Source of the DNA: a virus
Virus record (IMG/VR): IMGVR_UViG_3300023083_000005
Span: 1-56,731 of that record
Reading direction: 5' to 3' (one strand)
DNA: 56,731 bases
Part shown: positions 1 through 56,731 of the stretch, in pieces
Numbering within the stretch: position 1 is the stretch's first letter
How the letters are laid out: each line of letters begins with the position of its first letter
Program-made: the position numbers and the translations under genes
Notes under the pieces: generated by a model
What the model was told of the DNA's origin: nothing
The model's database searches: none
The model's input: only the letters and a program-made list of their open reading frames with translations

Positions 1-127
1 GAGGGGCCCGGGGCGCACCTCCATGCGTCTCTCGCCTTTATTTCGGTGTCAGGTGACCCCATATGTAAAATTTTGGCCCGATTTTTTACACGTTTGGCCC
101 ATGTGTAAAATTTTTTGCCATTTTTTC
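1..127. repeat. Terminal direct repeat, copy 1 (identical to 56605..56731); circular-assembly overlap or short DTR
   Basis: Read directly: gaggggcccggggcgcacc...gccattttttc occurs at both window ends, 127 nt, no mismatch seen. Confidence 0.95.
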
Positions 128-168
128 GACCAATATCGCCAAAAACGCCCTTTTTCGCGCAATCCCGG

Positions 169-180
169 GATAGAGTAGCT
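169..180 (+). promoter_or_regulatory. Candidate -10 element TAGAGT (171..176) inside 12-mer GATAGAGTAGCT; the same 12-mer is on the minus strand at 44604..44615
   Basis: TAnnnT hexamer typical of actinobacterial -10 boxes. It lies upstream of the first rightward gene. The 12-nt identity with a second intergenic site was read directly. Confidence 0.35.
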
Positions 181-211
181 AGATGGACGAAATTAGGAGG
201 ATTTACCCCGT

Positions 212-448
212 ATGATCAAGAAACCAGAAGATATCACCGAGGGATACTACATCATCACCCGCTTTGGCATGCAGAAGACCCCGAAATGGGTCTACACCGC
301 GTTCCGAGCCGTTGGTGGCACCGTAGCACACGCATGGATCACTCGCACGCCCGCTGACCCTGAAACCCTTCTCATCAAGGAAGAATGGCCCGGGCTGGAT
401 GAAGCGCTCGACAAGCTGGAGGAACAAATCAGGAAAGAGGGCAAATGA
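212..448 (+). CDS. hypothetical protein (78 aa)
   Basis: ORF track; AGGAGG at 195..200 upstream of ATG 212; first gene of rightward arm. Confidence 0.65.
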   Translation: MIKKPEDITEGYYIITRFGMQKTPKWVYTAFRAVGGTVAHAWITRTPADPETLLIKEEWPGLDEALDKLEEQIRKEGK

Positions 449-663
449 GTCGTCTAATTACTTACGACGTGGGTGAAGTGTACCGAGTCCGAGTTGGACG
501 GGCTTACGAGAACGGTGGAAGCTCTGAGGTATTTCTCGGGCCGTACCAGTCTAAGAACACCGCGCGGGGAGTAGCCACCTCGAAGATGCGCTTTGCTAAG
601 CCCGGTGTGATCACTCACGCTGAGGTTCAAGTGCTGACCGGCCAATGGAAGGTTGACGAATGA
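445..663 (+). CDS. hypothetical protein (72 aa)
   Basis: ORF track; ATGA start/stop overlap with upstream gene. Confidence 0.6.
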   Translation: MSRLITYDVGEVYRVRVGRAYENGGSSEVFLGPYQSKNTARGVATSKMRFAKPGVITHAEVQVLTGQWKVDE

Positions 664-953
664 GCCGCAACCCCGTCAGCAAGCGACTGCTCGGCAACGC
701 ACGCCTGTTCATTGATCAGGCCCAAGCCGGTGACCGCGAGGCCCAGCGTAAGCTCAAGGAAATGATGGTCAAGCACGACCAGCAGATGCCACAGGTTCTG
801 TACTTGCTGATGCAGGAATCGCTTGAGGCGGCGTATCCTGAAGAGCCTCGTGACTGTCTTGACGCTGGCACGGATAACGGCTGCTACTATCAAGAACCGC
901 ACAAGCACGGCTTTGCTTGCGACAAAACCTGCACCGAATGCAAAGGACGATAA
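660..953 (+). CDS. hypothetical protein (97 aa), Cys-rich C-terminus
   Basis: ORF track; ATGA overlap with upstream gene; C-terminal CDKTCTEC. Confidence 0.6.
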   Translation: MSRNPVSKRLLGNARLFIDQAQAGDREAQRKLKEMMVKHDQQMPQVLYLLMQESLEAAYPEEPRDCLDAGTDNGCYYQEPHKHGFACDKTCTECKGR

Positions 954-959
954 CTAATC

Positions 960-1127
960 ATGGACATTGAACTCGAAATCCAGAAGATCGACGGCGAGCT
1001 ACAGGAACTGTACCGTGGCAAGTCCACGAACGTCATCCGGCTCAAGCAACTCTGGGATCGTCTGGACGTACTGGAGCGCATGAAGGCCAGTGGCGACCAG
1101 TCGGGTGCTAAGCGGGTCATCGGCTAA
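960..1127 (+). CDS. hypothetical protein (55 aa, coiled-coil-like)
   Basis: Hand translation MDIELEIQKIDGELQELY...KRVIG; below ORF-track cutoff; fills gap in a tightly packed operon. Confidence 0.4.
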   Translation: MDIELEIQKIDGELQELYRGKSTNVIRLKQLWDRLDVLERMKASGDQSGAKRVIG

Positions 1128-1216
1128 TGCTGGACTTCCTACTGGTCTGCACGTTCTACGCGGTGATCCTCATTGTCGTGCTGGTGATTATTGCAGTATC
1201 GGCGCACCGGTCATGA
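1127..1216 (+). CDS. possible small membrane peptide (29 aa)
   Basis: TAATG overlap with upstream ORF; MLDFLLVCTFYAVILIVVLVIIAVSAHRS is one hydrophobic helix. Confidence 0.3.
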   Translation: MLDFLLVCTFYAVILIVVLVIIAVSAHRS

Positions 1217-1326
1217 AAGGCTGGCACCTGATCTGGATTCTGCCGCTCGCATTCGTCCTCATCATGGCTGCGTGCGGGTTCATTCTGGCGCGGATCATGA
1301 ACCTGTGGATGGATCATGAAGGGTAG
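1213..1326 (+). CDS. possible small membrane protein (37 aa)
   Basis: ATGA overlap with preceding peptide; MKGWHLIWILPLAFVLIMAACGFILARI hydrophobic; internal start of track ORF 1090..1326. Confidence 0.4.
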   Translation: MKGWHLIWILPLAFVLIMAACGFILARIMNLWMDHEG

Positions 1327-1362
1327 CGATCTACTCGCTTGGGTGTTCGTTTTTTCGGTTGT

Positions 1363-1399
1363 GGTAGGCTCTTTCCTTGTAGGGGGAGCCTACCTTTTC
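1363..1399 (+). terminator. Rho-independent terminator-like hairpin
   Basis: 9-bp stem GGTAGGCTC/GAGCCTACC followed by TTTT. Confidence 0.5.
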
Positions 1400-1419
1400 G
1401 ATCTACTAGGAGGATTGTA

Positions 1420-1554
1420 ATGGGAGAAGAGAAACGCGCTGAGGATAACTACCTCAAGGTGCCGATTATCCCGGTGCTGGTGATTCTGGGGCTTGCAGCA
1501 TGGGGCGTCGGGGATATCATCAATCACGTCATCAACTGGGTGAACACATGGTAA
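1420..1554 (+). CDS. small membrane protein (44 aa)
   Basis: AGGAGG 6 nt upstream of ATG 1420; hydrophobic core PIIPVLVILGLAAWGV; the longer track form 1339..1554 would span the hairpin. Confidence 0.55.
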   Translation: MGEEKRAEDNYLKVPIIPVLVILGLAAWGVGDIINHVINWVNTW

Positions 1555-1736
1555 TCCCGGTCAAGTCCAAGACGGACAACGCTATGGACGGTCTTCTCGA
1601 TCACGTGGCTGACAAGAACAAGTCAATTGACTTGGCGGCGTCAGTGATGAACGGGTGGGAGAACGCAGCACCCAGCCTCAAGCAACCGTTTGACGAAATC
1701 CGCAAGGCTCTTGGATTGGACGTAACCTCAGAATGA
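1548..1736 (+). CDS. hypothetical protein (62 aa)
   Basis: ATG 1548 overlaps the end of the upstream gene; same frame as track ORF 1500..1736. Confidence 0.5.
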   Translation: MVIPVKSKTDNAMDGLLDHVADKNKSIDLAASVMNGWENAAPSLKQPFDEIRKALGLDVTSE

Positions 1737-1972
1737 CAACGACGACCCCCGGTGGCATCCCCGCCTTCGCGTACGAACCCGAGCCGAAGATTTATATGAA
1801 CATATCAGGCATCACCCGCCACGTCAAGGTAACCCTGCACGACGAGGGGGATGACGGCACCGCAGTCTGGAAGGCTGAGATTGTCGGTGAGGATGACGTG
1901 TTCGTAGAGGGCCGCGTCAGTGACACGATCTGGTCAATTCTGGACAAGGTGGCTCACGCTTATGACGAGTGA
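1733..1972 (+). CDS. hypothetical protein (79 aa)
   Basis: ORF track; ATGA overlap with upstream gene. Confidence 0.6.
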   Translation: MTTTTPGGIPAFAYEPEPKIYMNISGITRHVKVTLHDEGDDGTAVWKAEIVGEDDVFVEGRVSDTIWSILDKVAHAYDE

Positions 1973-2231
1973 AGTCGAGCCTACATGGCCCGCCGAGAGA
2001 TTTCTAGTCTGTCACACTTTCTGGAAATATGGAATTGACCCGCGCACCATCATCGAAGACAGCCTTTCCACTAAGGGATACGAAACTTTCTCGTACAACG
2101 CTGCCGGTGGTCGGGTATTGAACGGTGAGGACTGGGAGCGCACATTCGTTCCGTGGGAGAACGAAATCGTCGCAGGTGAAGTCCTCAAGGCTGTGCAGCA
2201 ACAGTTTGCCAAGCGTTTCTTCAAGGAATAG
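1962..2231 (+). CDS. hypothetical protein (89 aa)
   Basis: Internal ATG of track ORF 1920..2231 chosen to minimise overlap. Confidence 0.5.
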   Translation: MTSEVEPTWPAERFLVCHTFWKYGIDPRTIIEDSLSTKGYETFSYNAAGGRVLNGEDWERTFVPWENEIVAGEVLKAVQQQFAKRFFKE

Positions 2232-2243
2232 GAAAAACTAAAT

Positions 2244-2558
2244 ATGAGTAAGTTCCGCATCATGTATGAAGTGGAGTCGTACGATATCAACTCCGCACTC
2301 AATCTAGCGCACACTCTGCTCTTCACGCAAGAGATTGACGCAGATAGTGTGAAGGTCGAGCCGGTCACCACCGACCCGGGTCGTAGTTTCGGTGACCCCG
2401 TAGTGGAAGCTTACAAGGGTAGCGCGACCGAGGCTAAAGTCAATGAGGCCGCTAAGCATCCAGAAACCCTTGTAGAGCGTCCCCAGCGCAGAATGGCAGA
2501 AGAGGAAGACAAGCCGCGATTCTTTGACAAGGTGCTTGGCTGGCTCGACAAGTCGTGA
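2244..2558 (+). CDS. hypothetical protein (104 aa)
   Basis: ORF track; followed by hairpin GGTGG-cgac-CCACC. Confidence 0.6.
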   Translation: MSKFRIMYEVESYDINSALNLAHTLLFTQEIDADSVKVEPVTTDPGRSFGDPVVEAYKGSATEAKVNEAAKHPETLVERPQRRMAEEEDKPRFFDKVLGWLDKS

Positions 2559-2634
2559 TACAGTAGAAAAGCAATCTCAGTCTGACGAGGCAAGCTCTAA
2601 TACGTGCAACAGGGTGGCGACCCACCGCCAACAA

Positions 2635-2706
2635 TCTGAACTAGCTCAATGGCAGAGCAAGAAACTGTTAATTTCTCGGTTCGTGGTTCGAGTCCACGGT
2701 TCAGAG
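2635..2706 (+). tRNA. tRNA-Asn (anticodon GTT)
   Basis: Hand-folded cloverleaf: acceptor TCTGAAC/GTTCAGA, D stem GCTC/GAGC, anticodon stem AGAAA/TTTCT with loop CTGTTAA, T arm CGTGG-TTCGAGT-CCACG. Confidence 0.85.
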
Positions 2707-2772
2707 CGCGGAGTACCGCCCTTCGGGGTAAGGCACCAGCCTTGGTTCACGGCAAGGAGTAGTGGACTGTAT

Positions 2773-2845
<73 letters not shown>

Positions 2846-2978
2846 GCGCGAAACGAGTGGTGAAAAAGGGTTTGTAGTAGCCGGGAACCAAACCAGAAAC
2901 CCCGAAAGACACAGGCCGTGAGGGAAGTTCCCACGGTGCCAACTGTTAGGGTTCCCCTCTCCATGAGACAATTGACTA

Positions 2979-3494
2979 ATGGAGACAGACGTTGTACTAT
3001 CGCGCTCAGCACTTGACGAGCGCCTACTTGCCAATGCGCGCAAGTCACTGAGGGAAATCTCGGAGATTACCGGCCTCGGGGTCGAAGAGCTTGCCGAGCG
3101 CTACTCGATCCTGTTCGAAGAGCGCGGCTGGCTGACTGAACGGCAGGAAGAGCGCCTACTGCTCATCGAGCTAGGCGACATGCTCACAGACGGCAAGGCA
3201 CGGCTCAAAGAGGCCTCTCTAGAGGACTACGCCTCTATCTACCGGGCTATCCTCGCCAACATGACCCTCATGGCCAACCGCATGGATATGCGCCGTAAGC
3301 TGGTCGATGAGGATATCAACCGCATCACGCACGCCAATGCGCGGCAGTTCGGTGCAGCCTACGACACGGCAGTGAACCATATAGTTGCTTCTCTGCGTGC
3401 GGCCCACCCTGAGATTACCGACGAAGAGGTCGAGCAGTACTCCGTGGAGGGCTTGACGAAGGCCAAGCGCCAGCTTGCAAAGGTGACGCTGTAA
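2979..3494 (+). CDS. terS: terminase small subunit (putative)
   Basis: 171 aa immediately upstream of and overlapping terL; N-terminal HTH-like segment LREISEITGLGVEELAERY; call is mainly positional. Confidence 0.6.
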   Translation: METDVVLSRSALDERLLANARKSLREISEITGLGVEELAERYSILFEERGWLTERQEERLLLIELGDMLTDGKARLKEASLEDYASIYRAILANMTLMANRMDMRRKLVDEDINRITHANARQFGAAYDTAVNHIVASLRAAHPEITDEEVEQYSVEGLTKAKRQLAKVTL

Positions 3495-5140
3495 TGGCCT
3501 ACATGCAGAACATCATTGACGAAGCCCTCGCTGAGGTGGCCGTCAAAAGCCAGAAGCGCATCTACCAGCACGATTTCAACGCGTGGAGCGCTGACGTGCT
3601 GGGCCGACGCTACTACGAAAAGCTGCGCGAAATCTCGGACGTGGCGCTGTTCGGGGACAAGACCCGTACGGCAGTGAAGAGCGCCAACGGTTGCGGCAAG
3701 TCCCTGTGGCTGGCCGATCTTGTCACGTGGTGGTCAACGGCGTTCCCACCCGAGGACTCGCTGGCGATTATCACCGCGCCTACCCTGCATCAGATTCAAA
3801 ACGTCATGTTCACGTACCTCAAGAACAACTATGGGTACGTGGCACAGGAGGCGAAGAGCGACAACGTTCCATTCGCGTTCAACGGCACGTGGATCAACGA
3901 ATCGCTGGAGTGGAAGTACGCCAAGCCGAACGGTGCCGGTAACGAGAACATCGTCTTTGGCAAGCGCCCCTCTGACCAAGATATCGTATCAACCTTCCAA
4001 GGTACCCGCAAGGCCCGCACGCTGATCGCCATTGACGAGGGCGGCGGTGTCCCCGGTGAACTGTTCACGGCTGCTGAGGCGGTCGGTACCGGTGGTGAGA
4101 CTGTAATCGTGACCATCGGTAACCCTGACAAGCGTGGTACCGAGTTCCACAAGAAATTCAGCGACCCGAAAGAGTCTGCCGAGTGGAACACCTTCACGAT
4201 CAGCGCGTACGACCTGCCCACCATGACGGGCGAGATTGTATACCCGGGCGAGCCTGAGAAGCAAGAGAAGATGCTCAAAAAGGGTCTGACGACCCGTGAG
4301 TGGATCGAGCATAAAGAGCGCGTCTGGAAGGTCGGAGACAAGTGGGACGCTCGCGGTCTTGCCAAGGTTCTGGGTGAGTTCCCCGGGGAAACCGACAACA
4401 CGTTCTTTCCGCAGTCGGCTATCGACAAAGCGGGTGAACTTGATATCGACCCCGCTGGCGCGCGCATCATCATCGGTGCTGACGTTGCCGCTGCTGGTAG
4501 TGACGAGTCCGTGGTGTACGTCAACCGTGGCGGGCACGTGCGCCTGTTCGACAAGGGCATCCACTACAGCGACGGTGGCGAGGATCGCATCACCACGGGT
4601 GTCTGGAGCAAGGAAGACGAGGTATCGTCTGCCCGCAGACTGCACGCTATCGCCACTCACCTCGGTGCGCACGAGCTACGTGTTGACGCGGCGGGCCTCG
4701 GTGGTGCTATCTTCAAGATGCTCGAACGACTTGACGAGTTCAGCGACAAGTGCTATGAGCTATTTGCAATCATCGGATCGAACACGGCCAGCGACCGCGA
4801 CCAGTGGGCGAATAAGCGAGCCGAGAACCACGACAGCCTCAGACGGCAGATGATCGACGGGCTTATTGACCTCGACCCGTCAGACGATGTGCTGCGGAAC
4901 GAACTGCTGGTGGCGACCTATGCGCTGAACAACCGTGGCGCTGTGCAGATCACGCCCAAGCGAGAAATGGTGTCCCAGTTCGGCGGATCGCCTGACCGCA
5001 TGGATGCGCTGATCTACGCTACCACCGAGATTAGGGAAGCCAACGGCGGGGTTGCGGTCGGTGACGTGGTGATGTACGACTACGATCAGGCGCAGCAGGG
5101 CCATTTCTTCTATGACGATTTGGCCTCTGTGGGCTGGTAG
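3494..5140 (+). CDS. terL: terminase large subunit
   Basis: 548 aa; Walker A-like KSANGCGKS, Walker B-like LIAIDEGGG, RNaseH-like nuclease segment IIGADVAAAGSDESVVYV; position before portal. Confidence 0.9.
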   Translation: MAYMQNIIDEALAEVAVKSQKRIYQHDFNAWSADVLGRRYYEKLREISDVALFGDKTRTAVKSANGCGKSLWLADLVTWWSTAFPPEDSLAIITAPTLHQIQNVMFTYLKNNYGYVAQEAKSDNVPFAFNGTWINESLEWKYAKPNGAGNENIVFGKRPSDQDIVSTFQGTRKARTLIAIDEGGGVPGELFTAAEAVGTGGETVIVTIGNPDKRGTEFHKKFSDPKESAEWNTFTISAYDLPTMTGEIVYPGEPEKQEKMLKKGLTTREWIEHKERVWKVGDKWDARGLAKVLGEFPGETDNTFFPQSAIDKAGELDIDPAGARIIIGADVAAAGSDESVVYVNRGGHVRLFDKGIHYSDGGEDRITTGVWSKEDEVSSARRLHAIATHLGAHELRVDAAGLGGAIFKMLERLDEFSDKCYELFAIIGSNTASDRDQWANKRAENHDSLRRQMIDGLIDLDPSDDVLRNELLVATYALNNRGAVQITPKREMVSQFGGSPDRMDALIYATTEIREANGGVAVGDVVMYDYDQAQQGHFFYDDLASVGW

Positions 5141-5160
5141 AAAAAAATAGCGAAAAACTC

Positions 5161-5189
5161 TTGCAAAAGCCGTGATAACCTTGTAAGAT
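5161..5189 (+). promoter_or_regulatory. Sigma70-like promoter candidate TTGCAA-17 nt-TAAGAT
   Basis: Hexamers read at 5161..5166 and 5184..5189; the -10 overlaps the annotated portal ATG (5188), so either the promoter or that start is wrong. Confidence 0.3.
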
Positions 5190-6705
5190 GAGACCAATCG
5201 CGGGGCAAAACAGAGTAACCGGCCAATTTTCGCTGTCGGAAGCTCTTGAGCGCAACGAAATCTTGCAGGAATCTTACGCCGCCGCTACCGCTGCAATCAT
5301 GTCGATGCGTGCGGATGAAGAGGGTTGGCTTCCGCTCAACAAGCTCAAAGAGAATGGGTTCACTCTCCAGAACCTGCACGACATTGCTGAGCAAGCCGAG
5401 CTACAGACTACCGGAAACCCGCTGCTCAAGCGAGGCCTGACGCTGCGAACCGAGTACGTGTTCGGTCGCGGTGTGGGGTTCGAGGCCAAGGTCAACAACG
5501 GCACCATCCCGCCCCGCTATCAGGACATTATGGAAAAGCCGGGCAACTGCTCGGTGTTGTTCAGCGAAGAGGCTTTCGAGCGCAATGAACGAGAGGCCTT
5601 CAACAAGGGCAACCTGTTCATGGCATACCGGAAGTCCACCAAGACATTCTTCCCTATCCCGTTCAATGAGATTAGCAACAGCGCCAGCAACCCCGACTTG
5701 CAGCAAGACGTGTGGTACTACCAGCGCAGCTACATCAAGACCAACATCAACGGCGAACCTGACGAAGAGAAGACGATTGTCTGGTACCCCGTACTGGAGA
5801 AGGCCGAAGAGGGACAGGCTAAGCTCCGTACCACGATTGCCGGTAGCCGTGTAGACAAGGACGTGGTGATTATAGACGCCAAGTTCAACACCCGCGTAGG
5901 CGGCGTCTGGGGAGTCCCTGACGTTCTCCCGGCCCTCCCGTATGCATGGGCGCACGCAGAGTACATTCGGGATGCCTCGAAGCTGCTCAAGGCGCTGTCC
6001 ACGATTGCGTGGAAGGTTGTCTCGAAGTCTAAGAACAACGCCAGCAACGCCAGCGTCAAGATGGGCATGCCCAAGGGTGCCGGTTCCACGGCCAGCATGA
6101 CCGACAACACCGATCTTGTGGCCATGCCGCGCTCGGGACAGGTGGACATGACGGACGGGCAGGAACTTGCCGGGTACGTCGCATCTGCCTTGCAGGTGTC
6201 GCTTGTCGCCATTACGTCAAACCCGGGTGCCGCATCCGGTTCGTACGGTGCTGCTGCCAGCCTCGACCAGCCTAGCGCAAACTCAGCGCGTGCGCGACAG
6301 GCTATGTGGGTGAGCTTCTACAAGCGCATCTATCGTGCAGTCGGCATGAAAGACGTGGTTGTCAACTTCCCGAAGATCACGGAAGACCCCATCTTCCGCC
6401 AGATGCAGAGCTTCACCCTCGCCTTCGCCAGCGGTGGTATCCACCAAGACGAGTACCGGGTTGCCGCCCTCGAAGCGCTCGATATCAAGTCGCTGCACGA
6501 AGAGGTTCCCGAGCCGAACGTGTTCACTGCTGCTGCCAAGTACTCGCAGGAAGCTATCGAGCAGGAAGAGAAAGCCGCTCAGGACGAAGCTGACCGTGCT
6601 ACTGCATTGGCGGCACAGGGTCAAGCGGGCCTCGCGGGTGCCGGTGGAAGCGGAACGAATGACCTCCGCGACATGGATGCAACGCCCGGTACAGGCTCAG
6701 CTTAG
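5188..6705 (+). CDS. portal protein
   Basis: 505 aa directly downstream of terL, acidic/Ala-Gly-rich C-terminus; size and synteny; start uncertain. Confidence 0.8.
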   Translation: MRPIAGQNRVTGQFSLSEALERNEILQESYAAATAAIMSMRADEEGWLPLNKLKENGFTLQNLHDIAEQAELQTTGNPLLKRGLTLRTEYVFGRGVGFEAKVNNGTIPPRYQDIMEKPGNCSVLFSEEAFERNEREAFNKGNLFMAYRKSTKTFFPIPFNEISNSASNPDLQQDVWYYQRSYIKTNINGEPDEEKTIVWYPVLEKAEEGQAKLRTTIAGSRVDKDVVIIDAKFNTRVGGVWGVPDVLPALPYAWAHAEYIRDASKLLKALSTIAWKVVSKSKNNASNASVKMGMPKGAGSTASMTDNTDLVAMPRSGQVDMTDGQELAGYVASALQVSLVAITSNPGAASGSYGAAASLDQPSANSARARQAMWVSFYKRIYRAVGMKDVVVNFPKITEDPIFRQMQSFTLAFASGGIHQDEYRVAALEALDIKSLHEEVPEPNVFTAAAKYSQEAIEQEEKAAQDEADRATALAAQGQAGLAGAGGSGTNDLRDMDATPGTGSA

Positions 6706-6753
6706 ACCTACTGACCAGCGGTTGTCAAGAGTCATGCTAAACTGGATTCTAGG

Positions 6754-7689
6754 ATGACGAAAACTACGCTGCTCAAAGAGTCCACCGCGACTCCACTGGC
6801 TAAGTCAGGTAACCACTGGCGGGCCGTGCTTGTCACACCCGGCAAGGGTTCCAGCGGCACGTACTCGGAAGCTATGCTCAAAGAGTATGGCCCCAAGGCG
6901 TTCCCCAAGGGAACCCATTCCTACGTCGGCCACCCCAACAGTGAATACGAACAGCGCGACCCTAAGAACCTCATGGGCGTTCTCGCTGAGGATGCTTACT
7001 GGGAAGAGGGTGTAGGCGTCGTCGGCAAGCTCGACATTATGCCCCACTGGAAAGACTTTGTGGAGGCTGTTGCCCCCCACACCGGCCTGTCCATCTACGC
7101 AATGGGCAGCGGCAATGACGAGAGTGGTGAAATGGTGGTCGAGTCCTTGATTCCTGCCATTGACAACTCAGTAGACCTCGTGAGCTACCCGGGTCGCCCC
7201 GGTAGTGGCCTAGCCGAGAAACTTTACGAGAGTGCACGTCGCGCTTTCGTTGAAAAACGTACCGAAGATGTTTCGGGCGGGAAAGAAGGAAATGACATGA
7301 CAGTAGAGGAACAGCTTGCAAAGCTGACCACTCTTGTTACTGAGTTTATTTCCGAAAGCAAGGAAGCCGCTGCAAAGCTGGTTCAGGAACAGGCTAACGC
7401 GGCTACGGCTGCTGACGAAGTGAGCGTAAAGGTGAAGGCGACTATTGAAGCGCTTGAGCTTGTTCACGATGCCAAGCTTTCTGACCCGCTTGAGGCTGAA
7501 CTTGTTTCGGCAGTAGAAGCCGGTAACACCGACGTCAAGCCGCTCATCGAGCGCGCTAAGGGCATCGAGAAGGCTATCGCGGAATCGCTCTCCAAGAACG
7601 ATGACGAGAATCTTCGCATCAACGAATCGTCCGATAAGTCCAAGGCTACCAAGCTTTCGGGCCTGAGCATCTTTGCAGGTGACAAGTAA
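6754..7689 (+). CDS. capsid maturation protease fused to scaffolding domain (putative)
   Basis: N-terminal about 165 aa resembles HK97-type prohead protease (THSYVGHP ... GLSIYAMG). The C-terminal half is Ala/Glu/Lys-rich coiled coil. The gene lies between portal and capsid. Confidence 0.6.
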   Translation: MTKTTLLKESTATPLAKSGNHWRAVLVTPGKGSSGTYSEAMLKEYGPKAFPKGTHSYVGHPNSEYEQRDPKNLMGVLAEDAYWEEGVGVVGKLDIMPHWKDFVEAVAPHTGLSIYAMGSGNDESGEMVVESLIPAIDNSVDLVSYPGRPGSGLAEKLYESARRAFVEKRTEDVSGGKEGNDMTVEEQLAKLTTLVTEFISESKEAAAKLVQEQANAATAADEVSVKVKATIEALELVHDAKLSDPLEAELVSAVEAGNTDVKPLIERAKGIEKAIAESLSKNDDENLRINESSDKSKATKLSGLSIFAGDK

Positions 7690-8072
7690 TGGCTCTCAAT
7701 CACGCGATTGTCTTCGACAACACGTACCCCCTGCCCGCCCCTGCTACCGTTGACGGCGGCGAGGTCTTCCTCGTCGGTGGCATCGTAGCTGTCGCGCAGT
7801 ACCCCGCAACTCAGGGTGAAATCGCTGGCGCTGCTGGCCTCCAGACGGTAGGATACCTTCACGGCATCCACCGCTTCACGGCTGGCACCGGAGCTATCAC
7901 CGTGGGACAGCCCGTGTATATCACGACCTCGACCGCTGGTGCTGGCACCACGACCGTGACCACGACCGCTGCGTCGGGAACTTTCATTGGCTACGCCGTA
8001 GAGCCTAAGGCTTCTGCTGCTGGCCCTGTCTGGGTTCTCATCGTACAGGGTGCCCCGAAGGTAGGAAGCTAA
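7689..8072 (+). CDS. DUF2190-like head decoration/cement protein (putative)
   Basis: 127 aa Gly/Ala/Thr-rich beta protein immediately upstream of the major capsid gene; pattern recalled from the DUF2190 family. Confidence 0.45.
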   Translation: MALNHAIVFDNTYPLPAPATVDGGEVFLVGGIVAVAQYPATQGEIAGAAGLQTVGYLHGIHRFTAGTGAITVGQPVYITTSTAGAGTTTVTTTAASGTFIGYAVEPKASAAGPVWVLIVQGAPKVGS

Positions 8073-8074
8073 TA

Positions 8075-9193
8075 ATGACCAAGATTACCGATGAGGCGTA
8101 CTTCGAACGCTTCACGCCTCGCCAGAAAGAGGCCGCTGAGCTTCTGGACGGCTCGCTGAACGGTGACCGCACCGCCAAGCACAAGCTCGTGGAAGGTATC
8201 GCGACCAGCGATATCGCCGCAGCCCTCTCGCCCACGCTGAACTACCTGTCGCTCAAGAATTACGCGGCTCAGCCGAAGGTTTGGGATCAGTTCGCTGAGC
8301 GCAACGTGCTTGACAACTTCCTTGCCCAGCCGTACTACAACCTGTCGTTCGACGACCAGAGCAACATTGCTCCCGGTTACTCGGGTGACAACTTCATCCC
8401 GGGATCGCTCCCGACCGTGAAGGAGTACGCGCCGTACCCCACCATTAGCTTCTCCGCCTCGACTGCACAGTTGAAGCTGAAGAAGTCTGGTGAGGCTATC
8501 CAGTTCTCGTGGGAGTCGATCATCAACGACAACCAGCTTGGCATGCTTGAGCGCGTACCTACCGCGTTCGGTAAGCACGCTGCTGGCCGCGAGGACTCTG
8601 AGGCAACCAAGGGTCTTGTAACTCCCGCTGGCATCAACGCTGCGCTCTTCTCGGGCCAGACCGCGACCACGGGTGCGCTTACGCTCGCTGCTCTCCAGAA
8701 CGCTCTACAGGCTATCGCAGTCCAGACGTACAACGGAATCACCGTATCCCCGGCTTCCAGCTACGTGCTGATCGTGTCCCCTCAGAACGAACTGAACGCC
8801 CGTAACATTCTCGCCACGACCGAGGTTTCGACCGAGGTTACCTCTGGCGGCACCGTTACCCGCTTCACCCGCGACGAGACGATTGGCTCGCGTATCAAGC
8901 TGGTTGTCAACCCGTGGATCACCAAGATTGCACCCACCGCTGGTGCCGCTTGGTTCCTCGTTCCGGCCCCCGGCACGTCCGACCAGAACCCGCCCCTTCT
9001 GCTCAACTTCCTGCGTGGCTACGAGTCGCCTGAGATTTGGGTCAAGGACAACGCCAGCTACTTCCTCGCTGGTGGCAAGGTTCCTGAGCGTCGTGGTTCG
9101 TTCGACAACGACGACTACCAGCTTCGCACGCGCCACACGGCTACTGGTGGAGTTCTCCCCACCGCTGGCTACCTCGCATCGACTGGTGTCTAA
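8075..9193 (+). CDS. major capsid protein (HK97-fold, putative)
   Basis: 372 aa after protease/scaffold and followed by a strong terminator; size and synteny. Confidence 0.8.
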   Translation: MTKITDEAYFERFTPRQKEAAELLDGSLNGDRTAKHKLVEGIATSDIAAALSPTLNYLSLKNYAAQPKVWDQFAERNVLDNFLAQPYYNLSFDDQSNIAPGYSGDNFIPGSLPTVKEYAPYPTISFSASTAQLKLKKSGEAIQFSWESIINDNQLGMLERVPTAFGKHAAGREDSEATKGLVTPAGINAALFSGQTATTGALTLAALQNALQAIAVQTYNGITVSPASSYVLIVSPQNELNARNILATTEVSTEVTSGGTVTRFTRDETIGSRIKLVVNPWITKIAPTAGAAWFLVPAPGTSDQNPPLLLNFLRGYESPEIWVKDNASYFLAGGKVPERRGSFDNDDYQLRTRHTATGGVLPTAGYLASTGV

Positions 9194-9219
9194 CTAGTTT
9201 CCGACAAGGAATAATAGCA

Positions 9220-9256
9220 AAACCGCCTCCACTCTACAAGGGTGGGGGCGGTTTTG
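9220..9256 (+). terminator. Rho-independent terminator after capsid gene
   Basis: 10-bp stem CCGCCTCCAC/GTGGGGGCGG (one G-U) flanked by AAAA and TTTT. Confidence 0.8.
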
Positions 9257-9310
9257 TCATGCTACACTAGAAAGGTAAACCCGCGTCCCTCCCGCATCGG
9301 TTTGCTAATG

Positions 9311-9347
9311 CCCCCGTAGGCTTGAGTCTAGGATTCGCCTACGGGGG
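9311..9347 (+). terminator. Second strong hairpin downstream of capsid gene
   Basis: 11-bp stem CCCCCGTAGGC/GCCTACGGGGG, 15-nt loop, weak U tract. Confidence 0.45.
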
Positions 9348-9369
9348 CTTCCGCTTGCACGCGGCACGC

Positions 9370-9379
9370 TATACTGGTA
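9370..9379 (+). promoter_or_regulatory. TATACTGGTA box, -10-like, 6 nt upstream of ATG 9382 (leaderless-type arrangement)
   Basis: TAnnnT hexamer plus GGTA. The same architecture occurs at 23664 and 25229, and the same box at 14644 upstream of a leadered gene. Confidence 0.4.
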
Positions 9380-9381
9380 TT

Positions 9382-9963
9382 ATGGCTATCAATCCCGGCG
9401 TGTACCCCCTTGTCCCCGGTACGCCCGTGGGTAACTTCCGACTGGCTACGGGCGACACCCAGAGCGTCCCGCTTGACCCTGTAGTGTCAGGGCAGCAGAG
9501 CTATACCTACAACTCCGATGCCGAGATAACCGCCTACTTGACAATGGGCGGTCAAAACATCAACCGGGGTATCGGCTACTACTACTTGTCCATGTCGGGC
9601 ACCGCTGCAATGCAAGCGCGTTCGATCAAAGACTATGACCTGTCCATCAACACTGAGAAGCGTGCGGAAGGTCTTCGCCAGACCGCAGCTTACTACTTCG
9701 GACTCGCCGACGCTGAGGACGTTCTCGCCGGTTCGGAAGACTATTTCAACGTCACCCACACGGGCACGGATGAGTTCTCTGGGATGGAATACTTTCCCTA
9801 CATCTACCCTGTGGAGTATGGCTACTCTGATCCTAGCGGCGAGCTTGCTGCGCTCAAGGCCCGCCTTGATTCTCTCGCCACTGTAGTAGTGGTTCCTGAG
9901 GGCGAAGAGGTTCCGCCCGGTACGCCACCCGGCACGCTCATTATCGAACCTATAGAACCCTAA
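9382..9963 (+). CDS. hypothetical head/neck-module protein (193 aa)
   Basis: ATG internal to track ORF 9322..9963, whose TTG start lies inside the 9311..9347 hairpin; the box at 9370 sits just upstream. Confidence 0.6.
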   Translation: MAINPGVYPLVPGTPVGNFRLATGDTQSVPLDPVVSGQQSYTYNSDAEITAYLTMGGQNINRGIGYYYLSMSGTAAMQARSIKDYDLSINTEKRAEGLRQTAAYYFGLADAEDVLAGSEDYFNVTHTGTDEFSGMEYFPYIYPVEYGYSDPSGELAALKARLDSLATVVVVPEGEEVPPGTPPGTLIIEPIEP

Positions 9964-9985
9964 CCGAGAAAGGCCTTAGAAACAT

Positions 9986-10336
9986 ATGGCTATTGCAACA
10001 ACCGCCCTCAAGAACACTCTTGCCACGGCGTACGGTACGGCAGCTACGCACGCTGCTCTGTTCACCGCCGACCCCGGCACCACTGGTAGCGTCACTGGTG
10101 AAGTAACTGGTGGCTCCCCGGCGTATGCTCGCAAGGCTATCACGTGGAGTTCTGCGTCTGCCGGTGTCATCACCGCGACCGTGACCTTCGATGTACCAAC
10201 CGGCACCACGGTAACCTACGCAGCCGTCTGTGGCGGTCTGACCGGTGCCAACCTGCTCGACAAGGGTGCGGTCACCTCTCAGGCGTTCGCCTCTCAGGGT
10301 ACCTACGTTCTGAACCTCACGTACACTCAGGTCTAA
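9986..10336 (+). CDS. hypothetical structural-module protein (116 aa, Thr/Ala/Gly-rich)
   Basis: ORF track; position in head module. Confidence 0.6.
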   Translation: MAIATTALKNTLATAYGTAATHAALFTADPGTTGSVTGEVTGGSPAYARKAITWSSASAGVITATVTFDVPTGTTVTYAAVCGGLTGANLLDKGAVTSQAFASQGTYVLNLTYTQV

Positions 10337-10357
10337 GACGGAAGGGGGTAGCGCCTC

Positions 10358-11617
10358 ATGGCTACCTACACAACACCGTCGAACACCCTTACACCGTCAG
10401 GTGACAACAATGACGGCGGGGCTGGAATCAGCCTCGGTATGGTTGTCGTCGCCACCTCTACGGGGATAACAGCAACTGGCTTGCGCTGGTGGGCACCCGT
10501 GGCTGGTGCGACGATCAGCCCGTTCCTCCAGAATACAGCGGGCACAGTGCTGGCCACCGGCAGCAGTATCACAGCCGCGTCAGGCTGGAACAACCTGCCA
10601 TTTACAAGCCCCTTTGCAATGACGCAAAGCACGCTCTACATGGTGGGCGTCTTCCAGCCTTCTACTCAGCGCTATTCGGCAGTGAGTGGTGCCCTTACGG
10701 GAAACATCGTCAACGGCCCCATCACCATTGACGCCTCGACCGGCTCTGCTGGTCGCTACAACTACTCAGGCACGGCAGGATTGATCTACGGATCGTTCGC
10801 CAATACCGCATGGTTCGGTGTAGACCTAGTTGCCACGGACGCTGCTGCTGGTTTCACGGGCAATATCTCTTTCACTGGTACTGGCACCCTCGGACTTGCA
10901 GGAACGCCCTCAGTGGCCCGCACAGCGGCCTTCTCAGGTACCGGCACGCTCGGCTTCACCGGCAAGCCTACGGCCTCTGGTTCGGTCACCCTCAGTGGCA
11001 CCGGGACGCTAGGACTGACGGGCAACCCCGGTGTGGCTCGCACCCTCGCGCTCAGTGGCACGGGAACCCTCGGACTCACGGGCGCACCCTCCGTAGCCAG
11101 AGCGCTTGCCCTGAGCGGTACTGGTACGCTGACCACGACGTTTAGCATGGGTGCTTCTGGTGCGCTCGGTCTGAGCGGTGCCGGTACTCTGTCGTTCGGT
11201 ACTCCCGTAAGCTACAACGGCAGTGTCGCGCTCAGCGGTGCGGGCACACTCGCCCTGTCGGGTAAGCCGGGGTTCAGCGCTGCACTGGGGCTGTCTGGTT
11301 CTGGCGCGCTAGCCCTGTCGGGTAAGCCTAGCTTTATCGCGGCCCTCGGCCTGTCCGGTTCGGGAACCCTGACGCTGACTGGCAAGGCCTCACTGATCGC
11401 AGTGCTAGACCTGTCAAGCGAAGGCACACTTGACACCAGCGCGTCAACGTCATTCAGTGGTGCGGTCGAATTCTCAGGTTCGGGAAGCTTGATCTTGCGC
11501 ACCGAGGCTGGCCTGTATCGCTACTACTACTGGACTGGCACCGACGATATCCCCGCCGATATCGCGTACTGGAACGGTACCACAGAGTTGCAAGTCAATG
11601 CCCGACTCTATCCATGA
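10358..11617 (+). CDS. DUF4082-like N-terminal domain protein with about 12 tandem 17-aa Gly/Thr/Leu repeats (possible head fibre/decoration)
   Basis: N-terminus GISLGMVVVATSTGITATGLRWWAP...SGWNNLPFTSPF...LYMVGVF resembles the DUF4082 segment of 36621..38402; repeat unit xLSGTGTLxLTGxPxVARx read directly. Confidence 0.7.
   Translation: MATYTTPSNTLTPSGDNNDGGAGISLGMVVVATSTGITATGLRWWAPVAGATISPFLQNTAGTVLATGSSITAASGWNNLPFTSPFAMTQSTLYMVGVFQPSTQRYSAVSGALTGNIVNGPITIDASTGSAGRYNYSGTAGLIYGSFANTAWFGVDLVATDAAAGFTGNISFTGTGTLGLAGTPSVARTAAFSGTGTLGFTGKPTASGSVTLSGTGTLGLTGNPGVARTLALSGTGTLGLTGAPSVARALALSGTGTLTTTFSMGASGALGLSGAGTLSFGTPVSYNGSVALSGAGTLALSGKPGFSAALGLSGSGALALSGKPSFIAALGLSGSGTLTLTGKASLIAVLDLSSEGTLDTSASTSFSGAVEFSGSGSLILRTEAGLYRYYYWTGTDDIPADIAYWNGTTELQVNARLYP
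10850..11500 (+). repeat. In-frame tandem repeat region (51-nt / 17-aa period) inside CDS 10358..11617
   Basis: Repeated LSGTGTLGLTG / LSGSGALALSG units in the translation. Confidence 0.8.
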
Positions 11618-11645
11618 GACAATAGAAGTTGACAAGAAGGGTTTC

Positions 11646-12098
11646 ATGGCTTACGATTTCGCAGGAGAGAACTGGGCGGCTGAGATAGCTGCCGTCAGTG
11701 GCGACCCTGAATTCCAGAACTGTGAGATTCAGATTCGCAATCCTGATCTTATCGTCACCACGCGGGACATGCTCACGGGCATCACCACCCAGACCGGGAA
11801 CCCTGTTCTCTGGCAAGGGCGTGCGAGGATCGTAGGCGTCCGTTCTGCTCTGGATATCAGCCCGGGCACCACGGCTACTCCATCGGGAACCAAGTCGGTG
11901 CGCGTGGTCATCCCCTACGGTGCCTACACCGGCAGGATCAACCGTGGTTGGCAGATTCGTGTCATTGACGGTGGGCGCAACCCGCAGCTTGAGCGTTACG
12001 TGCTGTTCGTAGAGTCCGACTTCAACTCAGGCAACGTGGCGTCGTTCGCCATTGAATGCTCTATCGCCGTAGACGAAGAGGCGAACTGGAATGCCTAG
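11646..12098 (+). CDS. head-tail connector region protein (hypothetical, 150 aa)
   Basis: ATG 11646 with AAGAAGGG upstream; alternative start 11598 overlaps the upstream gene by 20 nt. Confidence 0.55.
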   Translation: MAYDFAGENWAAEIAAVSGDPEFQNCEIQIRNPDLIVTTRDMLTGITTQTGNPVLWQGRARIVGVRSALDISPGTTATPSGTKSVRVVIPYGAYTGRINRGWQIRVIDGGRNPQLERYVLFVESDFNSGNVASFAIECSIAVDEEANWNA

Positions 12099-12507
12099 CT
12101 CGTGGACAGTGACCGGCAGCGCCGGTGACCTGAATGGTCTCGGTGAACGCCTCAAGCGACGGTATCACGAAAAGGGCGTAGAGGCAATGGCTTACGTCAT
12201 GACCAAAGCCGTCGAAGACATGAAGCGATTCACCGCCAGCCGCCCCAGCGCAAAGAGCGGCAAGGCGGGACGTGTCGATACTGCGGCTATGCTCGAAGCG
12301 ATTGCCAGCAAGTCTTTCCTTGAGGGCGCTGACCAGATCATCGGAGAGTTCGGTTTCGTAGACCGACAGGAACTTTACTTCAAACTACAGACCTCTACGG
12401 GCTTCCAGCACTACAGGTCTGGCGATTTCATTGAGCCGACCTTCGCCATGCGTGACGCTGCTGCGCTGGCCGTACAGGGGCTGCTGCTCAGATTGGCGAC
12501 AAACTAA
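12091..12507 (+). CDS. head-tail joining protein (hypothetical, 138 aa)
   Basis: ORF track; synteny between capsid and tail genes. Confidence 0.55.
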   Translation: MPSSWTVTGSAGDLNGLGERLKRRYHEKGVEAMAYVMTKAVEDMKRFTASRPSAKSGKAGRVDTAAMLEAIASKSFLEGADQIIGEFGFVDRQELYFKLQTSTGFQHYRSGDFIEPTFAMRDAAALAVQGLLLRLATN

Positions 12508-12974
12508 TGGCCGGGCTAGACCTATTCACCCTACAGGAACTTGTCAAGGATTACCTCGTAGACAAGATCAACTGGCCGGTTGACACTGGCGCGACACCAG
12601 AGGCAGAAAACCTGCAACTGATTGACGGCGTTCTGTCACCGTACGTCGTGCTGCGCTTCTCTGACGGCATGCCCGCACAGTCGGAGAGGGGCAACTCTTT
12701 CGGGGGTGCGCTGTACGACGAGTACTACACCTACGTGGACGCCCTGTGTGTCGCAGCCAAGGACGTAGAGGCGCGTGCGCTGGCTTCAATCGTCAACCGC
12801 ACACTGCTCGGGAAGGTGTTCGAGAACGCCTCTGAGGTCAAGAAAGCTTTCGGCGGTGGCACCTTTGCTGTGCCTGACGCGCAGAGAAAGCCTGTCGCTT
12901 TCGTGGCGATAGTGAGTTTCAGAATGAACTACAACCAGACAGGTGTCGGCACCGGATCGCTTATGACTCCGTAA
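12507..12974 (+). CDS. neck/tail terminator-like protein (hypothetical, 155 aa)
   Basis: ORF track; TAATG overlap; synteny. Confidence 0.55.
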   Translation: MAGLDLFTLQELVKDYLVDKINWPVDTGATPEAENLQLIDGVLSPYVVLRFSDGMPAQSERGNSFGGALYDEYYTYVDALCVAAKDVEARALASIVNRTLLGKVFENASEVKKAFGGGTFAVPDAQRKPVAFVAIVSFRMNYNQTGVGTGSLMTP

Positions 12975-13004
12975 TGTCAAAGACCTGCTAAACTAGGAAG
13001 TGAT

Positions 13005-13196
13005 ATGAGTACAGAAATCGTAGCCGTTCGCAATGACATTTCCGGCGTGTCGTATGAGACTACCGAAGACATTGCGTTGGAGACTATCGCCAACCCGGTC
13101 TGGGGTGGTCACCTGTCCATCGTCCGAACCTCTAAGCCCGAGGTTCTCAAGCATCCGAAGGCCGACGAAAAGGCATCAGAAAAGGAAGATAAGTAA
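13005..13196 (+). CDS. hypothetical protein (63 aa)
   Basis: ORF track; AGGAAG RBS; TAAACT -10-like box upstream. Confidence 0.5.
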   Translation: MSTEIVAVRNDISGVSYETTEDIALETIANPVWGGHLSIVRTSKPEVLKHPKADEKASEKEDK

Positions 13197-13738
13197 TGGT
13201 TTCCGCACGCCTTTCTCGCCCCAATCAGACGTGGGCTATCGCCCTCGCATCGTCTTTCGCTAACCCCGCTGCGCCCACTGTAGCAGAACTCAATGAGCGT
13301 CGCTTCGTCCACCTCATGTCCTGTGCCTTCACCGAGGACGGTACCGAAATGGTACGCGGCGACAGCGAGCAGGATGACACCGTAACCTTCTGCTCCATCG
13401 GCAACGAGGTCACGCCTACTATGGCGAACATTACGGCCTCGATCACGTGGTTGAAGGATGCTAACACGGGCGGCTCAGGTTCGACCGCTGACCTTGTGAG
13501 CCTGTATAACAAGGCCACCGCCATGCTGTCCTATGCGGATATCCCCTACTGGATTATCTCGCGCACCGGCCCTGAGAACAACCAAGACACGCCTTTCGCT
13601 GTCGGACACGTCATCAAAATGGCGCTGTTCAAGACCGATATCGGACAGCCCGTGCTTGAGCAGAATGCCCCTGTCCGTGGTTTGCAGACTCCGCTCTTTC
13701 AGGGTTCTGTCAACTGGAACTACACAATCGCCAGCTAA
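13196..13738 (+). CDS. major tail protein paralog 1 (putative)
   Basis: 180 aa; shares the N-terminal motif ANPA-x-PTVAELN with the next gene; position upstream of chaperones and tape measure. Confidence 0.6.
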   Translation: MVSARLSRPNQTWAIALASSFANPAAPTVAELNERRFVHLMSCAFTEDGTEMVRGDSEQDDTVTFCSIGNEVTPTMANITASITWLKDANTGGSGSTADLVSLYNKATAMLSYADIPYWIISRTGPENNQDTPFAVGHVIKMALFKTDIGQPVLEQNAPVRGLQTPLFQGSVNWNYTIAS

Positions 13739-13750
13739 GGAATATAACTC

Positions 13751-14575
13751 ATGGCAGAAACTAAGATTACCGCTGACGGTTATGGCCTTTCCGTCTGGTT
13801 CGCCCTCCCCAACTATGCGGCCAACCCCGCTAAGCCTACGGTTGCGGAACTCAATGGGACGGCTAACGTCACCGAGTCTGTGGCATGGGAGAACTTCTCA
13901 TTTGGCGCTCAGGCCTCGAACCAGACTGCTGACCCGTCGTTCTACGATGTGGGCAACACGCAGACCCGTGGCTTCGCCCAGTTCGGTGGAACTATTTCGT
14001 TCTACTACCCGAACAACTACACGGACACCAGCAACCGCAACCTCACCACGTTCCTTGCGCTCAAGGCTCCGCTGACGCTCGGCTACCTGATCATCCGTGC
14101 TGACGGCAAAAAGACCACGGCAGGTGTCGGTGACGCTGACAAGGCCGCGATTGCGAACGACTTCGTATCCATCTACAAGGTTATCTCGGATGGTTGGTCG
14201 GACGTAAACACGGGTGAGAACGCGTTCAAGTACACGATCACCTTCCAGCCTCAGGGCAACCTCTGGGTGGATGCTATCGTGGCTACCGCTGTCACCGTCG
14301 TCACACCCGTGGCTATCGGAACCGCGAACTATGTCTCGGCCACCAAGGGCAAGACCCCGCTCGGAACCTACCTGACCGGTCGCCAGCTTGCCGCTGTGAC
14401 GAACTTCTGGAACGGTTACCCGGGACGCTTCACGTGGTCTAGCTCGGCCCCGGCTATCGCCACGGTTGACAAGAATGGTGTTGTCACTGCCCAGTCTGCG
14501 GGTAGCGCGAACATCATTGCAACCGACCCGGTTTCGGGTGTTGCGTCTACTGCACTTGCGGTAACGATCACCTAA
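13751..14575 (+). CDS. major tail protein paralog 2 with C-terminal Ig-like (Big_2-type) domain
   Basis: 274 aa; ANPAKPTVAELN motif; C-terminal segment FTWSSSAPAIATVDKNGVVTAQSAGSANIIATD is Big_2-like; strong terminator follows. Confidence 0.7.
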   Translation: MAETKITADGYGLSVWFALPNYAANPAKPTVAELNGTANVTESVAWENFSFGAQASNQTADPSFYDVGNTQTRGFAQFGGTISFYYPNNYTDTSNRNLTTFLALKAPLTLGYLIIRADGKKTTAGVGDADKAAIANDFVSIYKVISDGWSDVNTGENAFKYTITFQPQGNLWVDAIVATAVTVVTPVAIGTANYVSATKGKTPLGTYLTGRQLAAVTNFWNGYPGRFTWSSSAPAIATVDKNGVVTAQSAGSANIIATDPVSGVASTALAVTIT

Positions 14576-14595
14576 GCTATACTAAAAGAGTAAAC

Positions 14596-14637
14596 ACCCG
14601 CCCCTCTACGCGAAAGCGCAAGGGCGGGTTTTCTTTT
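14596..14637 (+). terminator. Rho-independent terminator after major tail genes
   Basis: Stem CCCGCCC/GGGCGGG with inner CGCGAAAGCG hairpin, followed by TTTTCTTTT. Confidence 0.75.
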
Positions 14638-14643
14638 GTCTGC

Positions 14644-14653
14644 TACTATGGTA
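14644..14653 (+). promoter_or_regulatory. TACTATGGTA -10-like box upstream of tail-assembly genes
   Basis: TAnnnT + GGTA, immediately after the terminator and about 45 nt upstream of ATG 14696. Confidence 0.35.
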
Positions 14654-14695
14654 GGGTAGCCCAACGCGGGCAGCAAGATTCCAAGGGGAATATTC

Positions 14696-14959
14696 ATGCA
14701 TGATTCAATTGACCTACTGGTCGGCGCTCGCGTCGAATGGGTGGGGGATAAAGTCATCCTAGCTGCGCTCAAGCCAAGGCACATCGGCTCCGTGGTTACA
14801 TTTGACAACTTCCTGTCAAACTACTCCGACGACTATACGAGCATTTCCATCATGGGAATCTTGGAAGCCGTCATCGGAACCGACTTGATCGTGAGCGGTG
14901 ACGCTTACGAGTACGACCATATCAAAGACCTCAAAGTGTATCGGAGAATTGTCAAATGA
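14696..14959 (+). CDS. hypothetical protein (87 aa)
   Basis: ORF track; AAGGGGA RBS. Confidence 0.55.
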   Translation: MHDSIDLLVGARVEWVGDKVILAALKPRHIGSVVTFDNFLSNYSDDYTSISIMGILEAVIGTDLIVSGDAYEYDHIKDLKVYRRIVK

Positions 14960-15510
14960 ACGAACCCCAGCTTGACGAAACATGGGACTTGGGCGAAGTT
15001 GTTGCCGAGCGCGCACAGCCGACCGACGAGGTAACGATCTACCTCAACGAGGTAGCCTCCCACGAAAAGGGCAAGCTCATCACCATGCACTCGCGCGCGG
15101 GTGTTGACAAGGTTGACGAGATTGACGCGCTTCTGGATGACGTGAACGCTATCCTCGAAAAGTCCAAGTACGTGGTTCACCTTACCGCAATCCCGACCCG
15201 CATGCGCGAGGATATCCGCAGCAAGTCGCTGGCCAAGTTCCCCCTCAAGTACGACCTCATGGGCCGCGACGAACCGGCCAACCAGATCGCACGCACTGAG
15301 CTTGAGAACAACATGATTTGGCATGCACAGATTATCAACGTCGTCAACCCCGAGGGCAAGTCCAAGCGTGACTGGACTATCGAGCAGATCGAGGCGTTCC
15401 ACGACAGCCTTCCCCTGCCCGCCTCCAATGCAATCGACGGAGCTATCCGCGACCTGACCATCTCTGCCGAGAAGTTCACCGTAGCGTCTAAGGACGTAGA
15501 TTTCTCATAG
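14956..15510 (+). CDS. tail assembly chaperone (putative, G-like)
   Basis: 184 aa acidic protein two genes upstream of the tape measure; ATGA overlap with the upstream gene. Confidence 0.55.
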   Translation: MNEPQLDETWDLGEVVAERAQPTDEVTIYLNEVASHEKGKLITMHSRAGVDKVDEIDALLDDVNAILEKSKYVVHLTAIPTRMREDIRSKSLAKFPLKYDLMGRDEPANQIARTELENNMIWHAQIINVVNPEGKSKRDWTIEQIEAFHDSLPLPASNAIDGAIRDLTISAEKFTVASKDVDFS

Positions 15511-15545
15511 GGCGACTGACTTCTGACGATACCCAGAAGCCCTAC

Positions 15546-16016
15546 ATGTCGGCCCTCCGGTCGGCACAGATCAATCGTCAACGCCCCACGGCAATGATCC
15601 TGCACGACAACTATGCCCTGCACCGCAAGTGGTGGGACTGGGAGTGGACGCCGGGGGTGGGTGACGACGTGTGGACTGACTGGGACTACATTCTCGCAGA
15701 TGTGTTCCAGACTATCGAGGACTACACTGATCCCGAGTCGGGACAGTTCATGCCCTTCGACCAGTCGGGTGACGTGCACTGGGACGTTCACTCGCGGTTC
15801 AGCGGGGCCAACGCGGCTATCGACAAGCGGCGCGCTGACAAGGAACTCAAGCCCGGGGAATCGCTCTACGCTGTACCGGTGTTCGATGAGAAGAAACCCA
15901 AGCCTACCCTCGAATCGTGGGCGCGGGACTTGCAAGAAGAAAAGGTCGGACGGCCAGAGAGCGTGCGGGATGCTCGCCCGCCCACGCCCGAAGAGCTAGC
16001 CAAGCTGGTGCTGTAG
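15546..16016 (+). CDS. tail assembly chaperone (T-like part; independent start or -1 frameshift extension of 14956..15510)
   Basis: ORF lies in the -1 frame relative to 14956..15510, and that frame is open from 15492, overlapping the last codons of the upstream ORF. Confidence 0.5.
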   Translation: MSALRSAQINRQRPTAMILHDNYALHRKWWDWEWTPGVGDDVWTDWDYILADVFQTIEDYTDPESGQFMPFDQSGDVHWDVHSRFSGANAAIDKRRADKELKPGESLYAVPVFDEKKPKPTLESWARDLQEEKVGRPESVRDARPPTPEELAKLVL

Positions 16017-16100
16017 ACTAGAAGTGTACTACTTCTCGTTACAGAACGCAAGGCCATAAGGTTGACCTAGTTCTGTCAAGTAATTGGCGGTGAATCTGCG

Positions 16101-19100
16101 TTGGCAGACGAAGACTTTCTAATCAGGCTACGGCTTGATCTTGGTGACGCCAATTCGTCAATCAACGCACTACAGGGAAACGTAAAGCGGCTCAATGACG
16201 AGCTAGACCGCACCAGTCGAACCAACGGTGCCAGCGCCCTGAACAAAGAGGCAGACGCAGCCCGGTCGGCAAAGAAAGCTGCTGACGACCATGCTAGCTC
16301 CCTCTCGACTACCCGCTATGCTCTTCTCGGTGTAAGCCTCGGCCTTGCCACCACCGGTACTGCGCTGCTCGGTATCGCTGCGGGCACCTATGCGGTGTCT
16401 ATCGCGTGGGAGCGGGACTTCGCCAACGTCGTACGAACCTCTGGCGTAGCCGGGGACGCGGTACAGGAACTTCGCTCACAGTTCATTGACTTGCAGCAGA
16501 CAATCCCTGTCGCGGCAAACGACCTTGCGGAAATCGGCGCACTCGGTGGCCAGCTTGGTATCGCGGCGAACGACCTTGTAGAGTTCACCTCGGTTGTCGC
16601 ACGCTTCTCTGCCACTACCAACCTCACCGTGGATGCGTCGGCTACTGCGTTCGGTCGATTGAATGCCCTGCTGCCTGACGTGGGTGGTAACTTCGAATCT
16701 CTCGCTGACTCGATCCTCAACGTAGGTGTCAACTCGGTTGCTACTGAGTCTTCCATCACCGCTGTGGCTGTCCAGATTTCGTCAATGGGTAACTACGCTG
16801 GCCTCACTTCGAAAGAGGTTATCGGTCTGGCTGGCGCGCTGGCTTCCATCGGTGTAGCACCTGAGCTTGCACGTGGTACGATCACTCGTACCTTCACCCT
16901 CATTGGCAAGGCTGTGTCAGGTGGCGGCGAAGAGCTTGAGAAGTTCGCCAAGATTGCGGGCGTGTCCTCAGAAGAATTCGGCAACGCTTTCGGCACTGAC
17001 AAGTTCGGGCCAATCTTTCTCAAGTTCGTCAACGGTCTGGACAGCATCAGCGCCAGCGGCGGGGATACCGTCAAGGCGCTGAACGACCTCGGCATCACCT
17101 CAGTGCGTGACGTTCCCGCGCTGCTCCGTCTTGCCACTGCTGCAAACTCGGCTGGTGAGGCTGGAAAGATTCTCAACCAGACTCTTAGTGATGCTAGCGT
17201 AGAGAAGTCTGCTGGCGCAACCATCGAACAGTACGGCATCATTGCTGCTACTGTAGCTGCCAAGATTCAGCTTCTGCAAAACAACTTCAATGCTCTTTTG
17301 GTCACCATCGGTGGCGGTGGCTCGATCTTCGGTGGTCTTCTGGACGCGCTGAACGGTGTACTCCAGACGCTGACCGATATCGCCTCCAACCCCGTGGGTA
17401 ACTTCTTCCTCCAGCTTGGCGTGATCCTTACCGGCGTCATCGGCGTACTCGCGCTGGTGGGTGCGGCTATGGCGCTGAGCTATGCGGGTGTGATCGGCCT
17501 GACGCAGGCGCTGGTGGGCATGTCTGCCAGTGCTATCGGTGGACACGTCAGTCTCAGCAGTCTGCTGGTCACCATGCGCGCCACTGGCCCGGCTGGTGCC
17601 ACTGCCGCTACTGGCATCAACCTCGTGTCCAAGGCTCTGCGGTTGCTTGCACTGGTCGGGTTCGTAGAGCTTGCCAACGAAGGCATCAAGGGCATCATCA
17701 GCCTTGAAGACCAGTTCTACGACAGCACCCACGGAATCGGCAACTCGCTAGACGACGTTATCGACCGCCTGAGTGATTCGCGTTTCGAGAAAGCTATTGC
17801 GGGACTTGTTGACGGCGGGCTAGACTCGTGGGCAAAGGACGTAGAGCGCAGCTTTGCGAACATCGGCTATACCGGTATCTCGCAGCTTACTGACGACCTC
17901 AAGGAACTTGACGACAGCCTTGCAGCAACCGTCAAGAGCGGCAATCTGCAAGAGGCGCAAGACATTATTGACAAGCTGGCGTCAGGCGCTGGTGTCACCT
18001 CCGACGAATACCTGACCCGTCTTCCCGAAACCCTCAAGGCTATCGGCCTTGCCGGGGAAGGTGCCAAGCCCGGTCTGGATGCTGTAGCACAAGGCGCTGC
18101 TGACGCAGAAGCTGCTACGGAAGAGCTTGCAGCCAGCCTCGGCCTGACAGCGGAAGAGTTGAAGTCGTTCAAGGATGCCATTGTGGAAGGTGGTACCGGA
18201 TTCGTAGAGCTTGGTGACCTCATCCAGCGCAACCAAGACCAGACTCGGGGCTGGGCAGAAGAAACCTCGAAAGACCTGTACGGCTCCAAGGACTCGTGGC
18301 AGGAATTCTACGACGGCGTTTCGATCAACCTCCAGAAGTTCAACGAAGACCTGTCGAACCAGATAATCGCGCTTGACAACTGGCAGAAAAACCTCAGCAT
18401 TCTCGTCGGTCGCGGTGTGGACGAAGGCGTGATTGCGCAACTGGCTCGCATGGGGCCAGAGGCTGCACCGCTGCTGCAAGCCCTCGTGGACGACACCACG
18501 GGTACCGCGCAGCAAGTTCTCGCCAACCTGAGCATGGCTGGTGAAGAGTCGGTGCAAGGCTTTGCCGATAACGTCACGGCCAACACTCCGCTTTTGCGAG
18601 CCGCTTTCGCAGCCGGTGGTGACGAAGCTGTCAAGGCGCTGTCAACCGCACTCGGTCGCGGTGACGCTGAGATTGCCCGGGTTATGGCACAGTACAACAT
18701 CGTCGCTGCGCAGAACCCCATTCAGATTACCGCTGCGATCAACCGTAAGCAAATCGGTGACGCGATCAATAGTGTCATCAATTGGATCGGTGGCGCTAAG
18801 GCTACCATCCCCCTGTCGGCCAACGGTACCCCGTACCTCCCCTCCCCCGTCACGCGCGCAGAGGGTGGTGCAGTATTCGGCCCGGGCACGCCCACGTCAG
18901 ACTCGATCCCCGCACGCCTCTCGAACGGTGAATATGTAATCCGTGCTGCCAGCGTGCGCAAGTACGGCATGGGCATGTTCGACCAGTTGAACCGTGGTGT
19001 TGCAAAGTTCTCCCGTGGTGGCCCCGTACAGCGGTTCGCTGGTGGTGGCGCTGTCTCCCCCATGTCTCTTTCGCCTCGTCAGTTGCGTGACGCACCGACA

Positions 19101-19190
19101 GGTGATATCCTTGTAATGCTAGATGGTGAAGTGATTGCAAGGGCAGTCAACAAGGCGAATGCTCGCGCGGGAAGTACTGGAAACAACTAA
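16101..19190 (+). CDS. tape measure protein
   Basis: 1029 aa, Ala/Gly-rich with hydrophobic central segment; segment WERDFANVVRTSG is typical of tape-measure cores; TTG start per ORF track. Confidence 0.9.
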   Translation: MADEDFLIRLRLDLGDANSSINALQGNVKRLNDELDRTSRTNGASALNKEADAARSAKKAADDHASSLSTTRYALLGVSLGLATTGTALLGIAAGTYAVSIAWERDFANVVRTSGVAGDAVQELRSQFIDLQQTIPVAANDLAEIGALGGQLGIAANDLVEFTSVVARFSATTNLTVDASATAFGRLNALLPDVGGNFESLADSILNVGVNSVATESSITAVAVQISSMGNYAGLTSKEVIGLAGALASIGVAPELARGTITRTFTLIGKAVSGGGEELEKFAKIAGVSSEEFGNAFGTDKFGPIFLKFVNGLDSISASGGDTVKALNDLGITSVRDVPALLRLATAANSAGEAGKILNQTLSDASVEKSAGATIEQYGIIAATVAAKIQLLQNNFNALLVTIGGGGSIFGGLLDALNGVLQTLTDIASNPVGNFFLQLGVILTGVIGVLALVGAAMALSYAGVIGLTQALVGMSASAIGGHVSLSSLLVTMRATGPAGATAATGINLVSKALRLLALVGFVELANEGIKGIISLEDQFYDSTHGIGNSLDDVIDRLSDSRFEKAIAGLVDGGLDSWAKDVERSFANIGYTGISQLTDDLKELDDSLAATVKSGNLQEAQDIIDKLASGAGVTSDEYLTRLPETLKAIGLAGEGAKPGLDAVAQGAADAEAATEELAASLGLTAEELKSFKDAIVEGGTGFVELGDLIQRNQDQTRGWAEETSKDLYGSKDSWQEFYDGVSINLQKFNEDLSNQIIALDNWQKNLSILVGRGVDEGVIAQLARMGPEAAPLLQALVDDTTGTAQQVLANLSMAGEESVQGFADNVTANTPLLRAAFAAGGDEAVKALSTALGRGDAEIARVMAQYNIVAAQNPIQITAAINRKQIGDAINSVINWIGGAKATIPLSANGTPYLPSPVTRAEGGAVFGPGTPTSDSIPARLSNGEYVIRAASVRKYGMGMFDQLNRGVAKFSRGGPVQRFAGGGAVSPMSLSPRQLRDAPTGDILVMLDGEVIARAVNKANARAGSTGNN

Positions 19191-20161
19191 TGTCCGACAA
19201 AAAGATTTGGTTCGGCACTCTCTATGAGACTTCCCTCCCGGGAACCTCCAGCCTGTATCAGAACTGCAAGATGAGTTGGGTACCTGCTCCTGACACTGGA
19301 ATGTCAGCGGGCACGTACGGGTACTCGCAGTTGATAGAGTACGAAAACGGTGGCGCTTCTGTCGTGTCCTCTGCTGGAACGCACCGTCGTTATGACATGG
19401 ACTGGAACCTACAGGAAGCCTCTGGTGCTCAGGGTCTTGACCTTATCCGACAGTACCAGCAGAAGCAATGGGGCAACGGCCTGATCTTCTGGGCCAACCC
19501 CATGATCTTCGATCAGAATGTCTTGGCTCCCGCTCTGGCGGCTCCTGCACTCGGTGAATTGGGCTACGATCTGGCTGGCCCGGCTCCTGCTGCGGGTGTG
19601 ACGCAGTACTACTACAGCACGCTCAACAACTACGACCAGCCTCGGCGCACGGCACGGTTCAGCATGCCCGCTGGCATCATCAACCGCATACCTACCGGGG
19701 CGAACCACATTCAGGTAGTAGCTATCCCGCCCACGCATGTCTTGTGGCTCGGGTTCAGCGGGGTCACCTCGACCGGCGCGACCGTGGCGGTTCGTCCGAT
19801 CAACTATGACGGTTCGTACGCGTCCATCACCCAGACGACGTTGCTGTCTCCCACGGGTGCCACTCGAATGAACGCAAGCTTTTCGGGGGCGACCTACAAG
19901 GCTGTCGAAATCTTCATGACCGGCACCACCACTGCAACGGCCTCCCTAGACCTCACAAGCTCGATGGGGCAGCTTTGGCCTATTGGTGTGACTCCGGTAC
20001 TCACCGGCAATCATATCCCGGGACAGGGCGACACAGGGCTTCGGTTCTCCGACTCGGCTCTCCCCGAAAGCTATATCATGGTTGACCAGTCTGGCACTCC
20101 CCGTCACTACAAGGGCATGAGTACCAGCCTTACGGAAGTAGTTCGTTCAGCATGGGCGTAG
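19190..20161 (+). CDS. distal tail protein (Dit-like minor tail protein)
   Basis: 323 aa immediately after the tape measure (TAATG overlap). Confidence 0.65.
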   Translation: MSDKKIWFGTLYETSLPGTSSLYQNCKMSWVPAPDTGMSAGTYGYSQLIEYENGGASVVSSAGTHRRYDMDWNLQEASGAQGLDLIRQYQQKQWGNGLIFWANPMIFDQNVLAPALAAPALGELGYDLAGPAPAAGVTQYYYSTLNNYDQPRRTARFSMPAGIINRIPTGANHIQVVAIPPTHVLWLGFSGVTSTGATVAVRPINYDGSYASITQTTLLSPTGATRMNASFSGATYKAVEIFMTGTTTATASLDLTSSMGQLWPIGVTPVLTGNHIPGQGDTGLRFSDSALPESYIMVDQSGTPRHYKGMSTSLTEVVRSAWA

Positions 20162-23100
20162 ATGTAACACTCACCGGCAACGGCACTATCGGGCCGATCA
20201 TCCCGGGGTGGAGTGTCCGAGAAGACGCTACCCCCATCGTCCCCGGCGACTCTTCCGGTGGTGTCGGGCAGATTTCGCTGAGTGCTGGGCGTGCGAAAGA
20301 TAGCGAGTTCGTATACGAGAACAAGTCTACTTTCACGCACCCCTCGCTCGGTGCGCTCAGTGGTGAAGTCATGTCGAACGAAGTCAATGGATCGTCAGAC
20401 GCTTTGACCAGTACTGTTGACTTCACGCTGTCAACACCGTTGGGCCGAATCTCTGCCGAGCGTACGGCTCGCGCTGTCGGAACCGCTATGCTCGTTGATG
20501 CAGGGGAGGCAGTTCTGCCTGACTCTTTGACTTTTGGGGACTACCCCCGAGAAGTCGTGAGCCACCTCAGCGGCGACATGAGCTACCTGTATCCTGACCC
20601 TGTTACTGCTGGCACCTTCTGGATGCGTCGCGTCACTCCTGCGGGAGTCGTAACGTCGTTTTCTATTGCCGTGGCTGGTGCTAACCAGAACACTGCTGGG
20701 ATGGTCACCGACCAAGCTGGGAACTACTACATCGGCTTCAATGCCGCTAGTGTACCCAAGATTTACAAGTACTCTCCTACGGGAACTCTGCTGACTTCGT
20801 GGGGGGGCACTGGCTCGGCCACGGGTCAGTTCGGTGCTTTCTTGTCGGAGAGTAGCAACCCTCTTCACTGGGACACCTACTACGACCGCCTTTTTGTGGC
20901 AGACACCAGCAACAACCGCGTTCAGGTATTCAGCGCTACGGGTGTTTATGGTGGGACGTACGCTTCTCCCGGCGTCTATGCTGTCACCACGTACCTAAGC
21001 AGCACTGTCATCACCGCTAGCTATGACGGCGTTTATCGTGTGTTCAATACCAGCAGTGGCGTCTTGATCCGCCAGTCTACCAACTTTTCCAGAGGAAACG
21101 GTCAGATTTGTGGACTGGAATTTTCCAGTGATGGTCGGCACCTGCTCGCCTTGGTCAACCTCGGCACTCAGCCCGGCACTTATGCTGTAGCTCGAATCCA
21201 ATACGATAACCTTGCGGAAGTACAGACATGGTACTTCAACAACAACCAGTACGTCAAGCGGTTTTCCATTGGCCCGAACTTCATCACCTTCGCTGGTCAA
21301 GGGTACGCTTACGTCACCCCGAACCGCACCATCCGAATGCTGTACACAAGCACTAAGCTTCAAGGCGCTTTCGCATACTACCTTTCCCTAGTCGGCATCA
21401 AGGACTACAAGTACTACGGCCCGCAGAACACTGCCATTTTCCCCGGCTGGACTGGGAATGTCTGGGACAAGATCAAGCAACTCTGCACTGTTTGGCAGCT
21501 TGAAGTAGCAGTTGTCGATAACGGCATCGTCGTACGCCCCAGCGGTCAAACCGTGTTCGTTGTGGATAAGGTCCAGGAAGCCAGTGTACACCTTTCTATC
21601 GGTGCACCGGCTGCGAAAACCGTCACGCTCGGATACAATAACGCATCTACGATGAACCCCGAGAAGAAGGCTGTCGGCCTACTGTCTCAGGGCGTTCTCT
21701 TCGACGCAAAAGACACTGGTCTTGTTATCACCGTCAATGCCGGTGAGACCGTAATCCAGACCGTGACAACCACAAACTACCCGGCCATTATCGACCCTCC
21801 CTCGATGGGCGGCGACCTCAACTATGCCGGTACTTACGCTGTCATCGACTCGTCAAACCCTGCTGTTGCTGTCTCGCCCGCTTCGTGGTTGCAGTACGGT
21901 GGTGACATAAAGGCCACAGAGAACATAGATAACCAGTCGAGCCTTGACATTTACGTGACAGGGCCGGGCGTCGTCATCCCCGGCACGGTTGGCCCGTACC
22001 GAATCGCCTCGACCATCACTGGCACGGGCGTAGTCTACCCCGCGCTGAGTTTCGCAGGCTATGGCGTCTTCACTGACCCCAAGCAACTGACTCTCAACAC
22101 TGCGGCCAGCGAAAGCCGAAACGTTGCAGACGGCGCGGCTGACGTAAACAACCCCTTTATGGCTACGCTCGATCAGGCGTATGACCGTGGTGCATGGGCA
22201 TCCTCGCTTGCTGGTGGGCCAACAGTTGACCTTACTATGTCAGTTCCTACGCTGTCGCTGGGTGGATTTGGCCTGACCAGCGGTGCGATTATCTCTTTCA
22301 AAGAGAACAAGTATCGCATTTCTTCTATCACCTACCGTGACAGCATAGCGACAATTAGTGCAAGTCGTTCGGCCAAGATTGCCGACTTCATGGCCAGCTT
22401 TGCCTTCCCAACTAACAGCGTCTCCACATTTACAAACCTGTTTGCCAACCCCAGCTTTGAAACTGGTAATTCCGCTCCAGTGCAAGCCGGTTTGAACCTG
22501 CTCAACAACCCTTCAGGGAGGCGTGCGCAGACTGGCTACAGCATTCCCGGTGGTGGAGGTTACATGGGCAACGATCCCGGCCTCGATACTTATTTCGTGG
22601 CTACCTCTGCCGGTTCTGCTGGTGCCTACTACATTCAGCTTGAAAGCATGTTTGTTCTGGACAAACTCACTCCCTCTGCCACGTATACATTCAGTGCAGA
22701 GGTGCTTGGTGTAGGTGGCGTAACTCCGGGTCTTTCGGTGTTCGGCAACGCCTCGGCTGCCGCATCAAGTTCGAATCCTAGCAACTGGTCTAGGGTTTCT
22801 GTGACCTTCACCATGAGTGCAGCAACCTCTGGCTCAGTAGGTTTTGCTGTCTACAACGCTTCTGCTATTGCCAGCGGCAACATTATTGCTTTCCGTGATG
22901 CTCAGGTCGAAATCGGTACCGGCCATACGGGTTACTTCGACGGCTATGCCCCCAACGGGTACAACGCTAGCGGAATTGTACTTCCCGGTGACTTCACCTC
23001 GGCATGGCTGGGCGCTGGAGACAACAGCCCCACCTACCGTTACTCTATTCTCCCCTCGTGGATCAATATGGGAGTAGCATGGGGTGCACAAAGTACTGAC

Positions 23101-23661
23101 TGGGCGAACGAGCGTAACTATTCTCTGCGCATAAAGTCCACATACAACACGACCGGTACCGCATTCGCAGAACTCGTATTCCCCTCTCCTTTTGGTGCGG
23201 CTACGGCGGGAGGTAACGCTTATCGTTTCTTTGCCACTGTCCGTACGGCTGAGACTCGCACGGTTGCTCCTTTCATTCAGGTTACTACCCGTGTCGGGGC
23301 TGGTGCCTACGTTGACCAGCGGGCCACTGCTCCGTCCACTGCGCCGGGAGTCTACCCCCTTTCGCTCAACTTCACCGTTCCCTTGGGTTGCACCGAGTTG
23401 TATATCCGGCTCTACAACGGCTCTTCTCAGGGCGGGCCTGATGTTTGGTTCGACAGCATCGCCGTCATTCCGAACAACCTCCCGTACACGGGTGGGTATT
23501 TCGACGGGTACAGCCCTGACGGGTTGGTTCGCTGGAAAGGCTTCCCTGACAACTCACAGTCAGAGAAAATTACGGCCAACCGTACTAACGCCAATTTTCA
23601 GAACGCATGGCCGTCGAGCCAGATGAGCGACTTCACCATCAAGCCTCTACGAGTATTCTAA
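20152..23661 (+). CDS. tail-associated/receptor-binding minor tail protein with NHL-type beta-propeller repeats and two CBM-like modules
   Basis: 1169 aa; NHL-like DRLFVADTSNNRVQVFSATG; two C-terminal modules each ending in (T)GYFDGY-x-P-x-G, as in actinophage minor tail proteins. Confidence 0.75.
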   Translation: MGVDVTLTGNGTIGPIIPGWSVREDATPIVPGDSSGGVGQISLSAGRAKDSEFVYENKSTFTHPSLGALSGEVMSNEVNGSSDALTSTVDFTLSTPLGRISAERTARAVGTAMLVDAGEAVLPDSLTFGDYPREVVSHLSGDMSYLYPDPVTAGTFWMRRVTPAGVVTSFSIAVAGANQNTAGMVTDQAGNYYIGFNAASVPKIYKYSPTGTLLTSWGGTGSATGQFGAFLSESSNPLHWDTYYDRLFVADTSNNRVQVFSATGVYGGTYASPGVYAVTTYLSSTVITASYDGVYRVFNTSSGVLIRQSTNFSRGNGQICGLEFSSDGRHLLALVNLGTQPGTYAVARIQYDNLAEVQTWYFNNNQYVKRFSIGPNFITFAGQGYAYVTPNRTIRMLYTSTKLQGAFAYYLSLVGIKDYKYYGPQNTAIFPGWTGNVWDKIKQLCTVWQLEVAVVDNGIVVRPSGQTVFVVDKVQEASVHLSIGAPAAKTVTLGYNNASTMNPEKKAVGLLSQGVLFDAKDTGLVITVNAGETVIQTVTTTNYPAIIDPPSMGGDLNYAGTYAVIDSSNPAVAVSPASWLQYGGDIKATENIDNQSSLDIYVTGPGVVIPGTVGPYRIASTITGTGVVYPALSFAGYGVFTDPKQLTLNTAASESRNVADGAADVNNPFMATLDQAYDRGAWASSLAGGPTVDLTMSVPTLSLGGFGLTSGAIISFKENKYRISSITYRDSIATISASRSAKIADFMASFAFPTNSVSTFTNLFANPSFETGNSAPVQAGLNLLNNPSGRRAQTGYSIPGGGGYMGNDPGLDTYFVATSAGSAGAYYIQLESMFVLDKLTPSATYTFSAEVLGVGGVTPGLSVFGNASAAASSSNPSNWSRVSVTFTMSAATSGSVGFAVYNASAIASGNIIAFRDAQVEIGTGHTGYFDGYAPNGYNASGIVLPGDFTSAWLGAGDNSPTYRYSILPSWINMGVAWGAQSTDWANERNYSLRIKSTYNTTGTAFAELVFPSPFGAATAGGNAYRFFATVRTAETRTVAPFIQVTTRVGAGAYVDQRATAPSTAPGVYPLSLNFTVPLGCTELYIRLYNGSSQGGPDVWFDSIAVIPNNLPYTGGYFDGYSPDGLVRWKGFPDNSQSEKITANRTNANFQNAWPSSQMSDFTIKPLRVF

Positions 23662-23673
23662 GGTAGACTGGTA
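23659..23673 (+). promoter_or_regulatory. 15-nt box TAAGGTAGACTGGTA (TAGACT -10-like), 7 nt upstream of ATG 23677
   Basis: Identical 15-mer at 25224..25238, also followed by nnnATGCCC. Confidence 0.4.
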
Positions 23674-23676
23674 GCT

Positions 23677-23808
23677 ATGCCCATCAATAACAGGGAGTCA
23701 AACGCTCCCCCCAATATGCTTCCGTGGGTTCGCGCACTGGAGGAAAAATTGGCAGACATGGAAGCGCGACTTGCCGCCGCTGAAAGCGTAACAAAGACCA
23801 AGGGATAA
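23677..23808 (+). CDS. hypothetical small coiled-coil protein (43 aa)
   Basis: Hand translation MPINNRESNAPPNMLPWVRALEEKLADMEARLAAAESVTKTKG; no SD sequence; sits 7 nt after the TAGACT box. Confidence 0.45.
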   Translation: MPINNRESNAPPNMLPWVRALEEKLADMEARLAAAESVTKTKG

Positions 23809-23812
23809 AGAC

Positions 23813-24466
23813 ATGCCATTGACAGCAAAGAACAAAATCTGGTATGCGGATACCTCTTCGCCTCTTGACATTGCAGAGACAAGCGCGACACAAGCCACTT
23901 CCGTAGAGAACGCCCTGAACCTTCGTAGCCGCTACGACTTCTCGTGGAACAACCTCAGCGAGCGTAACGCACAGCAAGGTATGATCAATGGCTCGATTGG
24001 GTTCCAGATCGACACCCGAAGCGATTACATCTACTTCAACGGATCGTGGCAGCTAAAGACTCCGCACGCCGAGTTCACGGCTAGCTTCACTGGAACAACC
24101 GGTGGGCCTGTCGGTGTGGGTATCTTCGCTTATGACCCGGCACCGTCAACGTCTTCGACCTTCGTGGTTCCCGGCGTGAACGGTCAGCTTGTAATCGTAG
24201 ACCCCGGAGTCTATGCTATTTCCAGCGTGAGTTCCACGGGTGGTGCCACAGCATTTACGGGGCGCACCTTCCTAGACCTCACCAAAATTCCCAACGCAGG
24301 TGACCAGCAGCGCGTGTCTATCACTCCCGGTGAAGACCGAGGCTCGCTGTCCAAAGCGAACCTTCGAACCACGACAGCAAACTCGGGAATCTACATTCAA
24401 ATGTACATGACTGTAGCGGGTTCCACAACCGTGAACACCCGCGTATTCGTGACGAGAATCGGCTAA
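23813..24466 (+). CDS. minor tail protein (hypothetical, 217 aa)
   Basis: ORF track; position between tail proteins and lysin. Confidence 0.55.
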   Translation: MPLTAKNKIWYADTSSPLDIAETSATQATSVENALNLRSRYDFSWNNLSERNAQQGMINGSIGFQIDTRSDYIYFNGSWQLKTPHAEFTASFTGTTGGPVGVGIFAYDPAPSTSSTFVVPGVNGQLVIVDPGVYAISSVSSTGGATAFTGRTFLDLTKIPNAGDQQRVSITPGEDRGSLSKANLRTTTANSGIYIQMYMTVAGSTTVNTRVFVTRIG

Positions 24467-25221
24467 TGGTAAATCTTGTTCAGGTACCGTGGCAACCCAC
24501 GCTCTACCTCACTCCTGATACTCTCGACTTGCTTGTCCGAGCGGGCAACAAGCTCGGAGTAAAACTCTACATCTACATGGCCCCAGACGGCCCTACGGAC
24601 GGCGCATGGCGCTCGTGGGATCGTCAGAACTTCCTTTACCACAAGGCTCTCGCTGGTGGCAACATTGCCAGCAACCCGAACAGCGGCCAGCGAATGCACA
24701 TGCGGGGTGGAGCTTTCGATCTTGTACGGACGGATGCTGCCGCTCAAGCCGCGTGCAAAGCTGTTGGCCTTATCCGTGACGGTGTTGAAAAGTGGCACTG
24801 GAACAACCCCCGCCTGACCAGCATGCCCATCATCCCGACCCTCACCACGCCCGCTGGTGGGAACACTACCCCGATTGGAAATGAAGAAGTGGTAACAGCA
24901 GCAGAAGTAGAGGCGATTGCTCAGCGCACCGCCCGTGTCATCCTCCGCGAATTCTGGATCGGTGACAACCCTCCCATGAACCGACCTATGGATATCACTC
25001 TCTACGATATCCTCACTGACGGCGAGGCGACTCGTGCAGCCGTCGAGTCCATTGCTCCGCGTGTGGGTGGTTTGAATCAGGCTACCATCGACGCTATTGC
25101 CAACGCTGTGGCTGCCAAGATTCCAAGCGGTGGTGGCGCTGGTGCGGCTGGCCCGAACGCCGCAGAAATCAAGGCGATTGTCGTTGACGCTCTAAAGTCA
25201 GTAACATACAAAGCGAGCTAA
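24466..25221 (+). CDS. endolysin, peptidase M15 (VanY / L-Ala-D-Glu peptidase-like)
   Basis: H-x-x-G-x-A-x-D motif in RMHMRGGAFD and downstream EKWHW, as in the M15 family; followed by holin-like genes. Confidence 0.7.
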   Translation: MVNLVQVPWQPTLYLTPDTLDLLVRAGNKLGVKLYIYMAPDGPTDGAWRSWDRQNFLYHKALAGGNIASNPNSGQRMHMRGGAFDLVRTDAAAQAACKAVGLIRDGVEKWHWNNPRLTSMPIIPTLTTPAGGNTTPIGNEEVVTAAEVEAIAQRTARVILREFWIGDNPPMNRPMDITLYDILTDGEATRAAVESIAPRVGGLNQATIDAIANAVAAKIPSGGGAGAAGPNAAEIKAIVVDALKSVTYKAS

Positions 25222-25223
25222 AG

Positions 25224-25238
25224 TAAGGTAGACTGGTA
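25224..25238 (+). promoter_or_regulatory. 15-nt box TAAGGTAGACTGGTA, 7 nt upstream of ATG 25242
   Basis: Exact copy of 23659..23673. Confidence 0.4.
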
Positions 25239-25241
25239 TGT

Positions 25242-25727
25242 ATGCCCTCTATCTGGAAGACCGTCTATAACAAGCTCAGTGAGCCGGTTGTAAGTAACCG
25301 TAGCATTGACTTGTGGGCCTTCGCGGGCTATGTCTGTCTCGGATGGTGGGGTACGTTCTCCGTACTCACCGGCATCCCCAGTATCACAGCAGCCGCCACC
25401 CCACTGTATGAACTCATGTGGGGGGCGGCTATTGCTGTCTTCGCTATGGTCGCCGGTGTCGCTTCACTGTCAACTTTCTTCCGCATCCCCCGAGTCAGCC
25501 GTATCGTCAAAAAGCAAACTGAACGCGCGGCCCTCGTCCCTCTGATTTTTTTCATTGCCGTCTACCCAGCGATCCTAGCTGCACAGGCTATCAGCGGTGA
25601 CACCACCAAGATTGCCACAATTGGGATCGGCGCGTACTTCCTTGTCGGAACTATCTGGAGGGTAATCCATTTGGGTTGCCGAATCAAGGGCTTGCGCACT
25701 CTGGGAAAGTCGGATCACGATGGATAA
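25242..25727 (+). CDS. holin-like membrane protein (about 4 TM segments)
   Basis: 161 aa with four hydrophobic stretches; adjacent to the endolysin. Confidence 0.55.
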   Translation: MPSIWKTVYNKLSEPVVSNRSIDLWAFAGYVCLGWWGTFSVLTGIPSITAAATPLYELMWGAAIAVFAMVAGVASLSTFFRIPRVSRIVKKQTERAALVPLIFFIAVYPAILAAQAISGDTTKIATIGIGAYFLVGTIWRVIHLGCRIKGLRTLGKSDHDG

Positions 25728-26109
25728 AGAAACACTTACAAATATAGTTCTCATTGCTGGCCCTCTTCTGGGTGTTCTGGGTTTCCTTGCCAGCCTCATT
25801 ACCATTTTTCGACAGGCAAGAAAAGATAAATCAGATAACAGCGTGAACAAGCAAGAAGCCAACACCCACGAATTCGATGCTATGCGGCAGGGCTTTGTAG
25901 ATCAAATGGCGGAACTCCGCAAGCAACTCTCGGACGCACGCGACGAAGCACGGGAAGACCGCGAGGAAGCGGCTCGTAAGCACACCGAACTGGCCGACAG
26001 AGTACACACTCTGGAGACAGAACGCCACGAGATTTTGCAGCACGTCAAGCTTCTGGAGAACCTTATCCCCGACCCGCCCGGGGTACCCATGCGCCCACAG
26101 TGGCGCTAA
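25720..26109 (+). CDS. membrane-anchored coiled-coil protein (lysis accessory, putative)
   Basis: N-terminal TM IVLIAGPLLGVLGFLASLITIF followed by a charged helical region. Confidence 0.45.
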   Translation: MDKETLTNIVLIAGPLLGVLGFLASLITIFRQARKDKSDNSVNKQEANTHEFDAMRQGFVDQMAELRKQLSDARDEAREDREEAARKHTELADRVHTLETERHEILQHVKLLENLIPDPPGVPMRPQWR

Positions 26110-26141
26110 TGTGCTAGTCTAGCTTGACACGAGAGGGGCTT

Positions 26142-27068
26142 ATGTCCAATTGTAAAGCGTGCAATTACGAAAAGCGCACAGGAACAGTTATTGACGGGAG
26201 GCCGTCAAAGGCTTTCTGGGCCGATTTGATTGGCGTGAACGAGGCGAGTATCCGCCGACACCTGAAACACCCGCAGAAGGCCACTGAGCGCCAGTCAGGG
26301 GCACTTGTGGCTCTGGAGGCAACCGGTGTTCGCATCCTTGCACTGGATATCGAGACTGCACCCAACCTCGCATACGTGTGGGGGCTGTGGGATCAGAACG
26401 TCGGGCTGAACCAGCTTGTCAACTCTACTGAAATGCTGTGCTTCGGTGCGCGGTGGCTCGGGGACGCACCGGAAGAGATTATCTTCCGCTCCAGCTTCCA
26501 CGACGGCAAGACGAATATGATTGCCGACCTGCACGCCCTACTCGATGAGGCAGACGCAGTGATGGGTTGGAACTCTGCCGGGTTCGACTCCAAGCACATG
26601 AAGCGCGAAATGCTTGAGGCTGAAATGCTTCCGCCCTCGCCCTACAAAGAGCTTGACCTCATGCGGGTGGTAAAGAGCCAGTTTCGTTTCCCGTCAAACA
26701 AGCTGGACTACGTTGCCCAGCGTCTAGGCGTTGGCGCAAAGGTATCGCACAGCGGCTTCGACCTGTGGGTGAAGTGCATGGCTGGCGACGCTGAAGCATG
26801 GGAAGAAATGAAGACCTACCAGCTTCAAGACGTGCACCTGCTGATCGACCTGTACGCGAAGCTCGAACCGTGGATGACGAACTCCCACCCCAACGCGGCT
26901 CTTGTCAGCGGAAAGTCAATGGCCTGTATCACTTGTGGGTCGGAGAACGTTACCGACAAGGGTGTAGCTTACACCGGAACGGGCACGTACCGCAAGTACC
27001 AGTGCGAGTGTGGACGCTGGATGCGCGGGGTAAAACGAGCTTCCACCAACGACTTGCGTGCGATCTAG
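26142..27068 (+). CDS. DnaQ/RNaseH-fold 3'-5' exonuclease with N-terminal zinc-ribbon/HTH-like segment
   Basis: Exo motifs LALDIETAP, GWNSAGFDSKH, YQLQDVHLL; ATG 26142 with GAGAGGGG RBS (track start 26124 is TTG); C-terminal CxxC...CxC. Confidence 0.7.
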   Translation: MSNCKACNYEKRTGTVIDGRPSKAFWADLIGVNEASIRRHLKHPQKATERQSGALVALEATGVRILALDIETAPNLAYVWGLWDQNVGLNQLVNSTEMLCFGARWLGDAPEEIIFRSSFHDGKTNMIADLHALLDEADAVMGWNSAGFDSKHMKREMLEAEMLPPSPYKELDLMRVVKSQFRFPSNKLDYVAQRLGVGAKVSHSGFDLWVKCMAGDAEAWEEMKTYQLQDVHLLIDLYAKLEPWMTNSHPNAALVSGKSMACITCGSENVTDKGVAYTGTGTYRKYQCECGRWMRGVKRASTNDLRAI

Positions 27069-27090
27069 TCGGGTGTAAGATAGATACCCT

Positions 27091-27177
27091 ATGGAAAACG
27101 AAACTCTCACCGTCGTTGACGGCTACGCATGTCCGATTGATCCGATGGAAGCACTCGATTGTACTTCCTGCCAGTAA
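27091..27177 (+). CDS. possible small Cys-containing peptide (28 aa)
   Basis: Hand translation MENETLTVVDGYACPIDPMEALDCTSCQ; TAAGAT box 9 nt upstream. Confidence 0.3.
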   Translation: MENETLTVVDGYACPIDPMEALDCTSCQ

Positions 27178-27191
27178 GGTAAAATAGAATC

Positions 27192-27443
27192 ATGACCCTC
27201 GCAAAACTCGCTGAATACCGTAAGGCTATTGCCGCGTTCCTTGTCCCTGCACTCATCGTGCTAGGCGCTTCGCTCACTGCCGACTCCGGTGGCGGTGGCT
27301 CGGTTACCCCGTCCGAGTGGGTAACCATCGTTATTGCTGCCCTCGGCACCACTGGCGCTGTGATCAGCGTGGAGAACGCTATCACCGCAAGCCAGATTCG
27401 CAAGATCGAGAATGCCGGTGGAGTAGTCCCGCCTCTCGTCTAA
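27192..27443 (+). CDS. membrane protein (83 aa, 2 TM)
   Basis: ORF track; hydrophobic segments; last gene of the rightward arm. Confidence 0.55.
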   Translation: MTLAKLAEYRKAIAAFLVPALIVLGASLTADSGGGGSVTPSEWVTIVIAALGTTGAVISVENAITASQIRKIENAGGVVPPLV

Positions 27444-27498
27444 TCTTTTTCCGGCCCACGTAAGTGCCAGTTGAAAGGTTAGGTGAACGATCTAACAG

Positions 27499-27538
27499 AA
27501 AAGCCCCACTCGCAAATTATCAGGCGAGTGGGGCTTTT
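27499..27538. terminator. Bidirectional rho-independent terminator at the convergence of the two arms
   Basis: AAAA-GCCCCACTCGC-loop-GCGAGTGGGGC-TTTT, 11-bp perfect stem. Confidence 0.85.
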
Positions 27539-27544
27539 CTATGT

Positions 27545-27760
27545 CTACCAGCGTGCGCCGATTTTCTCTTTGGTCACATGCCAGACGTTTCCGTCAGGGC
27601 ACCAGTACACGCGAATGCGATTGCCAGCACTGCGGGTTGCCTGTCGTGCATGGTGGGCTGACTTGTAGCTCGCCTTCCCGCACGCCGAACAGCGTGGCAC
27701 ATGATTCTCTTCCGCCCCCGCATTACGCGCTGACGTACGGCGGGTCATGGTCTTTCTCAT
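27545..27760 (-). CDS. zinc-ribbon protein (71 aa)
   Basis: ORF track; CSACGK...WCPDGNVWH. Confidence 0.6.
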   Translation of the reverse strand: MRKTMTRRTSARNAGAEENHVPRCSACGKASYKSAHHARQATRSAGNRIRVYWCPDGNVWHVTKEKIGARW

Positions 27761-28233
27761 TTCGATACCTCATTCCGAAAGTACTTCCGCAGTGTGGGGA
27801 AGTGGTTAGAGTCTCTAAGATACACCAAGCTGTGAATGATTGCATCGTTTGCGTCCCGGCTGTCCTCGTGGTCTACCGGTGGCTCCTGCCATAACCCGTG
27901 CGCCCGTAGGATGCTGTCTAAGAGGCCAGCTTTGCCTTTGCGGTCGGGAGTCTGCCAATTGATTTCACCGCGCCACAGAGCCGCCAGAGCGCCTTCTAGG
28001 GGCACTCCTACAAGATCGGGTACGAAGTCCTGACCGGAACGCGCGACGAACTTCTCCGCGACAACCTTGTCTGCCCGTCCGATGCCACCGAATTGTTCAT
28101 ACCATTCGACAAATCCGTCTAGGCCGTTGTGGACTTCCCAGCATGCGCGCAAAGCATATGCCTCCGTGTCGGTGTAGGTCGCTAGCGAAATGCCAGTTGT
28201 CTCACCAAAGTCAAATCCCCAGAGGAAGGTCAC
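27757..28233 (-). CDS. RuvC-like Holliday junction resolvase
   Basis: FLWGFDFGETTG (D-x-G), VVAEKFV (Glu), DSRDANDAIIH (C-terminal acidic/His); GTG start chosen at the GTGA overlap with the upstream small ORF (track start 28266). Confidence 0.7.
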   Translation of the reverse strand: MTFLWGFDFGETTGISLATYTDTEAYALRACWEVHNGLDGFVEWYEQFGGIGRADKVVAEKFVARSGQDFVPDLVGVPLEGALAALWRGEINWQTPDRKGKAGLLDSILRAHGLWQEPPVDHEDSRDANDAIIHSLVYLRDSNHFPTLRKYFRNEVSK

Positions 28234-28394
28234 TGTTCTACCTGTTCTTTCAGTGACTGAACCCACCTCAAGGCATCAGTTACACGAACGTCAGCCCTGT
28301 TGTACAAGACGCTAACCTTCTCAAAGTCATCAAGGGCGGCGTTTAGTTCGTCTTCTGCCTCTTTGAGCTTTTGCTGCACACTACTGACTGCCAT
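28230..28394 (-). CDS. hypothetical coiled-coil protein (54 aa)
   Basis: Hand translation MAVSSVQQKLKEAEDELNAALDDFEK...; fills the gap between track ORFs. Confidence 0.4.
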   Translation of the reverse strand: MAVSSVQQKLKEAEDELNAALDDFEKVSVLYNRADVRVTDALRWVQSLKEQVEQ

Positions 28395-28872
28395 TTTCCT
28401 TTGCCTCTTTCCTTAGTCGCGCTCGCTCTGCTGCTGCGTCACGTAGCGCCTTGTTCTCTGCGGCCCGGTCAGCTTTCCATTGCTTCCATTGCTCATCGGG
28501 CAGCTTATCGTTCCACGAGCCTTTTATCAACTCTCCCATTTCCCGGGCGGAAACAAAGTACCCGGGGAACGTGGTGCCGGGGTTCCACCTGCACAGTTCG
28601 AAGCCGTCGTTGTAGTACGTGACGTTGAGCGTGCGCTTCCTGTCGGGGTGGAATGCATTTATCCACACCTGTTCGACAGTCTTCTCGCCATGCTCTTCAC
28701 CTTCGTTGTCACCCGACTGGTAAACCTCCGGTGGAAAGTAAGCCTTGGAGTACCCCACATACAAAACTGACCACCCGTTGTCAATGAGACTTTGCCGGGT
28801 GGCCTTTACGTTTTTGGTTACCTCATCCTCAGTTGCGGGGCGACCGGGGGTGAGGATTTGCGGTTCACTCAT
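28381..28872 (-). CDS. hypothetical protein (163 aa)
   Basis: ORF track. Confidence 0.65.
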   Translation of the reverse strand: MSEPQILTPGRPATEDEVTKNVKATRQSLIDNGWSVLYVGYSKAYFPPEVYQSGDNEGEEHGEKTVEQVWINAFHPDRKRTLNVTYYNDGFELCRWNPGTTFPGYFVSAREMGELIKGSWNDKLPDEQWKQWKADRAAENKALRDAAAERARLRKEAKENGSQ

Positions 28873-29041
28873 TTTCTATAAATGCTCGGAAGAATCCCCA
28901 GCAATCGGGACACAAGTCCCACTCGTCTTTCCCGCTCATGTGATAGTGAGACAGGGTTGCAAAGCGAAACATTTCACTCGTGTCCTCGGTGGTACGCTGA
29001 CAACGGTCGCACCTGAGTACCGGCTTATCTACTCGGCTCAT
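28865..29041 (-). CDS. zinc-ribbon protein (58 aa)
   Basis: Hand translation MSRVDKPVLRCDRCQ...CPDCWGFFRAFIENE; ATGA overlap with the upstream gene. Confidence 0.5.
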   Translation of the reverse strand: MSRVDKPVLRCDRCQRTTEDTSEMFRFATLSHYHMSGKDEWDLCPDCWGFFRAFIENE

Positions 29042-29442
29042 TTGAATGTAACCCCAATCCCTCGGTCTAGCTTCAAGTTCTTACTCATATTCTCTCGCGC
29101 AATCTGTCTCGGGTCAAGCTCTTTTACGTCCCCACCCAACAACCCTCGCAATTGACCAAGCTGTGTCACTGCCCTCGGGTCAGTCTCGCTAGTCGCGGCC
29201 CACCTCAGGGCGGCTTGCATGGCCCCCGGGTTCTCAGGGTCACGCACCAGAGCGTAGCCGTCCCATGTGATCCACGGGGGCGGTTCTCGCAGCGCAAGAA
29301 TCCTCCCCTCACCTCCGATCACCGCCCCCCTCGGCTTTAGCTGCACGTCCAAATCCAGCGCAGCCTTAGCTTGCTTGACTAGCTCAAGGTCTTCTGGTGC
29401 AAGTGGGTACGGCCAGAGGTTGAGCAGTTTTATGTGAGTCAC
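29038..29442 (-). CDS. hypothetical protein (134 aa)
   Basis: ORF track. Confidence 0.65.
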   Translation of the reverse strand: MTHIKLLNLWPYPLAPEDLELVKQAKAALDLDVQLKPRGAVIGGEGRILALREPPPWITWDGYALVRDPENPGAMQAALRWAATSETDPRAVTQLGQLRGLLGGDVKELDPRQIARENMSKNLKLDRGIGVTFK

Positions 29443-29639
29443 TTGTCAAAAACTTCAATTTCCAGCATGTTCGGAATCCGAACCGTGGTCGTGAAGGTGA
29501 TCACAGTCTTACCCTCTTCGTACCCAACGCTGTCAACCCGCACCTTGTGTGGCTTGAACGATACGTCACGGTACTCGATGACCTTCCCCCGGTCACTAGC
29601 GGTCAGCCCTCGGGCCATAATCTTACGCGGCTTGCTCAT
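29439..29639 (-). CDS. hypothetical protein (66 aa)
   Basis: ORF track; ATGA overlaps on both sides. Confidence 0.6.
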   Translation of the reverse strand: MSKPRKIMARGLTASDRGKVIEYRDVSFKPHKVRVDSVGYEEGKTVITFTTTVRIPNMLEIEVFDK

Positions 29640-29812
29640 TTACTTCCTCCATTTTTTACCTCAGTCAAACAAACTTCCCATTTTCCCCAACGCTCAGAGT
29701 TATAGGCAGCAGCTTGCGCAGCATCCCTCTGACTCCAATGAGACCATGCAATAACATTCCACGGCGATTCGTCATGAACAGGTTTGATACCCCACCAAAG
29801 CTCTTCGGCCAT
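29636..29812 (-). CDS. hypothetical Trp-rich protein (58 aa)
   Basis: Hand translation MAEELWWGIKPVHDESPWNVIAWSHW...; TAATG/ATGA overlaps chain it to its neighbours. Confidence 0.45.
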   Translation of the reverse strand: MAEELWWGIKPVHDESPWNVIAWSHWSQRDAAQAAAYNSERWGKWEVCLTEVKNGGSK

Positions 29813-29955
29813 TACTTGTCCTCCAATTTATCATGCCATTCATTATGTATTTTTACGCTCATCATCCACAGTACAACCCCGCAATCATTGCACATATAAC
29901 GTGGCGTCCATGTTTCCATCTCGGTTTCATCACGCAAATAAGTAAAGCGATCCAT
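29812..29955 (-). CDS. hypothetical protein (47 aa)
   Basis: Hand translation MDRFTYLRDETEMETWTPRYMCNDCGVVLW...; TAATG overlap with the primase stop. Confidence 0.45.
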   Translation of the reverse strand: MDRFTYLRDETEMETWTPRYMCNDCGVVLWMMSVKIHNEWHDKLEDK

Positions 29956-32174
29956 TACTTGTCATCCTTTTTCACGTTCAACTCAATGTACTTGGCTCGA
30001 CCCGTGCCGTCAATCTCGCGGAGGCGACCCTGCGCGTAGAGCGAGTCAAGGTAGCCCTGCACGAACCTCAACTCTATATGCTTGAACCTGCGGATGACAA
30101 GCTCTCGCTTGATACTGCCACCCTTTTCACGCACGAACTCTTCAATCTCGTCGCACGCCCGCTGCCAGTCGCTTGCACTGATCTGGTCAGCCACGATTGT
30201 CAGGTTGGTGATCCAGTCCTCGGCGGCTTCCAGTGACAGCAGGACGTCAGTCAGGTCAATCTGGCTACGTCCGTCTGCCATTGCCATGAGCGAGGCAGCC
30301 TTGCGGATTGTCACGCCCATACGAACCAACGAAGGTTCTAGGATTTCCCAGTTCGCATCCTTTTCGTACTTCTGAATCAGTTCCCACTTTGCATCTTGCA
30401 GTCGCTTACGCGCGTCGGCAGTGATTCGGATGGGCACGCTGTAGCGGCCCGCGTCGCGCTGGATTTTCCTACGCATGTGGTAAAGCTCTGCTGCGAAGCT
30501 GCGTGCGGTCGGGTCGAATACTGGCTGAACCTCTTCTGACTCATCCTTTTCTTCCATTGCGCTGTAGCTCACCTCGCGCGGTTCACCGATTGCCCACTGG
30601 AACCGGGCCAAGAATCCGGTACCGAACAGGTCACGGTTCATAGCCTCAAGCATGGCCTTGGGCGTACCCATCAGGTGCATCAGGAAGTAGGTCTTAGCGG
30701 ATTTTCCACTGGTTTCCTTATTGCCCTTGCGCAACTGGGGTGGCACAACACCGTCGTACAGTTCCGCGAGGTCTTCCAGAAGGCCGGTCGTCCAGTCCTG
30801 ACCTGTCCACGTCTTGAGCGCGCCGTGGGCCTCATCCTTGTTGAAGAATGACACCTTGCCGTCACGCTCGATTAGCTTGTCACCGAGCGCAGAGGGTGAG
30901 GTGTTTCCACCGATGTTGAACCCGCTGTCAGCGCAGAAGATTTCCCTTAGCACAGCCAGCATGAATTTGCGAGCCTGAGATTTACCCGTGGTGGTGTCAC
31001 CGATTGTCATGCTATACATGTTCAAGAACTCACGGCTGTTCTTGCGGGGAATGTACCCTACCTCACACATGGCAGCGGAGAGTACCGTCCATCCGTTGAT
31101 CAAGTCATAGGGCAGGTTCTGTTTCGGCACCCGGTCACCGGCAGCGGCAGCGTAGCGCTTGACAAAATGCATAATGCCTGATATGGCGTAGCGCTCCTTG
31201 TCGGTGAGCAATGACACCCGCTCGACAACGGGGGATTCTGCGGTTACCTCGTCAGGATCGTACGGCTCAATCGCCTGTCCTGTTTCGTACTCCACCTCAG
31301 CCTGTGCCTTGCGAGCTTCCATCACAAGACCGGCCAGCCCGCGCGGGTCGTCTTGGCTCCACTTGCGTGCGGCAGGTGCGTGCCATGCGATTGTCAAGGC
31401 CTCTTCGAACGTCAGGAATTCCCGCATCAGTTCGAGCAGAAGCTTGTAGCGCAGACGTGAACGGTCTTGGTCGGCCTTAGGCTCAGCGAGCGCCAGTTCC
31501 ATTGTGCGGCCCGATATTTTCTCCAGCGCTGTTCCATACTCGGGAAGGCTGTCAGGCGTTTCTACGGTGGGTACAGGGCCAGCGAGGATAGGTACACGGG
31601 TCTTGGCGTCTAGCTCAATGTCGCCGTACGCCTCAAGCAACTCTTCGGCAGTGTACAGTGAGCCATTTGAGTAGCCCTCAACCTTTTCAGGGAAACCGTG
31701 ACCGGTGTTGCTCGTACCGGGAACCCGCATGATTTTGTTGGCGGGAAAGCTGGAAGGGTCAGCGCCTTGGTCGGCGTGCGCAATAGCCATGCGGTGAGAG
31801 ATTTCTGACGCAATGGCGGTGGGCACGATTTCTACCAAGTCCCAGTGGTGTTGCCACCGGCCAGTGGAAGTCTTGACAGTCCACGTAGGCTCAAGGCGGT
31901 AGTTGGAACCTTCGCACGTGTCCGAGTCCATCCATACTGACTGTGTGACCGTGGCGTGTTCTGGCGTACGCTTGTCAGAGTCGTACAGGCTCGTGGTAAT
32001 GCAGACGTCTTTGTCTGCGAACGACTCGATATCTGACAGCAATTTGTCAATGTCATTGGGGTAGCTGTACCACCGGGAAGAATTGTAGGGAGTTGCGCCC
32101 GCATCCTTGCGCCACCACATGCTCATGCGGCCATTAGCGTCACCATAACGTGACTCTACGAATTCCCTGATCAA
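29955..32174 (-). CDS. bifunctional AEP primase-polymerase / P-loop helicase (DUF3987/D5-like)
   Basis: 739 aa; AEP motifs VWMDSD, STGRWQHHW, RVPGTSN; Walker A GDTTTGKS and Walker B-like FFNKDEAHG; TTG start per track. Confidence 0.75.
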   Translation of the reverse strand: MIREFVESRYGDANGRMSMWWRKDAGATPYNSSRWYSYPNDIDKLLSDIESFADKDVCITTSLYDSDKRTPEHATVTQSVWMDSDTCEGSNYRLEPTWTVKTSTGRWQHHWDLVEIVPTAIASEISHRMAIAHADQGADPSSFPANKIMRVPGTSNTGHGFPEKVEGYSNGSLYTAEELLEAYGDIELDAKTRVPILAGPVPTVETPDSLPEYGTALEKISGRTMELALAEPKADQDRSRLRYKLLLELMREFLTFEEALTIAWHAPAARKWSQDDPRGLAGLVMEARKAQAEVEYETGQAIEPYDPDEVTAESPVVERVSLLTDKERYAISGIMHFVKRYAAAAGDRVPKQNLPYDLINGWTVLSAAMCEVGYIPRKNSREFLNMYSMTIGDTTTGKSQARKFMLAVLREIFCADSGFNIGGNTSPSALGDKLIERDGKVSFFNKDEAHGALKTWTGQDWTTGLLEDLAELYDGVVPPQLRKGNKETSGKSAKTYFLMHLMGTPKAMLEAMNRDLFGTGFLARFQWAIGEPREVSYSAMEEKDESEEVQPVFDPTARSFAAELYHMRRKIQRDAGRYSVPIRITADARKRLQDAKWELIQKYEKDANWEILEPSLVRMGVTIRKAASLMAMADGRSQIDLTDVLLSLEAAEDWITNLTIVADQISASDWQRACDEIEEFVREKGGSIKRELVIRRFKHIELRFVQGYLDSLYAQGRLREIDGTGRAKYIELNVKKDDK

Positions 32175-32255
32175 CTGCTCCCCTAACTAGTACCGGTTCT
32201 GAATGCCTGTCGCGGCTTATATCTAGTTGCGTATATTCTTCACGGGGTTTATCTT

Positions 32256-32326
32256 GTGGACTGGCGGGAATCGAACCCACGTCCCTGCCCGACTTAGGGC
32301 CGCTCTTCCGATTGAGCTACAGTCCG
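32256..32326 (-). pseudogene. tRNA-like element / degenerate tRNA (no canonical anticodon arm)
   Basis: Acceptor (6 bp + C1:A72 mismatch), D arm GCTC-AATCGGAA-GAGC and T arm GTGGG-TTCGATT-CCCGC fold normally. The 21-nt central segment GGCCCTAAGTCGGGCAGGGAC gives only 4-bp stems with 6- or 9-nt loops. Confidence 0.55.
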
Positions 32327-32399
32327 GGCCGTCGCCCTTTTACCTATGGCTGGGTGCGCTACCCACTTAGCCTTTCCCTAGACGAAAGGCACCACATTT

Positions 32400-32804
32400 T
32401 TAGAAGCTGGCGTCGGCGCTGTCTGGCGCGAAGCCGTCGCCGGTTGACGCGCTGCTGTCATCCGTAGGCTCGAACACTACCTCGACCGACTCAACAAAGT
32501 CAGTCTGGAGAGAACGCCCCTTGGTGCCGTCTTTCTTGTCGAACTCGCGCTCAAAGAAAGAACCGGTGACCTTGAGAACCTGCCCCTTTTTGATCTTGCC
32601 CAGCCACGCATCCCGCGTGTCGAACTTGAGCGCCACCTGTAGCTTAGTGGTGCCCTTGGGGTCGGACTCCCACTCGTTCGTGTCGCGGTTCTTTACGCGG
32701 CGGTCAGAGTACAGCGGGAACTCCAGAACGGAAAAGCTTGCGCTGATCGTCTTGTCCTCTGCCTCAGCGACGACACGCCCGGTGATTTCACCCTTGATAC
32801 TCAA
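32400..32804 (-). CDS. ssb: single-stranded DNA-binding protein
   Basis: 134 aa OB-fold-like with acidic tail ...PDSADASF; next to recombination genes. Confidence 0.65.
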   Translation of the reverse strand: MSIKGEITGRVVAEAEDKTISASFSVLEFPLYSDRRVKNRDTNEWESDPKGTTKLQVALKFDTRDAWLGKIKKGQVLKVTGSFFEREFDKKDGTKGRSLQTDFVESVEVVFEPTDDSSASTGDGFAPDSADASF

Positions 32805-32855
32805 AATATATCCTCCATACTGTTTGGACTACCTACTCTAGCAGATAGTTCGTGC

Positions 32856-33752
32856 CTAGAAACTGCCGTACTTGCTTGACTCGCGCTCTTTTTCTCGATC
32901 CTTACGCTTCTGCTGGGTTGCAGCCACGCTACGGTAGCCGAGAAATTCCTCAAACCACAAGTCATGATCTTCTGTCACGTCGATCAGGTCGTGCTTGCCC
33001 TCTTGCGTCACCCGTCCGAGGTCATCGAACTCAGGCGCACGCAAGTGAACCAGCTTGAGATTGTCCCACGGGGGCATCGGCTCTTCAACCCACGTCCCCT
33101 CAGGGTATTCCCCCTTGGAGTTGCGAACCGCGTCAGGAACTACCTTGCGCATCACCACGTCACAGTGTACGAGTGCTGCAATTTGCATGCGGTGAGCGTC
33201 CCACACATTTTTGCTGGTCTTCAAATCAATGAATCCAATGAACGTTTCACCGGTCAGTCGGTTCGTGAATTTCCACAGACCGTCAGCGGTACCAGCGTAC
33301 TCATGAGCCAGCGACCAGCACGTGAACTCTGACATGAGGGGTTCAATCTCATACTCTTCGTTCAGCTTGTCCCACTCCAGCATGATCAGGGATTGCTCCC
33401 TGTCCAGTGTCGGGAAGTCCCAACCTCCGGTGTGGATTGACTCGATTGTGTCATGAATACCGGTACCGACAAAGGCACGCTCGTCACGCACCTCACGCCA
33501 GCGGAAACGTGCAGACTTGTACGCGTCCTCAGGGGAGCGGGAACCCAGAAGATTCCAGTTCACCACGCACCACTCAAGCGTCTTGTCAGCGCTCCACTGT
33601 ACTAGAGCGTCCTTAGCCTCCAGCTTGAGGATCGTCGTGACGGACGGTACCACCAGTGGCTTCCCCGTGTCCAGTTTCCTGAACGGGTGCTTGTAGGCGC
33701 GCCCCTTGCCCTCACCTTCGCCAACATACTGTGCTAACTCAGGGCGCGACAC
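32856..33752 (-). CDS. PD-(D/E)XK exonuclease (RecB/Cas4/YqaJ-like)
   Basis: GTGIHDTIE, GTADGLW, FIGFIDLKTSK, HRMQIAALVHC; paired with ERF. Confidence 0.65.
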   Translation of the reverse strand: MSRPELAQYVGEGEGKGRAYKHPFRKLDTGKPLVVPSVTTILKLEAKDALVQWSADKTLEWCVVNWNLLGSRSPEDAYKSARFRWREVRDERAFVGTGIHDTIESIHTGGWDFPTLDREQSLIMLEWDKLNEEYEIEPLMSEFTCWSLAHEYAGTADGLWKFTNRLTGETFIGFIDLKTSKNVWDAHRMQIAALVHCDVVMRKVVPDAVRNSKGEYPEGTWVEEPMPPWDNLKLVHLRAPEFDDLGRVTQEGKHDLIDVTEDHDLWFEEFLGYRSVAATQQKRKDREKERESSKYGSF

Positions 33753-34474
33753 TACTTAGCCTCGGCTGCGTCGGTGAAAGTCTTGATCGCCTCAGCGTAC
33801 TTGACTTCCAGAGCCGCGAGAACCTTGGCAAGGTCAGGCGCAGATTTTGTCCAGACCGCACGCGACTTGCCCGTGATTTCGTCACCGGCAGCGTTGACCT
33901 GCTCGCCAGTGAGAATCTTCGCCTCGGTGATCAGCCACGTGATGCGTGCGCGAGTCTCTTCGATCTTGGCATCCGTTTTTGTCTGCGGCTTGTCAGTCGG
34001 AGCGGCCTTCTGCGCGGGCATCTTTGACAGTTCATCGTCAACAGCCTGTCCGGTCTGCTCAGGCTCAGGCGACTGAGTGGGCAGGGTGAACGTCTGGAGA
34101 AGAGCGATACGGAACGCCACCGACTGTGCTTGTGCCGTGGAACGGTCGCCAAAGTCATCGGCAAGGCCAGCGGTCGTTGCGGAAACGCTCGAACCATCGG
34201 GGGCGTAGAACGTGAACCGGGTGGTAACGGTGGTGGTCTTGACGACACGGTTGCCAATTTCCCGGGGCGTGACGACGTGTTCAACCACCTCGGGTACCAC
34301 GATGACACCATGCTTCTGCATGAGGCCAGCAACGTGGTTCACAACCCCGTCAACGCCACGGAACGGGAAGGGAAGACCCGCCTTGCTGGTCGGCTCAAGG
34401 CCCCCAGCCTCGTGACTGATTGTGCTGATCAGCCCATAAATCTGGGGTGCTTTTTCTGCTGTCGCAGCTACCAT
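33752..34474 (-). CDS. ERF-family single-strand annealing protein
   Basis: LPFPFRGVDGVVNHVAGLMQKHGVIVVPEVV and FGDRSTAQAQSVAFRIALLQTF resemble the ERF core; low-complexity C-terminus. Confidence 0.65.
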   Translation of the reverse strand: MVAATAEKAPQIYGLISTISHEAGGLEPTSKAGLPFPFRGVDGVVNHVAGLMQKHGVIVVPEVVEHVVTPREIGNRVVKTTTVTTRFTFYAPDGSSVSATTAGLADDFGDRSTAQAQSVAFRIALLQTFTLPTQSPEPEQTGQAVDDELSKMPAQKAAPTDKPQTKTDAKIEETRARITWLITEAKILTGEQVNAAGDEITGKSRAVWTKSAPDLAKVLAALEVKYAEAIKTFTDAAEAK

Positions 34475-34609
34475 TTACTTTGCCTCCGTCTGTTTGTCAA
34501 TCCACGCGACTACTGCCAACGCTTCTGCGTACTGTCTTCCATGCGGAATGTTAGGCCAGTCTTTCACACTGGTCAGCACTTCCGCAATAGCGTTTACACG
34601 CTTATCCAT
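34475..34609 (-). CDS. hypothetical protein (44 aa)
   Basis: Internal ATG of track ORF 34475..34723; GGAG upstream. Confidence 0.4.
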   Translation of the reverse strand: MDKRVNAIAEVLTSVKDWPNIPHGRQYAEALAVVAWIDKQTEAK

Positions 34610-35222
34610 AAAGTTTTTCTCCGTTCTTGTAGACCTCGCCACCCCAGACACCATCGGCCTGATTGTCACCCTCGTTGAGCTTGGCCCCGTACGCTGCACA
34701 CTGCTCCAGAATGGGACAGCCATAGCAGAGTTTCATTGCCTGTACTACGGTCGGTGGTCGGTCTTCTGGGTAGTCCATGTACGGCCCGGGGTTGCCCTCG
34801 CATTTTGGCCGCGACCTGTCAACCTCGTCTACCCTATCGACTTGGAAGTTTAGCTCATCACTCAGCTTAGCCGCGTCGGGTTCGAGTTTCAAGTATTGCA
34901 GTGGGTCTTTTTTGGCCATTTCAATACCCGATTCCCTCGCATGACGTTCGGCATAGTGCTGCCGTTTTTCCTCGACTGTCATACTAGCACGTTTTTTGCG
35001 TGACCATTCACGCCAGTAGTCTACGTGCTTCTGTGCATTGTCCTTACGGTACTGTGCGATCTTGTCTTTCGCGCGCTCCCGGTAGGCTGCGTCTGCCGCT
35101 TTCTTGCACTTCCTACAGAACCTGACAGGGGCTGGGGTGCTGCCTTTTTTCCAGCCGGTATTTTCCTCGGTGAACTTGTGGCCCTTAGCGCATCTTTCAA
35201 CCAGTTTTCTTGTGTCTACCAC
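34602..35222 (-). CDS. WhiB-domain protein with N-terminal zinc-ribbon and basic linker
   Basis: C-terminus C-x22-C-x2-C-x5-C (KCEGN...LCYGCPILEQC) followed by GVWGG; N-terminus CAKGH...CRKC; GTG start. Confidence 0.7.
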   Translation of the reverse strand: MVDTRKLVERCAKGHKFTEENTGWKKGSTPAPVRFCRKCKKAADAAYRERAKDKIAQYRKDNAQKHVDYWREWSRKKRASMTVEEKRQHYAERHARESGIEMAKKDPLQYLKLEPDAAKLSDELNFQVDRVDEVDRSRPKCEGNPGPYMDYPEDRPPTVVQAMKLCYGCPILEQCAAYGAKLNEGDNQADGVWGGEVYKNGEKLYG

Positions 35223-35225
35223 AGG

Positions 35226-35321
35226 CTAGTCGTTCGGCGCGTACTGCGGGGTCGGGTTCATTTCTTTCATGATCCGTTCCCATGCTTCGAACTGCTCGCG
35301 TTCGATCTGATCCTTGTCCAT
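35226..35321 (-). CDS. hypothetical small protein (31 aa)
   Basis: AGGAGG RBS then ATG; MDKDQIEREQFEAWERIMKEMNPTPQYAPND. Confidence 0.5.
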   Translation of the reverse strand: MDKDQIEREQFEAWERIMKEMNPTPQYAPND

Positions 35322-35347
35322 TTTTCTACCTCCTAGAATGATTTGCT

Positions 35348-36529
35348 TTATCTAACGATAGGGTACGGCTGTCCCTCTGTCAAGCGTAAAGAACTATTCA
35401 ATGCCGCTTGCACTTCGGACGCTGACACCCCTATGCGGGCCATTGACTCGCCCATAGCAGTAAGGTCAAAAGCCGCGCCCCGATAGTGGTCGCTCCACAT
35501 TTGCGCCTGATTAGTCACAGTGCGGTAAGCCCCGGCAGGTGGGGGAGCGCCCGGTGTCGCAAAGGAAATGTTGTTCCAGCTATGTGTTTCGTCTACTATC
35601 GCCAGACGAGTGGGGTTCACATTTACCCGGTACGTGTCAGGCTCTTCCCTGAGCAACGCAGCTTCCCACTCAGCAAGCCCGGTGCTGGGTTGTACGGGCA
35701 GCGGTTGCACATAAGGAATACCCCGCTGTGCCTGTGAGATTTCTGAGCGCAGGGAGTCCCAGTCGGCGTGACGGCCTCGCGGGTACCAGTCGGGTTGCGT
35801 TTCCATGAGCAACCGCCAGTCCCTGATCGTCGCCAGCATTCTCCGACCGTTAGCCATGAGCAGGTTTTTGCGTGTCACGTAGTTCATGTCATAGATGAGT
35901 TTTCTGAGACTACGCAGGTAAGCGGAAGAAGTCTGGTTCGAGTCCACGTTGAAAGAGCTTGACACCAGCGCGTCAAGAAGCTCGCCCTGATTCACGAGGC
36001 CACGGAACTGTGACACAAACACCACTCTTGACAGCGGAGCGCCAAGCACGGCATCTTCTAGCTGGTCGGTGCGTCGTGCCTTGCCGAACATTTGCTGCAC
36101 ACCAACGCCAAGGTCGGTCGCACGCAGCAGCTTGGTTGCCCCCTGTGTGGCTTTCCACTCAGGGTTTTCCCTGAGAAGCGGGTACGACTCGTGAAACAAG
36201 GCGCGGGTGAACGCATCGGTGCGCCACCCCTCCATTGGTACGCCGATTTTTTCTGCCAGAACTTCGTCACGGACGAAACCCTGAATTCCTACATGGGGGC
36301 GGTTGGTAACGTTCAGGAAATACTTTCGCCCATTTCCCCGGGCAAAAGTGTAGTGGTTGAGGTAACCAGATTTCCAGCTAAAGATATCGCTTCGGACTGT
36401 GCGCCAGCGAGTCCACGGTATACGTGAGCGCGTACCGATTCCGCTGACTGCCTGACGAGTCATGAAAGTAATCGTGTCGTCTTTGATCACGAGAGTTTCA
36501 GTCTCGCTTACGTGTCGTGTCTCTGGCAT
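35348..36529 (-). CDS. hypothetical protein (393 aa)
   Basis: Internal ATG of track ORF 35348..36685, chosen to clear the upstream gene and hairpin. Confidence 0.6.
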   Translation of the reverse strand: MPETRHVSETETLVIKDDTITFMTRQAVSGIGTRSRIPWTRWRTVRSDIFSWKSGYLNHYTFARGNGRKYFLNVTNRPHVGIQGFVRDEVLAEKIGVPMEGWRTDAFTRALFHESYPLLRENPEWKATQGATKLLRATDLGVGVQQMFGKARRTDQLEDAVLGAPLSRVVFVSQFRGLVNQGELLDALVSSSFNVDSNQTSSAYLRSLRKLIYDMNYVTRKNLLMANGRRMLATIRDWRLLMETQPDWYPRGRHADWDSLRSEISQAQRGIPYVQPLPVQPSTGLAEWEAALLREEPDTYRVNVNPTRLAIVDETHSWNNISFATPGAPPPAGAYRTVTNQAQMWSDHYRGAAFDLTAMGESMARIGVSASEVQAALNSSLRLTEGQPYPIVR

Positions 36530-36568
36530 AGTCGTAGTGCCCTCGCTTTCTCTTAGTTCTCTATAGTT

Positions 36569-36604
36569 ACACAGAAGGCCACGCCTTTGCAAGCGTGGCC
36601 CCCG
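36569..36604 (-). terminator. Hairpin terminator-like element after 36621..38402
   Basis: Stem GGCCACGC/GCGTGGCC with 8-nt loop; partial U tract on the minus strand. Confidence 0.45.
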
Positions 36605-36620
36605 TGTTTTCCGTAACTTT

Positions 36621-38402
36621 TTACAGGGTGATTTTGTAGTTGTGGTGCGTTGCTTCTGACGCAAACGTGTCAGTGAATTTTCCACCGGTCACGGTCAGCG
36701 TTCGGGATTCTCCCAGCACTTCCACGGTCGTTCCGGTGACGCCAGCGGGGAGCGTAAAGGTTTTGCTACCCGTAGAGCCGTCCGTCATGGCGAAGATGTA
36801 TGCGCTACCATCTTTCACCTTGAGCATGGTGTCAAGCCCTGCGCCAAAGTTCCAGACGTAGGACTGCGTGTTGAGGACTGGTGCCAGCGCCTGAACAGCC
36901 GCGTTTACTGCCGTCACCTTGGCAATGTTCGGCCCGGTGATCAGCGAGTACGTGCCGCTGCCGTCGTTGCTGTGCTGGAAGTACAGCACCCCAGCCGCCC
37001 CGTGGATGATGGAATTCCACACGGCACCCTCGATCTGTGCCCCGGTGATTACCTTGGCTCCAGACTCGATCAGGATGGGCTTAGCCGTTTCCACGAATAC
37101 CCAGTTGGGCTTAGTGTGGTTGGAGAATTTTTCCATCTGGTCTTGCTGCCAACCGTATGCACCAGCCGATGCCGCAGCCTTGCCGGTTGACAGGAATGCG
37201 TCAGAACGGTTGAACTCATAGTTGACAGCCGGTGAGGTGTATGCATATTTATCGACGCTTGTCAAGTCATCGACCGCAACATACTGGGGCATGGTGCCGG
37301 GTGCCCAGAATGTTTCAAGCACGCCGTTGCCGTAGTTGGTATTGATAAACCGACCGTCGTTTTTCGCACGCGCACTAGCTACGTCTGCCTTGTGCTGAGC
37401 TAGGCGTGCGGCATCTGTCGGATAGCTGCCGTTCATTTCGATTTCGTCGTCCGTGTGCCAGCCTACGACACCCGCAGTTGATCCGACTTCGGCGCTCGTC
37501 CACTCAAGCTGAGCGATTACAGACACGCCCAGACCGGTGATGCTGGTGATTGCCGAGCCGTCATGCTCAGCGCCAAGATACGTGTTGATCCCTGCTGCCT
37601 TGAGTTGCCCTGCATGCGAGGGCTTGCCAAAGTACACAGCAATGGGGAAGAATGCCGGGTTAGTCCACCCCGCAGCTACCGCCTTGGAAAACTGCTGGTA
37701 GTAGGAAGGCCCACCATACCACGGCTTGCGCGGCAGGTTGAGAATTCCTGTAGTGGGATTTGTTGGCGTCGTCGCACCGGTCGCTTCGAATTCCACATCG
37801 GCAAAATAGTTGGCGTTGGATTCGTTGACAGGATAGCCACCGTTTGCGCCGTACAGGTAGCGCCCACGCTTGGCGACAAGCTGACCGGCAGTGACCGGGG
37901 AGGCAAGTGCCCCGCTCGTGGCGCTGTAGCGTCCCTGAGGGGCGAAATAGGAAACCACGTAGTCAGTGCCAGCCACCACATCTACGGGCGTAGAGAGGGC
38001 AGCAGACTGCCAACCAGAGGCGGTTTCGTTGGCGTACGTGACCTCTGCCAGCTTCACACCGGCAGTTGACCACAGTCGGCCAAGATGAGTGCCACCATTT
38101 GCAGCGGCACCCTTGTAGAACTTGAGCGCATGGATTTTTCCATTGACGCTCGGGCTGAACCGGGTGCCAAGCTCAATCGGTACCGTGTCGGCATCGGTCA
38201 GGTTGGTGGGCACGAGGTTGGAGAAAATTGACGCAGTGACGACAACCGGAGGATCGACTGGAGGATCGACTGGCGGTTCCTCCGTGTCATTTTCTTCCAG
38301 AGCTTCTACACGTTCCAGAAGATCGGCGTTAGCCTCTTCCAGATTTTCAACGCGCTCTGAAAGTTCCTCAAACTCAGCGTTTGTAGGGACATTTGCTGGC
38401 AT
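36621..38402 (-). CDS. coiled-coil / Pro-rich linker / DUF4082 domain protein with large C-terminal domain (possible glycan hydrolase or binding domain)
   Basis: ATG 38402 with GAAAGG RBS. The DUF4082-like segment reads LGTRFSPSVNGKIHALKFYKG...GRLWS...SGWQSAALSTPVDVVAGTDYVVSYFAPQGRY. The hydrolase idea is a guess. Confidence 0.65.
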   Translation of the reverse strand: MPANVPTNAEFEELSERVENLEEANADLLERVEALEENDTEEPPVDPPVDPPVVVTASIFSNLVPTNLTDADTVPIELGTRFSPSVNGKIHALKFYKGAAANGGTHLGRLWSTAGVKLAEVTYANETASGWQSAALSTPVDVVAGTDYVVSYFAPQGRYSATSGALASPVTAGQLVAKRGRYLYGANGGYPVNESNANYFADVEFEATGATTPTNPTTGILNLPRKPWYGGPSYYQQFSKAVAAGWTNPAFFPIAVYFGKPSHAGQLKAAGINTYLGAEHDGSAITSITGLGVSVIAQLEWTSAEVGSTAGVVGWHTDDEIEMNGSYPTDAARLAQHKADVASARAKNDGRFINTNYGNGVLETFWAPGTMPQYVAVDDLTSVDKYAYTSPAVNYEFNRSDAFLSTGKAAASAGAYGWQQDQMEKFSNHTKPNWVFVETAKPILIESGAKVITGAQIEGAVWNSIIHGAAGVLYFQHSNDGSGTYSLITGPNIAKVTAVNAAVQALAPVLNTQSYVWNFGAGLDTMLKVKDGSAYIFAMTDGSTGSKTFTLPAGVTGTTVEVLGESRTLTVTGGKFTDTFASEATHHNYKITL

Positions 38403-38461
38403 AAAACAACCTTTCCATAGGTGGATTTTGCAAAACTTCACGCACCACCTTAGCATGGAAA

Positions 38462-40168
38462 TTAGCGATTCAGTTTCATTTTTCTCTTGAGACTACGGTT
38501 CATTGCCAAGGCTTGCTCAGCTTGCTTGCTGTGCTGTCCCGAGTCGATTGTATCGACCGCATGCAGCCTACGGATTTTCACAAGCGCGCTCTTCTGGCCG
38601 CGTCGTGCAAGCCGTTTCATTGACTGCAAGTTGTCAATTCTACTGTCGCTGGCCGACATGTAGAGCATGTTGTCGGTCGCTAGCTGGAGTCCATCGGTAC
38701 CAGTACCAGCCGCAGCGATTACTGCCACCATGTACTTGTACTCACCCGCAATGAACGCTTTTTTATCTTCGTTCCTTTTCTTGCGAGTGATTTTTCCGCT
38801 CCACTCACGGGCTACACCCTCACCATAGCGCTTGTTCAGTCGCCACGTCAACACTCTGGCAAAAAGTTGCGAATCTGTGAAAATCAGTGCAGGGAGGTTT
38901 TCGAAATCCTGCTCCAAAATTTTGTACGATTTTTCGATTTTTGAACTTTGACAGTCGTTGTCAAACGTCACCTCGAAATCTTGCTCTCCCGTTTTCGGGT
39001 TAGTAAACCACCGGATAGAGGGCATGCCCAAAGTGGCCTGACGTTGGCGCACGCGCTTCGTCACAGGCAATTTTGTGACCATAGGGTTGTCGTTGATCCA
39101 CGCGACCATTTGCAGGTCTAGCTCGTCGTATACGCGCCTCTGCTCGGGGAACAGGTCTACCAGAACGATCTGGTCATCAATCTTGAAGTCATCATCCGAC
39201 TCGATGCGGATATAGCACGGCAGGGAGTTGAAGTACGCACCCTCGACGCGCTCACCTACGGTTTCCTGATTCCTGACCGCGAACGGGCTATATTTGACCT
39301 TTGCCCACTTTGCGCGCCAGTCGTAGATGTTGGCTTCTGCGAGGTGCGGCCAAATCCACTTGCAGACCGCGTATGCGCCGTCAAAGCTGTTTCCGGTGGG
39401 AGTACCACTGGCACCGATCTTGAAAGCCGCGTCAACCAGCATCAGAACCGCGTGCGTGCGTGATTCCACCGACTGCGCCCGGTGCACCTCGTCAAAGATC
39501 ACCACGTCAGGCTTCACCGTTGACCACGTACCATTGTCAACCTGTTTTGTCAATGGCTTGCCGGTTTTCTTGCTGAGCTTGGGAACGTCCTTGCGAATCA
39601 TGACCGGAACAGTGTCCTGCCCGATGCGCACAAAGTATTCCTGACCGACAAAGTAGATTCCCGGTACTGACCACTGGTAGTCAGCGAGCGCTTGCTTTCC
39701 TGACTCCGTGCTGTCAATTTGCCGGAAGGGGAGCGTTGATCCTTGTTGGTCAAACGTCCCCCACCAGCCTCCCTCGTCAGGGGCACCCATCGTCTGCAAG
39801 GGTGCTATAACGAGAATTGTCTTGGCGTCTACCGCTTGGCAGAACGCCACGCTGATCACCGTCTTACCGGTTCCCATATCCGCGCCCAGCAGAGCGCCAC
39901 CGCTGGCTCGTGCGGCAACCATTTCGTCTACTGCCGCTTGCTGCTCGTCAGTGAGAGTCATTGGCGCGGAATTGTCAGTGGTGTCAGTCATAATGCCTTT
40001 GGGTTGTAGCGGGCCTACATGAGTGTACAGGATGGGCGTGCCGTACACGCTCGTGTCAGGCTCTAGTTCCTCTGCCGGTGGGTACAGGTACCGACCGATA
40101 TTTTTGATCGCCAGATAGCCCAAATAGGGGGCACACAGGCAAGCACCTAGAATCCAAGTTCCATCCAT
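38462..40168 (-). CDS. SNF2-family (SF2) helicase
   Basis: Walker A GADMGTGKT, DEVH box FDEVHRAQS, C-terminal helicase region; the first 59 aa are hydrophobic, alternative start at 39991. Confidence 0.8.
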   Translation of the reverse strand: MDGTWILGACLCAPYLGYLAIKNIGRYLYPPAEELEPDTSVYGTPILYTHVGPLQPKGIMTDTTDNSAPMTLTDEQQAAVDEMVAARASGGALLGADMGTGKTVISVAFCQAVDAKTILVIAPLQTMGAPDEGGWWGTFDQQGSTLPFRQIDSTESGKQALADYQWSVPGIYFVGQEYFVRIGQDTVPVMIRKDVPKLSKKTGKPLTKQVDNGTWSTVKPDVVIFDEVHRAQSVESRTHAVLMLVDAAFKIGASGTPTGNSFDGAYAVCKWIWPHLAEANIYDWRAKWAKVKYSPFAVRNQETVGERVEGAYFNSLPCYIRIESDDDFKIDDQIVLVDLFPEQRRVYDELDLQMVAWINDNPMVTKLPVTKRVRQRQATLGMPSIRWFTNPKTGEQDFEVTFDNDCQSSKIEKSYKILEQDFENLPALIFTDSQLFARVLTWRLNKRYGEGVAREWSGKITRKKRNEDKKAFIAGEYKYMVAVIAAAGTGTDGLQLATDNMLYMSASDSRIDNLQSMKRLARRGQKSALVKIRRLHAVDTIDSGQHSKQAEQALAMNRSLKRKMKLNR

Positions 40169-40189
40169 GCTCAGTGTACCCCCTAACGG

Positions 40190-40576
40190 TTATAGCTCTT
40201 TGTTTCTCCTGTATCTTGTCATGCTCTGTTTCTTCACCCAGCGTTGAACGAATTTCAGACGACTCGAAATCTGGTAGGCAACTGGAACGCTCCAGTAGAA
40301 GTGACCCACGTAACTACCCTTTCCCTTGTACTGGGAAAGATACATGAAAAATTGCTGCAAGGTTTCTTCTCGGATTCGCTTGCCAAGCTCAGGCTCAATC
40401 AGGCAATTGTACCTGCCCTCACTGCCGTAAGCCCAGTAGAACAAAGGACGCCAAACGCCTTCTGTCATGCCGCGCTCTTCCATGAATCGGCTTACGAACA
40501 GACCCACGTTGTAGCGAATCTCAGCGTAGGCTAGGACGATGCGATTTTTGGTGTATCGAGTTTCATCAATCAACAT
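40190..40576 (-). CDS. hypothetical protein (128 aa)
   Basis: ORF track. Confidence 0.6.
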   Translation of the reverse strand: MLIDETRYTKNRIVLAYAEIRYNVGLFVSRFMEERGMTEGVWRPLFYWAYGSEGRYNCLIEPELGKRIREETLQQFFMYLSQYKGKGSYVGHFYWSVPVAYQISSRLKFVQRWVKKQSMTRYRRNKEL

Positions 40577-40667
40577 CTTCCTCTTCCTCGTCTTCGCGGT
40601 AGTCGTCTTGCTGCTCGTCGCGGTAAAGCTCGTACTGCCATTCCGCGTACTGCTCGTCAGTCATCAT
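40566..40667 (-). CDS. possible highly acidic peptide (33 aa)
   Basis: Hand translation MMTDEQYAEWQYELYRDEQQDDYREDEEEEDVD; ATGA overlap with the upstream gene. Confidence 0.35.
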   Translation of the reverse strand: MMTDEQYAEWQYELYRDEQQDDYREDEEEEDVD

Positions 40668-40861
40668 TCTGGATACCACTCCCTTAGCTGTCTCGTTGTC
40701 TCTAGCGCTAACCGGTGGTCAGCAGTGGTCTTTTCCCGCTTGCGCCCCTTGCGCTCACCCTCTTGGGGCAAGTCACAGTTGGGGCAGACAAAGAAGCCGT
40801 GCGTCGGGCTGACCGCACGCTCTTTGCCACACAAGCACGTTCGCGTCATGGTGCCGGGCAT
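40664..40861 (-). CDS. zinc-ribbon protein (65 aa)
   Basis: ORF track; CLCGK...CPNCD. Confidence 0.55.
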   Translation of the reverse strand: MPGTMTRTCLCGKERAVSPTHGFFVCPNCDLPQEGERKGRKREKTTADHRLALETTRQLREWYPE

Positions 40862-41086
40862 CTATTTGTTCCACCAGACACAGAAGTGTTGACCCGCATG
40901 TGCCAATTCGCGGTTGGGGTCTATCCCGGGTAGCTGAATGAACGTGTGACCGTTTGCCGTGTCGAGGTAACCGCTAAGAACTCCCGTAGCCTGATATACA
41001 GTCTTTTCGCCTTCGATCACTTCGACGGTAACGACTTTGCTAATCATTTCAGGGTCGAACTGGTATTGCTTAGTCCGTGTCGTCAT
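40862..41086 (-). CDS. hypothetical protein (74 aa)
   Basis: ATG 41086 with GGAGAG RBS (track GTG start is 41095). Confidence 0.55.
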   Translation of the reverse strand: MTTRTKQYQFDPEMISKVVTVEVIEGEKTVYQATGVLSGYLDTANGHTFIQLPGIDPNRELAHAGQHFCVWWNK

Positions 41087-41201
41087 AGCTTTCACTCTCC
41101 TGTCGTTCGTTGTAGAACCGAATCCCGGTCAGAATGTCGTACTGGTCATCTTCGTAACCGAATACGTCTATCAGGCCGATCACAGTCTTGATATTACTCA
41201 T
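41070..41201 (-). CDS. possible small acidic protein (43 aa)
   Basis: Hand translation MSNIKTVIGLIDVFGYEDDQYDILTGIRFYNERQESESYDDTD. Confidence 0.35.
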   Translation of the reverse strand: MSNIKTVIGLIDVFGYEDDQYDILTGIRFYNERQESESYDDTD

Positions 41202-41227
41202 GCAAACCCCCTAGCGCAAGGCTTAGA

Positions 41228-42628
41228 TCAAGCCGAGACTTTTTGGAGGATGCTCAGGCCCGAGCGAACGAATGCGAATCCACCCAGTACGTCCTTATCG
41301 AAATCTTCGCTCATTTCGGGAGCCTTGAGCCAGCTTGACAGCGAACCGTCAGCCAGAACCTCGCCCACGTCACGGAAGTGGTTGACCCACGTCGCCTCGC
41401 CGTCATCCACCAGACCCGCGCCGGTGTTGCTCATTTCGCCCCACCAGTGAAGCATAGCGGCCAGCCCCTGAGGTGTCGTCTGTCCCTGATAGTCACCATC
41501 GTGGTCGAGGACATAAAACCGGTCGTCAAACGAACCACCCATGACCATAGAAGCGGAATCCTCGTCCACGGTTGACCCGGGAACGTCAGTGCGCCAGTTG
41601 TTGTTCTCATCGAACCAACCGTCAGGATCGTCACCGTATCCGTCGTCACCGGTCATCCACGCCTCGGCCCATGCGCGCTCAGCATCGGTGCGCGGGCTTG
41701 CCCATCCACCAGACGCGGGGACTGTACCCTCAGCGGGCACCGTAGCGGGCAGGGCGGGCTGTTCGGGCGTGAAGCCAGTTGTGGTGCTTGCGGCTGGCAG
41801 AGCCTTCTGAGTAGGCGTGTGGCTCGTCGCAGAAGCCTTGACTGCCGTCGTGCTGGTCGCGTTTCCGTGACCGCCCGACGTGGCGTTGCGCCATGTGGGG
41901 TTGTACCGACGCGCAGCACGATCCCAGTCTAGGTCTTCGTGCTGGAATGCCTTGGCATTGGTAATGGTCAGGTAGTCGCCGTCTTGCAGGTCAGCGAACG
42001 GCTTGGGCCATGTACCGAACCAGCGGATGCCGACACGCTTGAGTGCCTTGGCGAGAATGCTGTCGGTCGATGCGAAGACGAAAGACCCATCCTCAAGGCG
42101 TGCGATAGACACGGGGGAGTGGTTCAGGCGCGACAGGTGAATGGTGTTACCCGTCTGGGTGTCGAACCATGCGAGGGCAGCGTCACCACCGATCAGCGAG
42201 AATCCTTCGGTGCCGTACTCGGACAGCATTTCAGCCGCAACCGACGAGTCAACCTCGGGCAGTTGACTGCCATTTGTCAGGATTGCCCGCACGCTGTCAT
42301 GATTGAACAGAACGCCGTTGTGTACCAGCGTGATTCGCTTGTCGATGCTCGGCAGCGGGTGGTTGTTGTCGTTCACCTCAACCGGGCCGTGGGTTGCGAA
42401 ACGGGTGTGCATGATCACGCTGTCAGCCTTGCGGGGCAGCCCCTTTAGCTCAAGCTGTGAGCCGGGTACAGCCGCCTTGAACATGCCGGTTGCGCCGTTT
42501 CGGGTGGCGTAGGCGTATCCGCTGGCATGGGTGCCCCGAACCTCGCCCTCACTCAGCAGTGCATTGGCCAGTTCGCGTGCGTTGATCTTGGAGCCTTCTG
42601 CAAGGCTGAATCCGGTGATTGAACAGAT
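41228..42628 (-). CDS. class-II (Ntn) glutamine amidotransferase domain protein with about 220-aa C-terminal extension; apparent ATC start
   Basis: Nucleophile context (I)CSITGF, then MHTRFATHG...NNHP, HNGVLFN, EVDSSV. The ORF-track ATG (42484) would delete the catalytic Cys. AAGGAG lies 6 nt upstream of ATC-TGT. Confidence 0.7.
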   Translation of the reverse strand: MCSITGFSLAEGSKINARELANALLSEGEVRGTHASGYAYATRNGATGMFKAAVPGSQLELKGLPRKADSVIMHTRFATHGPVEVNDNNHPLPSIDKRITLVHNGVLFNHDSVRAILTNGSQLPEVDSSVAAEMLSEYGTEGFSLIGGDAALAWFDTQTGNTIHLSRLNHSPVSIARLEDGSFVFASTDSILAKALKRVGIRWFGTWPKPFADLQDGDYLTITNAKAFQHEDLDWDRAARRYNPTWRNATSGGHGNATSTTAVKASATSHTPTQKALPAASTTTGFTPEQPALPATVPAEGTVPASGGWASPRTDAERAWAEAWMTGDDGYGDDPDGWFDENNNWRTDVPGSTVDEDSASMVMGGSFDDRFYVLDHDGDYQGQTTPQGLAAMLHWWGEMSNTGAGLVDDGEATWVNHFRDVGEVLADGSLSSWLKAPEMSEDFDKDVLGGFAFVRSGLSILQKVSA

Positions 42629-42767
42629 GATATTCTCCTTTGTTAGTTCTGAAAGTGTTAGTGGGGCGCAAGGTCGTATTCCCTTGCGCCCCCGGTGGGT
42701 GCGAGTCTGACTCGCAATTAGCTAGTCCATTGCTCCACTAGAACCACCTCTTGCTGCGAGCTTACCC

Positions 42768-44243
42768 CTAGACTTCGCCCCCGGCAAGTACCAGTTCGGA
42801 CATACGGGCCGAGAAGTTGATCGGCTCGTTCTTCGTGAACATGGCCTCAATGTCCTCGTCAGTGATCGTTGACATGGAATCGTCAACGGTTTCCTTGCCG
42901 TACTTTACGAACAGCTTGTGCAGGTCTTCGAACGAGTTGACCCGGTTCCACTCGGCTTGCTTGACGTTGGCGCGGGCAACGTTCACCAATTCGCGGCAGA
43001 TGTATGCCCACCGGATCAGGTATTCGTAGTCGTAGACCGGGCCCATTGCGCGGAACTCGACGGTACCGTGACGGTTCAGGGCGTTCAGGTTCAGCGAGAG
43101 GTAACGGTCACCGCGCGAAACGTCGTGCTTGGTGGCTGCCGTCTTGCTGGAACGCAGGGTGTCACGAACCGCACCGAGCGAGCGAGGCATGCAGTAGGTG
43201 CGAACCTCGCGCTGGTAGCTCGACGCCAGAAGCGGCTCAATGGCACTGTAGCCGTACGTGAGCGAGCCAAGCTGGCGCGGGGTGAGGTCGTCCACGTCTA
43301 CGTGCACGTGAATGCCGCTCGTGTCGTTCTGCGGCTGCGTGGACAGGTGGGCCGTCAGGCTTTCGAGTCCCTTGGAGTGGAACGAGTGAAGAATGGGCGA
43401 AACGAATTCGCGGCAGTCTGCACTGCGGTCGCCGTCTTCGTACGCACTGCGCAGCGAGCCGTCAGCACGGGAGTCCCAGCCAGCGGGCTTGACCGCGCCA
43501 CGTGCGCCACCGGTTTCTACCTCAATGCCCCAGTTGCGGGAGGAACGGAGGCCGTGAGGCGCAATGGCGAACTTCTCCACGATGCGCTCAACGTTCTCGC
43601 TCTTTTTGTCCATGAGCTTCGTGAAGAATCCGTTGAAGTCGCCGGTACCCGAACGGACAGCCTTGCGCTTCTCGGCTTCCCGTGCCGCGTCAGCGGTCTT
43701 GGAGGCGCGGCGCATGGCTTCGAGCAGTTCTTTCTTGTAAGTGTCTTGCATGGCAATCAGGTAGTACAGCGCGTCAGCCAGCCCAGAGGCCCGCACGCGC
43801 CCGTCAGAGCGCACTGGAACGGTGATCGCGTGGCGCTCCATCACGGAGGTGTGAATGGCTCCCTTGGCAGTCGACGGAACAAGGTGGGCACCCTGTTTGA
43901 TGTAGACGATCCACGGGATGATGCCGATGTTCAGTTCGGCCAGCGCTTCCTTGGGTGACATGTAGTTGTCAACCAGTTCGCTCATGTAGACGCCACCGCG
44001 ACCCAGTTCGAGGCTGAAAGTGCCGTCGTCGGCCTTGTTCACCTTGACCTCGTTGGCGAAGTTGTAGCGGTCGTAGAAGTTCATGGTGGCGATAAACGCC
44101 CGGTACGCGCGTTCGATCTTGCGGGCATCCTTGCCAAGCTGAATGCTGGTCTTGCTGTTGAGCAGCGCCTTGGTAATGCCCCCCTCGTATGCGACACGGG
44201 CGTGCGCTTCGACCAGATTCTGAATGTTGCTCTCGTGACTCAC
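42768..44243 (-). CDS. amidoligase (glutamine-synthetase-like, Amidoligase_2 family)
   Basis: WGIEVETGGARG, ADGSL, EFVSPIL, SGIHVHVD, GTVEFRAM; GTG 44243 preceded by AAGGAGG (the track N-terminal extension was rejected). Confidence 0.75.
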   Translation of the reverse strand: MSHESNIQNLVEAHARVAYEGGITKALLNSKTSIQLGKDARKIERAYRAFIATMNFYDRYNFANEVKVNKADDGTFSLELGRGGVYMSELVDNYMSPKEALAELNIGIIPWIVYIKQGAHLVPSTAKGAIHTSVMERHAITVPVRSDGRVRASGLADALYYLIAMQDTYKKELLEAMRRASKTADAAREAEKRKAVRSGTGDFNGFFTKLMDKKSENVERIVEKFAIAPHGLRSSRNWGIEVETGGARGAVKPAGWDSRADGSLRSAYEDGDRSADCREFVSPILHSFHSKGLESLTAHLSTQPQNDTSGIHVHVDVDDLTPRQLGSLTYGYSAIEPLLASSYQREVRTYCMPRSLGAVRDTLRSSKTAATKHDVSRGDRYLSLNLNALNRHGTVEFRAMGPVYDYEYLIRWAYICRELVNVARANVKQAEWNRVNSFEDLHKLFVKYGKETVDDSMSTITDEDIEAMFTKNEPINFSARMSELVLAGGEV

Positions 44244-44391
44244 TGATACCTCCTTGGTAGATGATGTTGATTGGCTCTGGTTAGAGCTTAGTGCAGTTAT
44301 GCCCCACTGCGCAAGAGAATCTTGCAAATCAAGGGAAGAAATTCCGAGCCGGACTGCGGTTGACGCAACCCTCTCGGGAGTCCAAGGTTCT

Positions 44392-44502
44392 CTAGGCATT
44401 GCCGAACCCGATGTAAGCGCAGATGATCGGCACACACAGGGTGAAGATAGCGGCAAGAATGCCGTCTACACTGGACAGTTCCTTTTTGGCGCGCTCAAGC
44501 AC
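44392..44502 (-). CDS. small membrane peptide (36 aa)
   Basis: AGGAGG + 5 nt + GTG; VLERAKKELSSVDGILAAIFTLCVPIICAYIGFGNA. Confidence 0.45.
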   Translation of the reverse strand: MLERAKKELSSVDGILAAIFTLCVPIICAYIGFGNA

Positions 44503-44603
44503 AGTGACCTCCTAATGTCAAAAGAATGGGTGCTGGCATCCCTGAAAGTGATCGCAACTGCCGAACGTACACAGATGTATCAGGGCGGTTTTGCAGAATC
44601 GAG

Positions 44604-44615
44604 AGCTACTCTATC
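44604..44615 (-). promoter_or_regulatory. GATAGAGTAGCT box (TAGAGT -10-like) upstream of the amidoligase operon
   Basis: Reverse complement of agctactctatc; identical to the 12-mer at 169..180. Confidence 0.35.
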
Positions 44616-44721
44616 TGTCGAGGAATAGGCCAGACTGCTATTACTACTGTGGATCATGAGCGAATTGAACGCTCGTCCCGGCTGGTGCCGTGTCTTTCCA
44701 ATTAGACCAATGACCCGGTGT

Positions 44722-44781
44722 GAAACCCCTGAGTTATGGACGCTCAGGGGCGGGGAGGGCGGGGCTGATTAGACCCCGCCC
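44722..44781 (-). terminator. Tandem hairpin terminators after 44788..45138
   Basis: GGGCGGGG/CCCCGCCC (44757..44781) and CCCCTGAG/CTCAGGGG (44726..44750), then TTT on the minus strand. Confidence 0.6.
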
Positions 44782-44787
44782 GAGCGA

Positions 44788-45138
44788 TTACTCGCCCTCG
44801 AAAACCACGCGGTACGAGTCGGCCTTGGCGTTGGCCTTCTCGGTCAGCACGGCGGTGGTGCGCTTGTTGCCGTTGAACAGGAACCACACGTCGTAGCCCG
44901 CACCGGACTTGCGGTAGACGTTGTTGCCAATGGCAACCACGGCGTTCTTGCCGGTCGGCAGAACGATGGGGTCAACCAGCGGGGTAACGTCGAAGTCCGA
45001 CTTACGGAACGCGCTCGAACGGCTGGCACCGGTCGGGATCACGTAGTGATAGTCCGAGTAGAAACCACCCTCGCTGGTGCTGGTGCCCTCGATGGTGAGG
45101 GTGCTGTTCTTGGCGGTGAGAAGTACCTTGTTCGTCAT
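44788..45138 (-). CDS. hypothetical protein (116 aa), homologous to the C-terminal domain of 51328..51840
   Basis: GGAGG RBS; shared motif PIVLPTGKNA-V ... YRV-F-GE. Confidence 0.65.
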   Translation of the reverse strand: MTNKVLLTAKNSTLTIEGTSTSEGGFYSDYHYVIPTGASRSSAFRKSDFDVTPLVDPIVLPTGKNAVVAIGNNVYRKSGAGYDVWFLFNGNKRTTAVLTEKANAKADSYRVVFEGE

Positions 45139-45253
45139 GTAAATGAACCTCCAGATTGTTTTGCCCTCTCGGGCGGCTTGTTTCTTACAGTTACCAACCT
45201 AGCTCATGGAAGCTAGATTGTCCATACCCAAATTCGAAAATTGGGAAGTTTTT

Positions 45254-45607
45254 TTAGCTGAGCGGCGGGCCTTGCACCCATCCGTCATGTGTTGCGGTGA
45301 AAAGCGAGGGAGCCATGTAATGCCAGTGACTTACGAATGTCACTGGTTCATCACTGAACCCCCGCACCTCTTGAGCGTGCCAGAAAGCTTCGCGCTGCTG
45401 TGAAAAGTGCGTCAGCGGCATCCCGTAGAGCAAGCTCACGTTAGACACTACAGCACTTTCCCCAGCAAAACCACCCGGCTCTTCGTTGAACCGCTCAGGT
45501 GGCGTGAAATCTTCCGACCGCACGCCACTACCAAGCTCAGGGGCGATACCCCCCTTGAGGCCGAATGGCCCCGGTTGTCCAACTAGATTCAGGTTGTCTA
45601 CGTTCAT
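45254..45607 (-). CDS. hypothetical protein (117 aa)
   Basis: ORF track. Confidence 0.55.
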   Translation of the reverse strand: MNVDNLNLVGQPGPFGLKGGIAPELGSGVRSEDFTPPERFNEEPGGFAGESAVVSNVSLLYGMPLTHFSQQREAFWHAQEVRGFSDEPVTFVSHWHYMAPSLFTATHDGWVQGPPLS

Positions 45608-45612
45608 GCGAG

Positions 45613-46302
45613 TTACGCCCTCTTTCGCTTTCCGAATACCATCAAGCTACCACCGATGATCGAGAAAAGCAACACCAGAAAAATTGGCGGGAACATGTCA
45701 ATTCCAGTCTCGGCAAGGCGGTTCGGAACTACCTTAGCAGAAACCTGCTCGGTGACCATTTCGGGCACTGTCGGCTCGGCCACGGGAGGAACCACGACAG
45801 GCGGCTCAACTGCGGGCGGGACGACAACCGGGGGCTGCTCCACCGGGGGAACAACCACGGGCGGCTCTTCGACAGGCGGGACGACCACGGGCGGATCAGT
45901 GGGCGGAGCCACAACGGGTGGTTCTACGGGCGGCACGACAACCTCACAGGCTGGCGTAGTCCACACGTACCAGTGCTGCGCGATTCCGTTGTCTTCGCCA
46001 CCGTAGAGCAGACCATCCTCGATCAGCTTGGCAACCTCGGCAGTGGGGTACGAATCGGCTTGGTACTTGACCCCACACTTGAGGCCCGACGTGGGGTTGT
46101 CCCAGAACCCGAGATTTTCACCGGGCACCTGTGCTATGTAGTCCTGAGGTGTCAGGAAAACATCGTCGGTTGTGGAAGTCACCTCCCAGAGTACCGTGGT
46201 CAGGTCGGGCTGCTCGGTTGCCTGTGCCGGGCTAGCGCTAAACGCCACCCCAGCCAGTGCCATTGCCGCGAACGTAGTACTTGCTACTAGAGCTTTTTTC
46301 AT
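45613..46302 (-). CDS. secreted, sortase-anchored (LAETG) cell-wall surface protein with Pro-Val-rich stalk
   Basis: Signal peptide MKKALVASTTFAAMALAGVAFSASPAQA. PPVV/PPVE repeats are followed by LAETG, then the hydrophobic helix IDMFPPIFLVLLFSIIGGSLMVF and a KRKRA tail. Confidence 0.8.
   Translation of the reverse strand: MKKALVASTTFAAMALAGVAFSASPAQATEQPDLTTVLWEVTSTTDDVFLTPQDYIAQVPGENLGFWDNPTSGLKCGVKYQADSYPTAEVAKLIEDGLLYGGEDNGIAQHWYVWTTPACEVVVPPVEPPVVAPPTDPPVVVPPVEEPPVVVPPVEQPPVVVPPAVEPPVVVPPVAEPTVPEMVTEQVSAKVVPNRLAETGIDMFPPIFLVLLFSIIGGSLMVFGKRKRA
45775..45945 (-). repeat. Imperfect in-frame repeats encoding (V/E)PPVV units
   Basis: Seven or more PPV(V/E) units in the translation of 45613..46302. 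Confidence 0.7.
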
Positions 46303-46483
46303 TAGTTCCCCCTTGGGTTTCTATTAGTCGTTTGAGTAGTTCGTTTTTGTACTTCGCTGCGGCGTCCCACTTGGCACTGGCAAGGCTGTAATAGCCAGCA
46401 CGCTCATTGCGATACGCCTGTGTTGCCAACGCCCGATATCGACGCTTGAGCGTTCGTTGACTGAGAAGTGTCAAGTCAATCAT
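46238..46483 (-). CDS. hypothetical protein (81 aa)
   Basis: ORF track; the 3' end overlaps the LAETG gene start by 65 nt, so the true end or reality is uncertain. Confidence 0.45.
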   Translation of the reverse strand: MIDLTLLSQRTLKRRYRALATQAYRNERAGYYSLASAKWDAAAKYKNELLKRLIETQGGTNEKSSSSKYYVRGNGTGWGGV

Positions 46484-46769
46484 TGAGCACCCATTCGAGT
46501 GCTTCTCTGAATCCGAACTTATAGTTTGAGGCCCCCTCAGTGGCCCCTATCTTCGCCTCAATCTCTGCCCGCGTGCGCATGGGCTTCTGCTCTGGTTCGA
46601 TTTCGCCGGGGCGGAAACCGCCCACTGACCCCGAGTTGTCAAAGGCTACGATCAGGTAGCCGTCAACCGTATCACGGACGACTTCACCCGGGCCACCGTA
46701 GTTCTGGCTACCGTAGTGCATGTTGGTCGCCTTGAGTTGTACCCGGTCGCCAACTTTGTGGTCAGTCAT
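46476..46769 (-). CDS. GDRV-barrel family paralog P10 (97 aa)
   Basis: KVGDRVQLK...GEVVRD and C-terminal FREALEWVLND. Confidence 0.65.
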   Translation of the reverse strand: MTDHKVGDRVQLKATNMHYGSQNYGGPGEVVRDTVDGYLIVAFDNSGSVGGFRPGEIEPEQKPMRTRAEIEAKIGATEGASNYKFGFREALEWVLND

Positions 46770-47025
46770 CAATGAACCTCGTTTCTGTGAGCTTGCGAGC
46801 GGCTGCGCTCATTCGATCTGTGATCAACCTTACCTGCTCGTAGCTGGCAAGCGCAACCCTTTCGTCATATTCTTCTACGAAATAATTGTCGCTCTGGTAC
46901 GCCTCGTTGTATCCGTCAGCAATCGCCTGAGCGTGCGACTTGAACGGGGCAGAGTCCACGACTGACTCGTGATAGACGCCGTTCGTCTGAGTGTAGCGAC
47001 GTACCTTGACCAGCCATTTAGTCAT
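46762..47025 (-). CDS. hypothetical protein (87 aa)
   Basis: ATGA overlap with the upstream gene (track start 47037). Confidence 0.55.
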   Translation of the reverse strand: MTKWLVKVRRYTQTNGVYHESVVDSAPFKSHAQAIADGYNEAYQSDNYFVEEYDERVALASYEQVRLITDRMSAAARKLTETRFIDD

Positions 47026-47831
47026 GAGAGAATCCACTCCAACTCTTCGATAGCGAGCCGGGACAGGCCACTAGCCGGGGCTGAGCGGTACTGTTCAAGG
47101 CGTGCGTTCACCTCTTCCCGGGTACGGCGAATCGGCGGCAGGGCGGGCGCGGGCGGCGCTGGGGCGGTTGACGTTGTTGCGTCAATCAAGTCTAGGCTGG
47201 AAGGAAGCCAACGGTAAGACTCTGTACCCGAACCGCGAGAGGTGTCAAAAGCAACCCGTATAGTCGAGCGCCCGCTGACGGCACTATATTCTGACAAAAC
47301 ATCGTTCACAGTCCCTTCCGCACCAACCCAAGAGCGGCTTCGTTGAGTAGATTGGTTTACCCGCACCCGGTCACCCACGCGGAATTCACCGGGCGCCCGA
47401 ACCTCGACAGGTGTTGGCGTCGGTGTGTCAATCACGGACAGGCTGCGTTCGTAGAAACGCCATTCTGCGCCGTTGTCCATGCTGATGACCCACAATTTTT
47501 CAGTGCTGGATTCATAGTGGACTCGAACGAGAGTGCCAATCTCTCCACGGTAGCCTCTGCTGGCTGTCTCGTTGATCTGAACGCGATCACCCTCGCGCAT
47601 CTGTCGTACTAGCGGGAGTGCGGCGGGTGGGGTGGGGTTGGGGGTTGCCGGTTCAGTGATCAGGTCAAGGCGGTATTGGAAATACGTGCCGTTGCGGTTG
47701 TCGCCCCAGTCAACCGTGACCAAGTAATCAGGGTCACCGCTTTCGACGTGCCGCACAACACCTTCAAGCCCTCGATGCCCAATGTCAATTCTGTCATTGC
47801 CGCGAACTCGGTCGCCTACGCTGTACGGCAT
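47022..47831 (-). CDS. GDRV-barrel family paralog P9 (269 aa, three modules)
   Basis: SVGDRVRGN, EGDRVQIN, RVGDRVRVN; C-terminus LAIEELEWILS. Confidence 0.7.
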   Translation of the reverse strand: MPYSVGDRVRGNDRIDIGHRGLEGVVRHVESGDPDYLVTVDWGDNRNGTYFQYRLDLITEPATPNPTPPAALPLVRQMREGDRVQINETASRGYRGEIGTLVRVHYESSTEKLWVISMDNGAEWRFYERSLSVIDTPTPTPVEVRAPGEFRVGDRVRVNQSTQRSRSWVGAEGTVNDVLSEYSAVSGRSTIRVAFDTSRGSGTESYRWLPSSLDLIDATTSTAPAPPAPALPPIRRTREEVNARLEQYRSAPASGLSRLAIEELEWILS

Positions 47832-48247
47832 CAGTCGTCATCCTCGTCTTCGTCGTAATACTCGTCGGGTTCTGATGCCTCGGTGTCAAGATCGTCAGGC
47901 GTGGCCTCTGCGCGGCGCAGTGCGCCGATAACCCATTGAAGCTCTTCGATGATGACCAGAACAGCCACCGTCTTGTTCGGCAACGCCTCATACATGGCAA
48001 GGCGTGCCTCGACCTCGCTGGGCGTCTTGGGTTCAACAGGGCCAGCCATTTCAATCTGGCTGACGTACACGCCTCGATCAAATGGGCCGTCATCACCCGA
48101 AACGTAATCGTCACGGTTGGGTGTGTCGCGGTTGTAGAACATGACGCGCGTGACAGTGAATTCCTCCCCGATGTGAGAGTGCAAAGAAGTTTGGCGGCTC
48201 GAATTCACAACGCGAACTCGATCACCTATCGAAAAAGCATGAGGCAT
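47831..48247 (-). CDS. GDRV-barrel family paralog P8 (138 aa) with poly-acidic tail
   Basis: SIGDRVRVV; VIIEELQWVIGAL; tail EPDEYYDEDEDDD. Confidence 0.7.
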   Translation of the reverse strand: MPHAFSIGDRVRVVNSSRQTSLHSHIGEEFTVTRVMFYNRDTPNRDDYVSGDDGPFDRGVYVSQIEMAGPVEPKTPSEVEARLAMYEALPNKTVAVLVIIEELQWVIGALRRAEATPDDLDTEASEPDEYYDEDEDDD

Positions 48248-48250
48248 TGA

Positions 48251-48337
48251 CTAACTCCTGTCATTCATGTAGTCGCCAATGGTGGCGAATACGAGTAGTA
48301 AGGGAAGGGTTACGGTGGCGATCAGTAAGACGATCAC
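48251..48337 (-). CDS. possible small membrane peptide (28 aa)
   Basis: GTGA overlap; VIVLLIATVTLPLLLVFATIGDYMNDRS. Confidence 0.35.
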   Translation of the reverse strand: MIVLLIATVTLPLLLVFATIGDYMNDRS

Positions 48338-48462
48338 TTGCCGCTCACCCACTGTGAGAACGCAACCGCGAAGATCAGGCTGCTGTAGCTAAAAGCCACG
48401 ACGCTGAGCAGAATCACGCCCACAACGATGTAGCCGAAAACTGACTTTACCCTGTCAATCAC
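48334..48462 (-). CDS. possible small membrane protein (42 aa)
   Basis: AAGGAAG RBS + GTG; VIDRVKSVFGYIVVGVILLSVVAFSYSSLIFAVAF... Confidence 0.4.
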   Translation of the reverse strand: MIDRVKSVFGYIVVGVILLSVVAFSYSSLIFAVAFSQWVSGK

Positions 48463-48502
48463 TGTGTCTTCCTTGGTTGGTTGATACTGCTAGCTTAATC
48501 GC

Positions 48503-49156
48503 TCAGCCGAGCAGGGTCAATACCCAATTCAATTCTTCTACCACGACTTTCTTGGCCAGCGTGTCAGGCGCGGCGGCATAGGCGTCCCGCTTCTCAGCTA
48601 CCAGCAACTTGAGTTGCGAAGGCGTGGCTGGTTCGACGTTGACGAACTCAAAGCTCTCGAAACTGGCGTGCCAGTCAAAGCCGTTGGGCGACTCGACGTA
48701 CATGACTCCCGGGTCGTCCCAGCTTGTCGTGTCCATAGGGATAACCCGCGTCACCGTGTGTTCAGTGCCGACCGCTGACCCGCCCGTGTCAAGCGTGATG
48801 CGGATGCGGTCGCCCACCTGTGCGTCAGTCGTCGCGCGAGGGCGGTACGGCTCAACTGTGGGCGGCTGGGTGGCGATCACGTCACCGGCGAAGGTGACAA
48901 CATCGTGGTTTTCTTCGGTGTCGTCTTCTGACAGCAGAGCGTCAAGTTCAGCGTCAAGGACTGCCGTTGATTCCGGGTTGTCAACCACATAGCACGTGTT
49001 GTGAGCGTACCAATGGTCGCCAGTGAAATTGTCCCGATCTGCACCCCGGTAGTGTACTCCATCGGTTAGCACCTCAGTGACAGTACCATAACCTCCCGCT
49101 ACGGTTGCCCCCTGAAAAGTGATAATCCTGATTCTGTCTCCCACTACTGCGGTCAC
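48503..49156 (-). CDS. GDRV-barrel family paralog P7 (217 aa, two modules)
   Basis: VVGDRIRII and QVGDRIRIT; C-terminus VVVEELNWVLTLLG. Confidence 0.7.
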   Translation of the reverse strand: MTAVVGDRIRIITFQGATVAGGYGTVTEVLTDGVHYRGADRDNFTGDHWYAHNTCYVVDNPESTAVLDAELDALLSEDDTEENHDVVTFAGDVIATQPPTVEPYRPRATTDAQVGDRIRITLDTGGSAVGTEHTVTRVIPMDTTSWDDPGVMYVESPNGFDWHASFESFEFVNVEPATPSQLKLLVAEKRDAYAAAPDTLAKKVVVEELNWVLTLLG

Positions 49157-49476
49157 AGTGCAAGCACCCCCTCAAGTTCCTCGATCACGGCTTTCACGGC
49201 GACAGTGGGATTCTCCACTGACTTGTAAGCGTCAATGCGCTTCTGGATTTTGGCGCGCAAGGTGCGTGCGTCACCGCGTTTTGGCTTGGCGGGCTTGACC
49301 AACTCCATTGCGTCGTTGTAGTAGTTGTTGGTGTAGTCGTTACCGTCAAGCTGTACCGTGCTGACCCCGCCCCTCTCGAATGCGTTGTAATTATCGTTGG
49401 GCCTGACGACGACACCCTCACGGCCCATAGCGCCACCGTCAGTCATGCGGACTCTGTCTCCTGCTGCGAATGTCAT
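49153..49476 (-). CDS. GDRV-barrel family paralog P6 (107 aa)
   Basis: MTFAAGDRVRM; C-terminus ENPTVAVKAVIEELEGVLAL; ATGA overlaps. Confidence 0.75.
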   Translation of the reverse strand: MTFAAGDRVRMTDGGAMGREGVVVRPNDNYNAFERGGVSTVQLDGNDYTNNYYNDAMELVKPAKPKRGDARTLRAKIQKRIDAYKSVENPTVAVKAVIEELEGVLAL

Positions 49477-49811
49477 AGTGACAATACCCCTTCCAACTCT
49501 TCGATTACTGCCTTGACTGCGACTGTCGGATTCTCAATCGCCTTGTACGCTTCGATGCGCTTGGCGATCTTACCCCGCAGCGAGCGGGCATCGTTCTTGG
49601 GCGGCTTAGCGGGCTCAATCAGAACCAACTGATTTGTGTAAAAACGGTTTGTTTCAACGCGGTTGCCGTTCAAGTTATCGTCGAAACGAATCTCTGTCAC
49701 GGGGCGGCTGTAGTCTGGAACGAGTGGATCAACCACCACACCTGTGCGGTTCTCCCAAGAGCTTTCGTAGCCCTGTCGTACGGTAACCCGATCACCGATT
49801 GCAAACGTCAT
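49473..49811 (-). CDS. GDRV-barrel family paralog P5 (112 aa)
   Basis: MTFAIGDRVTV; C-terminus ENPTVAVKAVIEELEGVLSL. Confidence 0.75.
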   Translation of the reverse strand: MTFAIGDRVTVRQGYESSWENRTGVVVDPLVPDYSRPVTEIRFDDNLNGNRVETNRFYTNQLVLIEPAKPPKNDARSLRGKIAKRIEAYKAIENPTVAVKAVIEELEGVLSL

Positions 49812-50200
49812 AGCGACAACGCCCCTTCCAGTTCTTCGATGATCGACCGGACGGCCACGGTGGGGTTCTCGATTGACTTGTACGCGTCAAGGCTCTTGGT
49901 CAGCTTGGCTCGCAGGTTGCGCCGATCCTTGCGGTTGTCGGCGGGCGTACCTTCGATTATGCGCGGAATGAGCGCAATGTCGTCGTACGGAACGCGGGGA
50001 AAATGCGTAAAGTCACCACCGTCCACAGTTGTGCCACCCGTGTACACCGAAACGTTGCCACTGAACGTGTCAACGCTGTAGATGAGTCCAATCTGTCCGA
50101 TTGCTGCCGTCTGTCCGTAATCGGTTCTGTGCGGCGCAAGGAAGCGGATGGGCGCACCTGACATGAATCCCTCAGGCCGCTGCGTGCGTGTTCTTGGCAT
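49808..50200 (-). CDS. family paralog P4 (130 aa)
   Basis: AAGGAGG RBS before ATG 50200; C-terminus ENPTVAVRSIIEELEGALSL. Confidence 0.7.
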   Translation of the reverse strand: MPRTRTQRPEGFMSGAPIRFLAPHRTDYGQTAAIGQIGLIYSVDTFSGNVSVYTGGTTVDGGDFTHFPRVPYDDIALIPRIIEGTPADNRKDRRNLRAKLTKSLDAYKSIENPTVAVRSIIEELEGALSL

Positions 50201-50203
50201 TGT

Positions 50204-50449
50204 CTAATCCTCCTTGGTTTGTTCTGTTAGGTAAACCCTACCGGCTTTTTCTATCAGGCGGAAGCCCTTAGCCCTAAGTTTTTCCTCCCACGTGTCGTAC
50301 TGATGCCACGTCATGTGACCTTTGGAATAGTTCCGCTGAATCTCACGGATGGGAATACCAGCCTCACCCGCCGTGACCAGCTTGCGCAACATCGTGCGCT
50401 GTAGCTCGGTGTGACAGGCTTTGTGTGCGCGCGGAATGTTGACTGTCAT
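50204..50449 (-). CDS. hypothetical protein, winged-helix-like (81 aa)
   Basis: ORF track; LRKLVTAGEAGIPIREIQRNY. Confidence 0.55.
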   Translation of the reverse strand: MTVNIPRAHKACHTELQRTMLRKLVTAGEAGIPIREIQRNYSKGHMTWHQYDTWEEKLRAKGFRLIEKAGRVYLTEQTKED

Positions 50450-50646
50450 TTGTCAACCGTCGTAAAGTCGCATTCGATCTGGCCATTCATGCCGTTGTAG
50501 TACACGCGACCACCCGACGATTCGCAGACCTGAGAGAACTTCGCCTCTTCCTTGATCTTGTCCAGCGGTTCACCGCACGCTGAAAGAGTGCCCAGCATGA
50601 GTGCCGCCACGATGATTGCTGTTAGTTTCCTCACTGTCCATCCCAT
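50446..50646 (-). CDS. lipoprotein (66 aa)
   Basis: Signal peptide with lipobox LGTLSAC. Confidence 0.65.
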   Translation of the reverse strand: MGWTVRKLTAIIVAALMLGTLSACGEPLDKIKEEAKFSQVCESSGGRVYYNGMNGQIECDFTTVDK

Positions 50647-50804
50647 CCGCTAATTGTCACTCCGCTGTCAAGAATCACGTCTATCTTGACACTGCCCCTG
50701 ACCGGCTGGCGAACCGCCATCACCGTGCCGCGCTGCGCCTCAATGTTGTTGTCCTCGTCGGCTGCAATGTAGGTCACGCGTGCGCCTACTACGATTTTGC
50801 TCAC
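50631..50804 (-). CDS. single-module barrel protein P3 (57 aa)
   Basis: GTG at GTGA overlap; VSKIVVGARVTYIAADEDNNIEAQRGTVMAV...; same frame as track ORF 50631..51017. Confidence 0.45.
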   Translation of the reverse strand: MSKIVVGARVTYIAADEDNNIEAQRGTVMAVRQPVRGSVKIDVILDSGVTISGWDGQ

Positions 50805-50965
50805 TTGTTGATCACGTCCGAAATGACGGTGCCGAATTCGATGGGCATCACCTTGGCATGGTACCCCAGATTGACAGCGTGGCGCAGTGCCGCTATCTCG
50901 GTCTCGTGGATCGACTCGACAGAGTAGCCGTAGTCCTGCGTGGCAACGATCCAAACAGTTTTCAT
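50801..50965 (-). CDS. hypothetical protein (54 aa)
   Basis: Hand translation MKTVWIVATQDYGYSVESIHETEIAALRHAVNLGYHAKV...; ATGA overlap. Confidence 0.45.
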   Translation of the reverse strand: MKTVWIVATQDYGYSVESIHETEIAALRHAVNLGYHAKVMPIEFGTVISDVINK

Positions 50966-51108
50966 CACCCCACCACCTTGGCTTGCATGGTGAACGGGTT
51001 ACCCGCGCGAATCGCAATGTCCACGATCTTGGCTGCAGTTTTTGCGTCGTAAACAGTGTAGGTGCGGTCTCCGCGAGTGGGGTAGTGAATCGTCAGCGTG
51101 TATTTCAT
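50965..51108 (-). CDS. hypothetical protein (47 aa)
   Basis: GAGGGAG RBS; MKYTLTIHYPTRGDRTYTVYDAKTAAKIVDIAIRAGNPF... Confidence 0.45.
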   Translation of the reverse strand: MKYTLTIHYPTRGDRTYTVYDAKTAAKIVDIAIRAGNPFTMQAKVVG

Positions 51109-51327
51109 GGTGACTCCCTCGTGTCAATGGTTGATAATCGAACCCCGCCCACCGGTCGCAATGCCAGTGGACGAGACAAAACAATCAAACACAGATTCAA
51201 TATTCAATATAGGTGTTGGCTACGAATGGGCTTCGTTTGCCTGAGTGAGTATCTACATCGGTACCACCTCCCTTGCTTGTGTTCTCAGTTTAGTGGAGCG
51301 TGCGGGGTTTGTCTACCCTTTTGGGGA

Positions 51328-51840
51328 TTATTCTCCCGGGAAGATCACGCGGTATGTGTCGCGTCTACGTTCCGCTTCTTCCTTGAGGGAAGAGGGCCAC
51401 AGGAAATTGCCATTACCGAAACGCCACTTGTTACCGTCGAAATGGTAGGCAGTAGCGCCGACTTCGACCAGCGCGTTTTTCCCGGTCGGCAGCACAATCG
51501 GCTCGGGTAGCAGTTCGTATGTCCACTCTTGCGTGTTGTAGCTGCCCGTGGTGGTTCCACCCTCGAACGCGACAGTCATCCACGCCGATTGAACAGTGCG
51601 CACAGTGCCCACGACGACCGACTCGCCTAGCGTCAGCTTGACGCGCTTACCGGCCAGTGACACTGGAGCGTCAACGATCTTGGTGAGGTAGTCAGGGCGG
51701 TACACCCAGCTTCCGCCCGGGGCGTGGTTATCCCGATGCACGACAAGACTTTCACCAGCGTAACCGGTGACCGTACCCTCGATGCCGCAGAAAACCCCAC
51801 GGTTGACGATCACCCGATCACCCTTGAGTAGCACGCTCAT
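51328..51840 (-). CDS. GDRV-barrel family paralog P2 (170 aa, two modules + domain shared with 44788..45138)
   Basis: LKGDRVIVN...GTVTG; LAGKRVKLT...GTVRTV; C-terminus PIVLPTGKNALV...YRVIFPGE. Confidence 0.7.
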   Translation of the reverse strand: MSVLLKGDRVIVNRGVFCGIEGTVTGYAGESLVVHRDNHAPGGSWVYRPDYLTKIVDAPVSLAGKRVKLTLGESVVVGTVRTVQSAWMTVAFEGGTTTGSYNTQEWTYELLPEPIVLPTGKNALVEVGATAYHFDGNKWRFGNGNFLWPSSLKEEAERRRDTYRVIFPGE

Positions 51841-52583
51841 GCCTTCACGCCCTCGGAAAGAATGGTGTACTTCGACCCGTGCAGGAAACTCTCGGAACCG
51901 TACGTGTTGCCCGTTTTGCTTGACACGAAAGTGTCATCGGCGGTTTTCACGAAAGAAAATCGGGTGCCTTTGACGACAGCCCCGATTCCCAGACCACGCA
52001 GCTTTTCGGGAAACGTGGGTTCACGATGGGCTTCGTCGTACTCGCGGATTGCCCGCTGTGCGTCGAAAACGGCGATTTCCGCCCGGGCGTAGGCGCGCTG
52101 TGCCTCGTTCTGCTGGTGCAGCCTGTCGGCGCGCTTGAGGGTGGCCTCTTCTGCCGCCTTGACCAGTTCGGCCCGCTCATCGACGGGGACGAATACCCGG
52201 GTCAGTTCGCTCACCATGTAGCTGGCCTGTTTTCCGTCGTCGAAACGAACATCTGCGGCACTGCCAGCGTTGTTGACGTACTGGATCGTCACCTCTTCAC
52301 CCTTGCGCCCGACGTTGGCGCGAATGCCGTAGCCGCTCTTGTTCACGTTCACGACGGCACGGTCACCCTTTTTGAGCGGTTCGTCACACGGGCTGGGCTT
52401 GACCGGAAGGTGCGACAGGCTGCGAACGTTGTACTCGTGCTGCGCGCCGTTGTCGAATCGGACGGTGGCCCAATTGCTGCCAGTCGTGGCGGTCACGTCA
52501 CCCTCATGACCGCTCAGAATGCTCTGCGGGCGCGAAACGATAATGCGGTCGCCTACTTCAAACGGGTTCATAAACGGGTTCAT
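51837..52583 (-). CDS. GDRV-barrel family paralog P1 (248 aa, two modules + helical/other C-terminal region)
   Basis: AGGAGGAAAAACAG before ATG 52583 (track start 52661 rejected); EVGDRIIVS and KKGDRAVVN. Confidence 0.7.
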   Translation of the reverse strand: MNPFMNPFEVGDRIIVSRPQSILSGHEGDVTATTGSNWATVRFDNGAQHEYNVRSLSHLPVKPSPCDEPLKKGDRAVVNVNKSGYGIRANVGRKGEEVTIQYVNNAGSAADVRFDDGKQASYMVSELTRVFVPVDERAELVKAAEEATLKRADRLHQQNEAQRAYARAEIAVFDAQRAIREYDEAHREPTFPEKLRGLGIGAVVKGTRFSFVKTADDTFVSSKTGNTYGSESFLHGSKYTILSEGVKA

Positions 52584-52670
52584 CTGTTTTTCCTCCTGTT
52601 GGTTTGTTGACGCTGGTGTGTCATAGCTTGCTGCGAATACTTCGAACCAGTTGGGGTTCATGTCTCTACC

Positions 52671-53240
52671 CTAGTCGTTCGCACGCTCAGAAGCAATAGC
52701 CTGTCGGATTTTCTCAAGCTCTGCCTCAAGGTACGCGCTGCGGATTTGGTCGCCCTGCACGGACTGTATGAAATCGCGGAACGGTTCTGCAAACGGCGTA
52801 CCCCACTGGATTTGTTCGTCGTCCGTGCCAGCTTTCAGCACAACGTATTCCAGCGGGAAGGACAGCCCCAAGGTTTCCCCGTTGTCATCCCATGCCGTGA
52901 CGTCGATGATTCCCACGACGATTTTCCCGCCGTCGAATTCCCGATCAGGCGCGTTGATGACGTACTGAGTTTCTGGCTTGAGAATGTCAATACCGTCGAG
53001 AATTTCCACGATGGTTTTGTGATCCTTCGTCCCGTAGGCGCGTTTCAATTCCGCGTAGCTCATGCCCACCTGTCGGCCCGCTCGCACCTCTGCAACAATG
53101 TCGTGACGCACCTGTGCAAGCTCTTCTGCGATCATTGCGCGCGCCCTGTCCTCGGCTTCGACGCGAATCGTCTGCTCCCTCTTGCGAAGCGTCTGAATGC
53201 GATTTGTCGGGCCGATGAATCGCGGGTCTAATTTTGTCAT
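52671..53240 (-). CDS. hypothetical protein (189 aa), first gene after the AT-rich island
   Basis: GGGAG RBS before ATG 53240; the track extension to 53426 runs through AT-rich non-coding DNA. Confidence 0.6.
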   Translation of the reverse strand: MTKLDPRFIGPTNRIQTLRKREQTIRVEAEDRARAMIAEELAQVRHDIVAEVRAGRQVGMSYAELKRAYGTKDHKTIVEILDGIDILKPETQYVINAPDREFDGGKIVVGIIDVTAWDDNGETLGLSFPLEYVVLKAGTDDEQIQWGTPFAEPFRDFIQSVQGDQIRSAYLEAELEKIRQAIASERAND

Positions 53241-53548
53241 GAATCTCCCTAGTGTTATGTGAAAATGGGGATTGCCTAGTAATAAAACCTTACGCAATCT
53301 CCTAACACTGTACCACGGGAAAACGCGTTTTCGGGTGTTTTTGGTGGTTTTTGTGGGTGTGTGAAAAATGCGTTTCCAGCAAATACAAGGGAAGTAGTTT
53401 GCGGTTCCCCCCCTCGTCTTATACAACGATAGTTATTCAGTTATATTATGTTACCCACGTATATAGATATATTTATAGAGGGGGTGGGTTGGCTGTTGCT
53501 ACTTCCCAGTGTTTACAAGGAATTGGGCATTTAGACGACAGTTGTTGT

Positions 53549-53869
53549 CTAGACCGAAATCAGGTTCCAACAGTCGAAAGGATTGCCACCACAGTGGACA
53601 CAGTTTGTTGCTGTGAGCATGTTTGCGTGCCATGCCTTGACGTAGTTTTCACAGACCAGAAACGGCCTGTAGGGAGCTTTGGGACAGGGAATGGATTTTG
53701 CTACCACCGAGTAAGAACAGACGGGGTTTCCCTGAGTCGGCAAGTGCCTTGACTCACACTTGCACTCATCGGCAGACTCAAGGAATTCTAAGAACTCTTT
53801 GTAGTCGGTCAGGTCAAGCGGGGCGAGTTGTTGCTGTGTCTCCGTTGTTGACGGCATGGTGTCAGCCAT
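53549..53869 (-). CDS. Cys-rich hypothetical protein (106 aa)
   Basis: ORF track; about 10 Cys residues. Confidence 0.6.
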   Translation of the reverse strand: MADTMPSTTETQQQLAPLDLTDYKEFLEFLESADECKCESRHLPTQGNPVCSYSVVAKSIPCPKAPYRPFLVCENYVKAWHANMLTATNCVHCGGNPFDCWNLISV

Positions 53870-54024
53870 TAGAAACGGCCTCCGTTCACGGCGTAGGTTT
53901 TACGGACGGCTTTACGCTCTATGGTCAAGTACTTGGCTGAGAGCGTGCGAGTGCTGTCAGGGCGCTTTACCGGAGTTACTTCGTCGGTGTCGTCGTCGTC
54001 ACGGAATTTCAGTTGCGTTGCCAT
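53869..54024 (-). CDS. hypothetical protein (51 aa)
   Basis: Hand translation MATQLKFRDDDDTDEVTPVKRPDSTRTLSAKYL...; GAAAGG RBS; TAATG overlap with the downstream gene. Confidence 0.5.
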   Translation of the reverse strand: MATQLKFRDDDDTDEVTPVKRPDSTRTLSAKYLTIERKAVRKTYAVNGGRF

Positions 54025-54053
54025 TGTCTTGCCTTTCGTTGTGGGTTGGTTGA

Positions 54054-54350
54054 TTACTTGGTGTCAACGGGGCGGCACATGCGGTTGCCCATTGTCTTGC
54101 AGTTCCAGTAGATCGAAATCTCTGAAATCGTGGTGTTGTCGGAAAGGGTGTCATGTTCGCCGAAACCGTCGTTGTCGCCAGACTCGTCAAGGGATTTCAT
54201 TTGCTTGGCGTGGAGTGCGTCGGCACGGTCTTGGATTTGCTGTTGACCCTGCGTGTACTCCACGACGATTGAGAGGGGAGCGAGCGCGGCGGCTGTGGTC
54301 AGGATTGCGACTACGGCTACCAGCGTGCGGGGTTTCATTACTGCGAACAT
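54054..54350 (-). CDS. secreted/membrane-anchored protein (98 aa)
   Basis: N-terminal signal-like MKPRTLVAVVAILTTAAALAPLS. Confidence 0.6.
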   Translation of the reverse strand: MFAVMKPRTLVAVVAILTTAAALAPLSIVVEYTQGQQQIQDRADALHAKQMKSLDESGDNDGFGEHDTLSDNTTISEISIYWNCKTMGNRMCRPVDTK

Positions 54351-54446
54351 GGTGTGTGCCCTTCTGAGCGAGGTTTAGGGTTGGTTTGGGGGAATGTACC
54401 GGGGAGGGGCTGCAAGTCGCTTAGAACGGCTCACAGCCCCTAGGGG

Positions 54447-55376
54447 CTAGCTGACGGTGGTCAGTACCGATTCGCAGTTTTCACACACCAACTGCTGTGC
54501 GTTGTACCACTTGATCGGCACGGTAACGGTCAGTTGCTTGCCGTTGTCGTCGTAGCACTCACAGCCGACCTTGACGGTGGTCTTTTCTGCCGCTGCCTTG
54601 GCCTTGGCGGGCTTGCGGTGTGTGGTGAGGGATGCCGCCAGCAGTTCGAGAATGTCGGCGTAGTCCACCTGTGCCTGAGTGGTCAGGCCGGTTGTGACGT
54701 GCCCGATGGACGAGTTTTCCTCGACGATCAGGCCCATTGACTCAGCAGTGTCACGGAACTTGCGGTTGTGGAAACGTCCCTGACGGCTCGTGTCTTTGAT
54801 GTTCTGGGCGTGGGCGCTGGCGTGGGCGGCTTCGTGGATCAGGGTTACCAGTGTCGGCTCAGCGCCCCGGGCGAGCGATTCACTCGACATGAGGATTTCG
54901 TGACGGCCCGAACCGGCGTGCTCGCCTGTCGTGTCAGCCCAGCTACCCGGCTCGAAGTGGCCGTGCTTTTTGCCGGAGCCTGAGGCAATGATGACGGCGA
55001 GCGCGGTGGGCACGTTGGGGTTCAACTCGCGGATACGGCCCATTGCCGCGTCAAGGGCGGTCAGGATGGAGACCGTGGGGGTGTGGGCGGTCTCGACGGT
55101 GGGCGCTTCGTAGTAGGTCTCTTCCTGCATCTGCGCGAGAATGTCGTCCCCCGAAATTGACAACTCAGCGTCAACCGGCGTCTCAGTCACGGTGAACGGG
55201 ATGCCGGGGTACTCGACCGGTGCGGGAGCGTCAGCAGCGGCATAGACGGTCGAAGAGGCAACCCCGGCTTGTGTGCGCTGCATCGCGGCGAACTCGCGAG
55301 CACCCTTGCGCGCGGTGTGGTTCATGCGGAACTCGGGGGAGTTGTCCGTGTAGGTGGTAACGGTAATCCAGTTCAT
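54447..55376 (-). CDS. SprT-like HExxH zinc metalloprotease domain protein with C-terminal zinc ribbon
   Basis: TLIHEAAHASAH followed by GRFHNRKFRDTAESMGL; C-terminus CECYDD...CENCES. Confidence 0.6.
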   Translation of the reverse strand: MNWITVTTYTDNSPEFRMNHTARKGAREFAAMQRTQAGVASSTVYAAADAPAPVEYPGIPFTVTETPVDAELSISGDDILAQMQEETYYEAPTVETAHTPTVSILTALDAAMGRIRELNPNVPTALAVIIASGSGKKHGHFEPGSWADTTGEHAGSGRHEILMSSESLARGAEPTLVTLIHEAAHASAHAQNIKDTSRQGRFHNRKFRDTAESMGLIVEENSSIGHVTTGLTTQAQVDYADILELLAASLTTHRKPAKAKAAAEKTTVKVGCECYDDNGKQLTVTVPIKWYNAQQLVCENCESVLTTVS

Positions 55377-55454
55377 TGTCTTGCCTTTCGTAAGGGTTGG
55401 TTGGTGCGATTGAGTAAAGTCAAACAGGTTGGCGCGGGGTTGTCAAGGCTTTTC

Positions 55455-55739
55455 TTACAACCAAGCCCACACGGCGAAACGGTAACGAGCGCCGCCCAGA
55501 GTCGAACCACAACCCTCGCACGCACTCCAGCTAAAGTCGTGGATTCCGTTGCCGTCTTCCGGCCATTCCTCGCGGGGCAGTTCGTCCACGTCTACATCGA
55601 AGTTCGGCGTTGTGTCAGCGTCGAAGGTGGCACCATTCACCTTGTAGTAAAGGTGTTCACCCTCGTTCACGTTGCCAATCATGCAATCGGCGCATACCCA
55701 AAGCTGGGCGATAGGGGCGGTTGCGGTGAGGTTCGACAT
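55455..55739 (-). CDS. Cys-containing hypothetical protein (94 aa)
   Basis: ATG 55739 with GAAAGG RBS; CADC...CEGC. Confidence 0.55.
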   Translation of the reverse strand: MSNLTATAPIAQLWVCADCMIGNVNEGEHLYYKVNGATFDADTTPNFDVDVDELPREEWPEDGNGIHDFSWSACEGCGSTLGGARYRFAVWAWL

Positions 55740-55838
55740 GATGGGCCTTTCGATTCGGTGGATTCGAGCTATTGAGTAAAGCCTATGCGCGGGGGCGACC
55801 CAAGTCAATACCCCCGCGCAAAGTTCTTTCGCGAGTTT

Positions 55839-56135
55839 CTAGCGCGGGTAGTACACCACGCCGTTCAGGGTGACGAAATCGGTTCCCTGCCCATTACCGC
55901 GCTCGGAAGCGTCCCAGTAGCAGTTGTCCGAATCCTCGGATGCGCACGGAGGGAGGGTGTATGTCGGGCCTGACACGGGGGCGTCAATGGCGGGGGCTTC
56001 CTGTGAGGGGGCCTCTATTGCAGGGGCCTGTGAGGGGGCATCTACGGGGGCAGGGTCAGGGAGGCACGCCCCCATAGTGAGCAGCCCTACAGCTACGGCG
56101 GCGAGGGACAGGGAGGCGAGGTGAGAGGTACGCAT
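55839..56135 (-). CDS. lipoprotein (98 aa), first gene of the leftward arm
   Basis: ATG 56135 with GGAG RBS; signal + lipobox LLTMGAC; Pro/Ala-rich linker. The track extension into the CA-rich region was rejected. Confidence 0.65.
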   Translation of the reverse strand: MRTSHLASLSLAAVAVGLLTMGACLPDPAPVDAPSQAPAIEAPSQEAPAIDAPVSGPTYTLPPCASEDSDNCYWDASERGNGQGTDFVTLNGVVYYPR

Positions 56136-56604
56136 GATGACTCCAATGAGTGAGAGGCACGCACACACAGCGTGTACGTGAGAGACAGTCAACCAACAGC
56201 GAGGTAGGCAGCACAAGGGGTAAGCGTTGACGATATGAACAACAAACACTGTGGATACACACATGCACATGTACCCCAATACAATGAGCGGTACACAAGT
56301 GGGCAGTACACAGCTACACCAATGGGGTACAGATGCGCTCTAACGCACGAACAGCACAGGGGTAGGGGTAGCGGGTGGATACAGGGGGTAAGGCGCTTAG
56401 AGAGGCACACAGGGCTGCTGAGAGGCATACACATACAGCACACCATGCGCTAGCACACATGCATGCACAGCACAAGGGGTTGAACTATGAGAGTGAGTGT
56501 GCACTGAGTGACGCGCGCACAGCATACGTGCGGGCAACTCAGAGACAACTCATTGGAAGCTCACAGGTTGAAAGAATTCGAAAGATTGTCAGGAAAGTTG
56601 GGGG

Positions 56605-56731
56605 GAGGGGCCCGGGGCGCACCTCCATGCGTCTCTCGCCTTTATTTCGGTGTCAGGTGACCCCATATGTAAAATTTTGGCCCGATTTTTTACACGTTTG
56701 GCCCATGTGTAAAATTTTTTGCCATTTTTTC
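56605..56731. repeat. Terminal direct repeat, copy 2 (identical to 1..127)
   Basis: Exact repeat of window start. Confidence 0.95.

Follow-up and report, generated by a model that had tools for sequence, protein, structure and literature searches.

The window analyzed here, a 56,731-nt stretch of DNA from an actinobacterial phage (IMG/VR record IMGVR_UViG_3300023083_000005), carries on its minus strand, in this order, a membrane peptide gene (positions 44392..44502), an amidoligase gene (42768..44243), a structured spacer (42629..42767), and a gene for a class II (Ntn) glutamine amidotransferase (41228..42628). When the open reading frames and motifs were read again, all four elements lay where a first-pass annotation, made by a model from the sequence alone, had placed them. 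According to Pfam scans of the window, the enzyme pair is located upstream of SNF2 helicase, WhiB, ERF, and SSB genes, and it is absent from Clavibacter phage CN1A, the closest cultured relative; this location and this absence point to an accessory, early-region placement. Near-identical DNA was not found among GenBank phages, and PADLOC gave no match for the ligase or the amidotransferase.

The co-occurrence analysis that had been suggested for the pair revealed strict linkage. In 34 of 34 distinct related loci, counting only those with at least 1.5 kb of downstream sequence, the amidotransferase gene follows the ligase gene in the same orientation, and cultured Arthrobacter phages have the pair annotated in the same order. 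Other genes are sometimes inserted between the two (loci L007, L015/L016, L030, and L037), and the intergenic spacer in relatives measures 50 to 320 nt, often with a strong hairpin. No further enzyme gene recurs beside the pair in seven gene-called neighborhoods, so a two-protein reaction must be complete by itself.

The amidoligase (491 amino acids [aa], with a GTG start after AAGGAGG) contains the motifs IEVETGG, EFVSPIL, GIHVHVD, and TVEFR. The family call of the first-pass annotation was upheld by Pfam Amidoligase_2 (PF12224; 35.4 bits against a cutoff of 22, over aa 332 to 490 of a 562-aa open reading frame), by PHROG amidoligase families (down to E = 1e-21), and by a glutamine synthetase (GS)/GCS2 fold; NCBIfam had nothing for the ligase, and its family profile had no match among PDB sequences. 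The protein consists of an N-terminal domain without family assignment (about aa 1 to 190), a flexible linker with a conserved K-x-V-R-S-G-x-G-x-F motif (aa 194 to 203), the GS/GCS2-fold catalytic domain (about aa 225 to 445), and a flexible C-terminal tail ending in GGEV. In a Foldseek search with the AlphaFold model (pLDDT 84.6), the best matches were YbdK (1r8g and 1tt4; probability 0.98 to 0.99) and then glutamine synthetases, at TM-scores of just 0.2 to 0.27. YbdK/GCS2 ligases and glutamine synthetase have the same fold and similar Glu/His/Arg motifs, while the window ligase has the extra N-terminal domain and only 12 to 14% identity to them. In the homologue alignment, residues E241/E243, E279, H312/H314, R380, and E396/R398 are invariant, and with them the E-x-E, H-x-H, and E-x-R motifs that they make up. 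The ligase is a predicted ATP-dependent amide-bond-forming enzyme. The 148-nt gap between the peptide and amidoligase genes (44244..44391, minus strand; fold z = -2.19) is open in the amidoligase frame from an ATG at 44399, but the 52 codons upstream of the amidoligase have a dN/dS of about 1.05, versus 0.21 for the ligase core. The stretch therefore evolves as noncoding DNA, and a 543-aa ligase starting at that ATG was ruled out.

The start of the amidotransferase gene reads ATC-TGT, with the ATC (42626..42628) directly before the catalytic Cys codon. From the preceding stop up to the Cys codon, the frame contains no ATG, GTG, or TTG, and a mechanical gene call therefore yields a protein of 418 aa from an internal ATG. 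The ATC is probably the true start, given the spacing of the Shine-Dalgarno sequence AAGGAG (42635..42640, minus strand), which lies 6 nt upstream and 3' of the spacer hairpin, and given the orthologues, which have ATG or TTG at the very same codon (ATG/TTG-TG[TC]). An AUC start recurs in other lineages. Cys as the first residue after the initiator depends on this noncanonical start, and so does the 466-aa length given by the first-pass annotation (466 codons counting the ATC): its motifs and position for the protein held, while the unusual start that the length requires had been overlooked. The 139-nt spacer, described there as structured, indeed has a minimum free energy (MFE) of -48.6 kcal/mol (z = -3.36), a stability that 0 of 200 shuffled sequences reached, and contains an 11-bp GC hairpin (42663..42692, minus strand). 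Relatives have hairpins of differing sequence at the same intergenic place, with a median fold z of -2.67 (n = 28 spacers). The recurrent AUC start before the Ntn Cys and the conserved stem-loop suggest that glutaminase is deliberately kept low.

The amidotransferase, with motifs CSITGF, HTRFATHG, and HNGVLFN, matches Pfam GATase_6 (E = 4e-16; 59.7 bits, cutoff 27) and GATase_7 (E = 7e-10; 39.4 bits, cutoff 25), and its family profile retrieves GlmS from the PDB (E = 1.9e-16), in agreement with the proposed Ntn family; in NCBIfam, GlmS, AsnB, and PurF scored far below threshold, and nothing more was found. Residues R30, R75, T78, N103, G104, and D126 align to GlmS R26, R73, T76, N98, G99, and D123 and are invariant across 21 homologues, as is the C1 nucleophile. 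Judged from this alignment, the enzyme retains every GlmS-type glutamine-binding and catalytic residue. Conservation of the nucleophile and of the oxyanion, alpha-amino, and alpha-carboxylate residues argues for free glutamine or a gamma-glutamyl compound as the substrate, not a protein side chain. The GlmS glutaminase domain (1xff), PurF, and AsnB have Cys1 and the glutamine-site residues in common with the window protein, but they carry a fused synthase domain (SIS, PRTase, or PP-loop). No such fused acceptor domain was found in the window amidotransferase, whose only C-terminal domain is of about 100 aa.

The glutaminase domain (about aa 1 to 235) contains a conserved W-R-x-A-T-S-G-G-H-G motif (nucleotides 41864..41881, minus strand); the disordered linker is Thr/Pro-rich and acidic Trp-rich, and the last ~100 aa form a conserved domain (nucleotides 41231..41533, minus strand) modeled with a pLDDT of ~90 to 95. 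The first-pass annotation had recognized no motif in the C-terminal part, and this confidently folded domain likewise has no match in Pfam, while its best fold-search E values, 1.6 in the PDB (GYF domains) and 0.52 in BFVD, were taken as noise. An exhaustive phmmer search with the domain gave 43 matches, mostly of full amidotransferase length (about 350 to 600 aa). When ten shorter or atypical matches were scanned with Pfam, one of 603 aa was found to carry a GATase domain, and the short ones had no significant assignment. One short match, P0193, adjoins a piece that matches the glutaminase profile; another match, of 2,789 aa, looks spurious.

Each protein has a conserved Gly-rich motif in a linker predicted to be flexible, RSGTGDF in the ligase and TSGGHG in the amidotransferase, and these motifs could be recognition or acceptor sites. 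They would fit peptide or protein tagging, in which a protein of the host or phage receives an amino acid or peptide from the ligase (compare Pup ligase and RimK) and the Ntn enzyme then trims this tag or takes it off. Tagging is reportedly what comparative genomics first proposed for such modules, and it is in line with membership of the ligase in a superfamily of peptide and isopeptide ligases and with the early genome region in which the pair lies. We nevertheless regard tagging as improbable, since Ntn residues R75 and D126 bind a free alpha-carboxylate and alpha-amino group, neither of which a peptide-bound residue offers. A conserved small tag gene is also missing; the sole small neighbor, the membrane peptide gene, is lineage specific.

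That gene encodes a 36-aa, single-pass peptide with one hydrophobic helix and has a GTG start 5 nt after AGGAGG. Its dN/dS of 0.06 relative to the orthologue in L001, the closest relative, indicates a real gene. Only the window and L001 have the peptide, and nothing upstream of the pair in L003 to L007 corresponds to it, which rules it out as a conserved partner or substrate of the enzymes. The earlier suggestion that it could be the substrate is therefore unlikely, as the module is conserved without it.

The GATAGAGTAGCT box (44604..44615, minus strand), which precedes the start of the peptide gene by about 100 nt and had been put forward as the operon's own promoter, is a plausible candidate for a -10-like element (TAGAGT). 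Two exact copies exist (169..180 on the plus strand and 44604..44615 on the minus strand), and the sequence they share is limited to those 12 nt; by our arithmetic, chance alone should produce a repeated 12-mer in 57 kb. Three copies of the core TAGAGTAG are present versus 0.67 expected, a count reached in 4 of 100 shuffles, and all three are intergenic and oriented toward downstream genes. The RNA around the box is unstructured (z = +1.44). The box lies within a ~115-nt segment missing from L001 and was found in 0 of 20 related loci examined; a scan for the sigma-70 consensus (-35 and -10 hexamers with 16- to 18-nt spacing) gave no site there, the -10-like TAGAGT being the only such element present. 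The promoter assignment was thus a guess, although actinobacterial promoters often lack a -35 element, so the box may still be functional.

Upstream of the operon lies a cloverleaf (44650..44716, minus strand) that resembles a tRNA but lacks an anticodon loop; two GC hairpins (44757..44781 and 44725..44751) precede it. The acceptor stem is 7 bp long, with G3:U70 and A73. A D arm follows, then a stem of 4 bp with an ACCA tetraloop at the position of the anticodon arm, and a T arm reading GAGCG-TTCAATT-CGCTC. The cloverleaf is the MFE fold (z = -4.55), and neither ARAGORN nor the Rfam tRNA model called it as a tRNA. By our count it is about 94% identical to that of L001, versus 75 to 79% for the amidoligase gene and its upstream extension, and in L001 it is followed by CCA. 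A tRNA-like element was found near the pair in only five phage lineages (window/L001, L003, L004, L005, and L037) and was thus ruled out as a component common to all such modules; an exact-pattern search of IMG/VR for its D arm returned chance matches only. The cloverleaf may or may not belong to the module. G3:U70 with A73 is the identity set of alanyl-tRNA synthetase, and the element might be no relic but a non-decoding aminoacyl carrier on or with which the ligase and glutaminase act. The GS-fold ligase and the class II amidotransferase would then constitute a phage-encoded system for amidation or transfer, GatCAB-like or tRNA dependent; we give this idea very little credence.

Pairs of amidoligase and class II amidotransferase occur in many phages of Pseudomonas, enterobacteria, Vibrio, and Arthrobacter and in uncultured actinophages. 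Such phage modules are said to have been flagged in the comparative genomics of Iyer et al. in 2009, and no experimental characterization of them was found in the searchable literature. Phage annotations and literature thus bear out the earlier statement that the pairs are known and their substrate not established. A Klebsiella "amidoligase" paper deals with an ATP-grasp enzyme and has no bearing on the pair. The closest known systems are Arthrobacter phages Shrooms (gp97-gp98; Laroyevirus) and Ottawa (gp65-gp66), which have the same families, gene order, and intergenic hairpin and an actinobacterial host. Across the glutaminase domain, as far as the W..TSGxG motif, their amidotransferase shares 31% identity with that of the window, but the ligases share only about 25% identity over 154 aa. 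At 338 and 313 aa, the proteins of the Arthrobacter phages are minimal, the ligase lacking the ~190-aa N-terminal domain and the amidotransferase the ~100-aa C-terminal domain. The window module is of an already known kind, and this copy adds extra domains and the unusual AUC start.

In phages of Pseudomonas and other Gram-negative bacteria, namely LUZ24-like Bruynoghevirus, UFV-P2, tf, and Paundecimvirus O4, Amidoligase_2 and class II amidotransferase genes are also found among the early genes. UFV-P2, in which an HNH gene splits the pair, adds a COOH-NH2 ligase-domain protein and an ATP-grasp enzyme, and O4 adds a COOH.NH2 ligase, a RimK-like ATP-grasp enzyme, and an aminotransferase, while the window has two genes only. 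Amidoligase and amidotransferase Pfam matches are also present in the 5-HMUDK/aGPT-Pplase thymidine-hypermodification clusters of viral contigs (PMC8989533), a co-occurrence that would allow the pair to tailor a modified base in phage DNA. This role appears quite improbable: Pfam searches of 30 further open reading frames across the genome did not find a 5-hmdU kinase, aGPT-Pplase, dUMP hydroxymethylase, TET/JBP, or DNA polymerase, and none of those genes is in the gene-called neighborhoods of six relatives.

The extra ligases of the Pseudomonas-type phages and a gamma-glutamylcyclotransferase seen elsewhere would be better explained by gamma-glutamyl peptide chemistry. The ligase would couple the gamma-carboxyl of glutamate to an amine (candidates are a polyamine, a thiol-amine, a cell wall amine, or lysine), and the Ntn enzyme would act on the product as a gamma-glutamyl hydrolase or transferase and not as an ammonia donor, by analogy with EgtA/EgtC or GmaS/MgsA. 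The nearest ligase structures, YbdK (gamma-glutamyl:cysteine ligase family 2) and the glutamine synthetases, agree with such a shuttle, the retained Ntn glutamine-site residues suit any gamma-glutamyl compound equally, and one phage with the two families and extra ligases also has the cyclotransferase and a glutathione-synthase-like enzyme. Pfam describes Amidoligase_2 as having one of two neighbors, an AIG2 cyclotransferase or a thiol peptidase of GAT-like type, and either of these splits gamma-glutamyl amides. Loose coupling through the hairpin, AUC start, and inserted genes would also suit sequential enzymes. On their own, however, the two genes would run a futile make-and-break cycle unless a host enzyme intervened, and in the gene-called actinophage neighborhoods the pair has no linked enzyme for amine supply or tailoring. 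A gamma-glutamyl shuttle is, in our estimate, unlikely, though less so than tagging or DNA modification.

We tentatively favor, at somewhat less than even confidence, a split, glutamine-dependent, ATP-driven amidating enzyme with an accessory role in host takeover or metabolism. The amidotransferase would expose Cys1 as its N-terminal nucleophile and release ammonia from free L-glutamine, leaving glutamate, while the GS/GCS2-fold ligase would use ATP to convert a substrate carboxylate to an acyl-phosphate, which the ammonia would attack to give an amide. Acyl-phosphate plus ammonia giving an amide is glutamine synthetase's own chemistry. The small C-terminal domain, taking the place of a canonical class II synthase domain, would dock the amidotransferase onto the ligase, perhaps at the flexible tail ending in Glu-Val/Ile, and the stem-loop and AUC start would hold glutaminase well under the ligase level. 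This proposal accords with the missing synthase domain, the 34/34 linkage, and the acidic, His, and Arg motifs of the GS/GCS2 ligase. A hint of docking comes from a hand count in which ligases ending in E-V or E-I accompany 11 of 18 amidotransferases with the C-terminal domain, versus about 3 of 15 without it.

Obligate heteromeric amidotransferases are usually translationally coupled, and the spacer, hairpin, and inserted genes therefore argue against an obligate heteromer, as the weak AUC start does against 1:1 stoichiometry. It also counts against split amidation that, to our knowledge, no GS-fold enzyme takes ammonia from a glutamine amidotransferase partner. The arrangement itself has a parallel in MurT/GatD, whose glutaminase is a protein of its own that supplies ammonia to the ATP-dependent ligase amidating peptidoglycan D-isoglutamate (PMC3267633). 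MurT/GatD works as proposed here, though as an analogy and not as a member of the same family: its folds, a Mur ligase and a class I amidotransferase, are unrelated.

If the module merely assists nitrogen metabolism, the finding is an ordinary one; if split amidation is correct, the ligase would be the first known case of a GS-fold synthase supplied by a glutamine amidotransferase. The actinophage form is minimal, with two genes and no other linked enzyme, and it offers the cleanest setting in which to identify the reaction and substrate of these modules.

Both large proteins of the minus-strand pair belong to the families that the first-pass annotation had claimed for them: the ligase matched Pfam Amidoligase_2 (35.4 bits, cut-off 22) and its partner matched GATase_6 (E = 4e-16) and GATase_7 (E = 7e-10), with PHROGs assignments in agreement in both cases. 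The described order was likewise recovered on the minus strand, with a 36-codon membrane peptide gene (44392..44502; AGGAGG, then a GTG start), a 491-codon amidoligase gene (42768..44243; AAGGAGG, then a GTG start) in which the motifs IEVETGG, EFVSPIL, GIHVHVD, and TVEFR are present, a 139-nt spacer, and an amidotransferase gene. Related loci, collected from exact-protein look-ups, IMG/VR, and JGI metagenomes, were scored with HMMs built for the core of the ligase and for the glutaminase and C-terminal domains. Ligase homologues are common on metagenomic contigs of 50 to 65 kb, and the amidotransferase gene lies downstream of the ligase gene on the same strand in 34 of the 34 distinct loci for which 1.5 kb or more of downstream sequence was available, the pair forming a conserved module. 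No further enzyme gene recurred beside the pair in seven neighborhoods with called genes. Five loci (L007, L015, L016, L030, and L037) have extra genes between ligase and amidotransferase (spacers of 0.5 to 1.4 kb), and the pair therefore tolerates uncoupling.

Cultured Arthrobacter phages possess the same pair, annotated as “amidoligase” or “carboxylate amine ligase” and “glutamine amidotransferase domain protein,” while in Pseudomonas phage O4 both families are found within a larger cluster together with a COOH.NH2 ligase, a RimK-like ATP-grasp enzyme, and an aminotransferase. As the first-pass annotation had stated, such pairs are on record in phages, in genome papers that give no function (PMC3890496, PMC3517423); another study, from indirect evidence, classes the genes as auxiliary genes of nitrogen metabolism (PMC10945688), and a literature search for any characterization of such pairs found none. 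The pair was correctly observed and belongs to a known, uncharacterized class of phage gene pairs.

At ~56.7 kb, the window appears to be an entire phage genome, with structural genes on the plus strand of the left arm and early and replication genes on the minus strand of the right arm, the latter encoding a DUF3987 primase/helicase, SSB, ERF, WhiB, and an SNF2-type helicase. A search of GenBank phages for near-identical DNA found none. In its large terminase the window shares 60% identity with Clavibacter phage CN1A (56.8-kb genome), the closest cultured relative, and so probably has an actinobacterial host of the Microbacteriaceae kind. The corresponding early region of CN1A lacks the pair, which marks the pair as an accessory cassette.

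Two elements upstream of the pair proved to lie outside the conserved module. The 12-nt box GATAGAGTAGCT (44604..44615, minus strand) had been read as the pair's own promoter, a reading that found no support: a sigma-70 consensus scan gave no site at the box, which is located within a ~115-nt segment absent from L001, the closest relative of the window, and the 12-mer occurred in 0 of the 20 loci fetched at that point. The window contains exactly two copies with nothing in common beyond the 12 nt, and finding a 12-mer twice in 57 kb is, by our own arithmetic, nothing unusual. Its 8-nt core TAGAGTAG is present in three copies versus 0.67 expected, all intergenic and pointing to downstream genes, namely, ahead of the first left-arm gene (171..178, plus strand), ~28 nt ahead of the SSB start (32833..32840, minus strand), and within the box upstream of the pair (44606, minus strand). 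TAGAGT is a reasonable actinobacterial −10 hexamer. The core may be a −10-like promoter element of this phage, and the box is a candidate promoter element of the window genome only. The membrane peptide, with one hydrophobic helix, is encoded by a real gene, judging from its divergence from L001 (pS 0.74, pN 0.17, dN/dS 0.06). It had been put forward as a substrate or targeting part, but with no counterpart upstream of the pair in loci L003 to L007, it is unlikely to be a conserved substrate or partner.

Just upstream of the box, a cloverleaf fold (44650..44716, minus strand; z = −4.55) displays an acceptor stem of 7 bp plus D and T arms, the T loop reading TTCAATT, and a 4-bp stem with a tetraloop occupies the position of the anticodon arm; neither ARAGORN nor Rfam called it. 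By a count from the alignment it is ~94% identical to its counterpart in L001 (5793..5862), where CCA follows and the arm is also tetraloop capped, compared with 75 to 79% for the adjacent amidoligase gene and its upstream extension. The acceptor stem harbors G3:U70 and A73, which form the AlaRS identity set. Other tRNA-like elements with abnormal anticodon arms were found upstream of the pair in L003 (5860..5936; ARAGORN “tRNA-???,” tetraloop-capped arm), L004 (~3321..3396), and L005 (4783..4851; Rfam tRNA, 34 bits), and between the pair genes in L037 (4856..4923; tetraloop-capped arm), and in none of the other loci. The element is more likely a lineage feature, e.g., a processing signal or module boundary, than a part of the enzyme system. 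Downstream of the tRNA-like elements, L004 (3400..3560) and L005 (4855..4960) have in common a conserved leader, TGCAGAAGTCCCAGT ... CTGGGCAAGT, around a variable hairpin, for which Rfam gave no match. A second odd tRNA of the window (32256..32326, minus strand; Rfam tRNA, 40 bits) is found between the genes for primase and SSB, and ARAGORN assigned it a 2-nt “anticodon,” that is, a shortened anticodon loop.

The AlphaFold model of the ligase (mean pLDDT 84.6) retrieved YbdK (GCS2) as the top Foldseek match with a probability of 0.98 to 0.99, followed by many glutamine synthetases, at low TM-scores of 0.2 to 0.27. The motifs E-x-E, H-x-H, and E-x-R are invariant. The N-terminal domain of ~190 aa is well modeled and had no attributable match among the Foldseek hits listed. 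The only low-confidence linker (about aa 191 to 200) contains a conserved K-x-V-R-S-G-x-G-x-F; its V-R-S-G-T-G-D-F (43635..43655, minus strand) and the T-S-G-G-H-G of the amidotransferase (41864..41881, minus strand) are conserved Gly-rich motifs in predicted flexible linkers. In A3, the alignment of ligase homologues, most proteins (P0003 to P0015 and others) have a Cys-rich insertion between GDGSLRS and EFVSP (columns ~700 to 770), possibly a zinc ribbon, which the window and L001 ligases do not contain.

The closest solved structures to the amidotransferase are GlmS glutaminase domains, and its residues C1, R30, R75, T78, N103, G104, and D126 align to GlmS C1, R26, R73, T76, N98, G99, and D123. 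In a set of 21 homologues, all but C1 are invariant, and every sequence called from the true start has C1. In GlmS and PurF, such residues provide the nucleophile and oxyanion hole and hold the free α-carboxylate and α-amino groups of glutamine. Because the GlmS-type binding residues are all kept, the enzyme should bind free glutamine or a γ-glutamyl compound, not a peptide-bound residue. That site, suited to a free amino acid, makes tagging of proteins by the pair improbable. The most economical reaction would be a complete glutamine-dependent, ATP-driven amidation (glutamine + ATP + R-COOH → glutamate + ADP + Pi + R-CONH2, with R-COOH a hypothetical carboxylate), in which the ligase would form an acyl-phosphate and the Ntn enzyme would provide ammonia; we favor it tentatively. 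The YbdK-like fold of the ligase, the fact that its gene and that of the amidotransferase are only loosely coupled, and the γ-glutamylcyclotransferase and extra ligases that accompany the pair in other phages support the main rival, γ-glutamyl chemistry by analogy with EgtA/EgtC or GmaS/MgsA, whereby the ligase would form a γ-glutamyl amide and the Ntn enzyme would cleave or transfer it, which we regard as rather unlikely. Hypermodification of DNA would fit the co-occurrence of such pair genes with DNA-hypermodification genes reported elsewhere (PMC8989533), but Pfam scans of 30 further ORFs of the window identified no 5-hmdU pathway gene, and this role seems very improbable.

While canonical class-II enzymes possess a synthase domain, the window amidotransferase has in its place a C-terminal domain of ~100 aa (pLDDT ~90 to 95). 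Downstream of the glutaminase domain, a conserved W-R-x-A-T-S-G-G-H-G motif, which the Arthrobacter phage proteins and distant loci retain in the form TSGxG, is followed by a disordered linker that is Thr/Pro rich and acidic Trp rich. The first-pass annotation had recognized no motif in this part of the protein and, in agreement, the best matches of the C-terminal domain in the PDB and BFVD (E = 1.6 and 0.52, respectively) were not significant. An exhaustive phmmer search with this domain retrieved 43 proteins, mostly of full amidotransferase length; a Pfam scan of ten shorter or atypical matches identified a GATase domain in one, the short ones being without significant match. One of the short matches, P0193, looks like a split gene, since the adjoining piece matches the glutaminase profile. 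The domain is family specific, with no assigned relative. The flexible tail of the ligase (last ~10 residues) ends in GGEV (42771..42782, minus strand), and a hand count found E-V or E-I ends in 11 of 18 loci with the partner C-terminal domain versus ~3 of 15 without it, a weak lead, from loci that are not phylogenetically independent, that tail and domain may be a docking pair. Amidotransferases lacking the domain (L017 to L019 and related) have an acidic tip (...TDDTF, ...TEDIF, or ...YSDVF) reminiscent of SSB C-terminal tails.

The proposed 466-aa amidotransferase fits the frame end at 41228, the Shine-Dalgarno spacing (AAGGAG 6 nt ahead), and the orthologue starts (ATG-TGT or TTG-TGC at the same position), with the qualification that this length requires a noncanonical ATC start (42626..42628, minus strand) directly before the Cys codon. 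In the 39 related loci whose start could be placed, Cys is preceded by ATG 33 times, by ATC 5 times, and by TTG once. The ATC cases are the window, L016 (5809), L028 (1046), L031 (3474), and L015 (4906); the first four have no canonical in-frame start upstream (no ATG, GTG, or TTG in the window), while in L015 an ATG is present eight codons upstream, implying a short, 8-residue propeptide. As ATC recurs before Cys and the window has the string AAGGAGAATATC-ATC-TG in common with L016, a distant relative, the codon is no sequencing error, and it appears to be a recurrent weak AUC initiation codon.

The 491-aa length of the amidoligase was upheld. An in-frame ATG at 44399, overlapping the peptide stop (ATGCCTAG), would extend the protein by 52 residues; against L001 (80% protein identity), dN/dS is ~1.05 over these codons (44244..44399, minus strand) versus 0.21 for the core, which argues against the longer form and favors the GTG codon, preceded by a strong Shine-Dalgarno sequence, as the start. 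The extension frame is open in both genomes without indels and with low dS at a dN/dS of ~1, suggesting constraint at the nucleotide rather than the protein level. Many homologues have an in-frame Shine-Dalgarno sequence (KE or EE codons) ahead of the equivalent internal start.

The intergenic spacer of the pair is structured as claimed (z = −3.36 against shuffles), with an 11-bp GC hairpin at 42663..42692 (minus strand). A strong stem-loop recurs at this place with sequences that differ among loci: across 28 spacers z has a median of −2.67 and falls below −2 in 15, and 13 of the spacers have a stem that runs for 10 bp or more without interruption. Taken with the AUC start, the stem-loop suggests that less glutaminase than ligase is produced. 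With its two unassigned domains, recurrent AUC start, and conserved intergenic stem-loop, the window pair belongs to a distinct actinophage variant.

Follow-up and report, generated by a model that had tools for sequence, protein, structure and literature searches.

A phage glutamine amidotransferase gene that probably starts at an AUC codon

In the family of class II (Ntn) glutamine amidotransferases described here, an invariant catalytic Cys must be residue 1, and therefore the start codon of such a gene can be read from sequence alone. In the viral DNA analysed here (IMG/VR record IMGVR_UViG_3300023083_000005, 56,731 nt, referred to as a whole as the window), the codon that directly precedes the Cys codon of an amidotransferase gene is ATC. 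This raises the question of where translation of the gene begins and whether its product is an active enzyme. The elements of the start region are as follows:

42768..44456, minus strand: Amidoligase_2 family gene upstream of the amidotransferase gene (stop TAG at 42770..42768; Pfam PF12224, PHROG amidoligase families)
42724..42722, minus strand: in-frame TAG closing the amidotransferase frame upstream (sequence read)
42640..42635, minus strand: AAGGAG, a Shine-Dalgarno sequence separated by 6 nt from the ATC at 42628..42626 and by 3 nt from the ATC at 42631..42629
42631..42629, minus strand: second ATC, one codon 5′ of the proposed start and 3 nt after the Shine-Dalgarno sequence
42628..42626, minus strand: proposed initiation codon ATC (AUC), adjoining the catalytic Cys codon; aligns with TTG and ATG in the two closest relatives
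42625..42623, minus strand: catalytic Cys codon TGT, followed by TCA ATC ACC GGA TTC (C-S-I-T-G-F)
42484..42482, minus strand: first canonical in-frame start, ATG, used by the public gene call P0001
41228..42628, minus strand: entire gene for the class II (Ntn) glutamine amidotransferase, with 466 codons from ATC (stop at 41230..41228)

Identity of the enzyme and its start region

The full-length protein is laid out as an N-terminal glutaminase domain of ~240 aa followed by a conserved C-terminal region of ~225 aa. It matches Pfam GATase_6 (4e-16; 59.7 bits, cut-off 27) and GATase_7 (7e-10), and its residues 1–286 align with positions 1–285 of the PHROG 14519 profile, ‘glutamine amidotransferase’ (3e-32). 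The residues invariant in 30 aligned homologues, C2, R76, N104, G105 and D127, are all present in the window protein; we take the last four to be the equivalents of PurF Arg73, Asn101, Gly102 and Asp127. A profile of 30 homologues matches the glutaminase domains of GlmS, AsnB and PurF in PDB. As in these enzymes (1xff, 1ct9 and 1ao0, respectively), the Cys nucleophile adjoins the start codon, GATase_6/7 domains are recognized, and the Arg, Asn-Gly and Asp residues are kept. Unlike them, the window gene belongs to a phage and has an Amidoligase_2 gene as its partner, and the C-terminal region of its product matches no known synthase domain.

An amidoligase gene accompanies the amidotransferase gene also in loci L001, L132, L150, L311, L312 and L314 and in cultured phages. 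It lies upstream, as in the window, in Arthrobacter phages Laroye, Waltz, Kovu and Ottawa and in Pseudomonas LUZ24-like phages (gp19; PMC3517423). The cultured-phage pairs differ from that of the window in being only ~30–36% identical, over the N-terminal half alone, and in the Arthrobacter phages checked the annotated start, taken as canonical from the annotation, lies where the alignment to the codon before Cys begins. Among cultured phages we found no close DNA relatives of the window, protein-level matches of at most ~38% identity, and no amidotransferase gene started by ATC.

A previous reading of this locus, made from the sequence only, had reported that no canonical start lies between the upstream TAG and the Cys codon. 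Exact re-reading of the 32 sense codons of this stretch (cta att gcg ... aag gag aat atc atc) bore this out: none is ATG, GTG or TTG in frame. The AAGGAG sequence likewise lies where it had been placed, 6 nt 5′ of ATC. Its calculated pairing with the anti-Shine-Dalgarno sequence (–9.2 kcal/mol) falls in the top 5% of 1000 random window positions; the corresponding values are –3.8 kcal/mol before ATG 42484 and –5.6 kcal/mol before an upstream ATT (42718). [quoted passage not shown]

If translation began at ATG 42484, the product would be a 418-aa protein (P0001) lacking 47 N-terminal residues, Cys1 included; the nucleophile would thus be lost as claimed earlier, with the number of missing residues being 47 rather than about 48. 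That this protein is the sole product of the gene and has some non-catalytic role agrees with the public gene call and with ATG 42484 being the first canonical start. However, this ATG is not preceded by a Shine-Dalgarno sequence, the Met is not conserved (Thr occupies the position in L001), and, besides Cys1, the first conserved segment aligning to GlmS would be lost. Moreover, comparison of the window with L001 gave a dN/dS of 0.12 at a dS of 1.3 over the 47 codons preceding ATG 42484, which argues that these codons are translated. We consider this alternative highly improbable.

Over the remainder of the gene, dN/dS in the same comparison is 0.08–0.09. With L003 as an outgroup, 15 amino-acid changes are unique to the window protein and 30 to that of L001. 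By these measures, constraint on the amidotransferase is not relaxed in the window lineage, and the suggestion that the enzyme has been inactivated is not supported, given the dN/dS of the N-terminal codons and the lower number of unique changes in the window.

Translational coupling with an ORF further upstream, or a frameshift, was rejected for the window: 139 nt and a strong hairpin lie between the end of the amidoligase gene and the amidotransferase start site, and none of the ORFs in the other frames terminates at that site. On the use of ATC/ATT starts elsewhere in the phage, a window-wide search for long open frames whose first codon, of whatever kind, follows a Shine-Dalgarno sequence gave little information, because matches of the GGTGA type are common inside genes; the amidotransferase gene was the only clean case, and ATT 25669 on the plus strand was judged to be a chance match.

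Taken with the start codons of related genes described below, the sequence evidence makes it likely, in our estimation, that the gene at 41228..42628 encodes an intact and functional phage Ntn amidotransferase starting at AUC 42628..42626.

Start codons in related genes

Relatives in IMG/VR were revealed by alignment-based scans, while a scan with the single protein gave none. The codon before Cys is TTG in L001 (83% identity; gggagatatat-TTG-TGC, with GGGAG 6 nt before the start) and ATG in L003 (66% identity; gtat-ATG-TGT), the two closest relatives. ATC-TGY with no canonical in-frame start was found in eight other independent assemblies (L132, L162, L173, L178, L182, L312, L314 and L315), each with a Shine-Dalgarno sequence shortly upstream, an in-frame stop upstream and an open frame of 320–470 codons. 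In L315 the sequence reads TGA ATC ATC TGT, so that both codons between the stop and Cys are ATC. The ATC ATC TGY arrangement of the window is also present in L150, L152, L312 and L315.

Non-canonical starts recur within clades. One clade, with 63–76% internal identity, unites L150, L152 and L312 (ATC), L151 (ATT) and L313 (TTG), the nearest ATG-started gene being 60% identical; L173 (ATC) and L417 (ATT) share 65% identity; and a further clade consists of seven ATT genes that are 74–96% identical. A clustering heuristic gives ~16 separate ATC/ATT lineages. In an IMG/VR scan for the motif codon-Cys-Gly-Ile-Ala/Gly-Gly-Phe, true amidotransferase starts comprised 15 ATT, 4 ATC, 2 GTG, 1 TTG, no CTG and at least 97 ATG, the last figure being a lower bound only. 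In a less biased sample of the family, ATG stands directly before Cys in 104 of 106 distinct loci, and ATC in one. When the ATT pattern was searched for in bacterial genomes, none of the 121 pattern matches listed was an amidotransferase start. The literature searched contained no paper linking amidotransferases to ATC or ATT starts.

These data bear on the objection that ATC results from faulty sequencing or assembly, or else that an ATG or TTG start was mutated very recently, silencing the gene with no other traces left as yet. The two closest relatives are canonical at this codon, the window protein is known from a single public contig with no near-identical relative, and a very recent event would be invisible to pairwise dN/dS. 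Against this, the same codon occupies the same position, with no alternative, in the eight other assemblies, which argues against an assembly error; several clades keep ATC/ATT across 24–37% amino-acid divergence; all 466 codons are intact, the Shine-Dalgarno sequence is kept, and unique changes are fewer than in the sister gene, whose TTG could become ATC only by two substitutions. The sequence-only reading had taken a canonical start in homologues to imply an assembly error in the window: such starts do exist, in L001 and L003, but the error does not follow from them, given the assemblies that share ATC. We regard an error or a recent mutation as unlikely. Rare initiation at ATC, which that reading had also put forward, gains in strength from the recurrence of ATC at the orthologous position, and the ATC start is probably a real mode of initiation overlooked by gene finders.

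Across the family, mean Shine-Dalgarno pairing is –11.9 kcal/mol in ATC/ATT genes (n = 12) versus –9.9 kcal/mol in ATG genes (n = 158; one-sided p = 0.02). The window's own Shine-Dalgarno strength is close to the family median and thus gives no sign of compensation for ATC.

The leader between the two genes

The amidoligase-amidotransferase spacer contains three further elements:

42767..42757, minus strand: conserved non-coding sequence GGGGTAAGCTC, directly after the amidoligase stop; unique in the window
42716..42700, minus strand: hairpin 1, UGCGAGU-cag-ACUCGCA, 7 bp, –8.2 kcal/mol; not conserved in L001 and L003
42692..42663, minus strand: hairpin 2, GGGGCGCAAGG-gaauacga-CCUUGCGCCCC, 11 bp, G+C-rich, –24.5 kcal/mol; located 22 nt 5′ of the Shine-Dalgarno sequence

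Both hairpins had been noticed earlier and both are real, though the register of the first was slightly off and the second has 11 bp, not 10. The stretch from –95 to –15 before the start folds more stably than its shuffles (z = –5.5; z = –2.4 for the whole 176-nt leader). At the site of hairpin 2, L001 and L003 carry hairpins of 12–14 bp and different sequence (–28.5 and –26.9 kcal/mol, respectively), and the stem is kept by compensatory changes among the three leaders. Consensus folding of these leaders left only the strong hairpin as convincingly common, with three sequences giving this comparison little power. A strong leader hairpin is a family-wide feature of the amidoligase-amidotransferase spacer and is independent of the start codon. 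The likeliest role of hairpin 2 is that of a terminator-like or RNA-stabilising stem; it is not followed by a run of T/U (ACTAACACTTTC), and a terminator scan did not call it.

The window, L001 and L003 do not differ in the sequence GGGGTAAGCTC, although the genes on either side have a dS above 1. This sequence could serve as a –10 element (TAAGCT), TTGCCG being located 17 nt upstream inside the amidoligase gene; scans for sigma-70 promoters and terminators called nothing in the leader, this sequence included. A search of positions 42400..43000 against Rfam gave no meaningful match (the best, a eukaryotic snoRNA model matched on the opposite strand, had an E-value of 0.098), and no tRNA was found in the amidotransferase leader. 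The window encodes three tRNAs, Asn, Trp and one odd tRNA-like gene; on inspection by eye, none of them is initiator-like or has a GAU anticodon.

The same leader could be coding if translation began further upstream at another non-canonical codon (ATT 42718..42716, ATA 42680..42678 or ATC 42631..42629) and a propeptide were then removed autocatalytically. B. subtilis PurF carries an 11-residue propeptide. In that enzyme and in glutamate synthase, as expected for the window protein, activity requires a free Cys1 made post-translationally; their propeptides are preceded by a canonical upstream start, whereas the window has no such start. Self-processing is possible in Ntn enzymes, no stop interrupts the 32 codons that precede Cys, and the doubled ATC recurs in the four loci named above. 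Yet the upstream frame is not conserved as coding: it is closed by an in-frame stop 7 codons before Cys in L001 and 3–6 codons before Cys in L315, L314, L312 and L173. The 32-codon stretch is also the one that carries the two hairpins, ATT 42718 lacks a Shine-Dalgarno sequence, the first ATC is just 3 nt from the one present, and the start codon adjoins Cys in nearly all of the distinct relatives sampled (104/106). The longer propeptide proposed in the sequence-only reading is thus disfavoured by the closed upstream frames, and we see very little chance of its being correct.

Proposed initiation at AUC and its possible significance

E. coli genes infC and pcnB start at AUU, and IF3 discriminates against non-canonical starts. 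To our knowledge, few natural AUC start codons are documented in bacteria and hardly any in phages. In a survey of all 64 codons in E. coli, AUC, AUU, AUA and CUG initiated translation at 1–2% of the AUG level, and an AUC-started protein was demonstrated by mass spectrometry to carry an N-terminal Met (bioRxiv 10.1101/063800). In E. faecalis, an ATT start attenuates expression of ebpA (PMC4447247). The window gene resembles infC, pcnB and ebpA in that a codon one base away from AUG, preceded by a Shine-Dalgarno sequence, is the sole available start; decoding as Met by the initiator tRNA and weak initiation, discriminated against by IF3, are expected. It differs from them in that the codon is AUC, the gene belongs to a phage, and the case is known here from its sequence. 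A further difference is that, within a single enzyme family, many lineages use ATC/ATT starts independently of one another, and such starts outnumber GTG/TTG there.

For the AUC start, we propose the following course of events. The AAGGAG sequence would position the ribosome at AUC 42628..42626, where the initiator fMet-tRNA would pair despite being mismatched at the third position of the codon, and the amidotransferase product would begin with fMet-Cys. Deformylase and methionine aminopeptidase would then strip Met, so that Cys1 becomes the N-terminal nucleophile, just as in relatives with an ATG start. Translation would be weak compared with that of the upstream amidoligase gene and sensitive to IF3. 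Since AUC supports ~1–2% of AUG-level initiation in E. coli, initiation in the window is probably weak too, with the reservation that the figure comes from E. coli and the host is presumably actinobacterial. Decoding of ATC by the initiator tRNA, the loss of Met, low expression and selection for low expression are inferred. The idea, raised in the sequence-only reading, that ATC may keep enzyme levels low is plausible.

This explanation, the best one we have, leaves the excess of ATC/ATT over GTG/TTG in the family unaccounted for. Tentatively, one may imagine that ATC/ATT starts are selected and recurrent in viral Ntn amidotransferases, being favoured over GTG/TTG as they could provide a very low, IF3-dependent and possibly infection-stage-dependent rate of initiation; the free glutaminase activity of the enzyme would, on this view, be harmful. 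Were such selection at work, the family would be a natural, sequence-anchored reporter, and phage initiation at AUC/AUU would be much commoner than annotated. The family is a defined set of genes for testing near-cognate starts as a control of enzyme dosage or timing in phages, and lends itself to measurements of AUC/AUU initiation in hosts such as Actinobacteria.

The start of ATT-TGY genes is overlapped by a TTG in another frame, which fits simple weak initiation awkwardly. Overlapping out-of-frame NTG codons were also considered as a reason for avoidance of GTG/TTG; this idea fails, since ATT-TGY itself creates an out-of-frame TTG.

ATG, GTG and TTG are the only starts accepted by standard gene finders and by the rules of phage annotation. 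Public versions of several proteins of the family are truncated and lack the nucleophile (P0001, P0108, P0189, P0036 and P0101), and one (P0065) is wrongly extended and runs across a tRNA gene; in these versions the enzymes would be judged inactive.

The start region of the amidotransferase gene

The amidotransferase gene (41228..42628, minus strand) lies in a frame in which an in-frame TAG at 42724..42722 (-) is followed by 32 sense codons without ATG, GTG or TTG; our reading agreed codon for codon with the list in an earlier sequence-only reading. The start region is aag gag aat ATC ATC TGT TCA ATC ACC GGA TTC, with these features:

42640..42635 (-), AAGGAG Shine-Dalgarno sequence
42628..42626 (-), second ATC, the proposed start codon
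42625..42623 (-), catalytic Cys codon

AAGGAG lies 6 nt from the second ATC, the spacing previously described, and only 3 nt from the first. Anti-Shine-Dalgarno pairing is -9.2 kcal/mol at ATC 42628 (within the strongest 5% of 1000 positions drawn at random from the window), -5.6 kcal/mol at ATT 42718 and -3.8 kcal/mol at ATG 42484. The last is the first canonical in-frame start, used by the public gene call (P0001, 418 aa). The sequence-only reading was right that starting there removes the nucleophile; the loss is 47 residues including the Cys, and not about 48.

Coding constraint was compared between the window gene and its closest relative, L001 (83% identity).

dN/dS and dS, window versus L001
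47 codons from Cys to ATG 42484: dN/dS 0.12, dS 1.3
Codons 48-240: dN/dS 0.08, dS 1.2
Codons 241 to end: dN/dS 0.09, dS 1.4

With L003 (66% identity) as the outgroup, unique amino-acid changes number 15 in the window lineage and 30 in L001. These values indicate that the N-terminal 47-codon segment is translated and that the window gene shows no relaxed constraint, which argues against the inactivated enzyme earlier considered. That only the ATG 42484 product is made is highly improbable, given the constraint on the 47 codons upstream and the lack of a Shine-Dalgarno sequence before this ATG.

The codon before Cys in relatives

The start region of L001 (protein P0002) is gggagatatat-TTG-TGC-AGC-ATT-ACA-GGA-TTC, where a TTG start, likewise overlooked by the public gene caller, directly precedes Cys with GGGAG 6 nt earlier; L003 (P0003) has gtat-ATG-TGT. 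Judged from these alignable junctions, the window ATC occupies the orthologous start codon position. Comparison at the same junction, which the sequence-only reading had suggested, thus gives TTG, ATG and, in 8 further independent assemblies, ATC. Each of the 8 has a Shine-Dalgarno sequence upstream and lacks a canonical start between the upstream in-frame stop and Cys; L312, L314 and L315 were located by examining database proteins with truncated N-terminus calls.

ATC before Cys in related viral loci
L132: ggaaagcagggcagactc-ATC-TGT; next canonical start 90 codons downstream
L162: gacgaaaggaacggagcc-ATC before the Cys codon
L173: TAA AGG AGG TGC CCC ATC TGT
L178: gggaaaggaggctactact-ATC before the Cys codon
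L182: gggaggagggtagttat-ATC before the Cys codon
L312: TAG GAG ACC ATC ATC TGT
L314: 2462..2479, ATG TGA TGC TTT ATC TGT
L315: TGA ATC ATC TGT; stop and Cys separated by just two codons, both ATC

ATC ATC TGY also occurs in L150 and L152, and L151 has ATC ATT TGC; L311 and L313 start with TTG. The upstream ATG publicly called for L150 overlaps a tRNA-Glu gene and is therefore spurious. L314 carries a minimal start-stop ORF three codons 5' of its ATC start, and removal of 12 nt, ATGCTTTATCTG, would recreate ATG-TGT-GCA.

Since ATC recurs at the same position in many independent assemblies, an error in this one contig or a very recent mutation silencing the gene is unlikely. An upstream non-canonical start with a propeptide, as once proposed, or a start at the first ATC is very unlikely: the upstream frame is not conserved, and relatives have stops 3-7 codons before Cys.

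Among 106 distinct related loci, a less biased sample collected via internal peptide motifs, the codon before Cys is ATG in 104, TTG in one and ATC in one. We also scanned IMG/VR for [codon]-Cys-Gly-Ile-[Ala/Gly]-Gly-Phe, applied a family HMM filter and counted distinct true amidotransferase starts.

Codon before Cys in the IMG/VR scans, distinct amidotransferase starts
ATG: at least 97
ATT: 15
ATC: 4
GTG: 2
TTG: 1
CTG: 0

ATC and ATT together are commoner here than GTG and TTG, the reverse of annotated bacterial genes generally (ATG 81.8%, GTG 13.8%, TTG 4.35%; bioRxiv 10.1101/063800). The 15 ATT genes fall within loci L375-L448 (e.g. L404, L406, L408, L422, L445, L448), and their ATT-TGY makes an out-of-frame TTG overlapping the start.

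Origins and proposed initiation at ATC

By N-terminal domain identity, the nearest neighbours of the window gene, L132, L314, L315, L162, L178 and L182 are ATG or TTG genes, suggesting separate ATC origins for these seven. One clade (L150, L152 and L312, ATC; L151, ATT; L313, TTG) has internal identities of 63-76%, its nearest ATG gene being only 60% identical; L173 (ATC) and L417 (ATT) share 65%, and a further clade groups seven ATT genes with identities of 74-96%. ATC and ATT are thus kept through substantial divergence while interchanging. The seven-gene clade encodes 262-aa proteins and has a AAGGAAGGTG-type ribosome-binding site.

The best-supported reading is that initiator tRNA would start translation at AUC, after which Met would be removed and Cys1 exposed. 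Comparative sequence evidence supports this AUC start, and with it the rare ATC initiation first suggested, the codon recurring in relatives without a canonical alternative. In E. coli, initiation at AUC, AUU, AUA and CUG reaches 1-2% of AUG, and N-terminal Met was found on an AUC-started protein (bioRxiv 10.1101/063800). The natural ATT start of E. faecalis ebpA attenuates expression (PMC4447247), and initiation factor IF3 discriminates against near-cognate start codons of this kind (PMC9723500). We infer that amidotransferase translation is likely to be weak and IF3-sensitive relative to that of the amidoligase. ATC/ATT genes have modestly stronger Shine-Dalgarno pairing than ATG genes do (mean -11.9 versus -9.9 kcal/mol, one-sided p = 0.02); the window's own value is near the family median. 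An overlapping out-of-frame NTG as the reason for ATC/ATT over GTG/TTG was rejected, as it fails for ATT-TGY. Non-canonical start codons as such are already known; our literature search found no phage enzyme family in which ATC/ATT recurs, persists and outnumbers GTG plus TTG.

Elsewhere in the window, ATT 25669 (+) follows a GGAGG and has no canonical start 5' of it. Because ATG 25720, overlapping the previous ORF's stop, lies 17 codons downstream, we regard this ATT as a chance match.

Gene product, neighbourhood and leader

The product has hits to Pfam GATase_6 and GATase_7 and a PHROG 14519 match that begins at the profile's first position. A 30-homologue profile matches the glutaminase domains of GlmS, AsnB and PurF in a PDB search; the residues invariant in that alignment (Cys, R76, N104, G105 (Asn-Gly) and D127) are all present in the window protein. 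The C-terminal region of ~225 aa (41228..41900, minus strand) has no Pfam match, and the motifs FY..DHDGDY, WVNHF.D.G and SW are kept there across relatives. The contig resembles a ~57 kb phage genome; a weak WhiB-like match in its closest relative, the 56 kb L001, hints at an actinobacterial host. The amidoligase-amidotransferase pair also occurs in the relatives fetched for comparison, in cultured Arthrobacter phages and in LUZ24-like Pseudomonas phages (PMC3517423).

Features upstream of the amidotransferase
42768..44456 (-), Amidoligase_2 gene (Pfam and PHROG)
42716..42700 (-), hairpin 1, 7 bp, -8.2 kcal/mol
42692..42663 (-), hairpin 2, 11 bp, -24.5 kcal/mol

Hairpin 1 is not conserved in the relatives compared. 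Hairpin 2 has counterparts of different sequence at equal distance from the start in L001 (-28.5 kcal/mol) and L003 (-26.9 kcal/mol). In a set of 190 distinct relatives, folding of the -95..-15 region is more stable than that of shuffled sequences (mean z = -1.76; z < -2 in 38%) regardless of start codon. No U run lies 3' of hairpin 2, and a terminator scan made no call there; the likeliest reading is a terminator-like or protective stem within the spacer between the two genes, and it is separate from the start-codon question.

In relatives this spacer is an insertion hot spot for tRNA genes, an endonuclease VII gene and small ORFs. Inserts include tRNA-Glu(CTC) in L150 (2459..2531), across which the public amidotransferase call extends, another tRNA in L151 (1195..1277) and the endonuclease VII gene in L311 (2246..2467). 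Right after the amidoligase stop, GGGGTAAGCTC, occurring once only in the window, shows no difference between the window, L001 and L003 despite saturated synonymous sites; TTGCCG (TTGTGG in L003) stands 17 nt upstream (window span 42757..42790, minus strand). GGGGTAAGCTC could be a putative -10 element and, with TTGCCG, form a putative -35/-10 promoter for the amidotransferase.

A tRNA-like gene at 32256..32326 (-) matches Rfam tRNA at 40.2 bits and has no initiator-like appearance. ARAGORN reports this possibly degenerate or unusual phage tRNA as 'tRNA-???' with a two-base anticodon, i.e. a 6-nt anticodon loop.

Follow-up and report, generated by a model that had tools for sequence, protein, structure and literature searches.

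Why would a phage that looks non-integrating carry, in the same arm as its replication genes, a gene for a protein that seems designed for covalent attachment to the cell wall of its host? This question is raised by a 56,731-nucleotide stretch of viral DNA (IMG/VR record IMGVR_UViG_3300023083_000005, positions 1 to 56,731), which is called the window throughout. An earlier note on this DNA had described a gene product with a Sec signal peptide ending in AQA, a globular domain of roughly 95 residues with two Cys residues, a Pro/Val-rich stalk with at least seven PPV units, the motif LAETG, a hydrophobic helix and a KRKRA tail. All of these parts could be located, with the domain delimited as a 92-residue passenger and the count of PPV units rising to nine. 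Two sequences serve as references for what follows, namely L001, a 56.2-kb syntenic relative of the window with 67-84% nucleotide identity along the arm, and P0003, the corresponding L001 protein. The features of the locus are these:

45613..46302, minus strand: whole LAETG protein gene, 229 codons plus a TAA stop at 45613-45615; predicted phage-encoded surface protein
46308..46314, minus strand: strong Shine-Dalgarno-like AAGGGGG, separated by 5 nt from the ATG at 46300-46302; kept in L001
46219..46302, minus strand: signal-peptide-like N-terminus, residues 1-28 (MKK, hydrophobic core, AQA followed by TE)
45943..46218, minus strand: passenger domain, residues 29-120, acidic, with Cys76 and Cys119; assigned by sequence to an undescribed family
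45757..45942, minus strand: Pro/Val-rich stalk, residues 121-182, with 9 PPV units and only a low-complexity match to Extensin_1
45718..45756, minus strand: stalk-to-motif linker, residues 183-195 (VTEQVSAKVVPNR), conserved in P0003
45703..45717, minus strand: LAETG sorting pentapeptide, residues 196-200, read from the sequence
45631..45702, minus strand: hydrophobic membrane-retention segment, residues 201-224 (24 aa), peak hydropathy 2.53
45616..45630, minus strand: basic tail KRKRA, residues 225-229, read from the sequence
46238..46483, minus strand: upstream 81-aa gene, conserved, matching phrog_2227 (E=1.3e-5); its last 65 nt overlap the signal-peptide codons in another frame

The first 28 residues comprise MKK, an 18-aa hydrophobic core and SASPAQA followed by TE, with a net charge of +2, and are termed signal-peptide-like here on the basis of inspection and of their recurrence across a family of related proteins. 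The 92-residue passenger carries a net charge of -12 and the only two Cys residues of the protein, and the stalk is 39% Pro and 37% Val. The highest Kyte-Doolittle value of any 15-residue window in the entire protein (2.53) falls within the hydrophobic segment. An identical protein (P0001) is encoded on a 56,745-bp contig. The start of the upstream 81-aa gene shares an ATGA overlap with the gene that precedes it. This gene extends 65 nt into the LAETG gene, so that the ribosome-binding site and the codons for the signal peptide are dual-coding, and both the overlap arrangement and the end point are the same in L001. The possibility that the 81-aa reading frame is spurious was ruled out by its synonymous-change conservation in L001 and by its match to phrog_2227. 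A scan for promoters and terminators around the LAETG gene yielded nothing above background.

The first and last 127 nt of the window (1..127 and 56605..56731) are identical, which indicates a circular assembly with a k-mer overlap and a complete genome of about 56.6 kb. Among large terminases, that of Clavibacter phage CN1A (Cinunavirus) is the closest to the window's, at about 60% identity, followed by those of Microbacterium and Arthrobacter phages at about 36%, and on this sequence evidence the window phage is a distant relative of CN1A. CN1A is also the closest deposited phage, with a similar size (56.8 kb) and the same two-arm layout, but it lacks both an early-arm protein with a sorting signal and the amidoligase/GATase block described below, and its ends differ from those of the window in being 952-bp terminal repeats. 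Megablast searches with 24 kb of the window against 50,697 GenBank phages returned nothing. Genes on the plus-strand arm encode the capsid, tail tube and tail, whereas those on the minus-strand arm include a DUF3987 primase-helicase, SSB, ERF, WhiB, an SNF2 helicase and an Amidoligase_2/GATase pair. No integrase or recombinase domain was found in any window ORF of at least 250 aa, which bears out an observation of the earlier note and makes the phage look non-integrating. The presence of WhiB and the relatedness to CN1A point to an actinobacterial host, probably one within Micrococcales.

Several other features of this genome deserve mention in their own right. The WhiB protein (34602..35222, minus strand) is 206 aa long with the WhiB domain confined to its C-terminal third, and proteins of comparable length with a WhiB domain are encoded by L001 (210 aa) and L007 (196 aa). 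The Amidoligase_2 protein (562 aa) and the class II glutamine amidotransferase (418 aa) are encoded at 41228..44456 (minus strand), downstream of the LAETG gene, and the pair is conserved in L001 and not annotated in CN1A. A functional tie between the LAETG gene and this pair was considered and rejected because other loci of the family lack the pair. Two DUF4082 proteins are present, one of 611 aa in the replication arm (36621..38456, minus strand) and a paralogue of 419 aa directly after the capsid gene (10358..11617, plus strand). The larger one has a coiled-coil N-terminus, no signal peptide, a C-terminal part that weakly resembles Glyco_hydro_42 and a PPVDPPVDPPVVV linker, so that the PPVDPPV-type linker reported earlier for this protein is real. 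Its gene is missing from the syntenic L001 and is therefore an insertion. Runs of small paralogous genes occupy 46476..48247 and 49153..50200 (both minus strand). Several of their products start with (V/I)GDRV(R/Q)(V/L) and end in an LEW(V/I)L-like tail, a 269-aa protein of these runs has three such repeats with weak matches to KOW, Phage_Gene47 and the MS_channel beta-domain, and each of the three genes at 49153-50200 also matches the L001 counterparts of the other two. A tRNA-like gene found by ARAGORN between the primase and SSB genes (32256..32326, minus strand) has an abnormal two-base anticodon, and normal tRNA-Asn and tRNA-Trp genes are located at 2635-2845.

What the protein might display is a matter of its passenger, and here relatives were drawn from searches of 5.8 billion and 1.84 billion proteins. 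An iterated HMM finds a passenger domain of about 86 aa in 40 of the 81 proteins retrieved, and the passenger of the window matches the HMM of these 40 proteins at 111 bits (E ~1e-34) with both conserved Cys residues present. The family consensus is VxWxxP..GG..VTWPQ..CGxxYQxDxY..L.ADG.L..GED..W.F....C. Conserved columns of the alignment (A1) include W11, Q25, C48, Q53, D55, Y57, L71, D76 and C91, of which C48 and C91 are at least 90% conserved. Most family members have a Pro-rich stalk, several carry additional N-terminal domains, and the C-terminus of 37 of the 40 is built from an L-x-x-T-G type motif (LAxTG in 31), a hydrophobic segment and then a basic tail.

Known families offer no counterpart. 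The passenger has no match in Pfam, NCBIfam, PHROGs or PADLOC (0 families of PADLOC-DB at E <=0.01), the sole Pfam match of the whole protein is the low-complexity one to Extensin_1, and no named relative appears among the matches in the 5.8 billion proteins. The tblastn searches of the 50,697 GenBank phages with the whole protein, the passenger or a "classical" family passenger returned nothing even at E <=1. The domain is also absent from the window phage's own tail proteins, where a receptor mimic was looked for. An AlphaFold2 model built from a 38-sequence alignment has a pLDDT of 93 and a pTM of 0.83, with four strands and one helix. When PDB sequences were searched with a profile of the passenger, nothing was found, and Foldseek searches of PDB and BFVD with the model gave best matches at E 0.05-0.07 and TM <=0.46, which were rejected as a basis for fold assignment because they are fn3-like noise. 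Thus, as judged by sequence, the passenger defines an undescribed family of LAxTG-anchored proteins, and its predicted fold, which is modeled with confidence, is without a match in PDB or BFVD.

Whether these proteins are truly sortase substrates can be approached through their C-termini. The last 48 aa of the LAETG protein score 17.6 bits (E=0.0046) against the NCBIfam model TIGR01167 (LPXTG_anchor), above its curated cutoff of 15.9 bits, whereas the whole protein with its low-complexity stalk scores 12.8 bits and falls below it. Among 35 family tails, this model matches 27, NF058582 (Microco_LAVTG) matches 23 and NF041528 (strep_LAETG) matches 11. A rule that combines L[APVS]x[TAS]G with a hydrophobic stretch and a basic tail flags the LAETG gene alone among 289 six-frame window ORFs of at least 60 aa and flags one ORF in each related locus, and it flags no ORF in the 24 kb of phage CN1A that was scanned. 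A signal-peptide-like N-terminus with AxA followed by TE recurs across the family, and in L001 the start codon, signal peptide and anchor are all conserved in syntenic position. The view expressed earlier that LAxTG is the variant used by class E sortases has published support, as LAXTG is the recognition signal of these enzymes, which are the housekeeping sortases of Actinobacteria and are used for surface display, and LAETG is a motif that has been modeled in the SrtE1 active site (PMC5148588). All of the computational tests that were run agree, and they support the identification of the LAETG protein as a phage-encoded sortase substrate of the class E (LAxTG) type. No sortase domain was detected in any ORF scanned, including ten smaller ORFs of the minus-strand arm, so a host enzyme would be needed. 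Clavibacter, the host of the nearest cultured relative, has a functional sortase (PMC10501053).

These same data must be weighed against a simpler proposal, in which the product is a type I membrane protein that is retained by its helix and KRKRA tail, with LAETG remaining unprocessed in the host. The subthreshold score of the whole protein and the lack of a sortase among the scanned phage ORFs would both fit such a protein. However, the motif stands at a constant spacing before the hydrophobic segment in the 37 members that have it and has been kept although the tails are highly diverged (28% mean column identity). Further arguments against mere membrane retention are that the isolated tail passes the curated cutoff, that family tails match three actinobacterial sortase-signal models and that the housekeeping sortases of Actinobacteria belong to class E. 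We consider membrane retention without sorting to be very unlikely, and the protein is discussed below as a predicted sortase substrate.

Other members of the family were examined in their genomic contexts. All 14 loci examined besides the window are phage, prophage or phage-like, although the scans behind this association used strict patterns and the contexts sampled are modest in number. The loci, all of which encode full proteins with a signal peptide, domain, stalk and LAxTG motif, are as follows:

L004, 57.7-kb contig: family gene ~3.5 kb downstream of holin and endolysin genes
L005/L006, 59.9-kb contig: terminase, ParB and HNH
L007: WhiB, ERF and PrimPol-DUF3987
L008: gene order integrase, HTH, HTH, HNH, family gene
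L018: gene order holin, integrase, CI/Cro-like HTH pair, family gene
L014, IMG/VR viral contig: integrase 2.4 kb upstream of the family gene and DNA methylase downstream
L019: M23 peptidase gene and densely packed small ORFs
L020: densely packed small ORFs, phage-like only
L009 and L011-L016: seven IMG/VR viral contigs, among them the L014 given above

In L008 and L018, where strands could be read, the family gene lies on the same strand as the integrase and Cro-like HTH genes and downstream of them. An HNH endonuclease gene is located directly upstream of the LAxTG gene in L008 (2819-3226) and in L016 (~7190-7700), where it is in frame. These are two unrelated temperate relatives, and the HNH protein could have a role in cassette movement.

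The occurrence of the family bears on whether the gene could be a host surface-protein gene that was recently captured and has no phage-specific role, with its phage association being a sampling artifact. Most family members reside on short metagenomic contigs and the genome scans used narrow peptide patterns, two points in favor of such an artifact. A pattern scan of 185,579 species-representative genomes (596 Gb) gave a single match, in Pseudactinotalea suaedae (Micrococcales), and this match is identical to the IMG/VR prophage L011. The same method identified seven loci in IMG/VR, and this disparity, together with the fact that the one genomic match is a prophage and that phage-type contexts were seen in every additional locus, runs counter to recent capture. 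The pattern for the query's own subgroup found nothing in the 185,579 species genomes, and a search for related IMG/VR loci with the single LAETG protein as the query likewise returned nothing. L001 also carries the gene at the equivalent position, with synonymous substitutions across the signal-peptide and anchor codons, and family members are present in the more distant L007 and L012, which share replication genes with the window (CN1A has none). Therefore, a captured host gene without a phage function seems to us highly improbable. The earlier note had called such a protein unusual for a lytic-looking phage, and this holds in the sense that the family is absent from the 50,697 deposited phage genomes; the judgment needs tempering, however, because the family recurs in uncultured actinophages, temperate ones included.

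The most informative comparison is the one with L001. Its nucleotide match to the window runs through the signal-peptide codons to 46235, resumes at 45948 and then continues from 45755 onward, which leaves 45949-46234 of the window uncovered. Over codons 1-30 of the LAETG gene the two are 80% identical in nucleotide sequence. At the protein level, the 28-residue signal peptide of P0003 is 71% identical to that of the window and the anchor is closely similar, and the synonymous changes in these two parts indicate that both are under selection. The passenger of P0003 has no match to the family HMM (E 0.7), with only a weak CG.YQ.D...DG...W...C-EV resemblance to the family at that value. A homologue search with this passenger found none, and its single-sequence AlphaFold model is poor (pLDDT 49). 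It could have the same fold in a hyper-diverged form, or it could be another domain. The reverse situation is found in L008 and L009, which share only 45946-46257 with the window, and these differ in GC content (59% for L008 and 68% for L009, versus 56% for the window). Because L001 keeps the scaffold with a non-matching passenger, and L008 and L009 share the passenger only, the arrangement is that of a scaffold with a horizontally exchanged head. On this comparison of sequences, the LAETG protein joins an exchangeable passenger to a conserved display scaffold made up of the signal peptide, the stalk and the anchor. Proteins that take part in phage-phage or phage-host conflicts typically show modular turnover of this kind.

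How might such a protein act? The explanation we consider best, with a probability of roughly 45%, is that the product is an early surface protein, anchored by a host sortase, that masks a receptor or blocks the adsorption or entry of competing phages. The gene lies in a long leftward operon with replication genes and is therefore probably made early in infection, a timing suggested by its position in the replication arm. In the infected actinobacterial cell, Sec would export the protein, and the host's housekeeping class E sortase would then cut between the Thr and Gly of LAETG and link the product to lipid II and subsequently to peptidoglycan, as expected from sortase biology. The stalk of about 60 residues would span the wall and hold the acidic two-Cys domain at or beyond its surface. 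The phage would thus supply only the substrate. There, the displayed domain might mask a wall receptor or otherwise exclude competing phages, and perhaps surface remodeling would also keep progeny from being lost on debris. The placement in an early operon and the fast turnover of the passenger favor a role in conflict, and exclusion or receptor masking is proposed by analogy with proteins that other phages make early and expose at the surface, such as the T5 lipoprotein Llp. Some observations sit less comfortably with exclusion. Display on the wall through sortase is not immediate, and a lytic cycle may leave little time for it. Also, searches of PDB and BFVD revealed no sequence or structural relative of the passenger that would point to a receptor or ligand, and searches of PHROGs and PADLOC revealed no similarity to known exclusion or defense proteins.

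The architecture invites comparison with proteins that act in adhesion. A stalk, a distal domain and a wall anchor are what one sees in Gram-positive adhesins, and the additional N-terminal domains of several relatives are reminiscent of fibrillar adhesins. Perhaps, then, the protein is a sortase-anchored adhesin or aggregation factor, a conversion moron like SasX that changes cell-cell or cell-substrate adhesion and either keeps infected cells near fresh hosts or benefits lysogens in temperate relatives. SasX, a prophage-borne LPXTG surface protein of staphylococci, provides a precedent, and many family members do lie within integrase-bearing elements. The two cases are alike in that a mobile, phage-carried gene encodes a sortase-anchored surface protein, but the resemblance is one of kind only. 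SasX belongs to Firmicutes, has an LPXTG signal and is temperate-phage cargo that acts in colonization, whereas the LAETG protein has an LAETG signal and is encoded in the replication-arm operon of an integrase-free actinophage. The absence of an integrase from the window phage speaks against such a role, and in L008 and L018 the gene sits within a string of genes after a Cro-like HTH gene with no separate promoter evident. Furthermore, the strongly acidic 92-aa passenger is unlike any known adhesin fold. We regard an adhesin role as unlikely and continue to prefer receptor masking or exclusion by a wall-anchored early protein.

It is also conceivable that the protein acts on the wall within the phage's own cycle, whether by titrating sortase or lipid II, by adjusting lysis timing through binding of a wall polymer or by tethering progeny. 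In this regard, L004 comes from an unrelated phage in which the family gene lies downstream of the holin and endolysin genes, and the conserved polar and acidic residues Q53, D55, Y57 and D76 (A1 numbering) might together bind a ligand or metal. However, the gene is far from lysis genes and inside early or replication regions in the window and most relatives, and fast passenger exchange is not expected of a housekeeping step in the phage cycle. Such a function is distinctly unlikely in our estimation. The reading of the LAETG protein as an exclusion or masking factor can be extended to a broader proposal, which is that actinophages, including non-integrating ones, use a phage-specific wall-display cassette with an interchangeable passenger of new fold as an inter-phage exclusion or receptor-masking device, with a conserved signal peptide, Pro/Val stalk and LAxTG anchor that would hijack the host's housekeeping sortase early in infection. 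We put this forward only tentatively and regard it as doubtful in its full scope.

Known systems resemble the LAETG protein in part. Chromosomal class E substrates, such as the LAXTG-anchored chaplins ChpA-C of Streptomyces, share its predicted signal peptide, LAxTG motif, hydrophobic segment, basic tail and actinobacterial setting, but the LAETG protein is phage-encoded and its passenger is unrelated to chaplins or to described families. A functional analogy is proposed with T5 Llp, a lipoprotein of a lytic phage that blocks the phage's own receptor, and with Ltp of Streptococcus thermophilus phage TP-J34, both of them small phage-encoded proteins that are exported and tethered at the surface, as is predicted for the LAETG protein. 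Llp and Ltp are lipoproteins, whereas the LAETG protein lacks a lipobox Cys (SPAQA is followed by TE, and Cys occurs only at 76 and 119) and its predicted tether is peptidoglycan. Searches of PHROGs and PADLOC gave no indication of homology to either. No paper on LAETG or LAXTG proteins encoded naturally by phages, or on LPXTG proteins of actinobacteriophages, came to light in full-text literature searches, and neither did a peptidoglycan-tethered phage exclusion factor.

Prophage LPXTG cargo in Firmicutes and lipoprotein exclusion factors in phages were already known. What is new here is a class E type signal in an integrase-free actinophage, its placement in the replication arm, a new passenger family and the exchange of cassettes. 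Members of the family occur repeatedly in uncultured actinophages and prophages but not in the 50,697 deposited genomes, Pfam, PHROGs or structure libraries, and the passenger has moved among unrelated phages, whereas the scaffold has not. Should wall anchoring and an effect on phage susceptibility be borne out, the protein would represent a new mechanism class by which phages edit Gram-positive surfaces and would be the Gram-positive, peptidoglycan-tethered equivalent of lipoprotein exclusion factors like T5 Llp. It would then also make receptor biology in Microbacteriaceae-type hosts accessible to testing and provide a natural display scaffold for actinobacteria.

Follow-up and report, generated by a model that had tools for sequence, protein, structure and literature searches.

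A lineage-restricted tandem array in an actinophage genome specifies predicted SH3-like barrels and a shared C-terminal hairpin

Genes for small SH3-like barrel proteins rank with the most frequent phage genes that lack an explanation. Some barrel proteins of the KOW and Tudor types bind RNA, and SspB-type proteolytic adaptors combine a small head formed by a barrel with a flexible linker and, at the C terminus, a short conserved element that binds a partner, in such adaptors the N-domain of a protease or unfoldase. The locus described here is a 6 kb array located in the leftward, non-structural block of an actinophage genome of about 56.6 kb; the whole stretch of 56,731 nucleotides that was analysed is referred to as the window. 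The nearest GenBank relative of this genome is Clavibacter phage CN1A. The array-bearing lineage is rare, and a tblastn comparison of the array with 50,697 GenBank phages found nothing. As it stands, the array is a well-defined protein family, not a new mechanism.

All ten minus-strand ORFs assigned to one family in the preliminary description, here g1 to g10, are present and have plausible starts (Table 1); the ATG of g1 at position 52583 is preceded by AGGAGG. Neighboring genes overlap by four bases (g1/g2, g4/g5, g5/g6, g6/g7) or by one base (g8/g9), which suggests joint production. The designation of the genes as early is based on position and strand. Among the interleaved and flanking genes, the lipoprotein, the two membrane peptides and the LAETG protein are as previously read from the sequence, but the label "wHTH-like" for the 81-aa protein has no Pfam support. 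Small membrane ORFs are found at the syntenic position in the relatives L002 and L003, and in all relatives the LAETG surface protein gene adjoins the g10-type gene directly downstream. One extra member, a 116-aa ORF, lies outside the range noted earlier; it was detected with an HMM of the g2 C-terminal domain (7e-32) and is conserved in L002 (13827..14165).

Table 1. Genes of the array and neighboring features in the window
Feature	Coordinates	Strand	Length	Barrels and other parts	Hairpin tail	Remarks
g1	51837..52583	minus	248 aa	barrels aa 9-59 (52407..52559) and aa 73-130 (52194..52367); long helical region; C-terminal domain ending ILSEGVKA	absent	
g2	51328..51840	minus	170 aa	barrels aa 6-55 (barrel 1) and aa 63-110 (barrel 2, supported mainly by structure); C-terminal domain aa 113-170, PIVLPTGKNA...YRVIFPGE	absent	
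g3	50631..50804	minus	57 aa	VVGARVTY...		conserved small protein; family membership unproven
g4	49808..50200	minus	130 aa		class I, aa 85-130 (49811..49948)	tail HMM 1.7e-20
g5	49473..49811	minus	112 aa	barrel aa 2-66; PAKPPK linker	class I, 49476..49613	tail HMM 1e-21
g6	49153..49476	minus	107 aa	one barrel	class I, 49156..49293	
g7	48503..49156	minus	217 aa	barrels aa 2-50 and 111-172	48512..48628	
g8	47831..48247	minus	138 aa	one barrel; acidic C-terminal extension	47924..48034	
g9	47022..47831	minus	269 aa	barrels aa 3-58, 81-134 and 149-216; Pro-rich linker	47025..47156	
g10	46476..46769	minus	97 aa	one barrel	divergent, FREALEWVLND	
Lipoprotein	50446..50646	minus		LSAC lipobox		not a family member; syntenic in L002 and L003
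81-aa protein	50204..50449	minus	81 aa			not a family member; syntenic in L002 and L003; no Pfam match
Two tiny hydrophobic ORFs	48251..48462	minus	33 and 42 aa			between g7 and g8
Sortase-substrate-like surface protein	45613..46302	minus		signal peptide, PPVV repeats, LAETG, membrane segment, KRKRA end		
116-aa ORF	44788..45138	minus	116 aa	C-terminal 60 aa correspond to the g2 C-terminal domain		

The GDR(V/I/A) modules proved to be homologous, as had been proposed. A barrel profile was seeded with tail-proximal modules only, the remaining modules being recovered before they joined the model, and 1,715 six-frame ORFs were searched. Twelve modules in eight genes (g1, g2 and g5 to g10) were obtained with zero false matches, exactly the 12 listed earlier; the top match beyond the array had an E value of about 0.2. 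Modules 2 and 1 of g9 were found with the tail-proximal profile (E 1e-5 and 5e-5, respectively), module 1 of g7 at iteration 2 (E 2e-7), and the first modules of g1 and g2 with E values of 5e-5 and 3e-4. In hhalign comparisons with the seed barrels, the first modules of g1 and g2 scored 96% and 94%, respectively, and the second module of g1 scored 72%, rising to 98% against all 28 modules. In the six-frame ORFs of the whole window GDR[VI] occurs 15 times, 11 times in frame within the array, and the motif is located in the first strand of the barrel. A module in each of the ten genes had been claimed, which holds for the eight genes named above but is not supported for the remaining two. The head of g4 yielded only 0.4-0.9% in hhalign against barrel profiles, and this gene belongs to the family via its tail only. 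For g3, the hhalign score of 13.4 was equalled by two of 30 column shuffles; the gene is kept in L002 and L003 with a dN/dS of 0.24. Residues 63-110 of g2 form another barrel in the AlphaFold model (hhalign P 1.3e-4). The operon contains 13 barrels, 12 supported by sequence and the thirteenth mainly by structure.

According to the structural models, the module adopts an SH3-like barrel fold of the KOW/Tudor/PsaE type with five strands, in agreement with the earlier suggestion. The AlphaFold model of g5 (pLDDT 80.7) shows five strands and helices at 72-90 and 97-111, that of g2 (pLDDT 84.5) three domains, and Foldseek superposed the models on KOW, Tudor or PsaE structures. Matches of g5 were PsaE (TM 0.76), Spt5 KOW and L14e/L27e, those of g2 the tandem KOW of Spt5 (E 5e-7) and the tandem Tudor domains of FXR2, SETDB1 and 53BP1; a match to Spt5 KOW2-3 had an E value of 1.5e-5. 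Searching PDB sequences with the barrel profile retrieved PsaE (3e-4) and also eL21, uL24 and Spt5.

The tail HMM matches exactly g4 to g10 (E 8e-14 to 2e-22). The conserved C-terminal helix described for these seven genes is real and helical, but it is part of a hairpin, a helix-turn-helix element about 40 residues long that a proline-rich linker joins to the last barrel, and not a single helix. In the g5 model the linker has a pLDDT of 64 and the pTM is 0.54, indicating that the barrel does not hold the hairpin in a set position. What the tails have in common lies mainly in their final eight residues, I-E-E-L-x-W-V-L; this core is conserved in all seven paralogs and their orthologs, with Glu nearly invariant, Leu invariant and Trp present in g7 to g10. 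As a counterpoint to any pairing of tails, the conserved polar residues, Glu and the Trp of g7 to g10, could mark a site for an external partner. Helix 1 is basic in g4 to g6 and in g9. The notion of a constant tail applies strongly within g4 to g6, where tails are 63-78% and heads 19-42% identical (g6 versus g5, blastp 8e-32), but more weakly to the other paralog pairs, with 27-43% for tails and 12-35% for heads. Seven tails are present in the window, six each in L002 and L003 and one in L004, a distant relative; the tail HMM detected none in L005 and L006 or within the first 16 kb of CN1A. The only tail-bearing type that extends to L004 is g10 (1e-15 in the window, 1.9e-15 in L004 5956..6306). 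Searches of Pfam and PDB sequences with the hairpin gave no match, only scattered hits with best E values of 0.04 in Pfam and 0.93 in PDB. Among 1.84e9 representative proteins the barrel profile obtained 519 matches, and its positions beyond about 105 are covered by clade members only. By this measure, the tail hairpin is unique to this phage clade among 1.84 billion representative proteins.

Array gene order is the same in three relatives and module numbers differ; variation in copy number, which the preliminary description had proposed to look for, and turnover of heads were observed. For example, g9 has three barrels in the window and two in relatives. Orthologs of g1 are present in L002 and L003 and three g1 paralogs in L004, those of g8 are P0004 and P0007, and for g5 no separate ortholog was found in L002 or L003. 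Barrel modules are gained, lost and swapped between relatives. Comparing the window with L002 for g4, g6, g7, g8 and g9, pN was 0.03-0.19 in tails and 0.33-0.52 in heads; it was two to four times lower in the tail for g4, g6, g8 and g9, and reached 0.033 versus 0.40 in g6. Values of dN/dS ranged from 0.2 to 0.56. Even between the tails of g5 and g6 synonymous sites are saturated (pS 0.86, pN 0.145), from which it follows that the tail is kept by selection, not gene conversion; long DNA repeats were not found. These sequence comparisons show stronger purifying selection on the tail hairpin than on the barrels, and that the array represents an old tandem expansion, confined to this lineage, of genes for small cytoplasmic proteins.

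As to function, we favor, with a probability of roughly one in three, protein-binding barrels that are assembled via the tail hairpin into multivalent complexes. The barrels, which are mostly acidic, evolve fast and are exchanged as modules, would be the protein-binding heads. The hairpin seems too small and hydrophobic to exist by itself; it may be an association module, forming a four-helix bundle with a second copy or with the tail of a sister protein. The multivalent barrel complexes formed in this way would engage host proteins early in infection. In a close alternative to tail pairing, all tails would dock on a single host or phage protein and the barrels would deliver different cargos to it, forming a set of adaptors or decoys comparable to SspB. 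Such a set could, as suggested in the preliminary description, serve host takeover or anti-defence. The core conserved across seven paralogs and orthologs, the flexible proline-rich linker ahead of the tail, its slower evolution relative to the head, and the highly similar tails of g4, g5 and g6 on dissimilar heads would all be expected, and this explanation is possible, if somewhat doubtful. However, the tails fall into classes that are clearly distinct among paralogs and conserved within each set of orthologs, a pattern more in keeping with paralog-specific interfaces than with one site; at the identities found between paralogs outside g4 to g6, one common interface is not evident.

It is rather unlikely that the paralogs are small accessory proteins related by ancestry but not by function, with the tail as a structural cap lacking a shared interaction role. 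Small SH3-like barrel proteins without an assigned function are indeed common in phages, but six to seven tail-bearing copies are maintained in unchanged order in three phages with saturated synonymous sites, and the tail, under stronger constraint than any other segment, is not packed on the barrel in the model. Least probable is binding of RNA or DNA by the barrels, as in KOW, OapB or ProQ-type Tudor domains, with the array modulating transcription or translation directly. Foldseek matches to Spt5 KOW, ribosomal KOW proteins and OapB, the weak Pfam KOW matches (four of 28 modules at E<1, best 1.1e-4) and the basic tail helix 1 of g4 to g6 and g9 point in this direction. Yet no protein reached a threshold of any Pfam family, nine of 12 modules are acidic (pI 4.2-5.8), which argues against nucleic-acid binding, and the net charges of g7 and g8 are -22 and -19. 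Beyond the favored multivalent complexes, the hairpin might be a shared coupling device through which seven SH3-like proteins with different heads enter combinatorial assemblies, with each other or on one hub. This is unlikely; if true, it would represent a modular, evolvable phage toolkit capturing several host proteins at once and acquiring new specificities by barrel swapping or duplication.

The array provides an unusually clear natural experiment on small SH3-like barrel proteins: one operon contains 13 barrels, modules are gained, lost and swapped between relatives, and the strong constraint on a tail confined to this clade suggests a shared interaction. Finding the partner of the tail would provide a first functional handle on this class and might reveal how actinophages target host machinery.

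In comparisons with known families, no annotated domain of Pfam, PHROGs, NCBIfam or PADLOC was found above threshold. KOW (PF00467) remained below its gathering threshold of 22.3 bits (best g6, 16.8 bits, E 0.006). An NGN domain, as in the NusG/Spt5 family, was not matched in Pfam or NCBIfam, apart from a partial match of 15 bits to UpxY, located over the barrel. In PHROGs the result was less clear-cut: g1 matched phrog_7955 over one barrel (E 4.9e-6) and other matches ranged from 2e-4 to 0.09; all matched small barrel families are annotated without function. None of the ten proteins matched PADLOC anti-phage defence models at E<=0.1.

Spt5/NusG KOW and tandem Tudor/Agenet proteins, the best Foldseek matches of g2 and, for Spt5 KOW, also of g5, share the five-stranded barrel and the beads-on-a-string tandem arrangement. 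In contrast to these, the array proteins are without NGN, mostly acidic and below Pfam thresholds, and their C-terminal hairpin is missing from both families. PsaE, photosystem I subunit IV, is the best single-domain structural match (65 residues, 24-31% identity), but its biology is unrelated, the sequence-profile match is weak and the resemblance is one of fold only. KapB/OapB have the same order of elements, with helices after an SH3- or KOW-like barrel, and were matched by Foldseek near full length (E 3e-3 to 5e-3); however, the parts do not superpose together (RMSD 14-16 Å), and neither sequence similarity nor a Pfam KapB match was detected. To SspB-type adaptors the likeness is in design alone, no homology having been found, and the tail is a 40-residue hairpin, in contrast to the short peptide of SspB. 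SH3_15 (PF18346) and DUF1918 (PF08940) were not reached at their 24-bit thresholds, g9 scoring 12.3 bits (E 0.21) with SH3_15, which matched one of 28 modules (E 0.18), and DUF1918 matching four of 28 (best E 0.0049). Most of the 519 proteins found with the barrel profile contain three to 14 tandem copies beginning with (F)KVGDRV, and several have C-terminal helices and reside on phage-like contigs, but none has the tail of the array. Because true SH3_15 proteins are retrieved by the profile of the array family, a distant relationship is likely, and the array barrels appear weakly related, at the level of sequence profiles, to the widespread multi-repeat SH3_15/DUF1918 barrel proteins.

The tandem array is a real, well-defined feature of the phage genome. 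All ten minus-strand open reading frames (ORFs) of the preliminary description, numbered g1 to g10 from position 52583 down to 46476, were confirmed; their starts are plausible, and several neighbouring ORFs overlap by 1-4 bases. For g1, an alternative start is found 26 codons upstream, but the apparent protein conservation with the related phage L002 in this stretch ('STNQQEEK') coincides with the AGGAGG ribosome-binding site of the start at 52583, and the shorter version is therefore preferred. All-against-all BLASTP comparisons revealed that g4-g9 are paralogous along their whole length (E 1e-4 to 1e-32). Gene g10 is weakly but collinearly joined to these, g1 is tied to g9 through its modules, and g2 is tied to g1.

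The genes had been described as one family built from a module of about 50 residues starting with GDR(V/I). In a non-circular test, an HMM built solely on the barrel that adjoins the conserved C-terminal hairpin, the tail, was used to search 1,715 six-frame ORFs of the window and two relatives. The remaining modules were found before entering the model, with first-detection E values of 1e-5 to 3e-4, and outside the arrays no match better than E 0.2 was obtained among these ORFs. Comparison of ortholog alignments by hhalign gave 96% for the first module of g1, 94% for the first module of g2, and 72-98% for the second module of g1. HMM recovery and hhalign thus show the modules to be homologous, and the profile searches with six-frame controls rule out GDRV as a chance short motif. 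GDR[VI] itself occurs 15 times in the six-frame ORFs of the window, 11 times in frame within the array. Twelve modules, located in g1, g2, and g5-g10, are supported by sequence; they are identical with the 12 modules quoted previously. No such module was detectable by hhalign in g3 (score 13.4, equalled by two out of 30 column shuffles) or in the part of g4 preceding the tail, its head.

At the level of the fold, AlphaFold models and Foldseek searches bear out the proposed KOW/SH3/Tudor-type barrel. The model of g5, calculated with an 11-sequence family alignment as input (pLDDT 80.7), shows five strands, a poorly ordered proline-rich linker (pLDDT 64), and helices at residues 72-90 and 97-111. 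Its pTM of only 0.54 indicates that the hairpin has no fixed position relative to the barrel. Only the barrel was matched in Foldseek, by PsaE (TM 0.76), Spt5 KOW, KOW-type ribosomal proteins, and PWWP; matches in BFVD were uncharacterised small phage proteins, several of them from actinophages. For g2, three domains were predicted (pLDDT 84.5), a barrel, a second barrel, and a small mixed C-terminal domain. Curated thresholds of Pfam, NCBIfam, and PADLOC were not reached by any protein of the window, and the PHROG matches are families of unknown function.

A shared C-terminus had been noted for seven genes, and an HMM of the tail, a two-helix hairpin of about 40 residues, matched exactly g4-g10 and nothing else in the window. 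In helix 2, hydrophobic residues take up more than half of the positions and follow an a/d/e pattern. A type VII secretion-like YxxxD/E signal following helix 1 is present in g4-g6 (AYKxIE) and absent from g7-g10 in the alignment, and was dropped.

Values of dN/dS between 0.2 and 0.56 show purifying selection on all genes, and synonymous sites are saturated between phages as well as between the paralogs g4, g5, and g6. The tails of g5 and g6 differ strongly at synonymous sites (pS 0.86) and little at nonsynonymous ones (pN 0.145), and the sole DNA repeat comprises 27 nt at 67-78% identity. Gene conversion as the source of tail similarity is thereby ruled out; the tail is kept by selection. It is more constrained than the head in g4, g6, g8, and g9, where tail pN is 2-4 times lower, but not in g10. 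Over all paralogs in the window, mean identities are 39% for tails and 26% for heads; the proposed design of variable heads and a constant tail applies well only within g4-g6, the one group in which the contrast is large.

The order of the array is the same in three relatives, L002 (a 56.2-kb NCBI contig), L003 (an 8.7-kb Logan contig), and the more distant L004. Copy number varies among them. Seven tails were detected by the tail HMM in the window, six each in L002 and L003, one in L004, and none in the relatives L005 and L006 or in the first 16 kb of Clavibacter phage CN1A. The sole tail of L004 belongs to a g10-type gene just upstream of an LAxTG-type surface protein. The pair g5/g6 corresponds to a single gene in L002 and L003, g9, with three barrels in the window, has two in the other phages, and g1 is a two-barrel gene here and in L002 but a one-barrel gene in L003. 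L004 harbors three g1-type paralogs. Modules are also turned over, and strict orthology does not hold among them: the first module of g1 in the window best matches the second of g1 in L002, and the first module of g7 is different in each of three phages.

The C-terminal domain of g2 recurs in a 116-aa ORF downstream of the array (see table) and in relatives as far as L005, being conserved in L002, L004, and L005. Judged from sequence, it is a second shuffled module of the region. The same fold is possible for the g1 C-terminus, where hhalign is no more than suggestive of this domain (P 0.003, probability 12%). The region thus combines one type of barrel with no fewer than two or three different C-terminal modules. 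Among the neighbouring genes, that for a sortase-motif protein comes after the g10-type gene in every case, the distant relative included; phages of lytic appearance do not usually encode a cell-wall-anchored protein. The Amidoligase_2 and glutamine amidotransferase genes, kept as a pair in L002 and L004, may specify a small-molecule or macromolecule modification pathway. A gene similar to that of the 309-aa HExxH-motif protein is found in L005.

Features in and around the array and in related phages (positions in the window unless a relative is named)
Feature	Position	Strand	Remarks
Secreted proline-rich protein	45613..46302; L002 12681..13358; L003 7762..8496; L004 6303..7415	- (window)	Sortase-type motif (LAETG, LASTG or LAYTG), membrane anchor
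116-aa ORF	44788..45138	-	C-terminal ~60 residues (PIVLPTGKNA...YRVVFEGE) are the domain of the last 58 residues of g2; HMM 7e-32
Amidoligase_2 protein (562 aa) beside class-II glutamine amidotransferase (418 aa)	41228..44456	-	
309-aa protein	54447..55376	-	HExxH-type motif, sub-threshold SprT-like match
Alternative start of g1	52584..52661	-	Start at 52661
Tiny ORFs, 47 and 55 aa	50801..51108	-	Between g2 and g3
Extension of g8 beyond tail	47831..47923	-	Strongly acidic, also in orthologs; DEYYDEDEDDD, versus DTEDEDEDED in L002
Two adjacent 44-47-aa ORFs	L002 8239..8516		Paralog-like (MKYTLTIHY...), possibly a further small duplicated family
tRNA-Asn and tRNA-Trp	2635..2845	+	ARAGORN; near left end
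tRNA-like gene	32256..32326	-	ARAGORN; called with two-base anticodon loop

The genome is siphovirus-like, with structural genes on the plus strand (about 3-27 kb); the minus strand carries replication and accessory genes between about 28 kb and the right end. Bases 1-127 are an exact repeat of 56605-56731 (100% identity over 127 bases), which looks like the overlap left by circular assembly at k=127; the genome is therefore probably complete, with about 56.6 kb. Its terminase is 60% identical to that of CN1A (56.8 kb). This kinship and the LAxTG sortase motif make Microbacteriaceae candidate hosts. The position of the array corresponds to hypothetical genes at the left end of CN1A, upstream of those for helicase, primase, and polymerase, and only from this position do we infer that the array genes are early. 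The array region has no DNA-level match among GenBank phages (megablast), and tblastn searches of these phages with g5, g9, and g1 yielded no match, even at E<=1 for g9 and g1. Scans of IMG/VR and GTDB genomes with the g2 alignment revealed no relatives, and nothing useful was found in the literature on CN1A, DUF1918, SEF0032, and tandem SH3-like phage genes.

Of the 12 barrels, nine are acidic, and both g7 and g8 have a net charge of about -20, which makes nucleic-acid binding unlikely for most barrels. Protein binding is the natural role of such barrels, and their charge is consistent with a function as protein-binding heads. A hairpin of 40 residues is unlikely to be stable on its own; together with the hydrophobic helix 2 and the flexible linker between tail and barrel in the g5 model, this points to an association module. 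The hairpin could self-associate or pair with a sister tail; docking on a shared partner, as originally proposed, is the alternative. One shared site is favoured by the invariant core of the tail and by the near identity of the tails in g4-g6. Pairing specific for each paralog is slightly favoured by the finding that every paralog class has a tail of its own, which is conserved among its orthologs.

Searching 5.8 billion proteins with a barrel-plus-tail profile by a word-indexed method gave only nine matches; when 1.84 billion representative proteins were searched exhaustively with HMMER, 519 were obtained. The tail is covered by none but proteins of this phage clade, and all other matches are confined to profile positions of about 3-70, the barrel. 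The tail profile matched nothing in Pfam or among PDB sequences. These sequence comparisons thus place the barrel as a divergent form within a very broad superfamily and confine the tail to the clade. Most matches outside the clade are multi-repeat proteins with 3-14 copies, originating from eukaryotes and phage-like metagenomic contigs, and in several of them the barrels are followed by C-terminal helices. SH3_15 (the Mind bomb SH3 repeat), DUF1918, and the C-terminal domain of NHase-beta are the Pfam matches of these multi-repeat proteins. In Foldseek, KapB and OapB align lengthwise with the g5 model, but with an RMSD of 14-16 Å, and the g2 model is best matched by the tandem KOW domains of Spt5 (5e-7) and by tandem Tudor/Agenet domains. 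The barrel is of a known kind; its combination with the tail, along with the tandem expansion, is new.
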